Translations under genes and position numbers: made by a program
NCBI GenBank assembly: GCA_963932515.1
Contig: CAWVRT010000001.1
Span: 44,214 to 108,213 of the forward strand
Reading direction: 5' to 3'
Source of the DNA: an uncultured Chitinophagales bacterium
GTDB lineage: Bacteria; Bacteroidota; Bacteroidia; Chitinophagales; UBA8649
DNA length: 64,000 nucleotides
Notes under the pieces: model-generated
Told to the model about the DNA's origin: nothing
Seen by the model: only the letters and a program-made list of their open reading frames with translations
The model's database searches: none
Part shown: positions 1 through 64,000 of the stretch, one piece after another
Position numbering within the stretch: position 1 is the stretch's first letter
How the letters are laid out: each line of letters opens with the position of its first letter

Positions 1-1046
1 ATGTCTAAGCAAATTTGTTCTACTTGAGAACCACTTGTAATAATAGAACCCGGAATAAACCCAGTAACACTTACAGAATAAGTGGCAGGTGTAGAAATTC
101 CATTACCAGAAATATTATCGGCATCATCTGGAATGTATTGTGCCGCAGATGTTACTGCAAAAACCGAAGAGGTTCTTATGGTATCCCCAATAATTACATT
201 ACCGCCAATATTCTCGCCATCTATAATATCATAAAAACTTACAGTTTCTTCAAAACAAAGTGTAGAATCATATACAGGATTAAAACTTGGTCTGGGAATA
301 TATCTTACTACCAAATTATGTTCATTCTTAGACAAACAACCTTCTGAATCTTCTACTGTTAATTCTATAGGATAAAAACCAGCATCATCAAGGCCTAGAG
401 AAAAAACTATATTTGTATCTAACAGAGCACCTACTTTCCAAAAGAAATTAGAACTAGCATTTGATTGATTATAATATGTATTATTTTCTGAATAAAGAGC
501 GGATGCCGTTAATGACAACGTATCATTAAAACAAAGATCTATATAAGTTGTATCTACTGGATTTATTGGTGGGTTTGAACTGGCAATTTGTGATATTATA
601 TTTTGACAAGGAGCTAAACAAAATAATTCTATTTCAAAATCTCCTGTAATGGCTGCATCTGAATAAAATTGAAAAGTTAAACAACGAGAAGCATTGCTAA
701 CAGTAGCTCTTATTACTTGATTTAATATAACAGGATTTACGTTATTATAACAATCCATTAATGGCGCAAAATTATCTGTGCCGTCAAAAACACAAACATA
801 ATCTCCATCTCCAAAATTTTCACTATTAAAATCAAAGGCTATTGCTTCGTTTGGAGAACCAGGACAAACCGTAAAGAAAAAACTTTCATTATTTCCATAA
901 CTAGTCCCATTTCCTCCAGAATCATGTAAAACGCCTCCTATAGAGCAATCTAAAACAACTGAATCATTTTGCATTGTATAAACGGTTTGCGCATTTACAC
1001 CAAAAACGCCTAATATTGTGAGAATACTTAAAAATATATTTTTCAT
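1..1046 (-). CDS. Secreted protein, N-terminal part only (gene continues past the left edge); signal peptide plus CUB-like module
   Basis: Minus-strand frame is open from the ATG at 1046-1044 to the window edge. It is absent from the ORF track because no stop lies inside the window. My translation: MKNIFLSILTILGVFGVNAQ / TVYTMQNDSVVLDCSIGGVLHDSGGNGTSYGNNESFFFTVCPGSPNEAIAFDFNSENFGDGDYVCVFDG. This gives a cleavable signal peptide and a CUB-like pattern typical of Bacteroidota surface or T9SS cargo proteins. Confidence 0.6.
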   Translation of the reverse strand, partial: MKNIFLSILTILGVFGVNAQTVYTMQNDSVVLDCSIGGVLHDSGGNGTSYGNNESFFFTVCPGSPNEAIAFDFNSENFGDGDYVCVFDGTDNFAPLMDCYNNVNPVILNQVIRATVSNASRCLTFQFYSDAAITGDFEIELFCLAPCQNIISQIASSNPPINPVDTTYIDLCFNDTLSLTASALYSENNTYYNQSNASSNFFWKVGALLDTNIVFSLGLDDAGFYPIELTVEDSEGCLSKNEHNLVVRYIPRPSFNPVYDSTLCFEETVSFYDIIDGENIGGNVIIGDTIRTSSVFAVTSAAQYIPDDADNISGNGISTPATYSVSVTGFIPGSIITSGSQVEQICLD

Positions 1047-1273
1047 TATAACTCTATTTTTTTTTTGCAAGCTATAAAAATACTAAAATTCAAGTATTTA
1101 CATAGCAGATGAAAGACAATATTAATTAATAATTTAACAATAATAAAGGACAAAATTTTGGATTTGTGGAATTATTTAAGCTAATTAATTATACGCCAAG
1201 CAATTATTCTGCCAAAAGAATAGCTTTAATAAAGAATACTCTTAAAAGTTAGCGGCTCATAAGCAATCAGAAT

Positions 1274-1660
1274 TTAACGCAACCTATCTACTGATCTAAT
1301 TAGTTTTTCGTCAGCGACAACATTTTTTCTTCCTAAAAATAAAAATATTAGAGCTAATGGAAATAAATAAAAAGTCCATTCTAAATAGAATAATTTTATT
1401 GTAAAAATAAAATAAGACATAGTTATAACGACTAGTAAAATAAAAATTGAGCTAGCAACAGACTGAAAATTTCTCTTTTTAAATAAGAAAATTACCCCTA
1501 GCGAGAAAACCGCCACTAAAAAACTTACTATTGCTGGAATAAATGCTTCTGTAATAGACCGTGTAATATTTAAAATATTAGAATTACAAAAAAAAGCATA
1601 CAGCAAAAGAGTTATTGCTGCTAAAAAGAAATAGATAGTTTGTATTCTCTGAATCATCAT
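1274..1660 (-). CDS. Small integral membrane protein, DUF4293-like
   Basis: 128-aa ORF with four hydrophobic helices. The N-terminus MMIQRIQTIYFFLAAI matches the MIQRIQT.. start I associate with DUF4293 proteins of Bacteroidota. Confidence 0.6.
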   Translation of the reverse strand: MMIQRIQTIYFFLAAITLLLYAFFCNSNILNITRSITEAFIPAIVSFLVAVFSLGVIFLFKKRNFQSVASSIFILLVVITMSYFIFTIKLFYLEWTFYLFPLALIFLFLGRKNVVADEKLIRSVDRLR

Positions 1661-1699
1661 ACAAAATTAAAAAAATAAATTGATTTTCTCGATTAGAAT

Positions 1700-1730
1700 C
1701 AAAAAAGCCTCAAAATAAATATTTTGAGGC
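1700..1730 (-). terminator. Rho-independent terminator downstream of tRNA-Arg
   Basis: Perfect 10-bp stem: gcctcaaaat (1707-1716) pairs with attttgaggc (1721-1730), loop aaat. On the minus strand the stem is followed by a run of six T (plus-strand A-run 1701-1706). Confidence 0.55.
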
Positions 1731-1736
1731 TTTTAG

Positions 1737-1810
1737 TGAGCCAGAAAGGATTCGAACCTTTGACCGCCTCCTTAGAAGGGAGGTGCTCTATCCAGCTGAG
1801 CTACTGGCCC
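1737..1810 (-). tRNA. tRNA-Arg, anticodon TCT
   Basis: Reverse complement is GGGCCAGTAGCTCAGCTGGATAGAGCACCTCCCTTCTAAGGAGGCGGTCAAAGGTTCGAATCCTTTCTGGCTCA. It folds as a cloverleaf: 7-bp acceptor stem, GCTC/GAGC D stem, CCTCC/GGAGG anticodon stem with loop CTTCTAA (anticodon TCT), and a GGTTCGAATCC T arm. CCA is not encoded. Confidence 0.9.
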
Positions 1811-1839
1811 AAAAAAGCTTATTTGCTTTTAAAGGATTG

Positions 1840-1847
1840 CAAAGATA
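1840..1847 (-). promoter_or_regulatory. Bacteroidota-type -7 promoter box (TATCTTTG) upstream of tRNA-Arg
   Basis: Plus-strand caaagata equals minus-strand TATCTTTG, matching the TAnnTTTG consensus. It lies about 30 nt upstream of the mature tRNA 5' end. Confidence 0.4.
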
Positions 1848-1883
1848 ATAATTGTTTTTTATAATTTTAAATATTTAGGGAAA

Positions 1884-2129
1884 TTATTTTACTTTTTGTA
1901 GGGTTTGTTTCTTTGATTGTGTTACCGCTCTTTTAGAATCTGAAACTGAAATAAATTTTAAATCACCAGAAGGAATATTTTTTGCAATTCTAGTCACTTT
2001 TATATTTTTTGGGTATGAAATACTTTGTGCCTTTGAAGGACGAACTGAACTTGTAGCTTTTGAGCTTGTTCCACAAGAATTAAAAACGAAACTAGTAATT
2101 ACTATTATTGCTATATATTTTATCATCAT
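1884..2129 (-). CDS. Small lipoprotein, unknown function
   Basis: ORF-track 93-aa frame. I prefer the tandem ATG ATG at 2129/2126, which gives MMIKYIAIIVITSFVFNSCGTSS, a lipoprotein signal with a lipobox Cys. Confidence 0.5.
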   Translation of the reverse strand: MMIKYIAIIVITSFVFNSCGTSSKATSSVRPSKAQSISYPKNIKVTRIAKNIPSGDLKFISVSDSKRAVTQSKKQTLQKVK

Positions 2130-2227
2130 ATTATTTTTGAAACAAAAATACAAAAGCGATGTCATTAAAAGTGTTTTTTACGAATTTCTTCGACTTGAAT
2201 ATCTTTTTTAGCTAAATACTATTCAAA

Positions 2228-2803
2228 TTATACTATTTCATCTAAAACGCTACAAATTCTATCAAAAATTACATTAATAGAACCTTCTCCTTTTAAATGA
2301 GTTAATTTATTTTGTTTTTCATAGAAATTTGCAACAGGTAATGTTTGCTCGTTATAAACAGAAATTCTATTTTGAATAATTTTAGTATCTTGATCGTCTG
2401 CTCTTCCAGAATCTTTTCCTCTGTTCAATAATCTAGCAATTAATTCTTTTTCAGAAACATCTAATTGAATCATTCTACTTACTGGTTTTTTCTTTTCGTT
2501 TAAAAAAACATCCAAAGCTTCTGCTTGTGCTACTGTTCTTGGGAACCCATCAAAAATAATTCCATTAACATTTGGGTTTTCATTAATTACGGCATTCATC
2601 ATTCCTATAGTAACCTCATCTGGAACTAAGTTTCCTTTTACGATAAAAGCTTTCGCTTTTAGACCCATTTCAGTTTCGTTTTTAATCGCATTTCTGAATA
2701 AGTCCCCTGTTGATATGTGTAATAAGTCATATTTTTCGGCAATTTTAACCGCTTGAGTACCTTTTCCACTACCTGGAGGACCAAAAAGAACAATATTTAT
2801 CAT
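2228..2803 (-). CDS. adk: Adenylate kinase
   Basis: 191 aa. P-loop GPPGSGKGTQ, then ISTGDLFR and a short lid, a typical Adk layout. Confidence 0.95.
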   Translation of the reverse strand: MINIVLFGPPGSGKGTQAVKIAEKYDLLHISTGDLFRNAIKNETEMGLKAKAFIVKGNLVPDEVTIGMMNAVINENPNVNGIIFDGFPRTVAQAEALDVFLNEKKKPVSRMIQLDVSEKELIARLLNRGKDSGRADDQDTKIIQNRISVYNEQTLPVANFYEKQNKLTHLKGEGSINVIFDRICSVLDEIV

Positions 2804-2887
2804 TTTAATATTTTTAATAAGTTACAAAGGTATTATTATTATTACTTTATTTTTTGTGATAGGCTTTACTTTATAAACACTAAATAG

Positions 2888-3652
2888 TTAATCTAGAAAT
2901 TTGTTTACCAATTCATAAAAGATAGTCGGTTGTTCTGCATGCAACCAATGTCCAGCCTTTTCGATGGTCTCAAATTCGGCATTTGGAAATATTTTTTCTA
3001 TTTTAGGGAAGTATTCGTCTAAAATATAATTAGAATTGGCTCCTTTTATAAAAAGTGTTTTCCCATCAAAAACAGTGTCTAAATCGTCAAAAGTGTCTAT
3101 TATCGCATTATACGAATCCCAGAGATCTTTTAAATTAAACTTCCAAACAAAATTTCTATCCTGATCTCTTGTAAGACCTTTTAATAAGAATTGTCTAATT
3201 CCAAATTCTTTGATATAGCCTTCCAGCTGAGTTTCGACTTCTTTTCTAGATTTAATTTTTACTAAATCAACACTAAACAATGCATCAAAAATAATTTTAT
3301 GCCCGCCGCTATATTTAATTGGAGCAATATCTGCAATAATTAATTTCTGAACTCTATCTGGATGATCAACTGCAAATGTCATGGCTGTTTTCCCACCCAT
3401 ACTATGTCCAATAATATTGGCAGAATGGATATGGTTATCGTCCATGAATTCTAATAAATCTTCAGAAAGTACTTGGTAATTAAATTCTTTGGCATGTGGA
3501 GATTTACCATGATTTCTTTGGTCTACAATAAAAACGGTGTAGTTTTCTGCAAACTTTTTAGCTAAAGTTGACCAATTATCTAAAGAACCCAATAAACCAT
3601 GTAAAATGATTAAAGGTTCTCCTTGTCCGTGTGTTTTGAAGTTTAGTTTCAT
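2888..3652 (-). CDS. Alpha/beta-fold hydrolase (esterase-like)
   Basis: 254 aa. HGLLGS oxyanion region, nucleophile elbow GHSMGG, and a C-terminal GHWLHAE histidine motif. Confidence 0.85.
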   Translation of the reverse strand: MKLNFKTHGQGEPLIILHGLLGSLDNWSTLAKKFAENYTVFIVDQRNHGKSPHAKEFNYQVLSEDLLEFMDDNHIHSANIIGHSMGGKTAMTFAVDHPDRVQKLIIADIAPIKYSGGHKIIFDALFSVDLVKIKSRKEVETQLEGYIKEFGIRQFLLKGLTRDQDRNFVWKFNLKDLWDSYNAIIDTFDDLDTVFDGKTLFIKGANSNYILDEYFPKIEKIFPNAEFETIEKAGHWLHAEQPTIFYELVNKFLD

Positions 3653-3868
3653 TTGCGATGCGCAATTTAAGTCAAAATTACAATATACAAGTCCTATAAA
3701 TTTGATTTAACAAATTTAAAAAAATGTAACACATATAATTATTGTAAGCAATTCTATATTTAGATTTTAACGACCTTTGCCATCCCTAGCATTTTACCTT
3801 CTTTTCTAACTAGATTATCTTCTTTAATAATGAAATGGAAACATTTCTGCTTTTGTTTCAAGAACTAA

Positions 3869-5662
3869 TTAATCATCTAATTTCAAAACGGCTAAAAATG
3901 CTTTTTGAGGAACTTCTACTTTACCAAACTGACGCATTTTCTTCTTTCCTTTCTTTTGCTTTTCTAATAACTTACGTTTTCTAGAAATATCACCACCATA
4001 ACATTTGGCTGTAACATCTTTACGCATAGCAGAAATTGTTTCTCTCGAAATAATTTTCATGCCAATAGCTGCTTGAATAGCAATAACAAATTGTTGTCTA
4101 GGGATTAACTCTCTTAATTTTTTACATAACCTAGAACCAAAGCTATAAGCTTTTTCTCTATGTATCATTGTAGAGAATGCGTCTACATTATCTCCATTCA
4201 ATTTAATATCTAAACGTACCAAATCTCCTTTTTTGAAATCTGTCATATGATAATCAAAAGAAGCATATCCTTTAGATATAGACTTTAATTTATCATAAAA
4301 ATCAAATACAATTTCTGCCATTGGCATTTCAAAAGATAATTCAACTCTTGAAGTAGACAAATAAACTTGATTGGTTAAAATTCCTCTTTTTTCCATACAT
4401 AAGTTCATTATAGAGCCAATAAAATCTGGCTTTGTAATTACTTGTGCTCTTATGTAAGGTTCTTCAATTCTATCGATAGATGATACATCTGGCAAATCAG
4501 CTGGATTATGAATTGTTAATTTCTTTCCACCATTTGTATAACAGTTATATGTAACCTGTGGTGTAGTAATAATAATTCCTAAATCATACTCTCTTTCTAG
4601 TCTTTCCTGAATAATTTCTAAGTGTAACATTCCTAAAAATCCACATCTAAAACCAAATCCTAAAGCAATAGATGTTTCTGGTTCATAAACCAATGAAGCA
4701 TCATTTAACTGCAATTTTTCTAATGAATCTCTTAAATCTTCATAATCATCAGAATCTATTGGGTAAATACCTGCAAAAACCATTGGTTTTACATCTTCAA
4801 AACCTTGAATTGCCTCTTGACAAGGGTTTTCATTTAAGGTAATAGTATCTCCTACTTTTATTTCTTTAGATTCTTTTACTCCGGTTATGATATAACCAAC
4901 ATCTCCAATTGACAAAGAGTCCATAGGTTTAGGTGTCAATTCTAAAACACCTACTTCATCAGCAATATAAGTTCCTCCTGTATTGAAAAATTTTACTTTA
5001 TCTTTTTTCTTTAATGTTCCATTAAAAATTCTAAAGTAAGCAATAACTCCTCTATAAGAATTAAAAACAGAATCAAAAATCATAGCTTGTAGCGGTGCAT
5101 CTTTATCACCACTGGGTGCAGGAATCCTTTCTACTATTGCATCTAAAATTGTTTCTACTCCTTGGCCCGTTTTACCACTGGCTTCTAGAATCTCCCTTCT
5201 ATCACAACCAATTAAATCCATAATTTGGTCTGCCACTTCTTCTATCATAGCACCAGGCATATCTATTTTATTGATAACTGGTAATATTTCTAAATCGTTA
5301 TCTAAAGCTAAATATAAATTTGAAATTGTTTGTGCTTGAATACCTTGGGCCGCATCGACAATCAATAACACGCCCTCACAAGCAGCAATAGACCTTGAAA
5401 CTTCATAAGAGAAATCGACATGACCTGGCGTATCTATTAAATTTAAGATGTAGTCTTCATTATCGGTATGCTTATAATGCATTTGAATAGCATGACTTTT
5501 TATCGTAATCCCTCTCTCTCTTTCGATGTCCATATCATCTAAGATCTGAGCTTGTTCTTCCCTTTGAGAAACAGTCCCTGTAATTCCTAATAACCTATCA
5601 GCCAATGTACTTTTACCGTGATCAATATGGGCTATTATACAAAAATTTCTTATCTTCTTCAT
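3869..5662 (-). CDS. lepA: Translation elongation factor 4 (LepA)
   Basis: 597 aa. [23 protein letters not shown]1 motif, [12 protein letters not shown], and the LepA-specific C-terminal domain. Confidence 0.95.
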
Positions 5663-5691
5663 TGGTTATATAAATATTAATATTTTTTCAT

Positions 5692-5721
5692 AAAAAAAGC
5701 ATACTGTACTAGAAGTATGCT
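5692..5721 (-). terminator. Intrinsic terminator or attenuator hairpin 30 nt upstream of the lepA ATG
   Basis: Minus strand reads AGCATACT-TCTAGTAC-AGTATGCT: an 8-bp stem and 8-nt loop, followed directly by TTTTTTT (plus-strand A-run 5692-5698). Confidence 0.55.
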
Positions 5722-5904
5722 CCCTTTATTACACTTTTATTGTGTTTATTTTTTCTATTCTGTCCAAGTTCCACTTCTAACTTCACTCATACTCTTTAGT
5801 GTCTTCCAAAGATTTTATATTTCTTATAAAAAACAAGCCTATAAACCCCCAGATATTGCTATCTTAATTTTTAGATTGAGTTAAGGTTTATTTAAAAATT
5901 AGTA

Positions 5905-5912
5905 CAAATTTA
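5905..5912 (-). promoter_or_regulatory. Orphan -7 promoter box (TAAATTTG) in the batA-lepA spacer
   Basis: Plus-strand caaattta equals minus-strand TAAATTTG, an exact TAnnTTTG match. No ORF of 60 aa or more lies between it and the terminator at 5692-5721. Confidence 0.35.
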
Positions 5913-6074
5913 GGTATTTTTTTAGAATAAAAAAACAAATTAGCTTATTCAAGAACAACTCAATAGTACTCTTTAATTTGATAAATTATCTAACGCTACA
6001 TAATTAAACTGATTATTAAGGAAAATGGATTTATAATCAATGATATAGAACTCCTTAAAATTCAAGTGTACATT

Positions 6075-7094
6075 TTAAGGATAAGACCTTACTAATAAAT
6101 ATCTAAAAAGCATTTCTAGTAAGACTAAGGCTAAGGCAAAAAATGCAAATGGATAAAATTCTTCTGTTTTTCTAATAGTTTGAGACGAAATAATTTCTGT
6201 TTTTTCCAATTTATCTATTTCTTCATAAATTTCTTTTAACGACTTATTTCCTGTTGCTCTAAAATATTTCCCCCCAGTTGCGCTTGCTACTTCTTTCAAA
6301 AGTTTTTCATCTATTTCTCCTTTAGCGTAACCATATTGAAATTGTCCGTTGGTTTTCATACTAATCGGCATCAATGCTTGTCCTTCTGAACCTATTCCTA
6401 TTGTGTAAACTTTTATATTAAATTGATTGGCTGTTTCTGTTGCCAATATAGGATCTATTAAGCCTGCGTTGTTTACACCATCAGTCATTAAAACAATGAC
6501 TTTACTTTCGGATTTACTATCTTTTAGTCTATTTACGCCTGTAGCTATTCCCATACCAATGGCCGTTCCTTGACTTAAAAAACCGTATTTAACTTTTGCC
6601 AATTGGTCTTTTACAATCATATGATCTGTAGTAACAGGAACTTGCGTAAAACTTTCTCCTGAAAAAATAACCAGACCAAGTCTATCGTTTTGTCTAGCAT
6701 CTACAAATTCAGATGCTACCTTTTTAGCAGCTTCTAATCTATTTGGCTTAAAATCTTTGGCGAGCATTGAAGCTGAAACATCTAGTGATAAAACTATGTC
6801 TATCCCATAAGAAGTAATTTTTTCGTCACTGTCTGTAGTTTGAGGTCTTGCTATAGCAATAATTAATGCGACCATAGCTAATACTCTAAAAATCGTCAGA
6901 AGTATTTTCAATTTTCCTCTAAAAGAACTCTTCCCTTTAAAAGCTGCTAGTGAAGGCATTTTTATTGTAGCATATTCTTTTTTTCTATTGAAAAACCACC
7001 ATAAAATCATCGACAATACAATAAATGGAATTGCCCATAAATACTCTGGGTTAGCGAACTTAAACGAAAGAAATTTATTCATGAGTGGAGTCAT
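6075..7094 (-). CDS. batA: BatA-type von Willebrand factor A (VWA) membrane protein
   Basis: 339 aa. Two N-terminal TM helices, VWA MIDAS motif DIVLSLDVSASM, later LMTDGVNN, and a C-terminal TM helix. It is the last gene of the moxR-DUF58 operon. Confidence 0.8.
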   Translation of the reverse strand: MTPLMNKFLSFKFANPEYLWAIPFIVLSMILWWFFNRKKEYATIKMPSLAAFKGKSSFRGKLKILLTIFRVLAMVALIIAIARPQTTDSDEKITSYGIDIVLSLDVSASMLAKDFKPNRLEAAKKVASEFVDARQNDRLGLVIFSGESFTQVPVTTDHMIVKDQLAKVKYGFLSQGTAIGMGIATGVNRLKDSKSESKVIVLMTDGVNNAGLIDPILATETANQFNIKVYTIGIGSEGQALMPISMKTNGQFQYGYAKGEIDEKLLKEVASATGGKYFRATGNKSLKEIYEEIDKLEKTEIISSQTIRKTEEFYPFAFFALALVLLEMLFRYLLVRSYP

Positions 7095-8052
7095 TTTTTT
7101 CGTTAGTCGTTTGTTCTTCTTCTTTTGGTTTTGTATGAGCTACAAAGTCTTGGGCAATTTTCATCATTCGCATATTTTCATCTCCTAAGGGCTGAAATTT
7201 TGCAAACTTAGCCAAGTCACATTGCTGTAAAACTTCTTTTAGTTTTTTACTTAGCGTCTTGTTTTCTCCAAAAATTAGTAATTCTTCAACAATCTCGTCT
7301 GTAGTACTTTCCATGGCATTAAAGTCAAATCTTCCTTCCATATAAGATCTTAATACTTCAGAGATTTCTAAATAATACTCTTTAATATGACCACTTTGCC
7401 ACAATTTCTGTTGATCTATTTCCTTTAACTTATTAATAGCTTCTTGATGATAATCTAAAGTAGTTTTAGGTTTTATATATTTAGGTTTATCTCTGTTTTT
7501 ATACCTGTAACCCAAGTAGAAAAATAATGCAATTAAAGCAATCAGTCCTAACACATAAGGGAAATACTTTTTAACGACTTCTTTGAAAGGGTAAGGAATA
7601 CTCTTTGGTGCTTTAATTGGATTAAAAGCTTTTGACGTATCAACGGCAATCGTTTTTACAAAAACACTAACCGGGTCAAAACTTTTTAAAGTATCTATTG
7701 ATTCATTTTCATTTTGGACAATAACTGAAAATCCAGCTACTTGATAAGCTCCAGGATAATAAATACTTAAATCCCACTTTTTTACCAATTTATTCTCTAT
7801 AGTATCTATTGGATAATCTTCTATTATTTCTATTTTCCCGTTTCCTATTGTATCGGTAAAACTTGGAAAAAACACATTCGATTTACCAAAATTTTCGACA
7901 GCCATTTCTAATGAATATATATCTCCAATTAGGATAGAATCAGCATTTACGGAAACATTTAAGCTTTGTGAAAAAGCCATAAATGGAAACAATAACAATA
8001 GAAGAAAAACGCCTAATTCTTTGAATCGATATGTAGCATTAATATTGTTCAT
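7075..8052 (-). CDS. Bat-operon membrane protein (BatD-like N-terminal domain, TM helix, DUF4381-like C-terminal half)
   Basis: 325 aa. Signal peptide, central TM helix (YFPYVLGLIALIALFFYLGY), and a helical tail. Overlaps both neighbours, by 1 nt with DUF58 and 20 nt with batA, which suggests translational coupling. Confidence 0.6.
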   Translation of the reverse strand: MNNINATYRFKELGVFLLLLLFPFMAFSQSLNVSVNADSILIGDIYSLEMAVENFGKSNVFFPSFTDTIGNGKIEIIEDYPIDTIENKLVKKWDLSIYYPGAYQVAGFSVIVQNENESIDTLKSFDPVSVFVKTIAVDTSKAFNPIKAPKSIPYPFKEVVKKYFPYVLGLIALIALFFYLGYRYKNRDKPKYIKPKTTLDYHQEAINKLKEIDQQKLWQSGHIKEYYLEISEVLRSYMEGRFDFNAMESTTDEIVEELLIFGENKTLSKKLKEVLQQCDLAKFAKFQPLGDENMRMMKIAQDFVAHTKPKEEEQTTNEKNDSTHE

Positions 8053-8933
8053 TATCTTCTACTTCCTCTCATTTTAAATAGATTCATTAATGCTACCGTA
8101 TAATTGGTTTCTGTATCTATACTCAAAAAGTCTGCTCCTCTCTTGTGAAAAGTTTTTTTAGTCTCTTGTAGTTGATTTTCGAAATAATTCTTGTAATTTT
8201 CTCTAACAGATTTACTTGAAGTGTCTACCCAAAGGCTTTCTCCTGTTTCACTATCTACCATTTTTGCTAATCCAATATTGGCTAATTCATTTTCTCTTTT
8301 ATCGAAAAGGTGTAAACCAATTAAATCGTGTTTTTTCTTAGAGATAGTTAAAGCATTTTCATAGTCTTCTTTTTTGTCCATAAAATCTGACATTAAAAAA
8401 GCAATACTTCTACGCTTCATTATATTATTGAAATATTTCAAGGCAACGCCAATACTTGTTCCATTTTCAGAAGGTTTTACTTCTATCAATTCTCTTATTA
8501 TTCTTAAAATATGAGACTTCCCTTTTTTTGGTGGAATATATTTTTCTACTTTATTACTAAAGAAAATTACGCCTACTTTATCATTGTTTTGAATAGCTGA
8601 AAAAGATAAAACTGCTGCTATTTCTGTAATAATTTCATTTTTGAATTGATTTTGTGTGCCAAAAAAAGAAGATTTTGAAATGTCTATTAATAGCATCATG
8701 GTTATCTCTCTTTCCTCTTCAAAAACTTTGATAAATGGTTCACCATATCTAGCGGTTACATTCCAATCAATATTTCTTACATCATCGCCATAAGTATAGT
8801 TTCTTACTTCACTAAAAGACATTCCTCTACCTTTAAAAGCAGAATGATAAGATCCTGCAAATACTTGATTGCTCAAACCTTTCGTTTTGATTTCAATCTT
8901 ACGTACTTTTTTTATTAATTCTGAGGTTTCCAT
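8052..8933 (-). CDS. DUF58 family protein (MoxR-associated)
   Basis: 293 aa. Has the DVRNIDWNVTAR motif typical of DUF58 and sits directly downstream of the MoxR ATPase. Confidence 0.8.
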   Translation of the reverse strand: METSELIKKVRKIEIKTKGLSNQVFAGSYHSAFKGRGMSFSEVRNYTYGDDVRNIDWNVTARYGEPFIKVFEEEREITMMLLIDISKSSFFGTQNQFKNEIITEIAAVLSFSAIQNNDKVGVIFFSNKVEKYIPPKKGKSHILRIIRELIEVKPSENGTSIGVALKYFNNIMKRRSIAFLMSDFMDKKEDYENALTISKKKHDLIGLHLFDKRENELANIGLAKMVDSETGESLWVDTSSKSVRENYKNYFENQLQETKKTFHKRGADFLSIDTETNYTVALMNLFKMRGSRR

Positions 8934-9027
8934 ATTTTGATTTAGATATTAGATGATTAGATAATAGACATTAAAGGCCTTATGCAAAACCAATCTAATT
9001 TCTAATATCTATTTTCTTTTATCTGGA

Positions 9028-10026
9028 TTAAGGTATCTCTACTGTATTCAATAATTCGCTAATAATTTCTTCTGTAGTTACATTTTCTGCTTCTGCTTCA
9101 TAAGTTAAACCAATTCTATGACGCATTACATCATAAGCAACGGCTCTTACATCTTCAGGAATTACATAAGCTCTTTTTTTCAAGAATGCGTGAGATTTTG
9201 CAGCTAATGCTAAATTAATACTTGCTCTTGGCGAACCGCCATAACTTATTAAATGTTGCATTTTGTCAAAACCATTTTCTTTTGGATATCTAGTGGCAAA
9301 AACTAAATCTAAAATGTATTGCTCAATTTTTTCGTCCATATATACTTTACGAACCAATCCTCTAGCTTTTATTATTTGGCTTTTATCTACTACTTGATTT
9401 ATTTTTGGCTTTTCCATGTCCATGTTCATTCTAATTATCTGTCTTTCCTCTTCTTTTTTAGGATAGTCGATATTTACTTTTATCATGAAACGATCTATCT
9501 GTGCTTCTGGCAAAGGATAAGTTCCTTCTTGCTCAATAGGATTCTGTGTAGCCATTACCAAAAATGGTTCTTCTAGTTTATAAGTTTCTTTACCAATAGT
9601 TACTTGCTTTTCTTGCATGGCTTCTAAAAGTGCTGATTGTACTTTTGCCGGTGCTCTGTTTATCTCATCTGCTAATACAAAGTTTGAGAAAATTGGCCCT
9701 TTACGAACTTCAAAATCTCCTGCTTTCTGATTATAAATCATTGTACCTAAAATATCTGCAGGTAATAAATCTGGCGTAAACTGAATTCTATTAAAGTCAG
9801 CATTTATAGCAGAAGATAAAGACTTAATTGCCAATGTTTTTGCTAAACCTGGAACCCCTTCCAAAAGAATGTGCCCATTAGCTAATATGGCTAACATCAA
9901 TCTTTCCATCATATACTTTTGACCAGAAATTACTTTGCCGGTTTCCATATAAATTAAATCTAAGAAAGCACTTTCTCTTTCTATGATTTCACTTAATTCT
10001 TTAATATCTGTTGCAGTGTGTTCCAT
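9028..10026 (-). CDS. MoxR-family AAA+ ATPase
   Basis: 332 aa. Walker A GVPGLAKT, Walker B LADEINRA, and MoxR-like length and C-terminal lid. Confidence 0.9.
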   Translation of the reverse strand: MEHTATDIKELSEIIERESAFLDLIYMETGKVISGQKYMMERLMLAILANGHILLEGVPGLAKTLAIKSLSSAINADFNRIQFTPDLLPADILGTMIYNQKAGDFEVRKGPIFSNFVLADEINRAPAKVQSALLEAMQEKQVTIGKETYKLEEPFLVMATQNPIEQEGTYPLPEAQIDRFMIKVNIDYPKKEEERQIIRMNMDMEKPKINQVVDKSQIIKARGLVRKVYMDEKIEQYILDLVFATRYPKENGFDKMQHLISYGGSPRASINLALAAKSHAFLKKRAYVIPEDVRAVAYDVMRHRIGLTYEAEAENVTTEEIISELLNTVEIP

Positions 10027-10128
10027 TAAATTGCTATTTTTTTTAGTTACGCAAATTTATACGTAAGTGAATTAATTCACGGTTAATTTCTGTTAAAAGA
10101 AAGGCCTATTCCTTAAAAAAAAGTTAAA

Positions 10129-11157
10129 TTATTTTTTAACTTTCTTTTTCTCTTTGGGTTGAAATCTATAGGCAACTCCAACATTTAAGGCTTCCTTAAA
10201 TTGAGTTCTTGCTCCTGTTTTTTGAGTTCCATCTGAACTCATAATAGCACTACCTTCCTTATCAAATAAATTGATTTTAGTATTATGATCATATATTAAT
10301 TGAGTTCCTAAATTAACGGTAATCCATTTGTTTACTGTTAAATCTATTCCTACACTCCAATCTACATCAATATTTCCGAAGTTTGATTTACGCTTAAAAA
10401 ATACATCATTTTCATAAACTGCCGTAGTTGTCGTATCTAAATAGTTTGTATAAAGCGTTAAAGCTGTTTTAAATTTAACATTTTTCATTAAATCCTTTTT
10501 GAATTCTACTTTCATATAAGCACCTAATTCTGTTCTAACTTGAGCTCCTGCATTTAAACCATAAGTAGTTTCATCAACCCCTTTATCTGTAACAAAAACC
10601 AATTTACCTGCTACCGGGGAGAAGAATAAAGAAAACATATCACTTGGTTTCCAATCTAAGCCTGCGGCTAGCACTAAATTTCCAGGAGATAAAAAGTTAG
10701 AAGAATGTCTTACTTCACCGGCAGTGTAACCCATTGTGAATTGCGTATTAAAACTCATTAAAGCACCAACAAATAAAGTTCCTTTTTTATCTATTTGGTA
10801 ACCATATTTAGAGTTTAACTCCATACGATCTGCATTTTTCTTTAAATCGGCACTTTTTTCTTTAATCAGACCATATTCTGCCTTGAAATTATTTTCCCAA
10901 GAATGCTTTCCTTTTCTATAGTTTGCAAAAATGTCCCCATTTAATAGTCCTGAGATAGAAGAAACCCCTCCTGCAGACCAGTTCACTAATGCTACTTGGT
11001 TTGCAAACAATCCTGCTCTCCCACCAAATTTCCAAGCTTTTTCTACTTCTTCTGTAGTTGGAGCTATTGTTCCAGCAGTACTAGCTGCAACCTCTTTTTG
11101 TGCGTATGTTGTCATTATAGACAATACAGCTAACAATAAAATACTTATTCTTTTCAT
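10129..11157 (-). CDS. Outer-membrane beta-barrel protein, DUF3078-like
   Basis: 342 aa. Signal peptide ending TYAQ, alternating beta-strand pattern, and the NWSAGG motif I associate with DUF3078. Confidence 0.65.
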   Translation of the reverse strand: MKRISILLLAVLSIMTTYAQKEVAASTAGTIAPTTEEVEKAWKFGGRAGLFANQVALVNWSAGGVSSISGLLNGDIFANYRKGKHSWENNFKAEYGLIKEKSADLKKNADRMELNSKYGYQIDKKGTLFVGALMSFNTQFTMGYTAGEVRHSSNFLSPGNLVLAAGLDWKPSDMFSLFFSPVAGKLVFVTDKGVDETTYGLNAGAQVRTELGAYMKVEFKKDLMKNVKFKTALTLYTNYLDTTTTAVYENDVFFKRKSNFGNIDVDWSVGIDLTVNKWITVNLGTQLIYDHNTKINLFDKEGSAIMSSDGTQKTGARTQFKEALNVGVAYRFQPKEKKKVKK

Positions 11158-11353
11158 AGTTTTTTTATTTAATTTAATACACTAATCCTGCAAAGTTGTT
11201 ACTTTTTAATTGAATTTTTAGACTATCTGATAGATTTCTCATCCACCTTTCAAAAATTGCATATTATATTTAAAAGCAACTTTTAGCTCTAGCGAGCTCA
11301 GCCATTGTGTTACAAATAATTTAGAAGCCTAACGCAATAGAGATTTAAATCTT

Positions 11354-12376
11354 CTAATTTCTACTTACACTTCTAGACATTGCTTTTTTTTGTTTCTCTT
11401 CCTGCTCGTAACCCAAAATCAATGATTCTACAACCTCTTTAACCGCTCTAATTTTCTTAGTGTATTTTATAGTTGGTCCGGCAATCCAAACTGTTTTATA
11501 AGTTGCGGTAGTCGCTGCATTTTCTATAACCTTCATCCCTTTTAAGAAAGTAAACATCTTTATCCATTTCTTGAGTTGCTTGTTTTTAGAAAGTGTTTTT
11601 TCAAGCCATCCCTGTTTTATTCCAATTTTTCTTACATAAGGCGTATTGATTACTGTTGAAGGTGTACCAGAAATCTTAGTGCTCATTACTATATCTTTGT
11701 CTGAATATTTCACACAAGCATTTTTATATGCTGCTGAAACATTACTTTCATTAGTGGCAATAAAAATACTGCCAATAGAACAACCCGCTGCACCATCCTT
11801 ATTTAGTCTATCATAAAATCCTTTACCATTTCCAACACCACCAGCAGAAACCACAGGAATTTTAACCGTTTTGTTTAATAAAGGAATTAATTCTGATGAA
11901 AACATATTTCCTGAATGTCCCCCTGCTTCTTTATTTACTGCAATAACAGCATCTGCACCCAAGTTTTCAACTTTTTTAGCAAATTTTTCATCAACAACAT
12001 CACAAAGAACTTTGATATTTACTGCTTTACATTTATTAATTACCTCTTTGGGATTACCTAGAGAAGTAATTATAAAATCTACACCCAATTCTACACAGGT
12101 TGCTAATTGTGTTTTATATTTTGGATTTGATTGGTTAACTATTAAATTTATTCCCAAAGACCCTTTTTTAGCTTTTCTTCTTATTTCTGTAATTCCTGCT
12201 CGCATTAGCTCATCTGTTCGCCAATTTAAAGCTGGAATACAAGCTGCTATTCCCATATTCATAGCTTCAATCATCATTTTTTCATTGGTCACTAAAAACA
12301 TAGGTGCCATAATGATTGGATAATCAATATTTAAAAGTGTCGTTAATTTTGTCGTAATTTTTTCCATTTTATTCAT
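11354..12376 (-). CDS. Nitronate monooxygenase / FabK-like FMN oxidoreductase (NMO family)
   Basis: 340 aa. YPIIMAPM near the N-terminus, GADAVIAVNKEAGGH, and SAGGVGNG, a TIM-barrel FMN enzyme pattern. Confidence 0.8.
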   Translation of the reverse strand: MNKMEKITTKLTTLLNIDYPIIMAPMFLVTNEKMMIEAMNMGIAACIPALNWRTDELMRAGITEIRRKAKKGSLGINLIVNQSNPKYKTQLATCVELGVDFIITSLGNPKEVINKCKAVNIKVLCDVVDEKFAKKVENLGADAVIAVNKEAGGHSGNMFSSELIPLLNKTVKIPVVSAGGVGNGKGFYDRLNKDGAAGCSIGSIFIATNESNVSAAYKNACVKYSDKDIVMSTKISGTPSTVINTPYVRKIGIKQGWLEKTLSKNKQLKKWIKMFTFLKGMKVIENAATTATYKTVWIAGPTIKYTKKIRAVKEVVESLILGYEQEEKQKKAMSRSVSRN

Positions 12377-12385
12377 TCTTTAATA

Positions 12386-12859
12386 TTACAGCAGTGCGTT
12401 TTTTCTTATGTAACTTACCAGTATGCTATTACTCTTCTTTCTAACTACATTTTTTACTAGAAAACTTCCCCCAATCAAGCCTAAAGTAGATCCCATTGCT
12501 TGTTTTATCCATATTTTTATATCAAAATCATCTGTATGCTTTATGATTAAGCCGTTTTTAATTTCAAAATTGGCCTCTATAATATTATGCACTTGATTTC
12601 TAGTTTGACTAAAAGTATAATATGCTTCCCAATGAGCTGTTCCTCCTTGACGGGTCTCAGTAATTTTGGAGAATTCCATTTTAAAATCTTTCGCATTTTC
12701 ACATAAAAACTGCCACATATATTTTACTTCATCTCCTTTCAATTTTCCAAAAGCCGGATCTTCAAAAATTACATCTTCTGCCAAAAAAGAATTCATGGTT
12801 TTTGAATCTAAATTTTGGAAAGCACTATAAAATTTATCTATTATTTCCTTATTTTTCAT
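12386..12859 (-). CDS. NTF2/SnoaL-like fold protein
   Basis: 157 aa. The first ~120 aa show the SnoaL-like pattern (FYSAFQNLD...FEDPAFG...). The tail is hydrophobic and basic. Confidence 0.55.
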   Translation of the reverse strand: MKNKEIIDKFYSAFQNLDSKTMNSFLAEDVIFEDPAFGKLKGDEVKYMWQFLCENAKDFKMEFSKITETRQGGTAHWEAYYTFSQTRNQVHNIIEANFEIKNGLIIKHTDDFDIKIWIKQAMGSTLGLIGGSFLVKNVVRKKSNSILVSYIRKNALL

Positions 12860-12941
12860 ACTATAAATTTAATGCAAAGGTAAAGGAAAAGATACGTATT
12901 TTCTTTTCGTATATGAAAACTACCATTCTTTAAATAAGTCG

Positions 12942-12949
12942 TACTTTTG
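12942..12949 (+). promoter_or_regulatory. -7 promoter box TACTTTTG
   Basis: Exact TAnnTTTG match, 9 nt upstream of the ATG at 12959. Confidence 0.45.
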
Positions 12950-12958
12950 TATCCGTTT

Positions 12959-13642
12959 ATGAAAACAGAATTAGATATACTTTTTGAAGACAATCATTTA
13001 TTGATAATCAATAAACCTGCAGGTTTACTAGTACAAGGCGATAAAACTGGTGACGAATCTTTACTTGATAAAGGGAAAGCTTATATAAAAGAGAAATACA
13101 ATAAACCTGGATTGGTTTATTTAGGCTTACCACATCGGTTAGATAGACCTACTTCTGGTATTGTTGTGTTAGCAAAAACGAGTAAAGCATTAGAAAGATT
13201 AAACAAGCTTTTTCAAACGAGAGAAATTCAAAAAACTTACTGGGCGATTGTAAAAGCAAACCCGCCTGAAGTGGAAGCAACGCTATCTGGTTTTATGTAC
13301 AAAAATCAAGAAAAAAATAGGTCTTATGTTCATGCGAAACCTAAAAAAGGTGCTCAACTGGCAGAACTATCTTACAAAATAATTGGAAAATCAAAATATT
13401 ATAATCTTTTAGAAGTGACACCTGTTACAGGAAGGCATCATCAGATTAGAGTTCAATTGGCTAGTATTGGTTGCCCAATAAAAGGTGATATTAAATATGG
13501 TTTTAAACGCTCGAACCCAGATAGATCTATTCATTTACATGCTAGAAAACTAAGTTTTTTGCATCCTGTCACTAAAAAAGAAATGAAAATTGGTGCTAAA
13601 CCGCCAAAAGAGCAAGTTTGGGATTTCTTTAGAGATATTTAA
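12959..13642 (+). CDS. RluA-family pseudouridine synthase
   Basis: HRLDRPTSGIVVLAKT catalytic-Asp motif. The ORF-track start at 12947 is a TTG lying inside the -7 box, so I use the ATG at 12959 (MKTELDILFED...). Confidence 0.85.
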   Translation: MKTELDILFEDNHLLIINKPAGLLVQGDKTGDESLLDKGKAYIKEKYNKPGLVYLGLPHRLDRPTSGIVVLAKTSKALERLNKLFQTREIQKTYWAIVKANPPEVEATLSGFMYKNQEKNRSYVHAKPKKGAQLAELSYKIIGKSKYYNLLEVTPVTGRHHQIRVQLASIGCPIKGDIKYGFKRSNPDRSIHLHARKLSFLHPVTKKEMKIGAKPPKEQVWDFFRDI

Positions 13643-13786
13643 GTTAAAAACTACTCCCTGGCTACACAAATACTTTTATTCTCAAGCTAATTTACACTTA
13701 TTTTAAATTTATAATTCTTTAATATAAAAGTCTGTATTTAGTTTGTGTAGCCGATGGAAATTAGTTTCATCTTTCATATTTTTCAT

Positions 13787-13794
13787 TAACTTTG
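13787..13794 (+). promoter_or_regulatory. -7 promoter box TAACTTTG
   Basis: Exact TAnnTTTG match, 5 nt upstream of the asnB ATG at 13800. Confidence 0.45.
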
Positions 13795-13799
13795 TCCTT

Positions 13800-15647
13800 A
13801 TGTGTGGTATAGCAGGAATTTTCACTTTAAATACGCAATTACATCCTTCTTGGATTAAACAAATGACGGATTCAATTGCGCATAGAGGACCCGATGCAGG
13901 TGGTGCTTTTACTGCAGACAATAATCAGTTAGCTTTAGGACATAGGAGATTAAGTATTATGGATTTATCTTCTGGTGCCAACCAACCACTCTATTCTTCT
14001 TGCGGAAATTTTGTAATGGTTTTTAATGGTGAAATATATAATTTCAAAGAACTTGCAGAGAAATACGATATCAAAGAAGGTTTAAGTTCTGATTCTAAAG
14101 TAATTCTTGAACTTTTTGTAAAACTGGGGAAAGATTTTGTTTTAGAATTAAATGGCATGTTTGCTTTGGCAATTTATGACATCAGAGAAGAAAAATTATG
14201 GCTTTTTAGAGACAGAGTTGGTATTAAACCATTATACTTTTACTGGAACAATGAAAACTTAATTTTTGCTTCTGAATTGAAAGCTATTAAAACATTAATT
14301 ACCGATTTTCCATTAACTGTGAGTAAAAAAGCTATTTCAAGTTATTTACGTTTAGGCTATATTCCAGAACCCCTTTCTATCTATAAAGAAGTTAGAAAAT
14401 TTCCATCAGCGTCTATACTGTCTATTACTAAAAAAAGCTATCAAATAGAGAAATATTGGGATTTAGCGGACAAAATTGATAAAAAGAAACAACTTTCAGA
14501 CGAAAAAGTCGCAAAAAAGCAATTAGATGAATTATTGCAATCTAGTATAAAATACAGGTTAATGTCTGATGTGCCTTTTGGTACTTTTTTAAGTGGTGGA
14601 ATAGATTCTAGTACGGTTACGGCTATTGCACAAAGTGTTAATGAAAAACCAATCAATACTTTTTCAATTGGTTTTAAAGAGTCTTCTTACAATGAAGCTG
14701 TTTTTGCTAAACAAATTGCTGGTTATTTAGGGACAAATCATCATGAATTTATGGTTTCTTATAATGAAGCTATTGAGCAGTTTGATCAAATAATAAAAGC
14801 GTATGACGAACCTTTTGCAGATAGTTCTGCCATACCAACTATGTTGGTTTCTAAACTAGCAAAAAAACATGTAAGCATGACATTGTCTGGCGATGGTGGA
14901 GATGAGCAATTTTTTGGATACGGCATGTATACTTGGGCAAAGAGATTAGACAATCCTTTGATTGATGCTTTTGGAAAACCTTTACGTTTTGCATTTTCTA
15001 AAAGTAATAATAGACATAAAAGAGCTAGTGGCATGTTTGGTCATACAGACAAAAGCACTCGCCCTTCTCACATATTTTCTATTGAGCAGTTTTTCTTTTC
15101 AAATGAAGAATTGGTAGATGTTTTAAAATATAAAAACTACTCAAAATTAGAACTAGATGAAACGAGAGGTACAAAACTAGATCTGGATGCTCAAGAAAAT
15201 CAAGCTTTTTTTGATATGAATTATTATTTGAAAGATGATTTATTGGTAAAAGTAGATAGGGCAAGCATGCGGTATTCTTTAGAAACTAGAGTGCCTCTTT
15301 TAGATCATAGAATGTTAGAGTTTAGCGTAAACCTTGCTCCTGCATTAAAAATAAAAGATGGTGTAAGTAAATATTTACTAAAAGAAGTTCTTTATGATTA
15401 TGTTCCTAAAGAATATTTTGACAGACCAAAATGGGGCTTTAGTATTCCAATAAGATATTGGTTACAAAAAGAATTGAAACACTTACCCGAAAAATACTTG
15501 AGTATAGAAGTTTTAGAGAAACACAGTATTTTCAAAGTGGCACAAGTTAAAGAAATTGAAAGGAGATATTTTGCTGGAGAAGATTTTCTTTTCAATAGAA
15601 TTTGGTCTATTATTATGTTGAATCAATGGCTGGAAGAGAATTTATAG
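13800..15647 (+). CDS. asnB: Asparagine synthase (glutamine-hydrolysing)
   Basis: MCGIAGIF with the N-terminal nucleophile Cys directly after Met, and the SGGIDSS PP-loop. The track start at 13743 adds 19 residues not expected for a class II amidotransferase. Confidence 0.9.
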   Translation: MCGIAGIFTLNTQLHPSWIKQMTDSIAHRGPDAGGAFTADNNQLALGHRRLSIMDLSSGANQPLYSSCGNFVMVFNGEIYNFKELAEKYDIKEGLSSDSKVILELFVKLGKDFVLELNGMFALAIYDIREEKLWLFRDRVGIKPLYFYWNNENLIFASELKAIKTLITDFPLTVSKKAISSYLRLGYIPEPLSIYKEVRKFPSASILSITKKSYQIEKYWDLADKIDKKKQLSDEKVAKKQLDELLQSSIKYRLMSDVPFGTFLSGGIDSSTVTAIAQSVNEKPINTFSIGFKESSYNEAVFAKQIAGYLGTNHHEFMVSYNEAIEQFDQIIKAYDEPFADSSAIPTMLVSKLAKKHVSMTLSGDGGDEQFFGYGMYTWAKRLDNPLIDAFGKPLRFAFSKSNNRHKRASGMFGHTDKSTRPSHIFSIEQFFFSNEELVDVLKYKNYSKLELDETRGTKLDLDAQENQAFFDMNYYLKDDLLVKVDRASMRYSLETRVPLLDHRMLEFSVNLAPALKIKDGVSKYLLKEVLYDYVPKEYFDRPKWGFSIPIRYWLQKELKHLPEKYLSIEVLEKHSIFKVAQVKEIERRYFAGEDFLFNRIWSIIMLNQWLEENL

Positions 15648-15652
15648 CCGAA

Positions 15653-16360
15653 CTACCCTAGAACACTTTCCAATACATCTAAAGAATTAATTTTTCTGAA
15701 ATTATCTATATGTGTAGAATAATATTGGATTAAAGTCTCTAATAATTGTTTTCTAGACCTTTTAGTTAAGTTCAATTTCTCTTTATACAATAAAGCAGAA
15801 AAATTACTTGCTATGTCGCCACTTAAGTAGCCAAAAGAATTTACTTCATTGGTAAACTCTCCTTCTCTAATATTGAAATAAGGCGTTTTTTCTGAATATT
15901 TTCCTTGTGGCTGAATTCCTTTAAAAAACATAAAGTCTATTAAAAATTCTAAATGGAAATTGGCAATATGATTATTTCCTAAATCTAATTTGATTAAGGT
16001 GTTTTTTATAAAGTCGTATAATTCTTCATTTTCTTCCTCTTCACTCAGCGTATGTTCTAGTATTTCTAAAATGAAAATAGCAATAGAACTTTTTATAATA
16101 TTGAATGGAATGTCTTGATACAAAAAATTGAACTTGTATTCTTTTAAGTTCAACAAGCCCTTATTCTCTTTATAATAAACAATGAGATCTAAGAAATTTA
16201 AAGGTTGAAACAACACTGCTTTATTGGTGTTTTTTGCTGTTCGCACACCATTTATAATAAACGATAATAAACCATGAGATACTGTATAGGCTTTTACGAT
16301 TAAGCTAGTTTCTCTAAACTTTGTCGTTTTTAAGATGATTCCTTCGGTTTTTATTAGCAT
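15653..16360 (-). CDS. recO: DNA repair protein RecO
   Basis: 235 aa. The N-terminal OB-fold pattern MLIKTEGIILKTTKFRETSLIVKAYT and the overall length fit RecO. Confidence 0.8.
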   Translation of the reverse strand: MLIKTEGIILKTTKFRETSLIVKAYTVSHGLLSFIINGVRTAKNTNKAVLFQPLNFLDLIVYYKENKGLLNLKEYKFNFLYQDIPFNIIKSSIAIFILEILEHTLSEEEENEELYDFIKNTLIKLDLGNNHIANFHLEFLIDFMFFKGIQPQGKYSEKTPYFNIREGEFTNEVNSFGYLSGDIASNFSALLYKEKLNLTKRSRKQLLETLIQYYSTHIDNFRKINSLDVLESVLG

Positions 16361-16367
16361 GCTTAAA

Positions 16368-18977
16368 TTAAAATTGAGCGCCTAAAACTACTTTTTCTTC
16401 AAAATGTTTTTTCTTTCCCTCTAAATCGAATAAATCTACTAAAACAATATAAATACCAATTTTAGCTTTTTCATTGTTATAATTTGTTCCGTCCCATTTC
16501 CAAAAACCTTCAGAACCTATGGTTTCGTTGAGTGCAATGTCTTTAATTTTCCTACCAACTATATCATAAATAGCAACATTGGCAACAAACCCAGGTTCAT
16601 CTATCGTATAGTTGATTAAGGTGAAATCTTTATCACCATCTTGATTTGGAGTAAAAACTTCTGGTGTTACAGAAATTAAATCTTCTTGAACAATTTCAGC
16701 AAAAGTTTGAGAGTTGACAGCCGTTGGTGTTCCAAAACCAAAACTTTTTGCTGCAGAAGCCCAATTGACATTACTTTGTGTTTCACTTTCGGTGCTTATT
16801 CTTTCTAAAGAAACTCCATTGTCCGAATCTAGCAATTCAAAATTCCAACGAGCAAAATAATGTAATTTGTCTAAGATAACACTATCGTTATAAACCAATC
16901 CAACAACTCCTTCATTGTCTGCATAACTTGGAATATTTAAGTCGAAAAGCCATGCTGGTTTAGTAACTATATAGTTTAAAAATACAGATTGGGTATCTTC
17001 CGTAAAAGTGAAATATGCGGCAGGTGGAATAATGAAATCCTCTGTAAATTTAGAAGAAAAATCACTGATGCTATCTTCAAAATCTATATCATATTCTATT
17101 ATATTAAAGCCTTTCAGATTTAACGCTTGATTACTTTTATTATAAATTTCAATATAATCATACGCACCAGAATACGGATTAAATAATATTTCATTGATTA
17201 GCAAATCACCTACTTCAGGGGATTTTACAAAGTAAACTTCTATACCATTTGCAAACATGGGTACACCTGAACAGTTTTGGATATTTGAAATACTCAAAGC
17301 ATAATAAATACTCGGAGAGGCAATTTCTTCCAGTGTTAAAAAATAAGAATTACCAATTTTTATCACCGAATTAATTTGATAAAAATTAACAAAATCGATT
17401 CCTGGTGAACTTAATTCGTAATTTGTAATATCATTTCCTCCTAAAACTTCTTGGTTAAAAGTTATTTGTATAGTCGTGTCATTTATAAATGTAGCTGATG
17501 TAATTTCTGGCGCAATTGACCCCAAAATAAGATCAACACTATTCATAGTTCCTGGCGAACCTCCAATTAAATCATTACTTGGTGTCCAGTTACCAGATTC
17601 AGAACAAGGGTAGCTAGCTGAAATTCTAGAAAGTGACCATCCGCCATCTACCTTATCATCGCCATTTGGTGCTTGCTGACCTGCAAACCAATTATCAAAA
17701 TAATGTAAAGAATCTAAAACTTCTCCATATTTATTATAAAGCGTTAGTTTATCTTCTGTTTTGTTTAAAGTAATAAAACTAGTTAGACCAAAAGTTTTTC
17801 CAAAACTATCATAAAAAGGTTTTGCGGTTGTTTTTCCAACGATTACATATTCATTCGGTAAAATCGTATCCGCATTAAAATAAGTTGTATCCGTAAAATC
17901 ACTTAAAAACCAACCTTCTGTAAAAAGCGTGTCATTTTGAAGATTTTTAAATTCAATAAACTCATAAGTTGGTAAACCAACTGCAGGTGTTTCGTCTGCT
18001 AAGATTTCGTTAAAAATAATGGACTCAAAAGTGTAGGCATTTTCCAATTCAAAAGAAATTACTGTGTCTAAGGTGTTTAAATTTAAATCTTCCAAGTTGT
18101 TTATACTTAAATCATAGCTTAAGCCCCCTATAAATTCAGTTGAAAAAGAAAGTAAAACAGAATTGTCTATATTATTGTTAGCAGCATTTATTGGCGTTCC
18201 TAGGCTATTGTTTCCTGAATAATTAGCTTCATTTTCTGCAATAACATTTTCCAATTCTTCCGAAAAATACACTTTTAAAGTATTCACATTTTCTATTTCT
18301 ACAGCCGTTACTTTTGGTGCGAAAATATCAGTAAAAACCTGCGCTGTTACATTTATGCTATCAAAAGTAAATTTATCCGATCTAGTAGAAGTATAATCAC
18401 ATAGAAACCCAAAATAATTACTTTCCATTACCGTATTATCAAAAACAGTTCCTTCACTTATGTAATTATTAAAAGCAACTGATGTATCTGAAAATAATTC
18501 AAAATTTCCGAATAAATCTCTACTAACTTTTATTTTCACTTTTGGCGTAGTAGCTACTGTTCCATCTATTCCATCTATTATTTTTGTAGATGTACTTCCG
18601 TTTTGTCTATACAAACTAATTTCGTCAGCTGTACTTCCTACTAAAACGTAGTATCCATCGAGGCTTCCTTTTAAATCACTTTGGTCAGAAACTATGTAAA
18701 CATACGCTCTATTACTACCTGATGGATTAAATTGAAGATCTACATAAAACTCCCAAAAACCATTAACTGCAGCATTACTAGCTGTAACAATTGCAGATTC
18801 ATCAGTCACTGCAGGCGCATTTAAGTGTAATTGATTGTTGGAGTTTATTTCAAAGTTGGCTATATCGCCAAGCCAAACAGGGTTTACTGTAAAATTTCCG
18901 TCAGAAAAACTTTCTTGAAATTGAGCATTTGAATAAAAACTGATAGCGGTCAATAGTAGTATAATTAGGTTTTTCAC
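16368..18977 (-). CDS. Large secreted protein with two lamin-tail-like (LTD) domains and a T9SS type-B-like C-terminal domain
   Basis: 869 aa with a GTG start. Signal peptide MKNLIILLLTAISFYSNAQ. Two LTD-type motifs (FNEILADETP..YEFIEFKN and INEILFNPYSG.YDYIEIYN). C-terminus has FTPNQDGDKDF...WKWDG...IGIYIV, resembling the FTPNGDG..WDG..GxY gliding-associated CTD. Confidence 0.7.
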   Translation of the reverse strand: MKNLIILLLTAISFYSNAQFQESFSDGNFTVNPVWLGDIANFEINSNNQLHLNAPAVTDESAIVTASNAAVNGFWEFYVDLQFNPSGSNRAYVYIVSDQSDLKGSLDGYYVLVGSTADEISLYRQNGSTSTKIIDGIDGTVATTPKVKIKVSRDLFGNFELFSDTSVAFNNYISEGTVFDNTVMESNYFGFLCDYTSTRSDKFTFDSINVTAQVFTDIFAPKVTAVEIENVNTLKVYFSEELENVIAENEANYSGNNSLGTPINAANNNIDNSVLLSFSTEFIGGLSYDLSINNLEDLNLNTLDTVISFELENAYTFESIIFNEILADETPAVGLPTYEFIEFKNLQNDTLFTEGWFLSDFTDTTYFNADTILPNEYVIVGKTTAKPFYDSFGKTFGLTSFITLNKTEDKLTLYNKYGEVLDSLHYFDNWFAGQQAPNGDDKVDGGWSLSRISASYPCSESGNWTPSNDLIGGSPGTMNSVDLILGSIAPEITSATFINDTTIQITFNQEVLGGNDITNYELSSPGIDFVNFYQINSVIKIGNSYFLTLEEIASPSIYYALSISNIQNCSGVPMFANGIEVYFVKSPEVGDLLINEILFNPYSGAYDYIEIYNKSNQALNLKGFNIIEYDIDFEDSISDFSSKFTEDFIIPPAAYFTFTEDTQSVFLNYIVTKPAWLFDLNIPSYADNEGVVGLVYNDSVILDKLHYFARWNFELLDSDNGVSLERISTESETQSNVNWASAAKSFGFGTPTAVNSQTFAEIVQEDLISVTPEVFTPNQDGDKDFTLINYTIDEPGFVANVAIYDIVGRKIKDIALNETIGSEGFWKWDGTNYNNEKAKIGIYIVLVDLFDLEGKKKHFEEKVVLGAQF

Positions 18978-19138
18978 CCTATAAAAGTAAAAAATAAATC
19001 AAGAATAATAAATAGAATTCTATTATAATTGAAAATTAATAATTTAATAATGTAATAATCATTTGAAAAAATGAAGAATTATACTGAATTTTACAAACAA
19101 TAATTATCCTTGAAAGATAAAAATATAAAAATATAAAA

Positions 19139-20125
19139 ATGAAATTAGCAATTATAGGCGCAACAGGTATGGTAGGGAATATCATGCTACAAGTATTGGA
19201 AGAAAGAAATTTTCCTTATGCTGAATTAATTTTGGCTGCTTCTGATAAATCTGTAGGAAAAGAATTGACTTGTAAAAACAAAAAATATGTTTTAGTAAGT
19301 TTACAAGAGGCTTTAGATGCCAAACCAACTATTGCTATATTTTCTGCTGGTGGAGAAATCTCTAAAAAATGGGCACCAAAATTTGTAGAAAATGGAACGA
19401 TTGTAATAGATAATAGTTCTGCTTGGAGAATGGATAAAAATGTTCCTTTAGTTGTTCCAGAAATAAATTTTGGGCACATAAAAGCCGCTAATAAAATTAT
19501 TGCCAACCCTAATTGCTCAACAATTCAAATGGTTTTGGCTTTAAGTAATTTACATAAAGACTTTAAAATAAAAAGATTGGTAATTTCTACTTATCAATCG
19601 GTAACGGGTACTGGCATCAAAGCTGTTAAACAAATGATGGACGAAAGAGCAGGAAATCCTGTAGAAAAAGTTTATCCTTACCAAATAGATATGAATTGCT
19701 TGCCACATGCTGGCGTTTTTGATGATAACGGTTATACTTCTGAAGAAACTAAATTGGTCAATGAAACTAGAAAAATATTTGGTGATGATCATATTCAAAT
19801 TACAGCAACTGTTGTACGTGTGCCAGTAATGGGCGGACATAGTATTTCTGTAAATGTTGAGCTTGAAAAAGATTTTGAAATGGATGAAATTTATTCTTCT
19901 TTAAAAAGAACAGCTGGCGTAATTGTTCAAGATGATTATGCTAATAATGAATATCCAATGCCTTTATTTTCTGAGCATAAAGATGAAGTATTTGTAGGAA
20001 GAATTCGTAAAGATTATTCTCACCCTAAAGCGATTAACTTATGGATAGTTGCTGACAACTTACGAAAAGGTGCTGCTACTAATACGGTACAGATTGCTGA
20101 GAAATTTCAAAGAAGTTCTACCTAG
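19139..20125 (+). CDS. asd: Aspartate-semialdehyde dehydrogenase
   Basis: 328 aa. GATGMVG NAD(P) motif and the active-site NPNCSTIQ. Confidence 0.9.
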   Translation: MKLAIIGATGMVGNIMLQVLEERNFPYAELILAASDKSVGKELTCKNKKYVLVSLQEALDAKPTIAIFSAGGEISKKWAPKFVENGTIVIDNSSAWRMDKNVPLVVPEINFGHIKAANKIIANPNCSTIQMVLALSNLHKDFKIKRLVISTYQSVTGTGIKAVKQMMDERAGNPVEKVYPYQIDMNCLPHAGVFDDNGYTSEETKLVNETRKIFGDDHIQITATVVRVPVMGGHSISVNVELEKDFEMDEIYSSLKRTAGVIVQDDYANNEYPMPLFSEHKDEVFVGRIRKDYSHPKAINLWIVADNLRKGAATNTVQIAEKFQRSST

Positions 20126-20726
20126 CTTTCTGCTTAATCATAGAAGAAATAACATCAATAGCTACTTTGTTTTGTCCACCAACAGGCACTATAATATCTG
20201 CATATTTCATAGTAGGCTCTATGAATTGTTCGTGCATTGGTTTTAAAGTGTTTTCCCAACGGTTAAAAACTTCTTCTATATCTCTTCCTCTTTCTTGAAT
20301 ATCTCTTTTTGCTCTTCTTAATAAACGCTCGTCCGCATCTGTATGCACAAATATTTTTATATCACAAAGGTCTCTTAATTCTTTATTGGTAAAAACTAAA
20401 ATTCCTTCTACAATCAATACTTTTTTTGGATAAATCACTACACAATCTGCTTCTCTAGAATGAGTTTTGTAAGAATATATAGGTTGTTTTATTTCTTTAC
20501 CGCTTTTTAAATCTTTTAATTGTGCTAAAAGCAAGACAAAATCTATTGATTGCGGATGGTCGTAGTTAATTTTTTCTCTTTCCTCAAAACTTAAATCAGT
20601 ATTGTCTCTATAATATGCATCTTGTGCTAGAACAGCTACACTACTTTCTTCAATGTTATTTACAATTTTATTTACTACGGTCGTTTTCCCTGAGCCAGTT
20701 CCACCAGCTATTCCAATAATCATCAT
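20118..20726 (-). CDS. udk: Uridine kinase
   Basis: 202 aa. IGIAGGTGSGKTT P-loop and YDHPQSIDF motif. Its 3' end overlaps the asd 3' end by 8 nt (convergent genes). Confidence 0.9.
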   Translation of the reverse strand: MMIIGIAGGTGSGKTTVVNKIVNNIEESSVAVLAQDAYYRDNTDLSFEEREKINYDHPQSIDFVLLLAQLKDLKSGKEIKQPIYSYKTHSREADCVVIYPKKVLIVEGILVFTNKELRDLCDIKIFVHTDADERLLRRAKRDIQERGRDIEEVFNRWENTLKPMHEQFIEPTMKYADIIVPVGGQNKVAIDVISSMIKQKAR

Positions 20727-20896
20727 GATAAAAAGTATTTTGAATTATACAGTAAAGGTAAACTTTATCAAAAGATTTCAAAAAGTATCTTAGAAATTAA
20801 TTTCAGTAATGCAAAGCATTTTCTCTTTACAGTTTAAATTATCAGGAAAAACACTTGATACGAAAGAAAATAAAATAACGAATTAGTAACTGTTAT

Positions 20897-21412
20897 TTAA
20901 ACAAAATCGTACGCCAAATGCTTCGTCGCTAATTCTTGTTTTTCTTCATTATAAACCAAACAAGACTCTATTGGGTTTCTGTATAAGTGTAATGAAAGAG
21001 AAGTTCCGTCATTGATGTTTTCAATCGTATGGAAACCAGTCGAATCTTCTTTAGTATAAGCTAATTCGTTTTCTTTTAAAATAATAAAGCCTTGTTTTTT
21101 CATTTCGTTAGTCTCTTTATTTAAAGCATACCCAACTTCTTTAAACTCTCCATCTAGAGCATAAACAAAACATTCATTACCATCATGGTTGTGAATAGCT
21201 GTTTTTTGACCTTTAGACCAGCACAGTAATATCAATTCGAATTCATCATTTCTAGTAATGCAGGTTCGTATATATTTTTTATCTGAAAAATGAATGTGCT
21301 CTTTAAAATCTTCTTTTGTTAAACCTAACTCTTGGATTTTTTTAGTATAAGCATCTTTGTCGCAAGAAGACATGCAATTTATTAATTCATCAATTTTATC
21401 TGTATTCCCCAT
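20897..21412 (-). CDS. Cysteine dioxygenase type I (cupin), eukaryote-like
   Basis: IHNHDGNECFVYALDG...GFHTIEN...SLSLHLY lines up with mammalian CDO IHDHTDSHCF...HRVEN...SLHLY. I start at the ATG at 21412 (MGNTDKID...) because a -7 box at 21448-21455 would place the transcription start inside the longer track ORF. Confidence 0.8.
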   Translation of the reverse strand: MGNTDKIDELINCMSSCDKDAYTKKIQELGLTKEDFKEHIHFSDKKYIRTCITRNDEFELILLCWSKGQKTAIHNHDGNECFVYALDGEFKEVGYALNKETNEMKKQGFIILKENELAYTKEDSTGFHTIENINDGTSLSLHLYRNPIESCLVYNEEKQELATKHLAYDFV

Positions 21413-21447
21413 GTTAGAATTCTCTATCTTTCTGCAAATGCGCATCG

Positions 21448-21455
21448 CAAAGCTA
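21448..21455 (-). promoter_or_regulatory. -7 promoter box TAGCTTTG for the cysteine dioxygenase gene
   Basis: Plus-strand caaagcta equals minus-strand TAGCTTTG, about 36 nt upstream of the ATG at 21412. Confidence 0.4.
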
Positions 21456-21851
21456 CGTAAAATATAGCTAAATACAAAATGATGTCAGATGAGGATATTG
21501 AAGATACATTTTTGATAATTATTTTTATCGATTTTACTACTTCAGCTAAATTTTTAGGTTACTATTTGTTTTTTAAAGTGTTTTTCAAGATTTTATTTCA
21601 CGCTAATCGTTGGTGTAAATAGGGCTTAGTGATACATTGTATTTAAAAGAAATATTAATTTTATATAAACATAAAATTATAATAAAAACAATATTTTGTG
21701 TTTAATTTTATTTTTTAGAATACCGGTAAATAAAGGAGTTTTTTTAAATTTATATGATTTATCTAGACACCCTTTTTGTTCAAACTATTATAATCTAAAA
21801 TTCATATATTATAAATAAATAAAAAAGAAAATCAGAATTACTTTCGTTTAA

Positions 21852-21874
21852 TACTTTTGAATATTGTATTTTTG
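21852..21874 (+). promoter_or_regulatory. Two tandem -7 promoter boxes (TACTTTTG, TATTTTTG) for the decarboxylase gene
   Basis: Exact TAnnTTTG matches at 21852-21859 and 21867-21874, 44-59 nt upstream of the ATG at 21918. Confidence 0.4.
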
Positions 21875-21917
21875 CGACCTATCTTACAATACGAAAATAA
21901 AAAAAATACCATCCTAT

Positions 21918-23273
21918 ATGCTTAGTGACCTAAAGTTATTTAATGATTTAACCTTGGCGCTACTAGCTGATGAAAAAGAGAACCCTGTTTCTAAAATGAT
22001 AGATCCTCAGGAAATGTACACCTCTTTAGATTTCGAATTAACTGACGAACCAAGTCTAGATGAAGATTTTAAAAAGAATTTGAAAAAGTTAATTTTAAGT
22101 ACGCCAAAAACGGCTTCTAAGAAATTTTTTAACCAACTTTTTGGTGGAAGAAGTAGTAAAGCATATTTAGGAGAATTATTAGCAGTGCTGTTAAATAATA
22201 GTATGTACACTTATAAAGTGGCAGGTCCTCAAGTTGGTATTGAAAAAACAATCATCAAAAAAGTAACAGAACTCATTAATTTTGGTGATGATGCTGACGG
22301 AACTTTCGCTCCAGGTGGTTCAATGTCTATTTTTATGGCAATGGTTATGGCTAGAGATGCTTTCAATTTGACTATTACAAAAGAAGGGGTATCTAGAAAA
22401 ATGACTTTATATACTTCTGAAGAATCTCATTATTCGGTTTCCAAAAATGCTTCATTTATTGGTGTAGGTAGAGACAATGTTCGTTATATCAAAGCAGATG
22501 ATCAAGGTCGTATGTTGGTTGTAGACTTGGAAGAGCAAATTAAAAAAGATATTGAAAAAGGATATGCTCCTTTTTATATAAACGCAACAGCTTCTACTAC
22601 CGTTTTAGGCGCTTTTGATCCAATTGACGAAATTAGTAAAATTGCCAAAAAATATAAAATTTGGTTGCATGTAGATGGCGCATTTGGTGGTTCAGTAATT
22701 TTTAGTAAAAAGCATAAGCATTTAATAAAAGGAGTAGAAGAAGCTGATTCTTTCAGTTTCAACCCACATAAATTATTAGGAACGCCATTGGCTACTTCTA
22801 TTATTATTGTAAAAAAGCAACAACATTTGTATGATTCTTTTGCGAATGAAGCGAGTTATTTGTATCAAACAGATAGCGATGAATTGAATCTGGGGAAAAT
22901 TTCTATACAATGTGGTAGAAGAAATGATGCTTTAAAATTCTGGACACTTTGGAAATCTGTAGGAACTTCTGGGTTAGAAAAAATAGTAGATAATCATTTT
23001 TATCTCGCTGACAAAACGAGAGACTATGTTTCTAACAATCCAGATTATACTTTATATAGCTTTAATGATTCTGTTTGTGTTTGTTTTAACTATAAAGGAA
23101 TTCCTGCAGAGAAAATCTGTAATGAATTATATGAAAATAACGAAATGATGGTTGGTTACGGCAAGTTTAAAGAAGATGAATTTATTAGAATGGTTTTTGT
23201 AAATCCTGAAAGCACGGATGCTGAATTAGACAATTTCTTTAAGATATTAGAGAATTTTGCTGATAAAATGTAA
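21918..23273 (+). CDS. Group II PLP-dependent decarboxylase, cysteine sulfinic acid decarboxylase (CSAD/GADL1)-like
   Basis: FFNQLFGG, LNNSMYTYK, HVDGAFGGS and SFNPHKLLG (PLP lysine) parallel human CSAD FFNQLFSG, LNTSQYTYE, HVDAAWGGS and NPHKLL. The track start at 21864 is a TTG inside the promoter boxes, so I use the ATG at 21918. Confidence 0.8.
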   Translation: MLSDLKLFNDLTLALLADEKENPVSKMIDPQEMYTSLDFELTDEPSLDEDFKKNLKKLILSTPKTASKKFFNQLFGGRSSKAYLGELLAVLLNNSMYTYKVAGPQVGIEKTIIKKVTELINFGDDADGTFAPGGSMSIFMAMVMARDAFNLTITKEGVSRKMTLYTSEESHYSVSKNASFIGVGRDNVRYIKADDQGRMLVVDLEEQIKKDIEKGYAPFYINATASTTVLGAFDPIDEISKIAKKYKIWLHVDGAFGGSVIFSKKHKHLIKGVEEADSFSFNPHKLLGTPLATSIIIVKKQQHLYDSFANEASYLYQTDSDELNLGKISIQCGRRNDALKFWTLWKSVGTSGLEKIVDNHFYLADKTRDYVSNNPDYTLYSFNDSVCVCFNYKGIPAEKICNELYENNEMMVGYGKFKEDEFIRMVFVNPESTDAELDNFFKILENFADKM

Positions 23274-23294
23274 TAGCGTTACTTAATATTTATT

Positions 23295-23903
23295 TTAGAA
23301 ATTAATAGCAAATCGTTTCTGAAAAACTAGAAGCGAAACCACCCCAACAGATATTGCTGCATCTGCAAAATTAAAGATATATGGGAAAAAGTTATGACCT
23401 CCAAGGACTGGGACCCATGCTGGCATATAGAACATTGGAAAATACAACATATCCACTACTTGTCCTTGCATTAGTGTAGCATAACCAACTTCTGGAAAAG
23501 ATTTTGCGACTTCAAATATGGTACTTTCAGAAAAGTATAATCCATAAAATAAACCATCAATCATATTGCCTGCAGCTCCAGCAAGAATTAAAGACATACA
23601 GAAAATAAAACCTGTATGTACTTTCTTTTTTATTAAAGTACTAATGTAGTAAGTTATCAAAGCAATTGCCCCTAATCTAAAACCCGATAAGAAATATTTA
23701 CCAATTACACCTCCCCAAGAAAGACCCATAGCCATACCATTATTTTCTGTAAAATGTATATAAAACCAATTACCAAAAACAGCAAAACTGTCTTCTAACC
23801 TCATAGAAGTTTTTACGATTATTTTACTGACTTGGTCAATAACTAACACAATAAAAACTGTAATAATAGCTATTAATGTTTTTTTATTCATGGGTTTTAG
23901 CAT
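23295..23903 (-). CDS. lspA: Lipoprotein signal peptidase (signal peptidase II)
   Basis: 202 aa with four TM segments and the C-terminal FNFADAAISVGV motif. An alternative ATG lies at 23891. Confidence 0.85.
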   Translation of the reverse strand: MLKPMNKKTLIAIITVFIVLVIDQVSKIIVKTSMRLEDSFAVFGNWFYIHFTENNGMAMGLSWGGVIGKYFLSGFRLGAIALITYYISTLIKKKVHTGFIFCMSLILAGAAGNMIDGLFYGLYFSESTIFEVAKSFPEVGYATLMQGQVVDMLYFPMFYMPAWVPVLGGHNFFPYIFNFADAAISVGVVSLLVFQKRFAINF

Positions 23904-23917
23904 GTTGTGTTAAGCTA

Positions 23918-24274
23918 TTATTTTCTAGCTTTTTTTGCTTCAATACTTAATGTGGCATGAGGTACAGCAATTAATCTTTCTTTAGAAATCAAATCACCAG
24001 TTTCTCTACAAATACCATACGTTTTGTTTTCGATTCTTCTTAACGCATTTTGTAAATGGTTAATGAATTTTTGTTGTCTATTGGCTTGGTTGTTTAAATA
24101 TTCTCTTTCAGCCATTAAAGCACTATCTTCTAAATAGTTAAATTTTATACTATTTTTTTGCTGAAGTTGTGCCATATTTTCCTTTAATTCAACATCTGCT
24201 AAATCGATTTTCTTTTGTATCAAAACTTTGAATTCCGCTAATTCAGTTTCTGAATATCTTGATTTTTCACTCAT
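23918..24274 (-). CDS. DksA/TraR-family protein
   Basis: 118 aa. Coiled-coil N-terminal half and a C-terminal YGICRETGDLISKERLIAVPHATL segment. Sits in the conserved ileS-dksA-like-lspA order. A full C4 zinc finger is not evident. Confidence 0.65.
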   Translation of the reverse strand: MSEKSRYSETELAEFKVLIQKKIDLADVELKENMAQLQQKNSIKFNYLEDSALMAEREYLNNQANRQQKFINHLQNALRRIENKTYGICRETGDLISKERLIAVPHATLSIEAKKARK

Positions 24275-27200
24275 TATTTTAATTTTTCTATGTTAACTTT
24301 TAATGTGTTATTGTTAATGTCTATCTCTTCCGTTTCCTTTATAGATTCATCTACAACTATATCGTTTGCCAAAATTTCACTGCAAATATAATCTTTAAAA
24401 GTTTCTAAGACTTTTTCGAACTTTAAATTTGGTTGAATATTTACTAATATTTTATCTGTAACATCAAAATCACTAGCCTTTCTAATATTCTGTAATCTGT
24501 TTACAAATTCTCTTGCATCTCCTTCTTCTAAAAGCGCTTCATTCAATTTTGTATCTAAAGCTACTGTTAAGCCTTTGTTGTTTGCAACTGTCCAACCTTC
24601 TAAATCACTTGCGGTAATCATAAAGTCTTCAATATCTAATCGAATAATTTCTTCTTCCAATTGAATTTCAAAAAATTGCTGCTTTTCAATTGTCGCAATA
24701 TCTTTAGCATTCATAGCATTTATTGCCATAGAAACTGCTTTCATGTTTTTACCAACCTTTCTTCCTAACGTTTTAAAGTTTGGTTTTATTTGCTTCTTCA
24801 CGATACCTTCTGTACCAGAAACATATTCCATTCTCTTTACATTTACTTCTGAAAGGATATAGCTTTCCATTTTTTGGATTTTCGCCATCATTTCGTCATT
24901 GTCTAAAGGAATCAAGATCCTTTCTAGTGGTTGACGAACTTTTAACTTTTCTTTCGCTCTAATAGACAACACCATAGAAGTAATGTTTCTAGCCATGTCC
25001 ATTCTCTCTTCTAAATCTTTATTGATTAAGGCACTTTTTCCTTTGGGGAAATCAGCTAAATGTACAGACTCTGCTGCATCTTTACCCGTTGCTTTATTTA
25101 ATGATTTGAATAAGAAATCTGCAAAGAAAGGCGCTACGGAAGCCATTAATTTCGACAATACATCTAAATTGGTATACAATGTTTGGAAAGCAGAAATTTT
25201 ATCTTCTGAATATTCACCTTTCCAAAATCTTCTTCTACAAAGCCTTACATACCAGTTACTTAAAACTTCATCTACATAACCATCTATTAATCTAGTTGCT
25301 TTTGTAGGCTCATAATCATCTAAGCAGGCTTCAACATCTATAATTAAAGTGTTTAAACAAGAAATAACCCACTGGTCAATTTCTGGTCTTTTTTCTATGG
25401 TAATTTCTTCTTCTTTATATTGGAAACCATCAATGTTTGCATATAATGAGAAGAACGAATAAGTATTATATAATGTACCAAAAAACTTACGTTTTACTTC
25501 TTCAATTCCTGCAACATCAAATTTTAAATTGTCCCAAGGCATTGCATTTGAAATAATATACCATCTTGTAGCATCTGCTCCGTATTTAGCCAAGGTATCA
25601 AATGCATCAACGGTGTTTCCTTTACTTTTAGACATTTTTTGCCCGTTTGCATCTTGAACTAATCCGTTGGCTATTACATTTTTAAATGCTGGCTTTCCAT
25701 GCAACATAGTAGATATAGCATGTAAAGTAAAGAACCATCCTCTTGTTTGATCTACTCCTTCAGCTATAAAATCTGCTGGAAAATTATTGTCAAATTCTTC
25801 TTTGTTTTCGAAAGGATAATGTTGTTGAGCCATTGGCATAGATCCTGAATCGAACCAAACATCAATAACTTCTTCTTCTCTTTTCATTGGTTGACCACTT
25901 GGCGAAACCAAAATAACTCTATCAATATATGGTTTGTGTAAATCTGGTAAAGATTCATTGTTCAATCCTAAAGCTTCATTTGCTTTTTGCATTTCTGCAT
26001 TTAATTGTGCTACTGAACTAATGCAAATTTCTTCTTCGCCATCTTCTGTTCGCCAAATAGGTAAAGGAATTCCCCAAAAACGAGAACGAGATAAATTCCA
26101 ATCTTGTAAGTTTTCTAACCAGTTACCAAAACGACCAGAACCTGTACTTGCAGGTTTCCAATTTATTTTATTGTTGTTAGCGATCAACTCGTCTTTTACA
26201 GCGGTAGTTTTTATAAACCAAGAATCTAACGGATAGTATAAAACTGGTTTATCTGTACGCCAACAATGCGGGTAACTATGCACGTGTTTTTGAACATTAA
26301 ACGCTTTGTTTTCTGTTTTTAATTTTATAGAAATAGTAACATCTACAGAAATGTAGTTTTCTTCTTCTTTGTAATCTTTTACATAACGACCAGAAAATTC
26401 TTCCATCCCTTCAACAAACTTTCCAGTTTTATCTACTAAAGTTAAAGAGCCAATTCCGTTCATTTTTGCTACTCTCATATCATCTGCGCCAAAACTTGGT
26501 GCTAAATGAACAATTCCTGTTCCGTCTTCTGTGGTTACAAAATCACCAATAATTACCCTAAAAGCATATCCATCTTCTGGTTGGTGATACGCTAATAATT
26601 GCTCGTAATTTATACCTGCTAATTCAGAACCTTTAAATTCTTTAAGTACTTGCCAAGGAATATTTTTATCTCCTTCCTGGTAGTCTGTAGTGTTTTCATT
26701 CTCTGCTTTAAACCATTTTGACACTAATTTTTTAGCTAAAACTAAATTTACTGGCAAGAAAGTATAAGGGTTGAAAGTTTTGATTAATACATAATCAATA
26801 TTTTTCCCAACTGCTAGAGCTGTGTTTGATGGTAATGTCCAAGGAGTAGTTGTCCAAGCTATAAAATAAGCTTCTGCTACTTCATTGAAAATTACTGCAG
26901 ACTTTTCATCTTTTATTATTTTAAACTGCGCTACACAAGTAGTATCTGTAACATCTTGGTATGCGCCAGGTTGGTTTAGCTCGTGCGTGCTTAAACCTGT
27001 ACCAGCTGCTGGTGAAAAAGGTTGAACAGTATAGCCTTTATACATCAAGTTTTTCTTGTACAACTCACCAAGCGTAAACCATACAGATTCTATATATTCG
27101 TTATCGAAAGTTACATATGGCTTTTTCATATCTACCCAATAACCCATTTTATTGGTTAAATCTTCCCAAATGTCCTTAAACTGCATCACTGTTTTTCTAC

Positions 27201-27585
27201 ATTCTTTGTTGTAATCTTCTACAGAAATTTTAGTGCCAATATCTTCTTTGGTAATCCCTAATTCTTTTTCAACTTTCAATTCTACTGGTAAACCATGCGA
27301 ATCCCAACCAGCTTTACGCTTTACTTGAAAGCCTTGCATTGTTTTATATCTACAAAAAATATCTTTTACCGTTCTTCCTATAACATGGTGAATTCCTGGT
27401 AATCCGTTGGCAGAAGGAGGTCCTTCATAAAAAACGAATGGTTTATTAGCATCTTTTTGATTGACAGACTTCTTAAAAATATCTTCACTTTTCCAAAAAG
27501 CTAACATATCTTTATCTATAGCTGTTAAATCTAATCCTTCAAATACTGGGAATTGACTGTTTTTATCGGTATTTTTTTGTTTCAT
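24274..27585 (-). CDS. ileS: Isoleucine--tRNA ligase
   Basis: PSANGLPGIHHVIGR (HIGH region), KMSKSKGN (KMSKS), and an editing-domain insertion. The track start at 27612 is a TTG overlapping the -7 box, so I use the ATG at 27585 (MKQKNTDKN...). Confidence 0.95.
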   Translation of the reverse strand: MKQKNTDKNSQFPVFEGLDLTAIDKDMLAFWKSEDIFKKSVNQKDANKPFVFYEGPPSANGLPGIHHVIGRTVKDIFCRYKTMQGFQVKRKAGWDSHGLPVELKVEKELGITKEDIGTKISVEDYNKECRKTVMQFKDIWEDLTNKMGYWVDMKKPYVTFDNEYIESVWFTLGELYKKNLMYKGYTVQPFSPAAGTGLSTHELNQPGAYQDVTDTTCVAQFKIIKDEKSAVIFNEVAEAYFIAWTTTPWTLPSNTALAVGKNIDYVLIKTFNPYTFLPVNLVLAKKLVSKWFKAENENTTDYQEGDKNIPWQVLKEFKGSELAGINYEQLLAYHQPEDGYAFRVIIGDFVTTEDGTGIVHLAPSFGADDMRVAKMNGIGSLTLVDKTGKFVEGMEEFSGRYVKDYKEEENYISVDVTISIKLKTENKAFNVQKHVHSYPHCWRTDKPVLYYPLDSWFIKTTAVKDELIANNNKINWKPASTGSGRFGNWLENLQDWNLSRSRFWGIPLPIWRTEDGEEEICISSVAQLNAEMQKANEALGLNNESLPDLHKPYIDRVILVSPSGQPMKREEEVIDVWFDSGSMPMAQQHYPFENKEEFDNNFPADFIAEGVDQTRGWFFTLHAISTMLHGKPAFKNVIANGLVQDANGQKMSKSKGNTVDAFDTLAKYGADATRWYIISNAMPWDNLKFDVAGIEEVKRKFFGTLYNTYSFFSLYANIDGFQYKEEEITIEKRPEIDQWVISCLNTLIIDVEACLDDYEPTKATRLIDGYVDEVLSNWYVRLCRRRFWKGEYSEDKISAFQTLYTNLDVLSKLMASVAPFFADFLFKSLNKATGKDAAESVHLADFPKGKSALINKDLEERMDMARNITSMVLSIRAKEKLKVRQPLERILIPLDNDEMMAKIQKMESYILSEVNVKRMEYVSGTEGIVKKQIKPNFKTLGRKVGKNMKAVSMAINAMNAKDIATIEKQQFFEIQLEEEIIRLDIEDFMITASDLEGWTVANNKGLTVALDTKLNEALLEEGDAREFVNRLQNIRKASDFDVTDKILVNIQPNLKFEKVLETFKDYICSEILANDIVVDESIKETEEIDINNNTLKVNIEKLK

Positions 27586-27609
27586 TCTTTTGCAAGTTTT
27601 AAAGACTGG

Positions 27610-27617
27610 CAAAGATA
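27610..27617 (-). promoter_or_regulatory. -7 promoter box TATCTTTG for ileS
   Basis: Plus-strand caaagata equals minus-strand TATCTTTG, 24 nt upstream of the ATG at 27585. Confidence 0.45.
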
Positions 27618-27826
27618 ATGAATTATTATGATTTTGTAAAAGGCAATTTCAAGGTGCAGGAGCTAAGTAAATAGACTATAATTTTAAGCAAAGCATCTTA
27701 GTTATTATACTATAATTACTTTCTAAACACTACTAGCGCACTAAACACCTGAAATTAGATTACTTGTATTTATGTTCCTTACTTTTCTATTTAATTTTCA
27801 CGAACCGTTTTCTACCAAATAGCTCG

Positions 27827-28834
27827 TTAATTATACATTTCTAAAGAGCTTTTTAATCTATTTTTAATTTCTGTTTTTAAACTTTCGGGTGAAATGACTT
27901 TTACCGTTTCACCAAAACTTAAAATACTCATAATTAATTCAACCGTAAGCCCAACATTAAGTTTTACAACCAACTCATCAGCTGTTTCAGAAATAATTTC
28001 TTGCGTTTCATGCAATTCTTGTGTTAAAACATACGCTTTTTGAATTTTATTGAACGAAAGAATTACTTCTTCACTTTTCCCTTCAAAAGTGGTTATGCCA
28101 AAAGCATGTTTAAAATAATCTTTGGTAGAAAAAGATGGGTGATTTTTAAAAGCTTTAGATGATTTTTCGAAATGCGTAATTCTATCCAATCCAAAAGTGT
28201 TAATATACCCATATTTATCATTCATGCCAATTAAATACCAACGATTTCTATATTCTTTTAATAAATAAGGATGAACTGTATGTGTTTTAGTTTCGTTGCT
28301 ATTAAATTTTTGATATTCCACATAAATACACTCATTTTCTTTAATATGCGTAAGTAATGCTCCTATTAAATTGGATCCTTTAAAATTGGGTACTTTTTCG
28401 AACTGAATAGTATCTTCTATCTCGTCTTCTGTTAAAATAGTACTAACATTTATGGCATTAAATATTTTATCTACGGTGGCTTCAAAATCACTAAACATTT
28501 TAATTCCCTTAAATTGTTGCAAAACTGTTGCAGCAAACTCTAAAGAATCTAAATCTTTTTCGCTCAAAGGAATTTCAGTAATTGTATAGTTTTCATCGCT
28601 ATAATAATAACCACCTTCTCTTTTACTCCATTTTATTGGCGCTAAAAAGCCTAACAATTCATCTTGTTTCATGGCTTTAATATCTTTTTGAATAGTAGAC
28701 TCCGAAAAAGTTTTACCCAATTTCTCTTCCATCTCTTCTATTAAATCATCCATGCTAGGATATGTTTTTCGCTTATTTCTAAGCATTTTGTCTATTATTC
28801 TATATCGAATAAAAGCTTCTTTATTTGCAGCCAT
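27827..28834 (-). CDS. HTH + WYL-domain transcriptional regulator
   Basis: 335 aa. N-terminal winged-HTH-like segment (AFIRYRIIDKMLRNKRK.YPSMDDLIEEM), central HPYLLKEYRNRWYLIG (WYL signature), and a C-terminal WCX-like extension. Confidence 0.8.
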   Translation of the reverse strand: MAANKEAFIRYRIIDKMLRNKRKTYPSMDDLIEEMEEKLGKTFSESTIQKDIKAMKQDELLGFLAPIKWSKREGGYYYSDENYTITEIPLSEKDLDSLEFAATVLQQFKGIKMFSDFEATVDKIFNAINVSTILTEDEIEDTIQFEKVPNFKGSNLIGALLTHIKENECIYVEYQKFNSNETKTHTVHPYLLKEYRNRWYLIGMNDKYGYINTFGLDRITHFEKSSKAFKNHPSFSTKDYFKHAFGITTFEGKSEEVILSFNKIQKAYVLTQELHETQEIISETADELVVKLNVGLTVELIMSILSFGETVKVISPESLKTEIKNRLKSSLEMYN

Positions 28835-28923
28835 TTCATATTTTTATGCTGTAAAACTAATCAGTTATATTTCTAGAATTTATTTTTTTATTATTATTAT
28901 TTTGAATTACAGCGCTATTAAAA

Positions 28924-28946
28924 ATTAGAATATTTGATATTCTAAT
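28924..28946. promoter_or_regulatory. Perfect 10+10 bp inverted repeat, candidate operator
   Basis: ATTAGAATAT-TTG-ATATTCTAAT. Lies in the divergent spacer, 90 nt upstream of the WYL gene ATG (28834) and 101 nt upstream of the OMP gene ATG (29047). Confidence 0.45.
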
Positions 28947-29046
28947 GAATGTAGTTTGTTTTCTCACAAAATTTAACAAAGCAAAAAGGTAAGTTTATGC
29001 CATTTTTATTTGAAAACGATTAATTTTACACCTTAAATTAATATTT

Positions 29047-29766
29047 ATGAAAAAAATACTTTTAATACTTACGATTTTATTTGGAATAACTTTAACGACT
29101 TTTGCGCAAGAATCTGAGCCAGTAAAGAAGGAAAGTAAAATAAAAAAAGCATTCGAATCTGACAGCAAAGACAGATTGTTTTTAGTTTTAAACCATGACA
29201 ATCTTTTCCATAAAGAAGCAAATGGTTTTGCAACGCAATGGTATTCTAGAGGTATGGGAATCTATTTTATGTGGGATTTTCAAATAAAAAAATCTAAATT
29301 TAGTATTGCACCAGGTATTGGTTATAACCATGCTGCTTATTTTCACAATGGAGGAATTCAAGAAGATAGTTCAGGTGTTAGCTTTCCAACAATTTATGAT
29401 TTATCTGAAGATGCAAATTTTAGTAGAGCGAAAATGTCTTTACACTATATAGAAGTGCCTGTCGAATTAAGGTTTAGACATAAATTTAAAAATGCTTTAT
29501 CATTAAAAATAGCAGTAGGTATAAAAGGTAGTGTAAAAGTTGCGGCTTCTACTAAAGAAGTTAAAATGGGACCAACTGGTTATTTTAAGCATTATGACGT
29601 TTCTAACTATAAAGATTTTAACACTTGGAGAGTGGGGCCAACATTAAGAATGGGTTATGGTGCAGTAAACTTAATAATGTATTATAATTTATTGCCTTTA
29701 TTTAAAGAAGGAAAAGGACCAAAAATGACTCCGTTTTCTATTGGCGTTGCTTTTACAACTTTGTAA
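29047..29766 (+). CDS. Small outer-membrane beta-barrel protein (porin-family / PorT-like)
   Basis: 239 aa. Signal peptide ending TFAQ and an amphipathic beta-strand pattern. Ends ...FSIGVAFTTL. Confidence 0.6.
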   Translation: MKKILLILTILFGITLTTFAQESEPVKKESKIKKAFESDSKDRLFLVLNHDNLFHKEANGFATQWYSRGMGIYFMWDFQIKKSKFSIAPGIGYNHAAYFHNGGIQEDSSGVSFPTIYDLSEDANFSRAKMSLHYIEVPVELRFRHKFKNALSLKIAVGIKGSVKVAASTKEVKMGPTGYFKHYDVSNYKDFNTWRVGPTLRMGYGAVNLIMYYNLLPLFKEGKGPKMTPFSIGVAFTTL

Positions 29767-29772
29767 AATTTT

Positions 29773-31872
29773 CTAATATTCTCCAAAATATTTTCTAGTA
29801 AACCATTCTATAGATAACAGTAGGAGTACTAGATAGAATATCGCTTTTAAATTAATAATAGGGCGCGTTTTGAAACTTTCGTAAAGAGTAGTCTTTATAT
29901 CTTCTTTATTTAACACCAATTCTTTTAATTGATCTAGTTCATTTGGATAAAATACTTTTCCCCCTGTTTTTTCTGCTAACTGATATAAGACTTTGTGGTT
30001 CGCTTTTGTATGTAAAGCTTCTAAATGTAGCGCCTTTATACTAAAAGCACCTTCTGCTGAATATTTTTTATTATTAAAAGTAGTGTTTGCTAAGTAATTA
30101 TAATTACCTATTGGTAAACTAGTCGTTTTGATACTATAAGCATTGCTTGTTCTACTGAATACTAAAGGGAAGCTTTCTTTTTTCTCATTTAGTAAGACTA
30201 AAGAAACCGCTGGCGTGTTAATCAACTCATAGTTTTCATTATACAATTCTGCTTCAACTATTACTGCTTCGCCTTCATAAAACAAGTTTTTTGGACTAGC
30301 TACTCTAAATTTTCTTTTATCTGATTTTAGTACTAAATAATTAATCGTTTTTGTAAAAATCTCATTAAAAGCCGCTTTATTTTTGTTTTCTAAAAAGTCA
30401 TGAAGTTTCCATCGCCAAAGACCATCACCAATAAAAATAGCTGATTTTACACCAAAATTTTCACTAAAAGAAAGGATAGGATATGCTGTTTCTACAGCGC
30501 CAATTTGCTGAAATAATAAGGCGGTAGAATTTGCAACTGTTTTAAAGTTTCCAAAAGGAACCGCCAATGGAGGAAATCGGCTAAGTTTAATAACTGTGTT
30601 TGGATCTAAAGTAAAAATATTGAAATTTTGATTGTAAAAAGCAGTAGCCTCATTCCTATTTCCTGCACTAAGTGTAATGCTTACATTTTCTTGTAAAGTA
30701 TTCAATAGTTTATAATCCGTAACGGCTCCAGTAATTAGCCAATAAGGAATTTTCTCTTTCTTTATTTTTGAAAACACCTTGTTACTAGAAAAATTAGTAG
30801 AAGGAATTTGATGTAGAATAACTAAATTATAATCGCTTAAATTGGCAGAATAGTTTTTTAGATACTCAACTTTTACATCGAAATTTTTATTTAAAAAAAT
30901 ACTTTGTTTTAAAACGGCTAAATCTGGATGTGGTGCATTGGCTAGTATTAAAATCTTCTGCCTAGAGTCGATGACATCTATATAAAAATCACTGCTGTTG
31001 TTCTTATAAGTGATTTCTTTTTCTAAGTGAGAAACTTCAACAGAATATCTTTGAATACCGATATTATTTATCTTCAACTCAAAATTTGACACTTGTTCTG
31101 TATAGTTATTATTTATTTTTAGATTTTTGCTTTGCACTAAAATTTTCTTTCCCTTGAAGTGTTTAAATACAGATAATTTATAGCTTTCGGCATTCAAATT
31201 ATAAGATTCAATATTTACACCTACTTGCAAATCATCTCCTAAAAAACCTATTTTATTTGCTTTTACTTGTGTTACTTTCAAATCTCTTTGCCTACTCGTA
31301 TCTCCCAATGCAATAGCATATATTGGAAAAGAAAAATCGGTATACACCGGGTTTTGCCCTTCATTATAAATTCCGTCAGTAGCTAAAACAACTGCTCCTA
31401 CATTTCTGTTATAATAGTTTCCGTTTAGCTCGTTTAAAACATTAGAAATATTTGTCTTTTTATCTTTAAAATCTAAAGTCTTTTTTTTAGTGATTTTATC
31501 AGAAAATTGATAAAAATCTAATTGATATTTTTCGGAAAAAGCATTGTGAAGCTTATTTAAATCATTTATATATTTGGTGGAATCTACTTTTTTGAAGCCT
31601 AAGTTTATAGAAGAGCTGTTATCATGAGCTAGTACTATACTAGGCTGAACTTTATCTATAAAACGGGTTTTTATTAAAGGAGAAAGCAATAAAAAAGCCA
31701 ATACAGTACTACTTAAAAACCTAACAAAACTTAATCCTTTTTTTATGTGATTGAATTGGATAGAATCATCTGAAAAATCGGTTGATTTGTAGTATAAAAC
31801 AAATGCATAAACAAAGCCTAACAGTAAGCAAAAGCCTATAAACCAAATTGGGTATTGAAAGATAAATTCCAT
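29773..31872 (-). CDS. Membrane protein with BatA-type N-terminal double-TM segment, VWA-like domain and C-terminal TM anchor
   Basis: 699 aa. N-terminus MEFIFQYPIWFIGFCLLLGFVYAF..., a DxSxS-like LAHDNSSS, later VVLATDGIYNEG, and a final TM helix before ...RKYFGEY. Third gene of the BatD / TPR-SH3 string. Confidence 0.6.
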   Translation of the reverse strand: MEFIFQYPIWFIGFCLLLGFVYAFVLYYKSTDFSDDSIQFNHIKKGLSFVRFLSSTVLAFLLLSPLIKTRFIDKVQPSIVLAHDNSSSINLGFKKVDSTKYINDLNKLHNAFSEKYQLDFYQFSDKITKKKTLDFKDKKTNISNVLNELNGNYYNRNVGAVVLATDGIYNEGQNPVYTDFSFPIYAIALGDTSRQRDLKVTQVKANKIGFLGDDLQVGVNIESYNLNAESYKLSVFKHFKGKKILVQSKNLKINNNYTEQVSNFELKINNIGIQRYSVEVSHLEKEITYKNNSSDFYIDVIDSRQKILILANAPHPDLAVLKQSIFLNKNFDVKVEYLKNYSANLSDYNLVILHQIPSTNFSSNKVFSKIKKEKIPYWLITGAVTDYKLLNTLQENVSITLSAGNRNEATAFYNQNFNIFTLDPNTVIKLSRFPPLAVPFGNFKTVANSTALLFQQIGAVETAYPILSFSENFGVKSAIFIGDGLWRWKLHDFLENKNKAAFNEIFTKTINYLVLKSDKRKFRVASPKNLFYEGEAVIVEAELYNENYELINTPAVSLVLLNEKKESFPLVFSRTSNAYSIKTTSLPIGNYNYLANTTFNNKKYSAEGAFSIKALHLEALHTKANHKVLYQLAEKTGGKVFYPNELDQLKELVLNKEDIKTTLYESFKTRPIINLKAIFYLVLLLLSIEWFTRKYFGEY

Positions 31873-31937
31873 CTAGTGCGAAAATACTAATAAAGTATCA
31901 ATTATGATTTTTGTTAGAACTGATTTAAGTATTTACT

Positions 31938-32729
31938 TTAAACCTTTAAGAAATCTTCTAAACTTACCCAAACAGTAATTCCTTCAGTATTTATTACTTT
32001 GTAAAATCCATCTACTTGGTCCAATACTTCCAACTTAGTCCCTTCATGAAAAAGGATTTGATTGCCCGCATTTTTACTTGGGGCATCTTTCCCGTAAGAA
32101 GAGGCGTTAATTAAAACAATTTCTTCTATTTTAAAGATCTTTTCAGATTGAATTCCTGCAATTAGAATACTTAAAAGACTTACTATTCCAAATACAATGA
32201 ATTTAGAAAAGGCCGCTTTTTTAAACAATAAGTTTCTAGCAAATAAATAAAAACCAAAAGCTAAAACAGTAAACCAAGCAAAGCTAATAGCTATCCAAGC
32301 CCATATATTTGCAGAGAATAAATACTTTAATTTTTTCCACCAACTTGTAAATATCAAATCGGGTAAAACTTCTAGTTTATCTTCAATTTCAGTATTCGCT
32401 AATCGTAAATTATGAAAAGCGCTTTTATTTTGTGGGTTTATTTTTAAGGTCTTTTCATAATACAAAATACTCTTTCCTAATGCACCAGTTTTGTAGTAAG
32501 TATTTGCTAAATTGTAATATAAATTTTCTGACTTCGCTCCTTTCTCTACCACACTTTTATAAGATAATAAAGCTTCTGAAAACTGCTCTTTTTCATATAA
32601 TTCATTTGCTTTTTCGAAAACAGACTGATTACCCTCTTCTATAAGTAGACTACTTTCTGCAAAACAATAGTTAGCCAAAATAGAAAACAAAACGATATGT
32701 AAACTTTTAAACAATTTCACTTTCAACAT
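31938..32729 (-). CDS. TPR + SH3-like membrane protein (BatE-like)
   Basis: 263 aa. Signal peptide, TPR repeats (AELYEKEQFSEALLSYK..., YYNLANTYYKTGALGKSILYYEKTLKINP), TM helices, and a C-terminal SH3b-like GFYKVINTEGITVWV. Overlaps batD by 23 nt. Confidence 0.65.
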   Translation of the reverse strand: MLKVKLFKSLHIVLFSILANYCFAESSLLIEEGNQSVFEKANELYEKEQFSEALLSYKSVVEKGAKSENLYYNLANTYYKTGALGKSILYYEKTLKINPQNKSAFHNLRLANTEIEDKLEVLPDLIFTSWWKKLKYLFSANIWAWIAISFAWFTVLAFGFYLFARNLLFKKAAFSKFIVFGIVSLLSILIAGIQSEKIFKIEEIVLINASSYGKDAPSKNAGNQILFHEGTKLEVLDQVDGFYKVINTEGITVWVSLEDFLKV

Positions 32730-34542
32730 GTATGATTATTTCTTTTGCTTCATTAAAATCTTTCTGCATTTCTGCTTCTCCCATTGGTGAATAAACAGCC
32801 ATTTCACTTTTATTGATTAAGTTGATATAACGCGTTGATGTTTGTTCAGAAACTGTATTTACCAATAGTTTTTCTTGAATATTTTCTTTACTTAAATCTT
32901 CTGGCAGCATGTTTAATTTCAAAGAAACATAATCCCAAAGCGATCGAACAATTTCATTATAAAATGCTTTTTTATCATTTGCTTTTAAATATTCATTTGC
33001 TTTTTTCAGCTTAGACATTGCCAATTTATTTGCCTTTTTTCTATTGATAGCAACCAAATTTGGAGTGTAATTGTCTAATTTATACTTAGCCAATAATAAT
33101 AAAAATGCAAAGCCAATAGAACTAGACCAAAGCGACCAAAATGTTTTGCTGCCTATAAATTTATCTTCATAAAAAGCAATATCGTTTATACTTGTAATAT
33201 TCTTAATGTCAGCATCTAAAATAGTTTCGTCATTTGGATCTGGTATTTTTTCTTCAACATAATCAGCACTTGGTTCTACGTTTATTGTAAAGCCATCGGC
33301 ATAAATTGTATGGTATTTTTTACTACTTAAATCAAAATATGAAAATGGAATAGAATCAATATTGAAAATCCCTGGTTTGGTAGGAATCATTAAATAGTCA
33401 TACTTTTTAGAACCATTTATATAAGTAGATTTTTTAGAAATATATTCTTTTTCTTGCGGATCGTAAATTTCAAATTCTTCTGGCAAAACTAATTGCGGGG
33501 CATTAATCATCATGATATTTCCCGTTCCTGTAATTTTACTTTTTAAAGTAATTGCTTTACCTGTTTCGGTATTTACACTATCAACACTAGCAGAAAATTT
33601 GAAACGCCCTACTGCTCCAGTAAAATTTTCAGGAACATTTTCTGAAGGTAAAGGGTTTACTTTTATTTTAAGACCATTACTCTGAAATGGATATTCCTTA
33701 TTTTCGTAAGCGCCAAAAAATTGATCCCAAATAGAATTACTTTGAGATTTTTTTCTTAATTGAACCAAAGTAGCCAACTTTATTGGGCTCAAATTAAAAT
33801 CTCCTGCTCTCTGTGGAAACAAAGCATATTTATTAATCATCATGGTGTTAAACCAGACTCCGTCTACTTCTTCTTTTTCCCACTTATTTGCTTGTAACTT
33901 AAAATCATTCACCCAAAAACCTTTAAATTCTGGTAATTCTGTTACCTGAGTTTGAAAAGTTTGAACTCCTTGGTATAGTTTTAAATATAAGGTAACTTGC
34001 TCGCCAACATAAGGATTCTGCTTGTCGGTATACATTTTTACGTATAAGTTTTTAGCAATTTGCTCTTTCCAGTCTCCATTATCACTTGGTACTGTTTGTT
34101 GTCGCTGTTGTTGCCTGAGAGTGTTAGCATTGTTATGTTGCTGCTGAGCTTTATTTTTTTTCTGCCCTTTTTGCACCTTAACTTTAAAGCTTTTTGTTTT
34201 TAAAGTTTTTTTATCTACAGTTACACTGGCCACAGGAATATTAAATTCGCCTTCTTTACTTGCTTGTAAATAATAAGTATAAGATTTAGAACTAGTTGTT
34301 TTTCCGTTTACCCACGAATAATTACTCGATTGGCTAGGACCACCAACAATTTGGAAACCTGGATAAGTTTGCGGCATTTTAAAATTATTCCCCTTTCCAT
34401 TTTCCAATACAAAAGTAATGGCATAAGTTTCCCCTGTATAAGCAACCGTTTGCCCTTTGGCATAAAATTTTGCTTGAGAAAACACACTCACAAAACTTAG
34501 TAGAAAACTTAAAAGGATAATATTTTTAATCTGACATTTCAT
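32707..34542 (-). CDS. batD: BatD-family protein
   Basis: 611 aa. Signal peptide; repeated Ig-like modules with the ...GGPSQSSNYSWVNGKTTSSKSYTYYL..KEGEFNIP pattern; a Q-rich linker; and a C-terminal TM helix plus helical tail. Confidence 0.7.
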   Translation of the reverse strand: MKCQIKNIILLSFLLSFVSVFSQAKFYAKGQTVAYTGETYAITFVLENGKGNNFKMPQTYPGFQIVGGPSQSSNYSWVNGKTTSSKSYTYYLQASKEGEFNIPVASVTVDKKTLKTKSFKVKVQKGQKKNKAQQQHNNANTLRQQQRQQTVPSDNGDWKEQIAKNLYVKMYTDKQNPYVGEQVTLYLKLYQGVQTFQTQVTELPEFKGFWVNDFKLQANKWEKEEVDGVWFNTMMINKYALFPQRAGDFNLSPIKLATLVQLRKKSQSNSIWDQFFGAYENKEYPFQSNGLKIKVNPLPSENVPENFTGAVGRFKFSASVDSVNTETGKAITLKSKITGTGNIMMINAPQLVLPEEFEIYDPQEKEYISKKSTYINGSKKYDYLMIPTKPGIFNIDSIPFSYFDLSSKKYHTIYADGFTINVEPSADYVEEKIPDPNDETILDADIKNITSINDIAFYEDKFIGSKTFWSLWSSSIGFAFLLLLAKYKLDNYTPNLVAINRKKANKLAMSKLKKANEYLKANDKKAFYNEIVRSLWDYVSLKLNMLPEDLSKENIQEKLLVNTVSEQTSTRYINLINKSEMAVYSPMGEAEMQKDFNEAKEIIIHVESEIV

Positions 34543-34813
34543 TTATGAAACAAAACTAAGCATGAAATTTAAACTATGACAATAAAAACAGCTTTAATCA
34601 ATAGATTAATAATTTTTAACGATTTTAAAAGTTAGTGTACTCTTTTATTGATTTAGTATTTCTTCATTCTTCTCCTATACGTACCTTTTAGCAAAAAACA
34701 CTTCATTTTTTTACATTACGATAAACTAACTCCACATTTTTGTATAGAAAAGAGAATGTCTGTGTAATTTCATAAAAAACCTTTATCTTTAAATTTCAAA
34801 ATCCAAAAACAAA

Positions 34814-35680
34814 ATGAAATTTATAGATAATAATTCTGAAGCGAACTACAAAGAATTTAATTTTCAATTACACAACACTAATTTTTACGGTCAACTTTTT
34901 CAACCAGAAAAAATAGAAGCCGTTTTATTGGCGGTACATGGCATGGGAGAACACTCCGGAAGGTATGGCGGCCACTTTGCTAAAGCCTTTAATGATAAAA
35001 ATATTGCCGTAGTAAGTTATGATCAATTTGGCCATGGTAAAACAGAAGGAAAAAGAGGACATACACCTAGTTATGATGCCAATTTAGATTGTATATATAA
35101 AATGTTAGCAGAAATTCAAGGTTACTATGGAGATGAAATTTCAGTATTCTTATATGGACACAGTATGGGTGGTAATTTAGTTGCCAATTATGTATTGAGA
35201 AGGCAAAGTAGTATTAAAGGCGCAATCATTTCTAGCCCAATGTTACGTTTAGCATTCGATCCGCCTGCTTGGAAAATGAAAGTTGGTGGTTGGTTAAGAA
35301 ATATATATCCAACATTTACAGAAAAATCAGGCATAGAGCTTGCTGCCATTACTAGAGATAAAGCTGAACAAGAAAAATATGTCACAGATCCTTTAATTCA
35401 TGATAAAGTAACTATAAATTACACTTTACCATTTTTTGATGCTGGAGAATGGGCTATTAGAAATGCTGGGATTTTAAATAAAAAAGTTTTTATTTTTCAT
35501 GGCACAGGAGATAGAATTACCGATCATAATGCTTCAAAAGAATATGCTTTGACCGCTGATGGAAATGCAACTTTAAAATTATATGAAGGGGGGTATCATG
35601 AATTACATAATGATATTTGTAAAGAGGATGTATTGAAAGACATGACCAACTGGATTGAGTCATTTTACACGACAACTTAA
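34814..35680 (+). CDS. Alpha/beta hydrolase, lysophospholipase / monoacylglycerol-lipase-like
   Basis: 288 aa. HGMGEHSGRY, nucleophile elbow GHSMGG, and C-terminal GGYHELHND. Confidence 0.8.
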   Translation: MKFIDNNSEANYKEFNFQLHNTNFYGQLFQPEKIEAVLLAVHGMGEHSGRYGGHFAKAFNDKNIAVVSYDQFGHGKTEGKRGHTPSYDANLDCIYKMLAEIQGYYGDEISVFLYGHSMGGNLVANYVLRRQSSIKGAIISSPMLRLAFDPPAWKMKVGGWLRNIYPTFTEKSGIELAAITRDKAEQEKYVTDPLIHDKVTINYTLPFFDAGEWAIRNAGILNKKVFIFHGTGDRITDHNASKEYALTADGNATLKLYEGGYHELHNDICKEDVLKDMTNWIESFYTTT

Positions 35681-35756
35681 TGTTATAAAATAAACTTATT
35701 TGTTATTGTCTAAAACTATTTTAGTCTAAATAATTTACTTTCTCAATCATAAGAAC

Positions 35757-35764
35757 TATTTTTG
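35757..35764 (+). promoter_or_regulatory. -7 promoter box TATTTTTG
   Basis: Exact TAnnTTTG match, 8 nt upstream of the pcrA ATG at 35773. Confidence 0.45.
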
Positions 35765-35772
35765 AAACAGTT

Positions 35773-38055
35773 ATGAATTATTTAAAAGAATTAAATCCTC
35801 CTCAACGTGAAGCTGTAAGTTACACAGATGGACCCATGTTGATTATTGCTGGTCCTGGCTCAGGAAAAACAAGAGTTTTAACTTATCGTATTGCTTATTT
35901 AATAGAAAATGGTTTAGATCCGTTTTCAATACTTTCGTTAACCTTTACTAATAAGGCCGCTAAAGAAATGAGAGATAGAATTTCTAAGATTGTAGGTCCA
36001 CAAGCTAGAAATTTATTTATGGGAACTTTTCACTCTGTATTTGCTAGAATATTAAGAGTAGAAGCCCCAAGGTTAGGTTTCCCTTCAAACTTTACCATTT
36101 ATGACACGGTAGATGCTAAAAGTGTTATCAAAAATATTATTAAAGCACAAGGCTTAAACGATAAAATTTATAAAGTAAATCAAGTATATTATAGAATTTC
36201 TCAAGCAAAAAATGATCTAATAACAGCTCAAGATTATGCAAAAAATGAAAACTTTATTGCTGAAGATGCTGCTTCAGGAAAACCAAAACTAAATTTAATT
36301 TACACACTTTACGCGAAAAAATGTTTTGAGAATGGGGCTATGGACTTTGATGATTTATTAATCAATTTTTATAGAATGTTGAAATTATTCCCAGATGCTT
36401 TATACAAGTATCAGAATAGATTTAAATATATTTTGGTAGACGAGTTTCAAGATACCAATACGGCCCAATATGAAATACTAAAAATGCTTTCAGATATTCA
36501 TCATCAGATAACAGTTGTTGGAGATGATGCACAAAGTATTTATGCTTTTAGGGGCGCAACTATTACAAATATTCACAACTTTCAAAAAGATTTTCCTAGC
36601 ATGCACACCGTAAAGCTAGAGCAAAACTATAGAAGTACTAGTAATATTGTAAAAGCGGCAAACCATTTAATAAAAAACAATAGCAATCAGTTTGAAAAAG
36701 AAATCTGGACAGCACAAGATGCAGGAAAACCTATCCAAATTTTCAAAACGGTTAGTGATAATGAAGAAGGTAAAAGAGTTGCAGAGTTAATTTTCGAATT
36801 AAAAATGCAAGAACAATTAGCTTCAGATCAATTTGCTATTCTGTATAGAACCAACGCTCAGTCTAGGTCTATGGAGGAAGCTTTAAGAAGAAGAAATATT
36901 CCGTATAAAATTTATGGCGGCTTATCTTTTTATCAAAGAAAAGAAATAAAAGATTTAATTGCCTATATGCGTATGTTGGTAAATCCTAAAGAAGAGGAAG
37001 CCTTGCGCAGAATCATTAACTTTCCTAAAAGAGGAATTGGTGCGACTACTGTTGCAAAAATTACCGTATTAGCCAGTGAGAATAGAAAATCAATGTGGGA
37101 AGTTGTTGAAAGCATCAAAGAATATGGCTTCCCTTCTAGGGTAACGAATGCCATTGATGATTTCGCTACTTTAATCAAGAGTTTTCAAACTATGTTGGAA
37201 ACGCATAATGCGTATGATGTAGCTTTTCATATAGCTAAAACAACCAACATTTTAAAAGAAATGTATAACGATAAAACCGTTGAGGGAGTTAGTAGATATG
37301 AAAATATTCAAGAGCTTTTAAATGGTATTAAAGAGTTTGTTGAAGATGATGAAGTGATTGAAGGAGAGGAATTTGATAATGATAAAACATTAGGAACCTA
37401 TCTACAAAACATTACTTTACTAACCGGAGCAGACAACGATAAAGACGATACCCCAAAAGTGCAATTAATGACCATTCATGGCGCAAAAGGGTTGGAGTTT
37501 CCAGTAGTTTTTATTGTAGGAATGGAAGAGAGTTTATTTCCGTCTGCCATGGCTATGTATTCCAGAGAAGATCTAGAAGAGGAAAGAAGATTGTTTTATG
37601 TTGCAGTAACTAGAGCAGAAAAATACTTGTATATTTCTTTTGCAAAAACCAGGTATAAATTTGGAAATCTACAATTTTCTGAGCCAAGTAGGTTTTTAAA
37701 GGAAATTCCTAAGGAGTTAATAGAATTTAGAAATCAGCAGGCAAACATTCAAGAAAATGCTGTTCAGAAGAAAGAAATTCAACATAAAACTGGCTTAAAC
37801 TTACAAAATAAAAAGCCGCTGCTAAGGAAAAAGCCAACTACAAACTTCACTGCAAAAGTAGACCCAAACTTTAAACCTAGTCCAATGTCTGCTATTAAAG
37901 CAGGTTTAACTATTCAGCATCAAAAATTTGGAGAAGGGTTTATTAAAGAAATTTCAGGGGAAGGCACTCCAAATAAAATGGCTGTTATCGTGTTTGATAG
38001 TGTAGGCGAAAAGAAACTAATCTTGAAATTTGCTAAGTTGAAAGTAGTTGAATAA
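35773..38055 (+). CDS. pcrA: UvrD/PcrA-type ATP-dependent DNA helicase
   Basis: 760 aa. AGPGSGKTRVLT (motif I), VDEFQDTN (motif II), and the conserved LEQNYRS and TIHGAKGLEF motifs. Confidence 0.9.
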   Translation: MNYLKELNPPQREAVSYTDGPMLIIAGPGSGKTRVLTYRIAYLIENGLDPFSILSLTFTNKAAKEMRDRISKIVGPQARNLFMGTFHSVFARILRVEAPRLGFPSNFTIYDTVDAKSVIKNIIKAQGLNDKIYKVNQVYYRISQAKNDLITAQDYAKNENFIAEDAASGKPKLNLIYTLYAKKCFENGAMDFDDLLINFYRMLKLFPDALYKYQNRFKYILVDEFQDTNTAQYEILKMLSDIHHQITVVGDDAQSIYAFRGATITNIHNFQKDFPSMHTVKLEQNYRSTSNIVKAANHLIKNNSNQFEKEIWTAQDAGKPIQIFKTVSDNEEGKRVAELIFELKMQEQLASDQFAILYRTNAQSRSMEEALRRRNIPYKIYGGLSFYQRKEIKDLIAYMRMLVNPKEEEALRRIINFPKRGIGATTVAKITVLASENRKSMWEVVESIKEYGFPSRVTNAIDDFATLIKSFQTMLETHNAYDVAFHIAKTTNILKEMYNDKTVEGVSRYENIQELLNGIKEFVEDDEVIEGEEFDNDKTLGTYLQNITLLTGADNDKDDTPKVQLMTIHGAKGLEFPVVFIVGMEESLFPSAMAMYSREDLEEERRLFYVAVTRAEKYLYISFAKTRYKFGNLQFSEPSRFLKEIPKELIEFRNQQANIQENAVQKKEIQHKTGLNLQNKKPLLRKKPTTNFTAKVDPNFKPSPMSAIKAGLTIQHQKFGEGFIKEISGEGTPNKMAVIVFDSVGEKKLILKFAKLKVVE

Positions 38056-38400
38056 TTACCAATCATCCATTTTATTTTCTTCAAACAACACCTTTGTTAA
38101 AACTTCAATTTCACTTTTAACACCTTCATCTGTTTGTTGAAATAATTTATACTTTTTTTCTTATACCTTTTAATGTAGAGTTTCTCAAGGTCATATTTAA
38201 TTACTTCTGATTCTTTAATTGAGGCAGTTGAAACTCCATATCCCCAATAATAAACAGATACCGTAGCATTGGTTTTACGTTGTATAAATAAATTAGTGAA
38301 TTCATATTTAACTCGATTATCTTTAAAATATAATTTTAAAGTGTAAACTTCATCATAAATTTTAGTTCTAAAAAAGAAAGGAAAATACCATTTAGATTTA
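38056..38400 (-). pseudogene. Gene remnant: start-less, frameshifted small protein (DUF4468-like beta-rich fold)
   Basis: My minus-strand translation: ...KSKWYFPFFFRTKIYDEVYTLKLYFKDNRVKYEFTNLFIQRKTNATVSVYYWGYGVSTASIKESEVIKYDLEKLYIKRYKKK. Then, after a 1-nt frame change in the A7 run (plus-strand T-run 38153-38159), YKLFQQTDEGVKSEIEVLTKVLFEENKMDDW*. No ATG, GTG or TTG opens the upstream frame after its preceding stop. Confidence 0.4.
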
Positions 38401-38504
38401 ATGCAAAGATAATTTTATTTTAATTATATTCTAAAATAAAAATTTCACAAACCCACAATCAACTCATTCACAAATTATAATTTTCCTTACCTTCGCCCAA
38501 CATT

Positions 38505-41500
38505 ATGATTAAACAAGAATTGCTCACCCGTTACGAGCAAGATGCTCGAACTAAAGAAATCGTTTCTTTGTCTTTAGAGCCGAAAACGAAACTTTTCCTT
38601 TCTGGATTAGTTGCTTCGGCAGTGGCTTTTATTGCCCAAGCTGTAATTAAAAAATCTCGAAATGCTCATCTTTTTATACTCAATGATGCAACTGAGGCAG
38701 CCTATTTTCAAAACGATTTAAGAAGTCTACTTACAGAAAAAGATGATGATAACATCAATAGCGAAGTGCTATTTTTTCCTGATAGTTTCAAGAAGTCTGG
38801 ACACATTCACGAAATAAACAACGCCAATGTTCAGTTGAGAACAGAATGCGTTAATAGAATTACCAACCCTACTTCTAAAGCAGAAATAATAGTTACCTAT
38901 CCAGAAGCTTTGTTTGAAACCGTTGTAAAAAAGACCGTTTTAAAGAAAAACATGCTAAAAATGCAAGTCAACGAAAAGTTGGATGTAGATTTTATGTTAG
39001 AACTTTTTATCGAATACGGTTTTGAAAGAACAGACTTTGTATACGAACCAGGGCAATTTGCTATTAGAGGAGATATTGTAGACATTTTTAGTTTTGCCAA
39101 CGAATTACCATACAGAATAGAGCTTTTTGATGATGAAGTAGAAAGTATTAGAATATTTGATCCAAGTACACAACTTTCTGAAAGAAAAATTGAAAAAATT
39201 ACGATTATCCCTAATGTGCAAACACATTTTTCGGATGAAGAGAAAACGAGCTTTTTTAATATTTTGACGCCAAAAACGGCTGTTTGGGTAAAAAGCATGA
39301 CTTCAATTATTGATGTTTTGGACAACAATATGACCAAGGCGCTTGAAATTCAAGAAGAAATAAAAGCAGATAAAGATGCCGTTATAAGTCATGAAGGCAA
39401 TCCATTTTTAAAGGGTGATCCAAGAAGTATTTTTCAATCGCCAGCGAATGTATTAAATGACGTACAACGATTTACAGTAATTGAGTTTGGCAAGAAAGCT
39501 TATTTCGACCAAGCCGATACAAAAACGATTGAATATAATTTTTCTCACCAAACCCATTTCAACAAAAATTTTGAACTATTAGTTTCAGATTTACAAACAA
39601 ATGAAAGAGCAGAAATAGAAAGCTTTTTGTTTGCAGACAATGAAAAACAAATCAATCGTTTCAAAGCTATTTTTGAAGATATGCTGGCACAACAAAAAAA
39701 GCCAAGCACTCAAAGCAAAAAAGCGACAGATCAAAGTCAAGAATTAGAAGCTAAAGCACTTTGGCGACCAATTAACACGGCTATTCATGAAGGCTTTACA
39801 GACAACGACTTGAAAATGGCGATCTATACAGACCATCAAATTTTTAATCGTTTTCATAAATATAAAATACGTCAAGGTTATTCAAAAGACAAGGCATTAA
39901 TTTTAAAAACACTTAAGGAGTTAAAACCTGGAGATTTTGTAACACACATAGATCATGGAGTAGGTAAATATTCTGGCTTAGAAAAAATTGATGTTGGTGG
40001 TAAATTGCAAGAATGCATGCGAATTGTTTATGCTGGAGAAGATTTATTGTATGTAGGTATTAATTCATTACATAAAGTTTCGAAATTTTCTGGTAAAGAA
40101 GGCCATGTACCTAAAATTCATAAATTAGGTACTGACACTTGGGAGAAAGTAAAAAACAAAACTAAGCGGAAAGTAAAAGATATTGCGGCCGATTTAATAA
40201 AATTATATGCCTTAAGAAAGTCACAAACAGGCTATGCTTTTTCTAAGGATAATTTTATGCAAGATGAATTGGAAGCGTCTTTTATATATGAAGACACGCC
40301 AGATCAAGAAAAATGTACCATTGACGTAAAAGAAGATATGGAAAAACCTGTTCCGATGGACAGATTGATTTGTGGAGATGTAGGATTTGGAAAAACAGAA
40401 ATTGCTATTCGTGCCGCATTTAAAGCCGTATGTGATAGTAAGCAGGTCGCTATTTTAGTTCCAACGACTATTTTAGCTTACCAGCATTTTCAAACATTGA
40501 CTGAAAGGTTAAAAGATTTTCCGGTAACGATAGATTATGTGAATCGATTTAGAACACAGAAACAAAAAACACAGATTTTTAAAGATGTAGAGTCTGGAAA
40601 AATTGATATTCTAATAGGAACACATGGTATTGTAGCCAAAAAAGTAAAATTTAAAGATTTAGGCTTATTAGTTGTAGATGAAGAGCAAAAATTTGGCGTA
40701 AAAGTAAAAGATAGATTAAAAGAAATTAAAGCCAATGTAGATACTTTGACATTGACAGCAACGCCCATTCCAAGAACTTTACAGTTCTCTTTGATGAGTG
40801 CAAGAGATTTATCTATTATGGAAACGGCTCCACCAAACCGTCAACCAGTTACAACAGAAGTACGTGTATTTAATCCAGAAGTAATAAAAGATGCCATTGA
40901 ATTTGAAGTGTACAGAGGCGGTCAAGTATTTTTTGTGCATACACGAATTAAAGATTTAGAAGATTTACGTGCCATGATTCATAGGTATTTGCCCGACATT
41001 GACATTGCGGTAGCACATGGACAAATGGAAGGTGATAAATTGGAGAAAGTAATGAAAGAATTCGTAGAAAGAAAATATGATGTTTTACTTTCTACCAACA
41101 TCATTGAAACTGGTTTAGACATTCCAAATGCCAATACCATTATCATCAATAATTCTCACATGTTTGGTTTGAGCGATTTACATCAATTAAGAGGAAGAGT
41201 TGGTCGTAGTAACAAGAAAGCATTTGCTTATTTGTTTTCACCACCAATGAGCACTTTAACCAAAGATGCTCGCCAAAGATTAAAAACATTGGAAGAGTTT
41301 TCTGAATTAGGTTCAGGTTTTAAAATCGCTATGAGAGATTTAGATATTAGAGGTGCAGGAAATTTATTGGGAGGCGAACAGTCTGGTTTTATTTCGGATA
41401 TTGGTTTTGACACTTACCATAAAATTTTAGATGAAGCCATTCAAGAATTGAAAGAAACGGAATTTAAAGACTTATACAAAGAAGAGCTGACAGAGAAGCG

Positions 41501-41975
41501 AAACTATGCCAGAGATTGCCAAATAGATACCGATTTTGAGATGTTAATACCAAGTAATTACATCAATAAAATTAACGAAAGAATGTCTATCTATACAGAA
41601 TTGGATAATTTAAAAGACGAAAAAGAACTGACAGAATTTGCTATTAGAATAAAAGATCGATTTGGAGAAATTCCTAAGCAAGTCGTTGAATTGTTTAATG
41701 GAATGAAAATAAAATGGTTAGCCACTTCTTTGGGAATTGAAAGAGTTTGGTTGAAACAAGGCAAAATGAATTGCTACTTTTTACAAAACCAACAAGCCGC
41801 TTTTTATGACTCTGCAACTTTTGGAAATATTATTAAATATATTGGTCAAAGACCACAAGGTGTACAAATGAAAGAAAAAGGAAAATACTTAATTCTTACT
41901 TTTGTTGATGTGCAGAACATGAAGCAGGCGCAGGATAAGTTGGATGTACTTTGGAAGTTTGTTTATGGGGAATAA
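38505..41975 (+). CDS. mfd: Transcription-repair coupling factor
   Basis: 1156 aa. UvrB-homology N-terminus, CarD/TRCF RID region, helicase motifs GDVGFGKTE and VVDEEQKFG, and a TRG motif region. Confidence 0.95.
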   Translation: MIKQELLTRYEQDARTKEIVSLSLEPKTKLFLSGLVASAVAFIAQAVIKKSRNAHLFILNDATEAAYFQNDLRSLLTEKDDDNINSEVLFFPDSFKKSGHIHEINNANVQLRTECVNRITNPTSKAEIIVTYPEALFETVVKKTVLKKNMLKMQVNEKLDVDFMLELFIEYGFERTDFVYEPGQFAIRGDIVDIFSFANELPYRIELFDDEVESIRIFDPSTQLSERKIEKITIIPNVQTHFSDEEKTSFFNILTPKTAVWVKSMTSIIDVLDNNMTKALEIQEEIKADKDAVISHEGNPFLKGDPRSIFQSPANVLNDVQRFTVIEFGKKAYFDQADTKTIEYNFSHQTHFNKNFELLVSDLQTNERAEIESFLFADNEKQINRFKAIFEDMLAQQKKPSTQSKKATDQSQELEAKALWRPINTAIHEGFTDNDLKMAIYTDHQIFNRFHKYKIRQGYSKDKALILKTLKELKPGDFVTHIDHGVGKYSGLEKIDVGGKLQECMRIVYAGEDLLYVGINSLHKVSKFSGKEGHVPKIHKLGTDTWEKVKNKTKRKVKDIAADLIKLYALRKSQTGYAFSKDNFMQDELEASFIYEDTPDQEKCTIDVKEDMEKPVPMDRLICGDVGFGKTEIAIRAAFKAVCDSKQVAILVPTTILAYQHFQTLTERLKDFPVTIDYVNRFRTQKQKTQIFKDVESGKIDILIGTHGIVAKKVKFKDLGLLVVDEEQKFGVKVKDRLKEIKANVDTLTLTATPIPRTLQFSLMSARDLSIMETAPPNRQPVTTEVRVFNPEVIKDAIEFEVYRGGQVFFVHTRIKDLEDLRAMIHRYLPDIDIAVAHGQMEGDKLEKVMKEFVERKYDVLLSTNIIETGLDIPNANTIIINNSHMFGLSDLHQLRGRVGRSNKKAFAYLFSPPMSTLTKDARQRLKTLEEFSELGSGFKIAMRDLDIRGAGNLLGGEQSGFISDIGFDTYHKILDEAIQELKETEFKDLYKEELTEKRNYARDCQIDTDFEMLIPSNYINKINERMSIYTELDNLKDEKELTEFAIRIKDRFGEIPKQVVELFNGMKIKWLATSLGIERVWLKQGKMNCYFLQNQQAAFYDSATFGNIIKYIGQRPQGVQMKEKGKYLILTFVDVQNMKQAQDKLDVLWKFVYGE

Positions 41976-42103
41976 TTTATTTTTAAAAAGAAAACTAAAA
42001 AAGTAACTAATTCTTCTTTTTGTAACACTATTATTTAATGTTAAACATCTCACATTCCATTTTTTAAAGGAAAACCTACCTTTACACCCAAATCAAAAAC
42101 ACA

Positions 42104-43555
42104 ATGTCACAAGAAATAAAAGAAATTCAACCACAAGAAATTTGGCGCAATTTTGCCAAGATAAATGCAATTCCTAGAGCCTCTAGAAAAGAAGAAGCAA
42201 TCATTGCATATATGAAAGCTTTTGGTGAAAACTTAGGCTTAGAAGTTGTCATAGATCCAGTACAAAATGTGATTATCACAAAACCAGCTACTGTTGGCAT
42301 GGAAAATAGAAAAACCATTGTTATGCAATCGCATTTAGATATGGTTCATCAAAAAAACAATGATACTATTTTTGATTTCGATACAGAAGGAATTAAAATG
42401 TATGTAGATGGCGATTGGGTAAAAGCAAAAGGAACAACATTGGGAGCAGATAACGGTTTGGGCGTAGCTACAATAATGGCTGTTTTAGAATCTACAGATA
42501 TTCCCCATCCTGCTATTGAAGCATTATTTACAATAGATGAAGAATCAGGAATGACAGGAGCTTTAGGATTGCAAGCAGGTTATTTAACAGGGGAAATTTT
42601 ACTAAACTTAGACACAGAAGATGATGACGAACTGGGTGTAGGTTGTGCTGGTGGAATGGATATTACAGCTACACATACTTATTTGAATCAAGAAACATCA
42701 ACGAAAGCAAAAGCTTATAAAATAACTGTTAAAGGATTGCAAGGGGGACATTCAGGAGTAGATATTCATAAAGAATTTGGAAACGCCAATAAAATAATGA
42801 ATAGAATTTTGATGGCTACTTTCGACCATATCTCTATTGCTGAAATAGATGGTGGAAGTTTAAGAAATGCTATTCCAAGAGAAAGCAATTCAATGGTTGT
42901 TATAAATGATGAGGCCGCTTTTAAAGAAGCTTTCGCTAAAATCACAAACGACATAAAAGAAGAATTCAAAAACAAAGAATCTAATTTAACTTTAACTTTT
43001 AAAGAAACAACAACGCCAGGTTCAGTATTACCAGATGATGATGCTTTGAATTTATTGCAAGTTATTTACGCTTCTTTTAATGGTGTTTTTAGAATGAGTC
43101 CAGACATTGAAGGTTTAGTAGAAACTTCTAATAATGTAGCCAAAGTAAGGGTTGGCAATGGCGAAATTGCCATTAAATGTTTGACGCGTTCTTCTATAGA
43201 ATCTGGAAAATGGGATTTAGTACATATGCTAGAATCTACTTTCGAAATGATCGGTTATGTTGTAACACTTTCTGGTGAATATCCAGGTTGGAAGCCAAAT
43301 ACAGATTCAAACATCTTAAAAGTGGTAAAGAAAAAATATACTGACATATTTAAAGAAGAACCTAAAGTAATTGCTTGTCATGCAGGTTTAGAATGTGGTA
43401 TTTTAGGTGCAAATTACCCTGAAATGGATATGATTTCTTTTGGTCCAACTATAAAAGGTGCTCATTCGCCAGATGAAAGAGCAAGTATTTCTTCTGTTCA
43501 AAAATATTGGAAGTTTTTTTTAGAAATAATAAAAGACATTCCTGAAAGAAATTAA
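42104..43555 (+). CDS. pepD: Aminoacyl-histidine dipeptidase (PepD, M20C)
   Basis: 483 aa. SHLDMVHQK, GADNGLGVA and TIDEESGMTGA metal-ligand motifs. Typical PepD length. Confidence 0.9.
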   Translation: MSQEIKEIQPQEIWRNFAKINAIPRASRKEEAIIAYMKAFGENLGLEVVIDPVQNVIITKPATVGMENRKTIVMQSHLDMVHQKNNDTIFDFDTEGIKMYVDGDWVKAKGTTLGADNGLGVATIMAVLESTDIPHPAIEALFTIDEESGMTGALGLQAGYLTGEILLNLDTEDDDELGVGCAGGMDITATHTYLNQETSTKAKAYKITVKGLQGGHSGVDIHKEFGNANKIMNRILMATFDHISIAEIDGGSLRNAIPRESNSMVVINDEAAFKEAFAKITNDIKEEFKNKESNLTLTFKETTTPGSVLPDDDALNLLQVIYASFNGVFRMSPDIEGLVETSNNVAKVRVGNGEIAIKCLTRSSIESGKWDLVHMLESTFEMIGYVVTLSGEYPGWKPNTDSNILKVVKKKYTDIFKEEPKVIACHAGLECGILGANYPEMDMISFGPTIKGAHSPDERASISSVQKYWKFFLEIIKDIPERN

Positions 43556-43612
43556 CAGCTTTCATTAAATAAAGAAAAATACTAAAAATTGTATAATACT
43601 AAAGAAAAAGCG

Positions 43613-43620
43613 TACATTTG
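43613..43620 (+). promoter_or_regulatory. -7 promoter box TACATTTG for rimP-nusA-infB
   Basis: Exact TAnnTTTG match, 43 nt upstream of the rimP ATG and immediately 5' of the GC-rich hairpin. Confidence 0.45.
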
Positions 43621-43626
43621 CGCTAT

Positions 43627-43653
43627 AAAGAGGGGACGCTGAGTCCCCTCTTT
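43627..43653 (+). promoter_or_regulatory. GC-rich stem-loop at the predicted 5' end of the rimP-nusA-infB transcript (or pepD terminator)
   Basis: AAAGAGGGGAC-GCTGA-GTCCCCTCTTT: an 11-bp perfect stem with a 5-nt loop. It ends 10 nt before the rimP ATG and begins 72 nt after the pepD stop. Confidence 0.5.
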
Positions 43654-43663
43654 ACGTACTACG

Positions 43664-44155
43664 ATGGAAAATTTGCAAGAAAAGATTGAAGAATGGCTGG
43701 GTCCAAAATTGAAAATGGAAGAGCTATTTTTGGTGGAAGTATTGATTGGTGGAGACTACAAAATAAAAGTTTTTGTAGATTCTGACACGAATGAATTAAC
43801 CATCAGAAAATGTGTGAGAGTCAGTAGACACTTAGAAGAATTTTTAGATATAGATGTAGAAGTAGCAGACAAATATACTTTAGATGTTTCTTCTCCAGGT
43901 TTAGAAAATTCTCTAAAAATACCAAGACAGTACAAAAAGCTAATTGGTAAAACTTTAAAGATTCACACTTTTGAAGAAGAGTTCTTTATCGTAGAATTAC
44001 TAGGAGTTGAAAATAATAAAATAAAAGTAAAGAACACAAGTATAAAAGATAAAACATTAAAAGGAAGAAAACCTAAAAAACTAGTTTTAGATGAAACGCC
44101 TTTTAAAATAGCTTTAATAGATATAAAAAGAACAAAATTGCATTTTGAAATATAA
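43664..44155 (+). CDS. rimP: Ribosome maturation factor RimP
   Basis: 163 aa. LDVSSPGLENSLK motif (SPG.dR/L signature) and position directly upstream of nusA. Confidence 0.85.
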   Translation: MENLQEKIEEWLGPKLKMEELFLVEVLIGGDYKIKVFVDSDTNELTIRKCVRVSRHLEEFLDIDVEVADKYTLDVSSPGLENSLKIPRQYKKLIGKTLKIHTFEEEFFIVELLGVENNKIKVKNTSIKDKTLKGRKPKKLVLDETPFKIALIDIKRTKLHFEI

Positions 44156-44227
44156 AGCAATTGCATTTTAATAAAAGATTAAATTATAAAGATTATGAAC
44201 ACGTTAAACACACTAAATTTTTAAGAG

Positions 44228-45478
44228 ATGAATAGTATAGAACTAATAGATTCGTTTGCAGAGTTTAAAGACTTTAAAAATATAGATAAACCAACCATGA
44301 TGAAGGTTTTGGAAGAGGTTTTCAGAACAATCATACGAAAAAAGTTTGGCTCAGATGATAATTTTGATGTAATTATCAATACCGATAAAGGAGATTTAGA
44401 AATCTGGAGAACTAGAGAGATTGTAGATTTTGGTGAGGTGGAAAACACTTTAAATCAAATTACATTGGAAGAAGCTTTAAAAATTGATGAAGACTACGAA
44501 ATAGGTGAAGACTGTTACGATCAAATGTTTATTGATGATTTTGGTAGAAGAGCTGTTTTAGCAGCTAGACAGACTTTAATTTCTAGAATCTTAGATTTAG
44601 AGAAAAACGAAATTTACAATAAATATAAAGATAGAATTGGTGATATTATTTCTGGTGAAGTATATCAAGTATGGAAAAAAGAAATCTTATTATTAGATGA
44701 TGAAGGAAATGAATTATTATTACCTAAATCAGAGCAAATAAAACAAGACTACTTTAAGAAAGGTGAATCAGTAAGAGCTATCATCAAAAAAGTAGAATTT
44801 AAAAATAATAATCCATACATTATTCTTTCTAGAACAGATAATGCATTTTTAGCTAAATTATTAGAAATAGAAGTTCCAGAAATTTTTGATGGTTTAATTA
44901 CTATTAAGAAAATAGTAAGAGAACCAGGAGAAAAAGCAAAAGTAGCTGTAGAATCTTATGATGACAGGATTGATCCTGTAGGAGCTTGTGTTGGAGTAAA
45001 AGGTTCTAGAATACATGGTATTGTCAGAGAGTTGAAAAATGAAAATATTGACATTTTAAACTATACTGATAACCTAAAATTAATGGCGACAAGAGCATTA
45101 TCTCCTGCAAAAGTTGAAAGATTAGCAATTAATGAAGAAACTAAAAAAATAGATGTTTATTTAAATTCTGACCAAGTTTCCTTAGCTATTGGTAAAAGAG
45201 GTATGAATATCAAACTAGCAAGTAGAATGGTAGGTTACGATATTGATGTTTATAGAGACGAAGACACTACAGATTTAGGAGACGATATCGTATTAAGCGA
45301 ATTTTCTGATGAAATAGACCAATGGATGATTGATGAGTTGAACAAAATTGGTTGCGATACTGCCAAAAGTGTGTTAGCTTTAGATCCTGCTGAGTTGTTA
45401 AGAAGAACTGATTTGGAAGAAGAGAACGTAGAAGATATTATTTCTATATTGAAAGCAGAATTTGAAGATGAAGAATAG
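44228..45478 (+). CDS. nusA: Transcription termination/antitermination factor NusA
   Basis: 416 aa. S1 domain, two KH domains (ACVGVKGSRIHGI, LAIGKRGMNIKLA), and an acidic C-terminus. Confidence 0.95.
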   Translation: MNSIELIDSFAEFKDFKNIDKPTMMKVLEEVFRTIIRKKFGSDDNFDVIINTDKGDLEIWRTREIVDFGEVENTLNQITLEEALKIDEDYEIGEDCYDQMFIDDFGRRAVLAARQTLISRILDLEKNEIYNKYKDRIGDIISGEVYQVWKKEILLLDDEGNELLLPKSEQIKQDYFKKGESVRAIIKKVEFKNNNPYIILSRTDNAFLAKLLEIEVPEIFDGLITIKKIVREPGEKAKVAVESYDDRIDPVGACVGVKGSRIHGIVRELKNENIDILNYTDNLKLMATRALSPAKVERLAINEETKKIDVYLNSDQVSLAIGKRGMNIKLASRMVGYDIDVYRDEDTTDLGDDIVLSEFSDEIDQWMIDELNKIGCDTAKSVLALDPAELLRRTDLEEENVEDIISILKAEFEDEE

Positions 45479-45568
45479 TTAAAGGTAAATTAAGTATGTC
45501 ATTAATATTAGTGACAATAATAGAATCAAATACTTTACAAAAAGTGTTTAACAAATAGAACAAATTTT

Positions 45569-48343
45569 ATGTCCGCAATGAAACCAATAAAATTAATAAA
45601 AGCATCTAAAACTTTTAATGTAGGTCTATCTACATTAGCAGAATTTTTATGTACAAAAGGATTTGAAGTAGAAGCAAACCCTATTGCTAAGCTAGATGAG
45701 GAGATGTATAATCTTTTATTGGCGGAATTTGGTGATGATAAAGATAGAAAAGAAAGTGCCAATAAACTTCAGTTAGGAAATAAAGGGAAAAACGTTAGTC
45801 GACAATTAACGAAAGATGGTTCTACTAAAGAAGTAGATCTTGATAAAAAGAAAGAACCTAGCCCAGTTGAAAAAGATGAAGAAATTATAAAAATTGAAAT
45901 TGAACAACCTAAAGTTATTGGAAATATTGACTTAGACAAGAAAGAAGCAGTTATTGCTGAGCCTCTTGTAGAGAAAGTAACTCCTGAACCGATTATTGAG
46001 GACGTAAAACCCTTAAAAAATAAAAACACTGAAGCAGTTATAGAAAAAGGGATAGAAGATTCAATTACAGAACCTAAAGTAATCGGTAGAATAGAATTAC
46101 CTTCTATTAAAAAGCCTACTACTAAAAAAGAAGGAGTTGAAAAAGTAGAGTCCCCTAAAGTTGAAGGAGTTGAAAAAAGACCAGTTATAGCAAAACCTAC
46201 GATTAATCCTGGGAACGAAGAAAATTTCATAGCAACTAAAAGAGTAACTCTTGCAGGAGCAAAAGTTTTAGGTAAAATTGAAATTAAAGAAGAACCTAAG
46301 AAAAAAGATAAAGCTAAACCAGTAAAAAGAGTTCGTCAAAGAATTAGAAAACCGGCTAAGATTGATCCTAAAAAAGAATTTAAAAAAAGAGTAACCCCTG
46401 GTGCTAAAAAACCTAAAAAAGCAGAACCCACTATTGTTACTCAAAAAGAGATTGAAGCTAAATTAAAAGCAACAATGGCTAAACTTTCAGGGGGTTCTGG
46501 TGGTAAAACTAGACAAAAACTTAGAAAAGCTAAACGTCAAGAACATGCTGAAGCTGAAGATATAAAACAAGCGCAAGAAGGAGAAGCAGCAGCAATCTTA
46601 AAAGTAACAGAGTTTATTACAGTTAGTGATTTAGCTGTAATGCTTGAAGTAAGCGCAACTGAAATCATTACTAAATGTTTTATGTTAGGTGTTATGGTTT
46701 CTATAAACCAAAGACTTGAAGCAGATGTTATAGAATTAATTGCAACCGAATATGATAGAGATATAGAATTTATTTCTGTTGAAGATCAAGAAGCATTTGA
46801 AGACACTGAAGATACAGAAGAAGAATTAGTTTCTAGAGCTCCTGTTGTAACTATTATGGGTCATGTTGATCATGGTAAAACATCTTTACTGGATTACATT
46901 AGAAAAGCAAAAGTTGCAGACAAAGAAGCTGGTGGTATTACACAGCATATTGGAGCTTATGAAGTAGAAGTAGAAAAAGGAAAAATAACATTCTTAGATA
47001 CACCAGGTCATGAGGCCTTTACTGCCATGAGAGCCAGAGGTACTAAGTTAACAGATATTGCAGTAATTGTTATTGCAGCAGATGATGATATTCAACCACA
47101 AACTAAGGAATCTATTAGCCATGCACAGTCTGCTGGTGTCCCAATGATTTTTGCAATAAATAAAATTGATAAAGCAGGTGCAAATCCTGATAAAATTAAA
47201 GCTAGTTTATCTGAAATGAACTTAGTAGTTGAAGAATGGGGCGGTAAATTCCAATCTCAAGAAATTTCAGCTAAGATGGGTACTAATATTGATGAACTAT
47301 TAGAAAAAATTCTTTTAGAAGCAGAGTTATTAGACCTTAAGGCAAATCCTGATAAAGCAGGATTTGGTTCTATTGTAGAATCTTCTTTAGATAAAGGTAG
47401 AGGATATGTAGCAACGTTATTAAACCAAGCAGGTACTTTAAAAGTGGGAGATTTTGTTGTCTCTGGATCTAATTCTGGAAAAGTAAAAGCTCTTTATGAC
47501 CATACGGGCTCCAAGGTTAAAGAAGCTTTACCAGCACAACCTGTTCAAATGTTAGGTTTAAATGGTGCCCCTTTAGCAGGTGAACGTTTTAAAGTATTTC
47601 AATCTGAACAAGAAGGTAAATCTTATGCAAATAGTAGAGATATATTAGAAAGAGAACATGGCATGCGTACGCAAAGACATATGACGCTTGATGAAATTGG
47701 AAGACGTTTAGCTTTAGGAACATTTAAAGAGCTTAACTTAATTGTCAAAGGTGATGTTGGCGGTTCTATTGAAGCCCTTTCAGATTCTCTACAAAAATTA
47801 TCTACTGAAGAAATTCAAGTTAATATTTTGCATAAAGCAGTTGGTGCTATTACAGAATCTGACGTTATGTTAGCATCTGCTTCTAATGCAGTAATTATAG
47901 GTTTCCAAGTAAGACCTACTACTAAATCTAGATTATTAGCAGAAAATGAAGGTGTAGAAATTAGAATGTATTCTGTAATCTATAAAGCAATTGAAGAATT
48001 ACAGGATGCAATGGAAGGAATGTTAGAACCAACTACCAAAGAAGTCATTACAGGTAATTTAGAAGTTCAAGAAACATTTAAAATCACTAAAATTGGAACA
48101 ATTGCAGGTTGTATGGTTATTGACGGTAAAGTGAAAGCTTCAAACAGAATTAGATTAATAAGAGACGGAATAGTTAAATATTCTGGAGAGTTAAAATCTT
48201 TGAAACGTTATAAAGATAATGTAAAAGAAGTTGTTACTGGTCAAGATTGTGGTATCCAGATGAAAGAATATAATGACATTCATGTTGGAGATGTTATAGA
48301 ATCTTATGAAGAAATAGAAATAAAACGTACTTTGAAAAAATAA
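45569..48343 (+). CDS. infB: Translation initiation factor IF-2
   Basis: 924 aa. K/E/P-rich N-terminal linker and a GTPase core: VVTIMGHVDHGKTSLLD, DTPGHEAF, NKIDK. Confidence 0.95.
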   Translation: MSAMKPIKLIKASKTFNVGLSTLAEFLCTKGFEVEANPIAKLDEEMYNLLLAEFGDDKDRKESANKLQLGNKGKNVSRQLTKDGSTKEVDLDKKKEPSPVEKDEEIIKIEIEQPKVIGNIDLDKKEAVIAEPLVEKVTPEPIIEDVKPLKNKNTEAVIEKGIEDSITEPKVIGRIELPSIKKPTTKKEGVEKVESPKVEGVEKRPVIAKPTINPGNEENFIATKRVTLAGAKVLGKIEIKEEPKKKDKAKPVKRVRQRIRKPAKIDPKKEFKKRVTPGAKKPKKAEPTIVTQKEIEAKLKATMAKLSGGSGGKTRQKLRKAKRQEHAEAEDIKQAQEGEAAAILKVTEFITVSDLAVMLEVSATEIITKCFMLGVMVSINQRLEADVIELIATEYDRDIEFISVEDQEAFEDTEDTEEELVSRAPVVTIMGHVDHGKTSLLDYIRKAKVADKEAGGITQHIGAYEVEVEKGKITFLDTPGHEAFTAMRARGTKLTDIAVIVIAADDDIQPQTKESISHAQSAGVPMIFAINKIDKAGANPDKIKASLSEMNLVVEEWGGKFQSQEISAKMGTNIDELLEKILLEAELLDLKANPDKAGFGSIVESSLDKGRGYVATLLNQAGTLKVGDFVVSGSNSGKVKALYDHTGSKVKEALPAQPVQMLGLNGAPLAGERFKVFQSEQEGKSYANSRDILEREHGMRTQRHMTLDEIGRRLALGTFKELNLIVKGDVGGSIEALSDSLQKLSTEEIQVNILHKAVGAITESDVMLASASNAVIIGFQVRPTTKSRLLAENEGVEIRMYSVIYKAIEELQDAMEGMLEPTTKEVITGNLEVQETFKITKIGTIAGCMVIDGKVKASNRIRLIRDGIVKYSGELKSLKRYKDNVKEVVTGQDCGIQMKEYNDIHVGDVIESYEEIEIKRTLKK

Positions 48344-48483
48344 TTTTTCAAAAAAAAGGACCACTATCTAGTGCTTTTTTTTGTTTTAGAGTTAATCCTT
48401 CTGTTTTTAATAACACAACACTTAGCAGATCAGCAATTACTTATATTGAACAATTATAAATTGTTTATTGTATTATTATTCTG

Positions 48484-48491
48484 TACTTTTG
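48484..48491 (+). promoter_or_regulatory. -7 promoter box TACTTTTG
   Basis: Exact TAnnTTTG match, 6 nt upstream of the ATG at 48498. Confidence 0.45.
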
Positions 48492-48497
48492 GAATAT

Positions 48498-49337
48498 ATG
48501 AGACATCTCTATTCTTTCATTTTTACAATTTGTATATCTACCCTAAGCTTTGCCGGGGGAGAAAACTTAGTAGCCGGGGCAAATCATGCAGGAATGGGTG
48601 GCACAAATGCTGCAGCACAAAATGTTTTTTCTGCACATAATAATCCTGCAGGAATGGGTTTTGTAAAAAAAATTAGCTTTGGACTTTATACAGATCTTCC
48701 CTATTTAGTCAAAGGGGTAAATAATTTCAATTTAAGTTCAGTAATTCCCGTACAAAAAGTTGGAGCTTTTGGTGTAGATATTAATTACAAGGGCTTCTCT
48801 GCTTATAACGAAACTAGCGCAGGTATTTCTTATGCTAGACAGTTTGCCGATATAGTTTCTGTCGGTATCAAATTTGATTACTTAAGATTAGCCATTGCAG
48901 ACAACGGTTCCAAAAACTTGTTTGCCTTCGGTGTAGGTTTGCAATATCAACCTTTTAAAGTTTTTAGAATAGGCGCTTCCGTTTATAATCCTATTTCTAT
49001 GAAATTAGATGCCGCTTATAATGAAAAAGTAGCCACTACCTTTACCATAGGCTTAGCCTATTTACCTTCTAATAAGTTAAGTATTCTAGTAGATGCAGAA
49101 AAAGAATTAGATGAGAATATAAGATTGAAAGCAGGGATAGAATACAATCCATTAAAACCACTTTTTCTAAGAATTGGTGCAGCAACCAATCCAACATTAA
49201 TAACATTTGGACTGGGTACGGAATTTAAAAATTTTAAATTAGACGCTTCTGCAAGTTGGCATTTAGCATTAGGTATTACTCCACAGATTTCATTAGTTTA
49301 TACTATAAACAAAAAAGAAACTAGTGAGAAAAAGTAA
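48498..49337 (+). CDS. PorQ/PorV-like (FadL-type) outer-membrane beta-barrel protein
   Basis: Start moved to the ATG at 48498, giving signal peptide MRHLYSFIFTICISTLSFAGG. The mature N-terminus GANHAGMGGTNAAAQNVFSAHNNPAGMG resembles the G.R..gmGga......a...NPAg opening of PorV/PorQ-family barrels. Beta-strand periodicity runs throughout. Confidence 0.55.
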   Translation: MRHLYSFIFTICISTLSFAGGENLVAGANHAGMGGTNAAAQNVFSAHNNPAGMGFVKKISFGLYTDLPYLVKGVNNFNLSSVIPVQKVGAFGVDINYKGFSAYNETSAGISYARQFADIVSVGIKFDYLRLAIADNGSKNLFAFGVGLQYQPFKVFRIGASVYNPISMKLDAAYNEKVATTFTIGLAYLPSNKLSILVDAEKELDENIRLKAGIEYNPLKPLFLRIGAATNPTLITFGLGTEFKNFKLDASASWHLALGITPQISLVYTINKKETSEKK

Positions 49338-51555
49338 ACAAAAAATATTTTTGCTTCTTTTGGTACAAGTATTTAGTTTGCTACTTATTACAAAAACCCA
49401 TGCACAGTCAAGTACTACCAATATAGAAGAAATTATTGAAAACATAATGGAAGCCAATGAATCGGAAGATTTTGACTTTGATACCTACTTAGAAATTTTT
49501 ACCAACTATGCTGAAAACCCTATCAATTTAAACAAAGCAAATTTTGAAGTGCTTTCTGAATTACATATCCTTTCTGACGAACAAATCAATAATCTCTTAA
49601 ATTATCGAGAATCTGAAAGGAAATACATAACAATATATGAACTACAAGCTGTTCCTTCATTAGACCTAAACACTATATACAATATATTACCGTTTGTAAG
49701 AGTTTCTGGTGAAATAGCAGATTTTCATGTTCCAATGGCAAAGTTGATATTCAAAGGTAAACATCAAATATTTTTACGCTATTCGCAGCAATTTCCTTTA
49801 AAAGAAGGCTATTTAAAAGACGAAAATAATAGTAGTAAATTTAAAGGCGACCCAACAAAACTGTATTTCAGGTACAAATATAATTACAGCAATAAACTTT
49901 CTTATGGCTTTACGGCTGAAAAAGATGCTTATGAAGAATTTTTTAAAGGAACTAACAAACAAGGTTTTGATTATTATTCTGGGCATATTTTCTTTAAAAG
50001 CAATACTATTTTTACTAAAGTAGCCTTAGGAGATTATCACTTAAAATTTGGACAAGGTTTAGTCTCCTGGACAGGTTTTGGTACTGGAAAATCTTCTTAT
50101 ACTATGGCGGTAAAAAAGACAGGAAGTCCACTTAAAGCGTTTACTTCAGTAGATGAATATCGTTTTTTTAGAGGAGCAGCCACTACTATCAAAATTGGAA
50201 AATTTACCGCTACTCCATTCGTTTCTATAAAACAGGTTGATGCTAATATTTCCTATAGCGATAGTTTAGATAAAGAAATAGAAACACTTAGTTTACAAAC
50301 CTTTGGTTTACATAGAAACGATGCAGAAATAGAAGATAAAAACCAGTTATTAGAAATAAAATTTGGTGCAGGTCTGAAATATGGAAAAAATGACAAACAC
50401 ATAGGGCTAAATGTAATCCATACCCAGTTTGATAAAGAACTTAAAACAACTGTAAAAGCTTATAATACATTTAAAACAATAGGAAAATCTTTTACCAACG
50501 CCAGTTTAGATTATAGTTATATGTTAGGTACATTTCACTTCTTTGGTGAAAATGCTATAAGTTATACTCCTAAAGAGAACAATCAACTAGGTTATGCTTT
50601 TTTAAACGGAGTATTGTTTAGTGCAGACAAAAAAGTAGACTTCTCTTTAGTTCATAGATATTTCGACAAGCGATATGTAACAAGTATAACAACGGATGCT
50701 TTTGGGGAATCTACTACACCAAACAATGAACATGGCCTATATATTGGAACAGAAATAAGACCTGTCAAAAAAATAAAAATAAATGCTTACGCAGACATTT
50801 ACCAGTTTCCTTGGTTAAGGTTTCAAGCACAGAAGCCAACTATTGGTAGAGATTTTTTAGCGCAAATAAACTACAAGCCAAATCGTATTTTCGAAATGTA
50901 CATTAGGTACAAGAATGAAACGAAACAACAAAATACTAGAATAGATTTTGAAGATGATTATGCCTTAGTTAGTAAAAAAAATAAACACTTTTTTACTGGT
51001 TATTTTGAAGGAATACAATTTGAAACAAATGATTTAGGCCAAACGATTATAAAAGCTAATGAAACGGTAACTAAAGATGAAATAGAATCTGTAAAATTCG
51101 TAACAGATCAAACCTTACAGAAATTTAGATTTAATGTACGCTATGTTATTAATAAAACTTGGAGTTTTCAAACAAGAGCAGAATTTAGTATTTATAACGA
51201 TCAAATAAATGGTGTAAAATATGGTTTTATGGCATTTCAAGATGTAAAATTTAAAATGCTTTCAGTTCCTGTTAGTTTTAACTTACGATTAGCTTATTTT
51301 GATGTGCAAGACTGGGGATCAAGAATTTACGCTTATGAAAATGATGTTTTGTATCAATTTTCTGTCCCCGCTTTTAACAATAGAGGAATTAGAGCTTACC
51401 TTAATGTTAGATACAAAATTTATAAAGGAATTGACTTCTGGTTAAAAGTATCCAATACCCATTACACTAATATTTCAGAAATTAGTTCCGGAAATAATGC
51501 TTCAATAGGGAATAACCTAACTGAAATAAAAACACAATTACGTTTTCAATTCTAA
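49324..51555 (+). CDS. Outer-membrane protein: N-terminal ComEA-like helix-hairpin-helix repeats fused to a ~600-aa beta-barrel
   Basis: 743 aa. GTG start overlapping the upstream stop by 14 nt. Signal peptide ...ITKTHAQ. HhH region INLNKANFEVLSELHILSDEQINNLLNYRESERKYITIYELQAVPSLDLNTIYNILPFV. Long alternating-strand region ending in the OMP-type terminus LTEIKTQLRFQF. Confidence 0.65.
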   Translation: MRKSKQKIFLLLLVQVFSLLLITKTHAQSSTTNIEEIIENIMEANESEDFDFDTYLEIFTNYAENPINLNKANFEVLSELHILSDEQINNLLNYRESERKYITIYELQAVPSLDLNTIYNILPFVRVSGEIADFHVPMAKLIFKGKHQIFLRYSQQFPLKEGYLKDENNSSKFKGDPTKLYFRYKYNYSNKLSYGFTAEKDAYEEFFKGTNKQGFDYYSGHIFFKSNTIFTKVALGDYHLKFGQGLVSWTGFGTGKSSYTMAVKKTGSPLKAFTSVDEYRFFRGAATTIKIGKFTATPFVSIKQVDANISYSDSLDKEIETLSLQTFGLHRNDAEIEDKNQLLEIKFGAGLKYGKNDKHIGLNVIHTQFDKELKTTVKAYNTFKTIGKSFTNASLDYSYMLGTFHFFGENAISYTPKENNQLGYAFLNGVLFSADKKVDFSLVHRYFDKRYVTSITTDAFGESTTPNNEHGLYIGTEIRPVKKIKINAYADIYQFPWLRFQAQKPTIGRDFLAQINYKPNRIFEMYIRYKNETKQQNTRIDFEDDYALVSKKNKHFFTGYFEGIQFETNDLGQTIIKANETVTKDEIESVKFVTDQTLQKFRFNVRYVINKTWSFQTRAEFSIYNDQINGVKYGFMAFQDVKFKMLSVPVSFNLRLAYFDVQDWGSRIYAYENDVLYQFSVPAFNNRGIRAYLNVRYKIYKGIDFWLKVSNTHYTNISEISSGNNASIGNNLTEIKTQLRFQF

Positions 51556-51582
51556 ATTTAAAAAATTAACATTAGTTATTGG

Positions 51583-51610
51583 AGGAGGTAAAATTGTAGG
51601 TTTACCTCCT
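51583..51610 (+). other. Perfect 10-bp hairpin after the HhH-barrel gene
   Basis: AGGAGGTAAA-ATTGTAGG-TTTACCTCCT, 28 nt after the stop at 51555. No U-tract follows. Confidence 0.4.
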
Positions 51611-51751
51611 GCGCTAAAGCTTGTAACACTTCTACTATTGCTATGCCTGGAGTTGATGTTCAGACATTTCCACTAACGCTGCAATGGCAACTTTGGAAAG
51701 GTCTTAAGAATTAGTAAATGGAGAGTGAAAATAATTTTTACTTCTTAACAT

Positions 51752-51787
51752 AAAAAAGCTAGACGTATTAAATGTCTAGCTTTTTTT
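51752..51787. terminator. Bidirectional intrinsic terminator (tsf on the minus strand; HhH-barrel operon on the plus strand)
   Basis: AAAAAAGCTAGAC-GTATTAAAT-GTCTAGCTTTTTTT: a 7-bp GC-containing stem flanked by an A-run and a T-run. It lies 19 nt downstream of the tsf stop. Confidence 0.6.
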
Positions 51788-51805
51788 ATTCTATTTATTT
51801 TCTAA

Positions 51806-52792
51806 CTACCCTAGTTGAATTCTTTTATAAGAATCAATAGATAAGTCAGTATTATAGTCAGTAATTGCTTGAGCAACAGTTTTTTTGTCGTCTAAAGCAA
51901 AAAATTGATCTAATAAACAAAGGTCTTGATCTAATAATGTATTATCAGCTACAAATCTTTCTATTTTACCAGGTACAATTCTATCTAAAATAGCTTCAGG
52001 TTTCCCTTCTGCAATAAGTTCTGCTTTTAAAGCTGCCTCAACTTCTTTCATTACTTCAGGAGTTAATTGTGCTTTACTTACATATTGAGGAATATTTTTA
52101 AGGTGTTTCCCTAAACGTCCTCTTTCTTCATTCTCTACTTTAATTTGCTCTGCAAATGCGACTGTTTCTTTTTCAATAAACGCTGCATCAAATTCTTTAT
52201 AAGATAAAATCTTAGGGCTCATAGCTGCAATATGCATAGCTACACCTTTAAAGAAGTTAATATGCTCATCAAAGTCACCATTGGAAGTGTCATTTACTGA
52301 AACTACAACACCAATTTTGTTTCCTGCATGAATATAAGAAACTAAATTAGTTGCATTGATTACATAATAGTTAGCTATAGAAATATTTTCTCCAATAGAT
52401 CCTACTTTTGCAATAATACTTTCTTGAACAGATACACCATTCATATCTGCTGCTAATAATTCTTCTACAGTAGCAAATTTATTATCTAAAGCTATTTGTG
52501 CTATACTTTTCGCGAAACTAACAAATTCAGCATTTTGAGAAACGAAATCAGTTTCACAACTTACGTGTACAATTACACCAGTTTTTCCATCTTCTGTAGT
52601 CATTGCTATTACAGCACCTTCAGAAGCATCTCTACCACCTCTAGCTTCAGCAATTTTTTGACCTTTTTTTCTTAAAAAATCAATTGCACCAGCCATATCT
52701 CCTTCAGAGGCTACTAATGCTTTTTTGCAATCCATTAAACCTGAACCGGTTTTTTTTCTTAATTCGTTTACTTCTTTTGCTGTTATTGTCAT
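51806..52792 (-). CDS. tsf: Translation elongation factor Ts
   Basis: 328 aa. N-terminal UBA-like VNELRKKTGSGLMDCKKALVASEGDMAGAIDFLRKKG, followed by the EF-Ts dimerisation core. Confidence 0.9.
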   Translation of the reverse strand: MTITAKEVNELRKKTGSGLMDCKKALVASEGDMAGAIDFLRKKGQKIAEARGGRDASEGAVIAMTTEDGKTGVIVHVSCETDFVSQNAEFVSFAKSIAQIALDNKFATVEELLAADMNGVSVQESIIAKVGSIGENISIANYYVINATNLVSYIHAGNKIGVVVSVNDTSNGDFDEHINFFKGVAMHIAAMSPKILSYKEFDAAFIEKETVAFAEQIKVENEERGRLGKHLKNIPQYVSKAQLTPEVMKEVEAALKAELIAEGKPEAILDRIVPGKIERFVADNTLLDQDLCLLDQFFALDDKKTVAQAITDYNTDLSIDSYKRIQLG

Positions 52793-52816
52793 TTTATTAT
52801 TTTTTATTTTTATATT

Positions 52817-52846
52817 ATAAAAAAGGTCGGACTTACGCCCGACCTT
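52817..52846 (-). terminator. Terminator-like hairpin between rpsB and tsf (possible attenuator)
   Basis: Minus strand reads AAGGTCGG-GCGTAAGT-CCGACCTT followed by TTTTTT. It ends about 25 nt upstream of the tsf ATG. Confidence 0.45.
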
Positions 52847-52895
52847 ATCTTACTAGTATATGCGTGAGCGATTAATCGCTAATTACTTAGCTATA

Positions 52896-53645
52896 TTAAG
52901 CTTTCTTTTCAGTTGCTTCTTCTTTTTTAGCTGCAGCTTTTTTAGCTCCTTCACTACTTTCTCTTTCTTCTAACCCTTCTTTAACAGCAGCAAATATATA
53001 TTCTATTACTATGTTAATAGACTTAGAAGCATCATCATTTGCTGGAATTGGAAAATCAATTAAGTTAGGGTTAGAGTTAGTATCTACCATCCCAAAAGTT
53101 CTAATATTTAACTTTCTAGATTCTGCAACTGCAATATGTTCGTGTAAAACATCTACCATAAATACAGCTTCTGGAAGTCTATTTAAATCTTTCATTCCAC
53201 CTAATACAGTTTCTAATTTTGCTCTTTGTCTACTCATCATCAAACGTTCTTTCTTTGTAAGACTAGTGTTTGATTCATCTGCTAACAATGTATCAATTGT
53301 TTGCATTTTTTTGATAGACTTTTTGATTGTACCAAAGTTTGTTAACATACCACCTAACCATCTTTCAGTTACGTGAGGCATGTTTACACTTTCAGCTAAA
53401 GCTTTCATTTGCTCTTTTGCTTGTTTTTTAGTCGCAACAAAAAGAATTTTTCTTCCTGATTTTGCAACTTGTTTCAAGGCAGCAGCAGCTTCTTCAGCTT
53501 TCACTATTGTTTTATTTAAATCTATTAAATGTATCCCTTTCTTCTCCATGAAGATATATTGAAGCATTTTTGGATTCCATTTACTTTTTAAATGTCCAAA
53601 GTGAACTCCTGCATCTAATAATTCTTTATGATCTAATTTTTTCAT
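52896..53645 (-). CDS. rpsB: 30S ribosomal protein S2
   Basis: 249 aa. LLDAGVHFGH..WNPKM opening and an A/K/E-rich tail. Confidence 0.95.
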   Translation of the reverse strand: MKKLDHKELLDAGVHFGHLKSKWNPKMLQYIFMEKKGIHLIDLNKTIVKAEEAAAALKQVAKSGRKILFVATKKQAKEQMKALAESVNMPHVTERWLGGMLTNFGTIKKSIKKMQTIDTLLADESNTSLTKKERLMMSRQRAKLETVLGGMKDLNRLPEAVFMVDVLHEHIAVAESRKLNIRTFGMVDTNSNPNLIDFPIPANDDASKSINIVIEYIFAAVKEGLEERESSEGAKKAAAKKEEATEKKA

Positions 53646-53716
53646 ATTCCTATTATTTAATTGTTCTGATAATCATTGTGATAGTATAAACTATACAATA
53701 AGTATCGGAATCCATT

Positions 53717-54103
53717 CTAACGTTTACTAAATTGTTCTTTCTTACGAGCTTTCTTGAAACCTGGTTTCTTACGCTCAACTACTCTTGCATCTCTCAATAA
53801 TAGTCCTTCTGGTTTCAACTTTAATCTATGCTCAGGATCAATTAATAATAATGCTCTAGACATTGCCATTCTAATCGCTTCCGCTTGACCTTTGATTCCA
53901 CCACCTCTTACATTAACTACAAAGTCAAACTGACCTAAAGTTTCTGTAAATTTCATTGGCTCAACAACTTTATTTTGTAAAAAATCTATAGAAAAATAAT
54001 CTTTATAATCTTTTCCATTGATTGTTATAACACCTTTACCTTTACTGATAAACGCTCTTGCTACTGAAGCTTTTCTTCTCCCTACTGCTACATTCTTTTC
54101 CAT
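53717..54103 (-). CDS. rpsI: 30S ribosomal protein S9
   Basis: 128 aa. GRRK.S.AR near the N-terminus, GGG..GQA.A...A motif, and the ...KKARKKEQFSKR tail. Confidence 0.95.
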   Translation of the reverse strand: MEKNVAVGRRKASVARAFISKGKGVITINGKDYKDYFSIDFLQNKVVEPMKFTETLGQFDFVVNVRGGGIKGQAEAIRMAMSRALLLIDPEHRLKLKPEGLLLRDARVVERKKPGFKKARKKEQFSKR

Positions 54104-54106
54104 AGT

Positions 54107-54550
54107 CTATCCTTTTAATGGTTTAGGTTGTTGTGCTTGATGCGGATGCTCTAAACCATCGTATACAAACATTTTCTTAATCATTGCTCTACCTAATTTA
54201 TTTTTAGGTAACATTCCTCTTACAGCTTTTTCCATCAATGCAAATGATTTCTTTTTATTTAAATCTTTTGCAGTAATAAATCTTTGCCCACCTGGGTAAC
54301 CAGAGAAAGAAACATATTTTTTATCATTCCACTTGTTTCCTGTTAATTTAACCTTGTCAGAGTTTAAAACAATTACATAATCACCAGCATCTGTATGTGG
54401 TGTGTATGTAGGTTTATGCTTTCCTCTTAACACAGTTGCAATAACACTAGCCAACCTTCCTAAGGTTTTTCCTTCTGCATCAACAATAAACCATTCTTTT
54501 GTATGGCTTGTTTTGTTTGCGAATTTCGTTTTATAACTTAATGTATTCAC
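54107..54550 (-). CDS. rplM: 50S ribosomal protein L13
   Basis: 147 aa with a GTG start. KEWFIVDAEGKTLGRLAS..A..LRGKHKP.YTPH.D.GD.V signature. Confidence 0.95.
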   Translation of the reverse strand: MNTLSYKTKFANKTSHTKEWFIVDAEGKTLGRLASVIATVLRGKHKPTYTPHTDAGDYVIVLNSDKVKLTGNKWNDKKYVSFSGYPGGQRFITAKDLNKKKSFALMEKAVRGMLPKNKLGRAMIKKMFVYDGLEHPHQAQQPKPLKG

Positions 54551-54607
54551 GTTTAATGTTTTTTTAAATTTAATCCCATTTTGAACTTTTTTGCTCTAAA
54601 TGGAGTG

Positions 54608-54615
54608 CAAATGTA
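54608..54615 (-). promoter_or_regulatory. -7 promoter box TACATTTG for rplM-rpsI
   Basis: Plus-strand caaatgta equals minus-strand TACATTTG, 57 nt upstream of the rplM start. Confidence 0.45.
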
Positions 54616-54663
54616 AAATAACTATTTTTATTCTACAACAAATTTGCCTTATTTATTTATTCG

Positions 54664-54671
54664 TACCTTTG
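54664..54671 (+). promoter_or_regulatory. -7 promoter box TACCTTTG facing the M15 peptidase remnant
   Basis: Exact TAnnTTTG match, 118 nt upstream of the ATG at 54790. Confidence 0.35.
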
Positions 54672-54789
54672 CAACTAATTGATAATCAGTTTAAATTTCT
54701 CACTTTTATTTTTAGTTTCTGAATTTTTATTCATTTATTTGATGCTTTCAATGGAAATTATTGTAATTCTCTATAAATTGCATTCAACT

Positions 54790-54928
54790 ATGAGATTTGT
54801 ATTTATTTTATTGAGCTGTATACTGTTCTCTTCTTGCAGAGAAAGCTGGGATTTTTGGCATTCAAACAGAATGGTGGCATTTTAATAGCTGTAGTAGAAA
54901 GGAAGCAAAACATCTAACAATTGAATAA
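54790..54928 (+). pseudogene. Internally deleted remnant of a lipoprotein M15 (VanX/DdpX-type) D-Ala-D-Ala dipeptidase
   Basis: The ATG at 54790 encodes MRFVFILLSCILFSSCRE, a lipoprotein-type signal. Shifting +1 frame, the next ~80 nt read KAGIFGIQTEWWHFNSCSRKEAKHLTIE*. E-x-x-H within EWWHF is the catalytic Glu / zinc His motif at the C-terminus of VanX-type M15 enzymes. The whole unit is about 140 nt, against roughly 700 nt for an intact gene. Confidence 0.45.
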
Positions 54929-54935
54929 GTTGCAA

Positions 54936-56126
54936 TTAATACTTTCTTAACTTATCTAACTTTAATAAATTTAGGCTAAAACTAATATTCTCACCAAAAC
55001 TTGTTGGAGCAATATTATGAGTACTTATAAATGGAAAATGAAATTGTATAAATTTATCCATTAAATTAAGAGACGCCCCGAACTCTACTGTTGGTTCAGG
55101 TTTGTTTGCTACTTCAATTATAGCAAAATTGGCCCAAGGTTCTATCGGTATAGGAATCGGGATGTCTGAACTTAAATTTAAAGCAGCTAGATATTTATTT
55201 ATTACACCTATTTTTGCTAATGACTTAAATCCTCCATCAGAATTTGTTCCTACTTGTCTTGAAAAAAATGGATCTTGTGAATTTCTATCAAGGAAAAAAT
55301 TTCTGAAATTATAATCTTCTTGGAGTTGAGTATATGCTGAATTTCCAGAACCCAAATATGGACGGTTTTTCGCTGTTAATAAAAATTCTACATCAGGAGC
55401 TTGTAAAGTTTCGTCAGGATAAAGAAATCCCCCAATAAAAAGTCTTGCATAAAAAGCATTGTATTTTTTTGTGGGATAATTTATTATAGCGTTCAGCTCA
55501 CCAGAAAGAGAAACAAAATTACTGCCTTGTTTTAAATCTATTTGTGTAATAAAATTATCTTTTGTTTTATTAAAGTCATACTTAACTGAAAGATGATTTA
55601 CATAGTAAAATTCTTGCTGTTTTCCTTTGTATAAATAATCTAATAGTACTAAACTAGTTTTAAAACCAATTTGGGCTTGGTGCTTGTTTTTAGTAATATT
55701 TTTAACTTGTAAACTAACAAAAGGTTCCACTTTGTTATAGTTTAAGTTTTCTGAATAAGCTAAGTAAGAAAATCGTTGTGTTTGAAAGCCTAACTTCAAA
55801 AGGTTGTTTGCTTTTATTGCTCGAGTATATTTTAGATGAGCATACCCTGTTATGGTTTTAGACCCCAATCCAAACAGAGGCAGTAAAATAAAATCTAGGT
55901 TTTTAAGTTTTGGCTTAGAATAAATAGCTATCCCTAATTGGGTTTTGTCGTAATTATTCCAAGCGGCAATTGGCGTAAAATGAATTTTATTTTTGAGAAT
56001 AGGTATTTGTAAAGTTTGAATTGTTTTAATACAAAACTTAGAAGAATCTAGGTTTAGATAAGTATCTCCATTAGCTTTAGACAGGCTGTAGCAGAAAATG
56101 AATACTATGGTAATTAGCTTGTTAAT
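54936..56126 (-). CDS. Secreted protein of unknown function; frame is open 258 nt beyond the track start but lacks a canonical start codon
   Basis: The track ORF starts at a TTG (55868). The same frame stays open upstream to a stop at 56136-56138. From ATT at 56126 it encodes (I)NKLITIVFIFCYSLSKANGDTYLNLD..., a convincing signal peptide, 24 nt after the upstream gene's stop. No ATG, GTG or TTG occurs in that extension. Confidence 0.5.
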   Translation of the reverse strand: MNKLITIVFIFCYSLSKANGDTYLNLDSSKFCIKTIQTLQIPILKNKIHFTPIAAWNNYDKTQLGIAIYSKPKLKNLDFILLPLFGLGSKTITGYAHLKYTRAIKANNLLKLGFQTQRFSYLAYSENLNYNKVEPFVSLQVKNITKNKHQAQIGFKTSLVLLDYLYKGKQQEFYYVNHLSVKYDFNKTKDNFITQIDLKQGSNFVSLSGELNAIINYPTKKYNAFYARLFIGGFLYPDETLQAPDVEFLLTAKNRPYLGSGNSAYTQLQEDYNFRNFFLDRNSQDPFFSRQVGTNSDGGFKSLAKIGVINKYLAALNLSSDIPIPIPIEPWANFAIIEVANKPEPTVEFGASLNLMDKFIQFHFPFISTHNIAPTSFGENISFSLNLLKLDKLRKY

Positions 56127-56149
56127 TGATCTATAATTTTAAGTAAATC

Positions 56150-56605
56150 TTAAATGCTAAACATTATTTTCATCAAAGACCAAAGAGCACTTTTTTTCTT
56201 TTGATTTTCTTGAATTATTGGAATAGTGTCTACAAAAAGACAATCAATGTCCTGAATGTTAAATATTTTATACCGTTTTAAGTCTAAATTAAGACTAACA
56301 GTTTTTCTAGTAGAACCAAAAAACATAATTTTTTTAGCAAACCCTCCTTGCACAATTTTTTTAAAAGGAATATGGTTTTTGTCTGAAATCAGTAGTGTAT
56401 TTTCCATATTGTGCTTTACAGCGACTAACATTTTCATCAAAAATTCTTTTTGATCAATAGCTAATGCTGATAATTCTCCAGCAGAATAGAATACGACCAA
56501 ATTGGCTTCTATATTTCCTTCTATTGAATCCTCCTTTAAAACTATATCGTCTGATTGATAATTGTATAAATTATTTTGTTCAAATATTTTATTGATGTTT
56601 TCCAC
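56150..56605 (-). CDS. Hypothetical protein (faint resemblance to DNA polymerase III psi subunit, HolD)
   Basis: 151 aa with a GTG start. No motif I can assign firmly. See the findings for the HolD-like layout. Confidence 0.5.
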   Translation of the reverse strand: MENINKIFEQNNLYNYQSDDIVLKEDSIEGNIEANLVVFYSAGELSALAIDQKEFLMKMLVAVKHNMENTLLISDKNHIPFKKIVQGGFAKKIMFFGSTRKTVSLNLDLKRYKIFNIQDIDCLFVDTIPIIQENQKKKSALWSLMKIMFSI

Positions 56606-56679
56606 TCTTCAAAAATACGGCTTTATTAACCAATTTCCCTAAGAAAAAAAACTGATTTTAATTTTAGCCTAAAAACCCG

Positions 56680-56687
56680 TACATTTG
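56680..56687 (+). promoter_or_regulatory. -7 promoter box TACATTTG for the ilvE operon
   Basis: Exact TAnnTTTG match, 89 nt upstream of the ilvE ATG. Confidence 0.45.
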
Positions 56688-56776
56688 CATTCTACCTTAG
56701 AAAAATATAACACATCTAGTGTTTTCTCTATCAAGTCTATTTTCTAAATTCTAGTTCTAAATTTTAAAAGAAAAAT

Positions 56777-57853
56777 ATGAGTCATAAAATAAAAATTACC
56801 AAAACATCTAATTCAGTTTTTGACAAAATTGATTTTAATAATTTAGGCTTTGGGAAAGATTTTACCGACCACATGTTTATCGCAGATTATTATGATGAAG
56901 AATGGCAAGATGCTAGAATTGAGCCTTTTGCAAATTTTAGTATTCACCCGGCTACTTCTTTTATACATTATGGTCAAGCTATTTTTGAAGGCTTAAAAGC
57001 TTCTAAGAATAAAAAAGACGAAACGATTATTTTTAGACCAGACATGAATATCAAAAGGATGAATATTTCGGCTAAAAGAATGGCAATGGTAGAGTTTCCT
57101 GAAGATTTATTTTTAGATGCTTTAGAACAATTATTAATTGTTGATAATAAATTTATTCCCACTACTGCAGGAAGTTCGATGTATATAAGACCTTTTTGTT
57201 TTGCAACAGAAGAAATTGTAAAAATAAAAAGATCTAGTTCTTATCGCTTTGTAATTATTTTATCTCCAGTTGGTTCATATTATAGCAATCCTGTAAAAGT
57301 TTATGCTTCAGAAAAATTTGTTAGAGCTTTTCCTGGAGGAACAGGCTTTACTAAGTCTGCAGGTAACTACGGTGGCGCGATACAACCAGTAGAAGAAATA
57401 AATGAAATGGGTTATGACCAAATTTTATGGCTAGATGGTGTTCAGAAAAAATATGTTCAAGAAATCGGTACTATGAATTTTGCTGTTGTTATAAACGGTA
57501 AAGTTTTAACCGCTGATTTAACAGAAGGAACCATTTTACCTGGAATTACTAGAGATACAACTTTAACGATATTAAAAGAATGGGGAATTCCTTTTGAAGA
57601 AAGACCTATAAGTATTGATGAAATAATAGAAGCGTATGAAAATGGCACTTTAGAAGATGCTTTTGGTATGGGAACTGCTGCTGCAATAACTTATATAGAT
57701 GAAATAGGTTATAGAGATATGAAGTTGAAATTACCCCCTTTAGAAAAAAGAACTTTATCTAAAAAAATTAAAGAAGAAATTTTAAAGCAAAGACAAGGAG
57801 AAGGGGTAGATACTCATAATTGGTTAAAAATTATTAACCCAATTACTGCATAA
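56777..57853 (+). CDS. ilvE: Branched-chain amino acid aminotransferase (class IV PLP)
   Basis: 358 aa, the long BCAT type. HYGQAIFEGLKA, TKSAGNYG and GITRDT motifs. Confidence 0.9.
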   Translation: MSHKIKITKTSNSVFDKIDFNNLGFGKDFTDHMFIADYYDEEWQDARIEPFANFSIHPATSFIHYGQAIFEGLKASKNKKDETIIFRPDMNIKRMNISAKRMAMVEFPEDLFLDALEQLLIVDNKFIPTTAGSSMYIRPFCFATEEIVKIKRSSSYRFVIILSPVGSYYSNPVKVYASEKFVRAFPGGTGFTKSAGNYGGAIQPVEEINEMGYDQILWLDGVQKKYVQEIGTMNFAVVINGKVLTADLTEGTILPGITRDTTLTILKEWGIPFEERPISIDEIIEAYENGTLEDAFGMGTAAAITYIDEIGYRDMKLKLPPLEKRTLSKKIKEEILKQRQGEGVDTHNWLKIINPITA

Positions 57854-57854
57854 A

Positions 57855-58898
57855 ATGGCTATATTCTCTATTAATAATATTTCTATTTCTGGATTAGCGG
57901 CAGCTGTTCCTAAAAACAAGGAGTTTAATAAAGACTACCCTTATCATACGGCTTTAGAACATCAACAATTTTTAAAAACTACAGGAATTGAAGAGCGTAG
58001 AATTGTAAATGATTCTACTACAGCGGCTGATTTATGCTATCGTTCTGCCGTTGATCTTTTAGCTGAATTGAATTGGGAAAAAGAATCCATAAAAATTCTT
58101 ATTTTCATTAGTCAAACACCCGATTATTTAATTCCTGGAACTGCACCATATTTACAAAAAAAACTAGGTTTAGCAAAAACAACTTTGGCTTTCGATATTA
58201 ATTTAGGTTGTTCAGGATATGTCTATGGCTTAAGTATTATTTCAAGTTTATTAGAAAAAACAAAAGGACGAGCCTTACTGCTAATTGGCGACATCACTAG
58301 TTCTATTATTAATCCAAAAGACAAAACAGTCGCGCCTTTATTTTCAGATGCAGGATCTTGTACCGCATTGGAATATAATGAAAAAGCGCCAGCAATGCTA
58401 TTTAACTTACAATCTGACGGTGCAGGGTATAAAGCGATACAAAGACAAGATGGAGGAATGAAATCTCCTTTTTCAAAGGAAAGTTTAGTTTTTAATGAGA
58501 CCACTAACCGCACAAGTTTAGATATGAAATTGAATGGTATAGATGTCTTTAATTTTTCAAGAAAAGAAGTCGTTCCAAATATTGAAAATTTGATTCAAGA
58601 AAATGAAATTGAGAAAGAATCAATAGACTATTTTGTGTTTCACCAAGCAAATTTGTTTATGAATGAGCATATTCGTAAAAAAATGAAAATTGAATCGAAT
58701 AAGGTACCTTACTCTTTAAAAACTCTAGGAAACACGAGTTCCGCATCTATTCCCATTACATTAATTAATAATTTAGGTATAGAATTACAAAAAAAACCAT
58801 TAAAATTGTTACTTTCGGGTTTCGGAGTCGGACTATCATGGGGCAGCAGCTATATACAAACAAACAAAATCAAATCACTTCCACTGATAGAAGTGTAG
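57855..58898 (+). CDS. Divergent beta-ketoacyl-ACP synthase III (FabH-like) family protein
   Basis: 347 aa. Cys-His-Asn triad context: NLGCSGYVYGL, FHQANLFM, GNTSSASIP. It lacks the TSDEWI-type N-terminal motif and the AACAGF active-site context of housekeeping FabH. The ATG lies 1 nt after the ilvE stop. Confidence 0.8.
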   Translation: MAIFSINNISISGLAAAVPKNKEFNKDYPYHTALEHQQFLKTTGIEERRIVNDSTTAADLCYRSAVDLLAELNWEKESIKILIFISQTPDYLIPGTAPYLQKKLGLAKTTLAFDINLGCSGYVYGLSIISSLLEKTKGRALLLIGDITSSIINPKDKTVAPLFSDAGSCTALEYNEKAPAMLFNLQSDGAGYKAIQRQDGGMKSPFSKESLVFNETTNRTSLDMKLNGIDVFNFSRKEVVPNIENLIQENEIEKESIDYFVFHQANLFMNEHIRKKMKIESNKVPYSLKTLGNTSSASIPITLINNLGIELQKKPLKLLLSGFGVGLSWGSSYIQTNKIKSLPLIEV

Positions 58899-59839
58899 AT
58901 AAGTCTTTGTCTTTTTCCAAAAAATACCTTTTTGATTTTTCTATAATTGTTCCTGTTTATAATAGTACTGATACACTTGAAAAGTTAACTCATTTAATTA
59001 GTGACGCCTTAAAAGGTTATTCTTATCAAATCATTTTTGTGAATGATAAAAGCATGGATAATAGTTGGAGCAAATTAGAAAGCCTTTATCAAGAAAACCC
59101 AGAAAAATTTGTTGCTGTAAATTTAGAAAAAAATGTTGGTCAGCACCTAGCATTATTTTGTGGAATGCAAATGGCGAAGGGGGAATTTGTAGTTACTTTG
59201 GATGACGATTTACAAATTCCACCAAAAGAAATTTTAAAGATTTTTGATAAAATAAAAAGTGAAAAAGCAGATTTAGTTTATGGTGTTTTTCCTCAAAAGA
59301 AGCATAGTAAAGTTAGAAATGCAGGTAGTAAGTTTTTTGGTAAAATTTTTAGCACCTATGCAAGTACTCCAAGAAACGGTTCTTCTTTTAAAATAATAAA
59401 CCACAGTATTGTTGCCCGCATTATAGAACACAACCATCACAATGTATATATAGATGAACTGTTAGGTTGGTATAGTAGTAAAACTGGTTTTGTAGAAATT
59501 GAACATAATAAAAGACAAGAAGGTAATTCTGGCTATAGTTTTATAAGCTTAGTGAAATTAGCGATAAACGTTTTTGTTAATTATACTGCCTTACCACTTA
59601 AAATGATCACTTTATTAGGCTTATTTTCCTCTCTGGTTTCATTTCTCTTAGGCGCTTATTTTTTATACCAAAAATTTATGATTGGTGCAGCGCTTGGGTT
59701 TACAGCCTTGATCGTTTCTATCTTTTTCTCTACAGGTCTTATTTTATTTTCTTTAGGGATAATAGGAGAATATATCAGTAGACTTTTCTTGATCCACACT
59801 GGAAAACCCGCTTTTAAAATTAAAAAAATTTTGAACTAA
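58838..59839 (+). CDS. GT2 glycosyltransferase with C-terminal TM helices (ArnC/GtrB/polyprenyl-phosphate sugar synthase type)
   Basis: 333 aa. SIIVPVYNS, VTLDDDLQ (DxD), and two C-terminal TM helices. The ATG at 58838 overlaps the KAS-III gene by 61 nt. An in-frame TTG at 58907 (giving SFSKKYLFDFSIIVPVYN) is an alternative start. Confidence 0.8.
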   Translation: MGQQLYTNKQNQITSTDRSVDKSLSFSKKYLFDFSIIVPVYNSTDTLEKLTHLISDALKGYSYQIIFVNDKSMDNSWSKLESLYQENPEKFVAVNLEKNVGQHLALFCGMQMAKGEFVVTLDDDLQIPPKEILKIFDKIKSEKADLVYGVFPQKKHSKVRNAGSKFFGKIFSTYASTPRNGSSFKIINHSIVARIIEHNHHNVYIDELLGWYSSKTGFVEIEHNKRQEGNSGYSFISLVKLAINVFVNYTALPLKMITLLGLFSSLVSFLLGAYFLYQKFMIGAALGFTALIVSIFFSTGLILFSLGIIGEYISRLFLIHTGKPAFKIKKILN

Positions 59840-59843
59840 GTCT

Positions 59844-60350
59844 ATGAAAATTTCTTTTAAAGAAATCGTTTTAAAAAGACTTTGTGTTGAAGATATTGAA
59901 TTACTGAGGCAATGGCGAAATAGTGATTTAGTGTCTGATTATATGTTTTTTCAAGAAGAGATCAACCTTGCAATGCAAACAAAATGGTTTGAATCTTTAC
60001 ATTCAGAAAATGACTTTTATTTCATTATAGAATATAAACAGACTCCTATAGGACTTATAAATATCAAAAATATAGACTGGCAAAAAAAGCAAGGAGAAGC
60101 AGGACTGTTTGTAGCTTTAGAAAAGTATCGAAATACCCCTTTAGCTATTTATGCATCTTTAGCTTTACTTACTGATTGTTTTGAAGAAAAACAATTAGAG
60201 TGGATTTTTGCTAAAGTAAAAAATAATAATCTACACACTATAGCCTACAATCAATCTTTAGGTTTTCGAAAGCTTGAAGGAGAAAAATATGTTCTCACCA
60301 AAGAGAGATATTACACCTTCACGAAAAGGCTGCATCAAAAATTGAAATAA
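59844..60350 (+). CDS. GNAT-family N-acetyltransferase (PseH/RimL-like)
   Basis: 168 aa. LRQWRNSDLVSDYMF...WFESL N-terminal pattern and a GNAT core (..AYNQSLGFRKLEGE). The ATG lies 4 nt after the GT2 stop. Confidence 0.75.
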   Translation: MKISFKEIVLKRLCVEDIELLRQWRNSDLVSDYMFFQEEINLAMQTKWFESLHSENDFYFIIEYKQTPIGLINIKNIDWQKKQGEAGLFVALEKYRNTPLAIYASLALLTDCFEEKQLEWIFAKVKNNNLHTIAYNQSLGFRKLEGEKYVLTKERYYTFTKRLHQKLK

Positions 60351-60440
60351 CTAATTTACCTTCTACGTCAGCTACCGGCGAATAACGAGTTAAAATTAGC
60401 AGCTTTTAATTTAGCTGGAAATTCTTGAAACTATTAAATT

Positions 60441-63400
60441 CTACATATTCCTTCTATACTGCCCACCAACTTTAAAAAGCGAATTCGTAATCTGCCCCAA
60501 AGAACATACTTTACTTGCTTCCATCATTTGCTCAAAGATATTTCCGTTTTCAATAGCACATTTTTGTAATAAAATTATTTGCTCCGCTGCTTTTGAACCA
60601 CTTCTTGCGTGAAGATCTTGTAGCATTTCTATTTGATACTGCTTTTCTTCTTCCGTAGAACGAATAACTTCTGCAGGAATCACCGTAGGTGAACCTTTAG
60701 AACTCAAGAATGTATTTACCCCAATAATTGGAAATTCTCCTGTATGTTTCAACGTTTCATAATGCAAACTTTCTTCTTGAATTTTCCCTCTTTGGTACAT
60801 GGTTTCCATTGCACCTAAAACACCACCTCTTTCTGTAATTCTATCAAATTCTGTCAGCACAGCTTCTTCCACTAAATCAGTTAACTCTTCTATAATAAAT
60901 GCGCCTTGAATTGGATTTTCGTTTTTTGCTAAACCTAATTCTTTATTAATAATCAACTGAATTGCCATTGCTCTTCTTACAGATTCTTCTGTAGGCGTTG
61001 TGATGGCTTCATCATAAGCATTTGTATGTAAAGAATTACAGTTGTCATTCAAAGCATAAAGCGCTTGAAGTGTTGTTCTGATATCATTAAAATCAATTTC
61101 TTGAGCATGTAATGAACGTCCAGAAGTTTGAATATGGTATTTTAATTTCTGTGCGCTTTCAGAAGCGCCATATTTTTCTTTCATTGCTTTTGCCCAAATT
61201 TTACGAGCAACTCTACCAATTACAGAATACTCTGGATCTATACCGTTTGAAAAGAAAAAGGATAAGTTTGGACCAAATTTATCTAAATCCATTCCTCTAC
61301 TTAAATAGTATTCTACATAAGTAAAGCCATTAGATAATGTAAACGCTAATTGCGTAATTGGATTTGCACCAGCTTCAGCTATATGATAACCAGAAATAGA
61401 AACAGAATAAAAATTTCTAACTGCTTTTTCAATAAAGTATTCTTGAACATCTCCCATTAAACGTAAGGCAAATTCTGTAGAAAAAATACAAGTATTTTGT
61501 GCTTGATCCTCTTTCAAAATATCTGCTTGAACAGTCCCTCTAACTTGCGTTAAAGTTTTTGTTTTGATTTCAGTATAAACAGCTGCAGGTAAAACCATGT
61601 CACCAGTTATACCTAAAAGCATCAAACCTAACCCATCATTCCCTTCTGGTAATTCTCCTTGGTATTTTGGCTGTGCTTGACCTAAGTTTTTAAAGTAAGC
61701 AGCTGTTTTAGCTTGCGTTTCCTTTTCTAAACCGTGTTCTTTAATGTATAACTCACAGTTTTGATCTATGGCAGCATTCATAAAGAAACCTAACAACATA
61801 GGTGCTGGACCGTTAATTGTCATAGAAACAGAAGTCATTGCACTTGATAAATAAAAACCTGAATACAATTTCTTAGCATCATCCAAACAACAAATACTTA
61901 CACCAGCATTACCAATTTTACCATAAATATCAGGTCTGATAGCTGGGTCGTTTCCGTAAAGTGTAACCGAATCAAAAGCCGTAGAAAGTCTTTTCGCTGG
62001 CATTCCTTTACTTACATAATGAAAACGTTTATTGGTTCTTTCTGGTCCTCCTTCTCCTGCAAACATTCTTGAAGGATCTTCTCCTTGTCTTTTAAATGGA
62101 AACAATCCAGCTGCAAAAGGATATTCTCCTGGTACATTTTCTTGTAAGTTCCATCTTAAAATATCTGACCAAGATTCATATCTAGGCATAGAAATTTTAG
62201 GGATTTTTAATTGAGAAAGGGAAGTTGCATGCGTATCTATATTAATTACTTTATCTCTTACTTTAAACGAAAATACGTCTTCTTTGTATTTTGCTTTCTT
62301 TGCTTCCCAACCTTCTATTATTAGCCAGTTTTTAGGGTCTAAATTTAATTTTACTTGTTCGAAATGTGCTTCTAACTCTTGCTTTAAAGTAGTATTTGAA
62401 CCTTCTAAAGATTCTATTGTTTTATTTATTCCAAACAGTTTTGAAGCTACTTTACATTGCTTATCTACCCAAGTATCGTAAGACCTATTACTTTCTGCAA
62501 TTTCAGAAAGATATCTTGTTCTTTTTGGTGGAATAATAAAAATCTTCTCAGAAATCTCATTACTTCCTTCAAAAGAAGAACCTAAATTCGCCTCTGTTTT
62601 TTCTGCTATTTTATTCATCATAGCAGCATACAAAGTATTCATTCCTGGGTCATTAAACTGAGAAGCAATTGTTCCAAAAACAGGAATTTCACTATCGTCA
62701 GTATGCCACAAGCTATGATTCCTTTTATACTGCTTTTTTACATCTCTCAAGGCATCTAATGCACCCCTTTTATCAAATTTATTTAAGGCAATAACATCTG
62801 CAAAATCCAACATGTCAATTTTTTCTAACTGAGTAGCTGCTCCGTATTCTGGAGTCATTACATAAAGTGCGACATCAGAAAATTCTGTTATTTCTGTATC
62901 TGATTGACCTATTCCAGAAGTCTCTAGAATAATTAAATCAAAACCTGCGACTTTCAAAACACTCAAAGCATCATCTACAAAAGAAGATAAAGCTAAATTT
63001 GCTTGACGAGTAGCCATAGAACGCATATAAACACGGTCGTTATTAATAGCATTCATTCTTATTCTATCGCCTAAAAGTGCGCCACCAGTTTTTCTTTTGG
63101 AAGGATCTACTGACACTATCGCAATATCTTTTTCTGGAAAATCAATTAGAAATCTTCTAACCAACTCATCTACCAAAGAAGATTTCCCTGCGCCACCAGT
63201 TCCTGTAATTCCTAATACTGGAATTTTGATACTTTTAGCTTCTTTTCTAATAACATCTAATTCTGATTTAAACTTATCAGAAAAATTTTCTGCCGCAGAA
63301 ATAACTCTTGAAAGACTTGGTTTATTTTTTAGATTGATATTTTTAAACTCTTCCTTTAAATTTTCTCCTGTTGGGTAATCACTTCTTTCAACCAAGTCAT

Positions 63401-63809
63401 TTATCATTCCTTGAAGTCCCATTGCTCTACCATCATCTGGTGAGTATATTTTAGTGATTCCGTAAGCGTGTAGTTCTGCAATTTCATCTGGAAGAATTAC
63501 GCCACCGCCACCAGCAAATATTTTGATGTGTTCGGCATTGTTTTCTTTCAATAAATCATACATATATTTTAAATACTCAACGTGCCCACCTTGGTAAGAC
63601 GTCATAGCAATCGCTTGCGCATCTTCTTGAATAGCTGTATTTACAACTTCTTGTACGGATCTATCGTGCCCTAAGTGTATTACTTCTACACCAGTAGCTT
63701 GAATAATTCTACGCATGATATTTATAGCAGCGTCATGCCCATCAAAAAGAGATGCAGCAGTGACTATTCTAATCTTGTTTACTGGTTTATATGGCTTCGC
63801 TTCGGTCAT
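60441..63809 (-). CDS. icmF: Fused isobutyryl-CoA mutase (IcmF): B12-binding domain + MeaB-like GTPase + mutase TIM-barrel domain
   Basis: N-terminal [10 protein letters not shown] (DxHxxG B12 motif); central P-loop [13 protein letters not shown] with MeaB-like NKFD; C-terminal ~550-aa acyl-CoA mutase substrate domain. The track start at 63830 is a TTG inside the -7 box, so I use the ATG at 63809 (MTEAKPYKP...). Confidence 0.85.
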
Positions 63810-63827
63810 TGTAGTATAATTTGACTG

Positions 63828-63835
63828 CAAATTTA
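63828..63835 (-). promoter_or_regulatory. -7 promoter box TAAATTTG for icmF
   Basis: Plus-strand caaattta equals minus-strand TAAATTTG, 18 nt upstream of the ATG at 63809. Confidence 0.45.
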
Positions 63836-63896
63836 CGGAATTTTTCCTTTTTGGAAGATATTTTATTTATCTGAAATCTTCCACAATTGGTTGAGA

Positions 63897-63935
63897 TTCC
63901 AGAAAATTGTTCCGTACCTCCACAATTTTCTGGAA
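63897..63935. other. Perfect 14-bp stem hairpin / palindrome upstream of the icmF promoter
   Basis: TTCCAGAAAATTGT-(tccgtacctcc)-ACAATTTTCTGGAA. No U-tract follows on either strand. Confidence 0.5.
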
Positions 63936-64000
63936 AGACGACAGCGGTTTAACGACTATGGTTCAGTCAAACCATGCATAAGTTGTTTTTATGGGTAATC

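Follow-up and report, generated by a model that had tools for sequence, protein, structure and literature searches.

A divergently transcribed cysteine dioxygenase and CSAD-type decarboxylase gene pair in a Chitinophagales bacterium: a predicted cysteine to hypotaurine module

The gene pair and its intergenic region

A divergent gene pair was located at positions 20897-23273 of the window, by which we mean the whole stretch of 64,000 nucleotides (64 kb) analyzed from an uncultured Chitinophagales bacterium. The pair consists of a gene for a CDO_I cupin (171 or 182 aa, depending on the start codon) and a gene for a group II PLP decarboxylase (451 aa). The first-pass annotation of this DNA had placed the two ORFs at 20897..21445 on the minus strand (182 aa) and at 21864..23273 on the plus strand, and both are there. 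The locus contains the following features.

20897..21412, minus strand: predicted Arg-type cysteine dioxygenase (CDO) gene, 171 aa from Met12 (Pfam, HMMER, AF2, Foldseek, public gene call)
21445, minus strand: upstream ATG of the CDO ORF, which would give 182 aa
21413..21917, no strand: divergent intergenic region, 505 bp, 22 % GC (sequence composition)
21448-21455, minus strand: candidate Bacteroidetes-type -7 box TAGCTTTG for the CDO gene (TAnnTTTG match)
21852-21859 and 21867-21874, plus strand: candidate -7 boxes TACTTTTG and TATTTTTG on the decarboxylase side (TAnnTTTG match, 44-66 nt upstream of the ATG)
21918..23273, plus strand: predicted CSAD-type group II PLP decarboxylase gene, 451 aa, ATG at 21918 (Pfam, HMMER)

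The true starts are likely Met12 (21412) for the CDO and the ATG at 21918 for the decarboxylase. The public gene call on an identical Tara scaffold has the same two starts, giving a CDO of 171 aa and a decarboxylase of 451 aa, and with these starts the spacer is exactly 505 bp. The window decarboxylase is identical to a database protein (P0041). Because the minus-strand -7 box is located just 3 nt upstream of the ATG at 21445, a transcript from it would begin no earlier than this ATG, and this favors Met12 as the start codon. The -7 boxes were used solely for this choice between start codons and not as promoter evidence. In the window, TAnnTTTG was found 97 times versus 115 times expected by chance from shuffles. 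The motif is therefore not enriched, and the boxes are plausible promoters only. A shared AT-rich control region of 505 bp with -7 boxes for each direction had been described for this locus; its length, its low GC content and the boxes themselves were recovered, but the motif did not rise above chance.

We considered whether the 505-bp spacer holds a regulatory RNA or a mobile element and rejected this, Rfam giving no match at E <= 1. Nothing similar to the spacer was found in the rest of the window or among 167 loci. Its repeats are AT-rich imperfect inverted repeats only, and scans of the spacer for sigma-70 promoters and terminators remained at chance level. In the nearest relative (L001) only about 50 bp lie between the two genes. 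The flanking genes are the unrelated housekeeping genes asd, udk, lspA and ileS.

Residues and relatives of the two proteins

The cupin matched the Pfam model CDO_I (PF05995) with E = 3e-21 (76.1 bits, cut-off 23). Its best solved relatives in HMMER comparisons were mammalian CDO1 proteins (E = 2.9e-22 for human CDO1), whereas the CDO of B. subtilis was far more distant (E = 3.1e-7). BLASTP gave 34 % identity over 128 aa with zebrafish CDO1. When a human CDO1 segment was used as the homologue query, only vertebrate matches were obtained, too narrow a set for a broad CDO tree. The AF2 model of the cupin had a pLDDT of 88.9, with residues 1-13 below 50, and its top Foldseek matches were all mammalian CDO1 (TM 0.81, 2.3 A). 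The residues of interest in the CDO are listed below.

21266..21274, minus strand: Tyr58-x-Arg60 (rat Tyr58 and Arg60), invariant in 80/80 loci
21185..21193, minus strand: His85-x-His87, predicted iron ligands (rat His86 and His88), invariant in the CDO alignment and in 80/80 loci
21170-21172, minus strand: Cys92 codon (rat Cys93 position), potential cross-link partner, placed by HMMER and BLASTP register
21029-21031, minus strand: His139, predicted third iron ligand (rat His140), invariant in the CDO alignment and in 80/80 loci
20981..20995, minus strand: Ser151-x-His153-x-Tyr155 in SLHLY (rat Ser153-His155-Tyr157 triad), SLHLY identical in mammals
20981-20983, minus strand: Tyr155 codon (rat Tyr157), potential cross-link partner, codon checked

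The codons of Cys92, Tyr155, His85, His87, His139, Arg60, Ser151 and His153 were verified. An alignment by eye had paired the cupin with mammalian CDO, and this pairing proved real and in register by both HMMER and BLASTP (IHNH with IHDH, NECF with SHCF, GFHTIEN with GLHRVEN and SLHLY with SLHLY). The Cys and Tyr proposed to form the cross-link were likewise in register, Cys92 and Tyr155 falling on rat Cys93 and Tyr157. Tyr58, Arg60, His85, His87, His139, His153, Tyr155 and Cys162 were invariant across 80 related genomes. Within the triad, His and Tyr were found in 80/80 loci, and the first position was Ser in 70/80 and Thr in 10/80.

The window CDO shares with mammalian CDO1 (rat, human and mouse, for example PDB 2b5h, 2ic1, 6bgf) the 3-His site, Tyr58/Arg60, the Ser-His-Tyr triad, Cys93, Tyr157, Cys164 and the C-F dipeptide. 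However, it is only about 34 % identical to these proteins and its C-terminus is shorter (171 vs 200 aa). The position of rat Pro159 is occupied by Asn in the window CDO and by Lys in the clade consensus. Arg60 binds the cysteine carboxylate and marks the 'Arg-type' CDOs, while 3MDOs are 'Gln-type' (PMC8050391). CdoA/YubC of B. subtilis (PDB 3eqe, 4qm8) and the Cys93-bearing BP2871/BP3011 of the Gram-negative pathogen Bordetella pertussis are likewise Arg-type and act on free cysteine, but in their context the sulfinate is described as being converted to pyruvate and sulfite without a partner decarboxylase. The CDO fold, the 3-His site, Arg60 and the Ser-His-Tyr triad were all found in the cupin, and they support its assignment as a putative iron-dependent Arg-type cysteine dioxygenase.

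A Cys at the position of Cys92 was present in 79 of the 80 related genomes and is the rule in this clade. A Bordetella preprint states that most bacterial CDOs have Gly at this position and that some keep the Cys; the first-pass statement that Gly is usual in described bacterial CDOs thus agrees with the literature but does not apply to this clade. Five of the seven closest relatives (P0003, P0005, P0006, P0007 and L001) had Gly instead of Cys92, indicating that the cross-link would not be essential in this lineage. By the title of PDB entry 4wvz, the G95C variant of a P. aeruginosa thiol dioxygenase forms an artificial cross-link, so a Cys at that site can suffice for cross-linking. A Cys92-Tyr155 thioether may possibly form in the mature protein. 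CDOs of this clade, which retain both residues of the animal Cys-Tyr cofactor, together with a sub-lineage alternating between Cys and Gly, are handy material for studying the function of the cross-link.

The decarboxylase matched Pyridoxal_deC (PF00282) with E = 5.5e-82. Its best solved relatives in HMMER comparisons were mouse CSAD (2e-83) and human CSAD, followed by GAD67, GADL1 and GAD65. The scores within this set were 284, 278, 277, 273.5 and 267.5 bits, compared with at most 195 bits for diaminobutyrate decarboxylases and at most 165 bits for tyrosine/aromatic decarboxylases. It therefore groups with CSAD, GADL1 and GAD, as had been proposed. Two functional models were rejected, PanP aspartate 1-decarboxylase (TIGR03799, 135.5 bits vs cut-off 606.1) and L-2,4-diaminobutyrate decarboxylase (NF052646, 184.6 bits vs cut-off 900). 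None of the NCBIfam equivalog models was reached by the decarboxylase or by the CDO. Two sites in the decarboxylase are of interest.

22140..22208, plus strand: putative selectivity triad Phe75 ... Ser95-x-Tyr97 (FFNQLF ... NNSMYTY), 19 residues between Phe and Ser, codons checked
22767..22772, plus strand: His284-Lys285 of NPHK, with the predicted PLP Schiff-base Lys, invariant in decarboxylase alignments and in 74/75 loci

The window protein belongs to the same fold-type I group II family as mammalian CSAD, GADL1 and GAD65/67 (PDB 6zek, 2jis, 6enz, 3vp6, 2okk) and has the same PLP site, being about 40 % identical to them across roughly 370 residues. The animal CSAD, GADL1 and GAD proteins carry an N-terminal extension of 40-70 residues that is missing in the Bacteroidota proteins. 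The PLP-site residues His171, Asp253 and Lys285 were invariant in the decarboxylase alignments. In the HMMER alignment, FFNQLF/NNSMYTY of the window protein paired with FFNQLF/NTSQYTY of CSAD, while GAD67 has FFNQLS/NTNMFTY. The Phe/Ser/Tyr triad and the NPHK site noted earlier are thus present, and the triad is that of CSAD, unlike the Ser/Asn/Phe of GAD67. A 2013 study by Agnello and co-workers in ACS Chem Biol (8:2264), in which the characterized enzyme is said to have been the CSAD of Synechococcus sp. PCC 7335, reportedly put forward a triad of the form X1-(19 aa)-X2-x-X3 as a family marker of selectivity for cysteine sulfinate (CSA). The CSAD and GAD67 sequences in our alignment agree with this marker. 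Among genomic copies linked to a CDO, 72 of 75 kept the Phe/Ser/Tyr triad, and among metagenomic copies 77 of 80 did. Some homologues carry the JGI name 'sulfinoalanine decarboxylase/aspartate 1-decarboxylase'.

Orthology with animal CSAD was rejected. The scores to CSAD, GAD67, GADL1 and GAD65 were nearly equal, and in a distance (NJ) tree the Bacteroidota decarboxylases grouped together as a clade separate from the animal proteins. Therefore, we label the protein CSAD-type or CSAD-like and not a CSAD orthologue.

Linkage, distribution and origin of the pair

The decarboxylase gene adjoined the CDO gene in 75 of 80 related genome loci, with 40 divergent pairs and 35 operons in the order CDO>decarboxylase. 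When the search was made from the decarboxylase side, 53 of the 72 informative marine contigs had a CDO next to the decarboxylase. On two contigs the CDO and the decarboxylase were naturally fused into a single ORF. Carriers that can be cultivated include Tenacibaculum ovolyticum DSM 18103, T. haliotis KCTC 52419, Psychroserpens burtonensis DSM 12212, Gaetbulibacter jejuensis JCM 15976 and Kordia antarctica. The decarboxylase orthologues on 19 of the 72 contigs had no adjacent CDO and kept the identical motif, so the enzyme must be useful without a neighboring CDO. CDO-less examples from the Flavobacteriaceae were those of Aquaticitalea, Ulvibacter and Cochleicola, which showed about 62 % identity, had FFNQLF/NNSMYTY and were located in a conserved nqr / T9SS-plug / ApaG neighborhood. 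The unlinked decarboxylases nested inside CDO-linked lineages, suggesting secondary loss or relocation of the CDO.

Relatives were encoded by at least 447 species-level genomes, and the pathway, which had been called rare, is not rare in marine Bacteroidota. The idea of such a pathway is also not new. Where PMC12585060 and PMC11195143 cite Agnello et al. 2013, they attribute to that work a CDO/CSAD taurine route in 'marine cyanobacteria and marine flavobacteria' and place the CSAD genes 'in the operon containing CDO'. The window pair resembles this marine pathway in having the same two enzymes, with the CSA-selectivity motif in a GAD-like decarboxylase beside a CDO. It differs in that the genes are divergent and not in an operon, and in its lineage, which is deep and sparsely sampled. 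The closest species-level genome representatives had identities of 43 % or less for the CDO and 68 % or less for the decarboxylase.

The coding GC of the module (0.31) equals the background. A recent transfer of the decarboxylase from a eukaryote was rejected on this GC content and on the separate bacterial clade, and the GC content likewise gave no sign of recent transfer. The description 'eukaryote-like' holds for the CDO only relative to the few characterized bacterial CDOs. The decarboxylase, in its own bacterial clade, is about equally distant from animal CSAD, GADL1 and GAD.

Predicted pathway and alternative readings

In the predicted pathway, the Arg-type CDO would oxidize free L-cysteine to cysteine sulfinate by adding O2 at the thiol group, and the CSA-selective PLP decarboxylase would then convert the sulfinate to hypotaurine by removing its alpha-carboxylate. 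A further oxidation of hypotaurine to taurine might proceed without an enzyme or be carried out by one whose gene lies elsewhere. No hypotaurine-oxidizing enzyme, transporter or symporter homologue was evident in the 64-kb window. The product may serve as a compatible solute or antioxidant, or the pathway may dispose of excess cysteine; like the actual substrates and products and the Cys92-Tyr155 thioether, this role is what we infer from the genes. The residues in register, the fold match and the gene linkage conserved across hundreds of genomes, observed from both sides and including the fusion, support the cysteine to cysteine sulfinate to hypotaurine pairing proposed in the first-pass annotation. 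We consider such a module the best reading of the gene pair and a probable one.

Aspartate is a further substrate of some family members, among them insect ADC/CSADC and GADL1; in insect ADC, Gln377 is the Asp-selectivity residue. The decarboxylase could accordingly be mainly or equally an aspartate 1-decarboxylase, as are insect ADC and GADL1, which would supply beta-alanine for pantothenate and CoA, with the CDO serving cysteine detoxification nearby or supplying a secondary substrate. Orthologues with the same motif and without an adjacent CDO, found in three Flavobacteriaceae and on 19/72 marine contigs, fit this reading, and so do the JGI names that include aspartate 1-decarboxylase. However, about 74-94 % of the copies are paired with a CDO, in two gene orders and one fusion, which a role in pantothenate synthesis does not readily account for; the protein scores far under the cut-off of the PanP model (135 vs 606 bits); and the nesting of the unlinked copies points to secondary loss or relocation of the CDO. 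We therefore regard the aspartate function as unlikely. Bacteroidota make cysteate for sulfonolipids, and the decarboxylase might act on L-cysteate and yield taurine directly, the cysteate coming from further oxidation of CSA or from the sulfonolipid pool. CSADs are reported to decarboxylate cysteate as well as cysteine sulfinate (PMC12585060, PMC11195143), and this activity would explain why the decarboxylase is retained in genomes without an adjacent CDO. Yet neither the window nor the conserved neighborhoods showed a cysteate-forming gene linked to the pair, and what is conserved beside the decarboxylase is a CDO, which produces the sulfinate, so that a role centered on cysteate seems very improbable.

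The cupin, for its part, could be a thiol dioxygenase for 3-mercaptopropionate, cysteamine, mercaptosuccinate or ergothioneine, and the pathway would then have another product. The CDO fold is common to 3MDO and to mercaptosuccinate and ergothioneine dioxygenases, all of which appeared as weaker Foldseek matches, and an NCBIfam equivalog was not reached by the CDO. Against this stand the invariant Arg60 of the cysteine-specific Arg-type, 3MDOs being Gln-type, and the HMMER scores of 82 bits to mammalian CDO1 versus 18 to ergothioneine dioxygenase and 14 to 3MDO. The partner decarboxylase, moreover, needs an alpha-amino acid sulfinate. Only a slim chance is left for another thiol substrate. That the two genes are chance neighbors without functional relation might be argued from the unrelated housekeeping flanks and the unusually long 505-bp spacer, but it is scarcely credible and is effectively refuted by the fusion and by the adjacency in 75/80 and 53/72 independent loci, which span several orders and show two arrangements.

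The cysteine to hypotaurine module thus remains our preferred reading, and a wider picture can be drawn around it, which we offer tentatively and think rather doubtful as a whole. The CDO/CSAD-type pair would be a widespread cassette of marine Bacteroidota, often accompanied by a dedicated PutP-like Na+ symporter and partly spread horizontally. The lineage of the window would be exchanging the cross-link Cys for Gly. Where the neighboring CDO was lost, in a quarter of the lineages, the decarboxylase would serve a second function that needs no CDO, making beta-alanine or forming taurine from cysteate.

In the marine cycling of organic sulfur and nitrogen, taurine and hypotaurine are major currencies, and animals and algae are the producers usually named. 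The basic picture of 2013 is unchanged and the value of the present analysis is therefore incremental. Nevertheless, a two-gene route of this kind, common among marine Bacteroidota, would mean that bacteria also supply taurine and hypotaurine, and the pair would offer compact enzymes for microbial taurine production. If the wider picture is true, the window lineage would be a natural experiment in the swap of Cys for Gly at the cross-link site, and the marine Bacteroidota, which are abundant heterotrophs, would not just consume hypotaurine and taurine in the ocean but also produce them.

Gene pair and genomic surroundings

Two divergently oriented ORFs are present where the first-pass annotation had placed them, and each has a longer and a shorter form.

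20897..21445, minus strand: cupin (cysteine dioxygenase, CDO) ORF, long form, 182 aa
start 21412, minus strand: cupin (CDO) gene from Met12, 171 aa, public gene call
21864..23273, plus strand: decarboxylase ORF, long form, 469 aa from TTG
start 21918, plus strand: decarboxylase gene from ATG, 451 aa, public gene call

The public starts, Met12 (21412) and ATG 21918, come from a stretch identical to the window on the Tara Oceans metagenome scaffold ERZ2783026 scaffold_510, and the distance between them is exactly the 505-bp spacer of the first-pass annotation. Met12 is favored as the cupin start, since close homologues start at this position, residues 1-13 of the AlphaFold model have pLDDT <50 and a TAGCTTTG box lies just 3 nt upstream of the ATG of the longer ORF. 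The spacer (22% GC) contained only weak AT-rich inverted repeats. It had no Rfam match and no second copy of its sequence was found elsewhere; it is not conserved, the nearest relative (L001) having about 50 bp there. Apart from two promoters and AT-rich filler, we saw evidence of nothing in the spacer.

The GC content was about 0.31 across the whole window, both genes of the pair included, and the pair is flanked by the housekeeping genes asd, udk, lspA, a DksA/TraR zinc finger gene and ileS. Other genes in the window were as follows.

6075-10026 and 31938-34542, both minus strand: BatA-D / MoxR-type "aerotolerance" genes (AAA_3 MoxR, DUF58, VWA/BatA, TPR, BatD), divided over these two places, a typical Bacteroidota feature
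16368-18977, minus strand: 869-aa protein combining lamin-tail domains with a type IX secretion signal (CHU_C)
27827-28834, minus strand: putative regulator with a WYL/WCX domain, downstream of ileS
60441-63830, minus strand: 1129-aa fusion of a B12-binding domain, a MeaB-like GTPase and a methylmalonyl-CoA-mutase domain, IcmF-like in architecture

Predicted activities of the cupin and the decarboxylase

The cupin matched Pfam CDO_I with 76 bits (cut-off 23). Its top solved relatives were human, rat and mouse CDO1 (E = 3e-22 to 1e-18), while the Bacillus subtilis CDO reached just 3e-7 and the ergothioneine and 3-mercaptopropionate dioxygenases were marginal matches. In HMMER and BLASTP alignments, Tyr58, Arg60, His85, His87, His139 and Cys162 were in register with CDO1, as were Ser151, His153 and Tyr155 with rat positions 153, 155 and 157, and Cys92 with rat Cys93. 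A Cys or Tyr out of register would have refuted the first-pass reading, but both partners of the animal Cys-Tyr cross-link kept their register. The AlphaFold model (30 homologues) was confident (pLDDT 88.9), and its best Foldseek matches were all mammalian CDO1 (TM 0.81, 2.3 Å). These sequence and model comparisons identify the cupin as a CDO of the Arg type that carries both cross-link residues.

The cross-link cysteine does not make the window gene special, since Cys occupied the rat-93 position in 79 of the best 80 of at least 447 related genomes. It was followed by Trp every time in those genomes; the window CDO alone has Cys-Phe, a dipeptide common to it and mammalian CDO1. Among the few members of the lineage to which the window belongs, this site (codon 21170-21172, minus strand) switches between Cys and Gly: the window protein and its relative P0002 have Cys, and five members (proteins P0003, P0005, P0006 and P0007, and locus L001) have Gly. 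The literature describes Gly in most bacterial CDOs and Cys kept in some Gram-negative pathogens. Artificial cross-linking is recorded for the Pseudomonas aeruginosa G95C variant (PDB 4wvz). Cross-link formation in the window CDO is therefore plausible, and the cross-link is evidently dispensable in close relatives.

The decarboxylase matched Pyridoxal_deC (E = 5.5e-82), with invariant PLP residues His171, Asp253 and Lys285. It scored 284 bits with mouse cysteine sulfinic acid decarboxylase (CSAD), 278 with human CSAD, 277 with GAD67, 273.5 with GADL1 and 267.5 with GAD65, so that CSAD and glutamate decarboxylases are inseparable by overall similarity. Diaminobutyrate-type (<=195 bits) and tryptophan, tyrosine and aromatic decarboxylases (<=165 bits) were more distant. 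Grouping with glutamate, tyrosine or diaminobutyrate decarboxylases would have refuted the first-pass reading; for the tyrosine and diaminobutyrate enzymes no such grouping was seen. No NCBIfam equivalog cut-off was reached, and the DABA decarboxylase, PanP, MfnA, histidine decarboxylase and GAD models were all far under threshold. The choice between CSAD and GAD therefore draws on motif and gene context. The window FFNQLF / NNSMYTY aligns with CSAD FFNQLF / NTSQYTY, unlike GAD67 (FFNQLS / NTNMFTY), so the Phe/Ser/Tyr triad, with 19 residues from Phe to Ser, is CSAD-like. A rough NJ tree with 134 representatives placed the Bacteroidota decarboxylases in their own tight clade outside the animal sequences, and Phe/Ser/Tyr was the commonest triad over many bacterial and eukaryotic branches. 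We assign the window decarboxylase as CSAD-type.

Pairing of the two genes across genomes

Scanning the CDO alignment against one genome per species detected CDO relatives in at least 447 genomes. Most of the best 80 come from marine Flavobacteriales, Saprospiraceae, Crocinitomicaceae and Cytophagales, and a few are Gammaproteobacteria MAGs. The CDO adjoined a decarboxylase sharing 54-68% identity with that of the window in 75 of these 80 loci, 40 divergent like the window and 35 as a co-directional CDO>decarboxylase operon. The reverse search of marine metagenomes with the decarboxylase found an adjoining CDO on 53 of 72 informative contigs. In one lineage the two are also fused, as P0161, a protein of 634 aa.

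L086:6001-7905, plus strand, and L087:362-2266, plus strand: fusion P0161 as a single ORF in two loci

CDO_I is N-terminal and the decarboxylase C-terminal, read through on two independent contigs. The adjoining OsmC, MsrA, MsrB and SelO hint at an oxidative-stress context for the fusion. Adjacency kept in two gene orders and as a fusion is strong evidence that CDO and decarboxylase are functionally coupled as consecutive steps of one pathway.

A PutP-like sodium:solute symporter often adjoins the pair (L052:1180-2694, minus strand, with equivalents in 74 related loci). It scored 348 bits, under the PutP equivalog cut-off of 515, and was a neighbour in 70 of the 136 loci that contain a CDO, against just 4 of the 31 with the decarboxylase alone; the window's 64 kb held no homologue. 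It may import cysteine/cystine or move hypotaurine/taurine.

The operon-type decarboxylases shared 76-85% identity between Flavobacteriales, Cytophagales, Saprospiraceae and Gammaproteobacteria MAGs (e.g., L018, L035, L036, L059, L060, L070), as close as between two Tenacibaculum species, and the GC content of the co-directional cassette agreed in each host with that of its flanks. Either old horizontal spread or mis-binned MAG contigs are suggested by this.

About a quarter of the orthologous decarboxylases had no adjoining CDO. Three examples are Aquaticitalea lipolytica, Ulvibacter antarcticus and Cochleicola gelatinilyticus (L082, L084, L085), where the gene, its motif identical to that of the window, has a T9SS plug gene on one side and apaG on the other and is adjoined by nqrA-F, a neighbourhood conserved in all three; in Psychroserpens, the T9SS-plug gene and the decarboxylase are separated by an inserted CDO. 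The unlinked copies branch among CDO-linked lineages of the divergent type. The neighbouring CDO has therefore probably been lost or relocated, and the decarboxylase stays useful without it. Aspartate is accepted by the related insect ADC/CSADC and GADL1, and cysteate by CSADs, according to the literature; a further function, in forming beta-alanine or taurine, is conceivable.

Relation to the known pathway

PMC12585060 attributes to Agnello et al. 2013 the route from cysteine via cysteine sulfinate and hypotaurine to taurine in "marine cyanobacteria and marine flavobacteria", and PMC11195143 attributes to the same study a CSAD gene in operon with CDO in "a few marine microbes". JGI labels on homologues already read "sulfinoalanine decarboxylase" and "cysteine dioxygenase". 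On these grounds the finding counts as a rediscovery, and a correct one. Compared with the species-representative genomes, the window CDO was at most 43% and the decarboxylase at most 68% identical, and the two genes are a new, rather divergent representative of a bacterial gene pair that was already known. The pair noticed in the first-pass annotation is confirmed, and its interpretation as a cysteine to hypotaurine module is supported by the residues in register, the CSAD-type triad and the conserved pairing. What is added here is the breadth of the CDO/CSAD-type module in marine Bacteroidota, a natural CDO-decarboxylase fusion, a PutP-like symporter as frequent companion of the pair, and the Cys/Gly polymorphism at the cross-link site.
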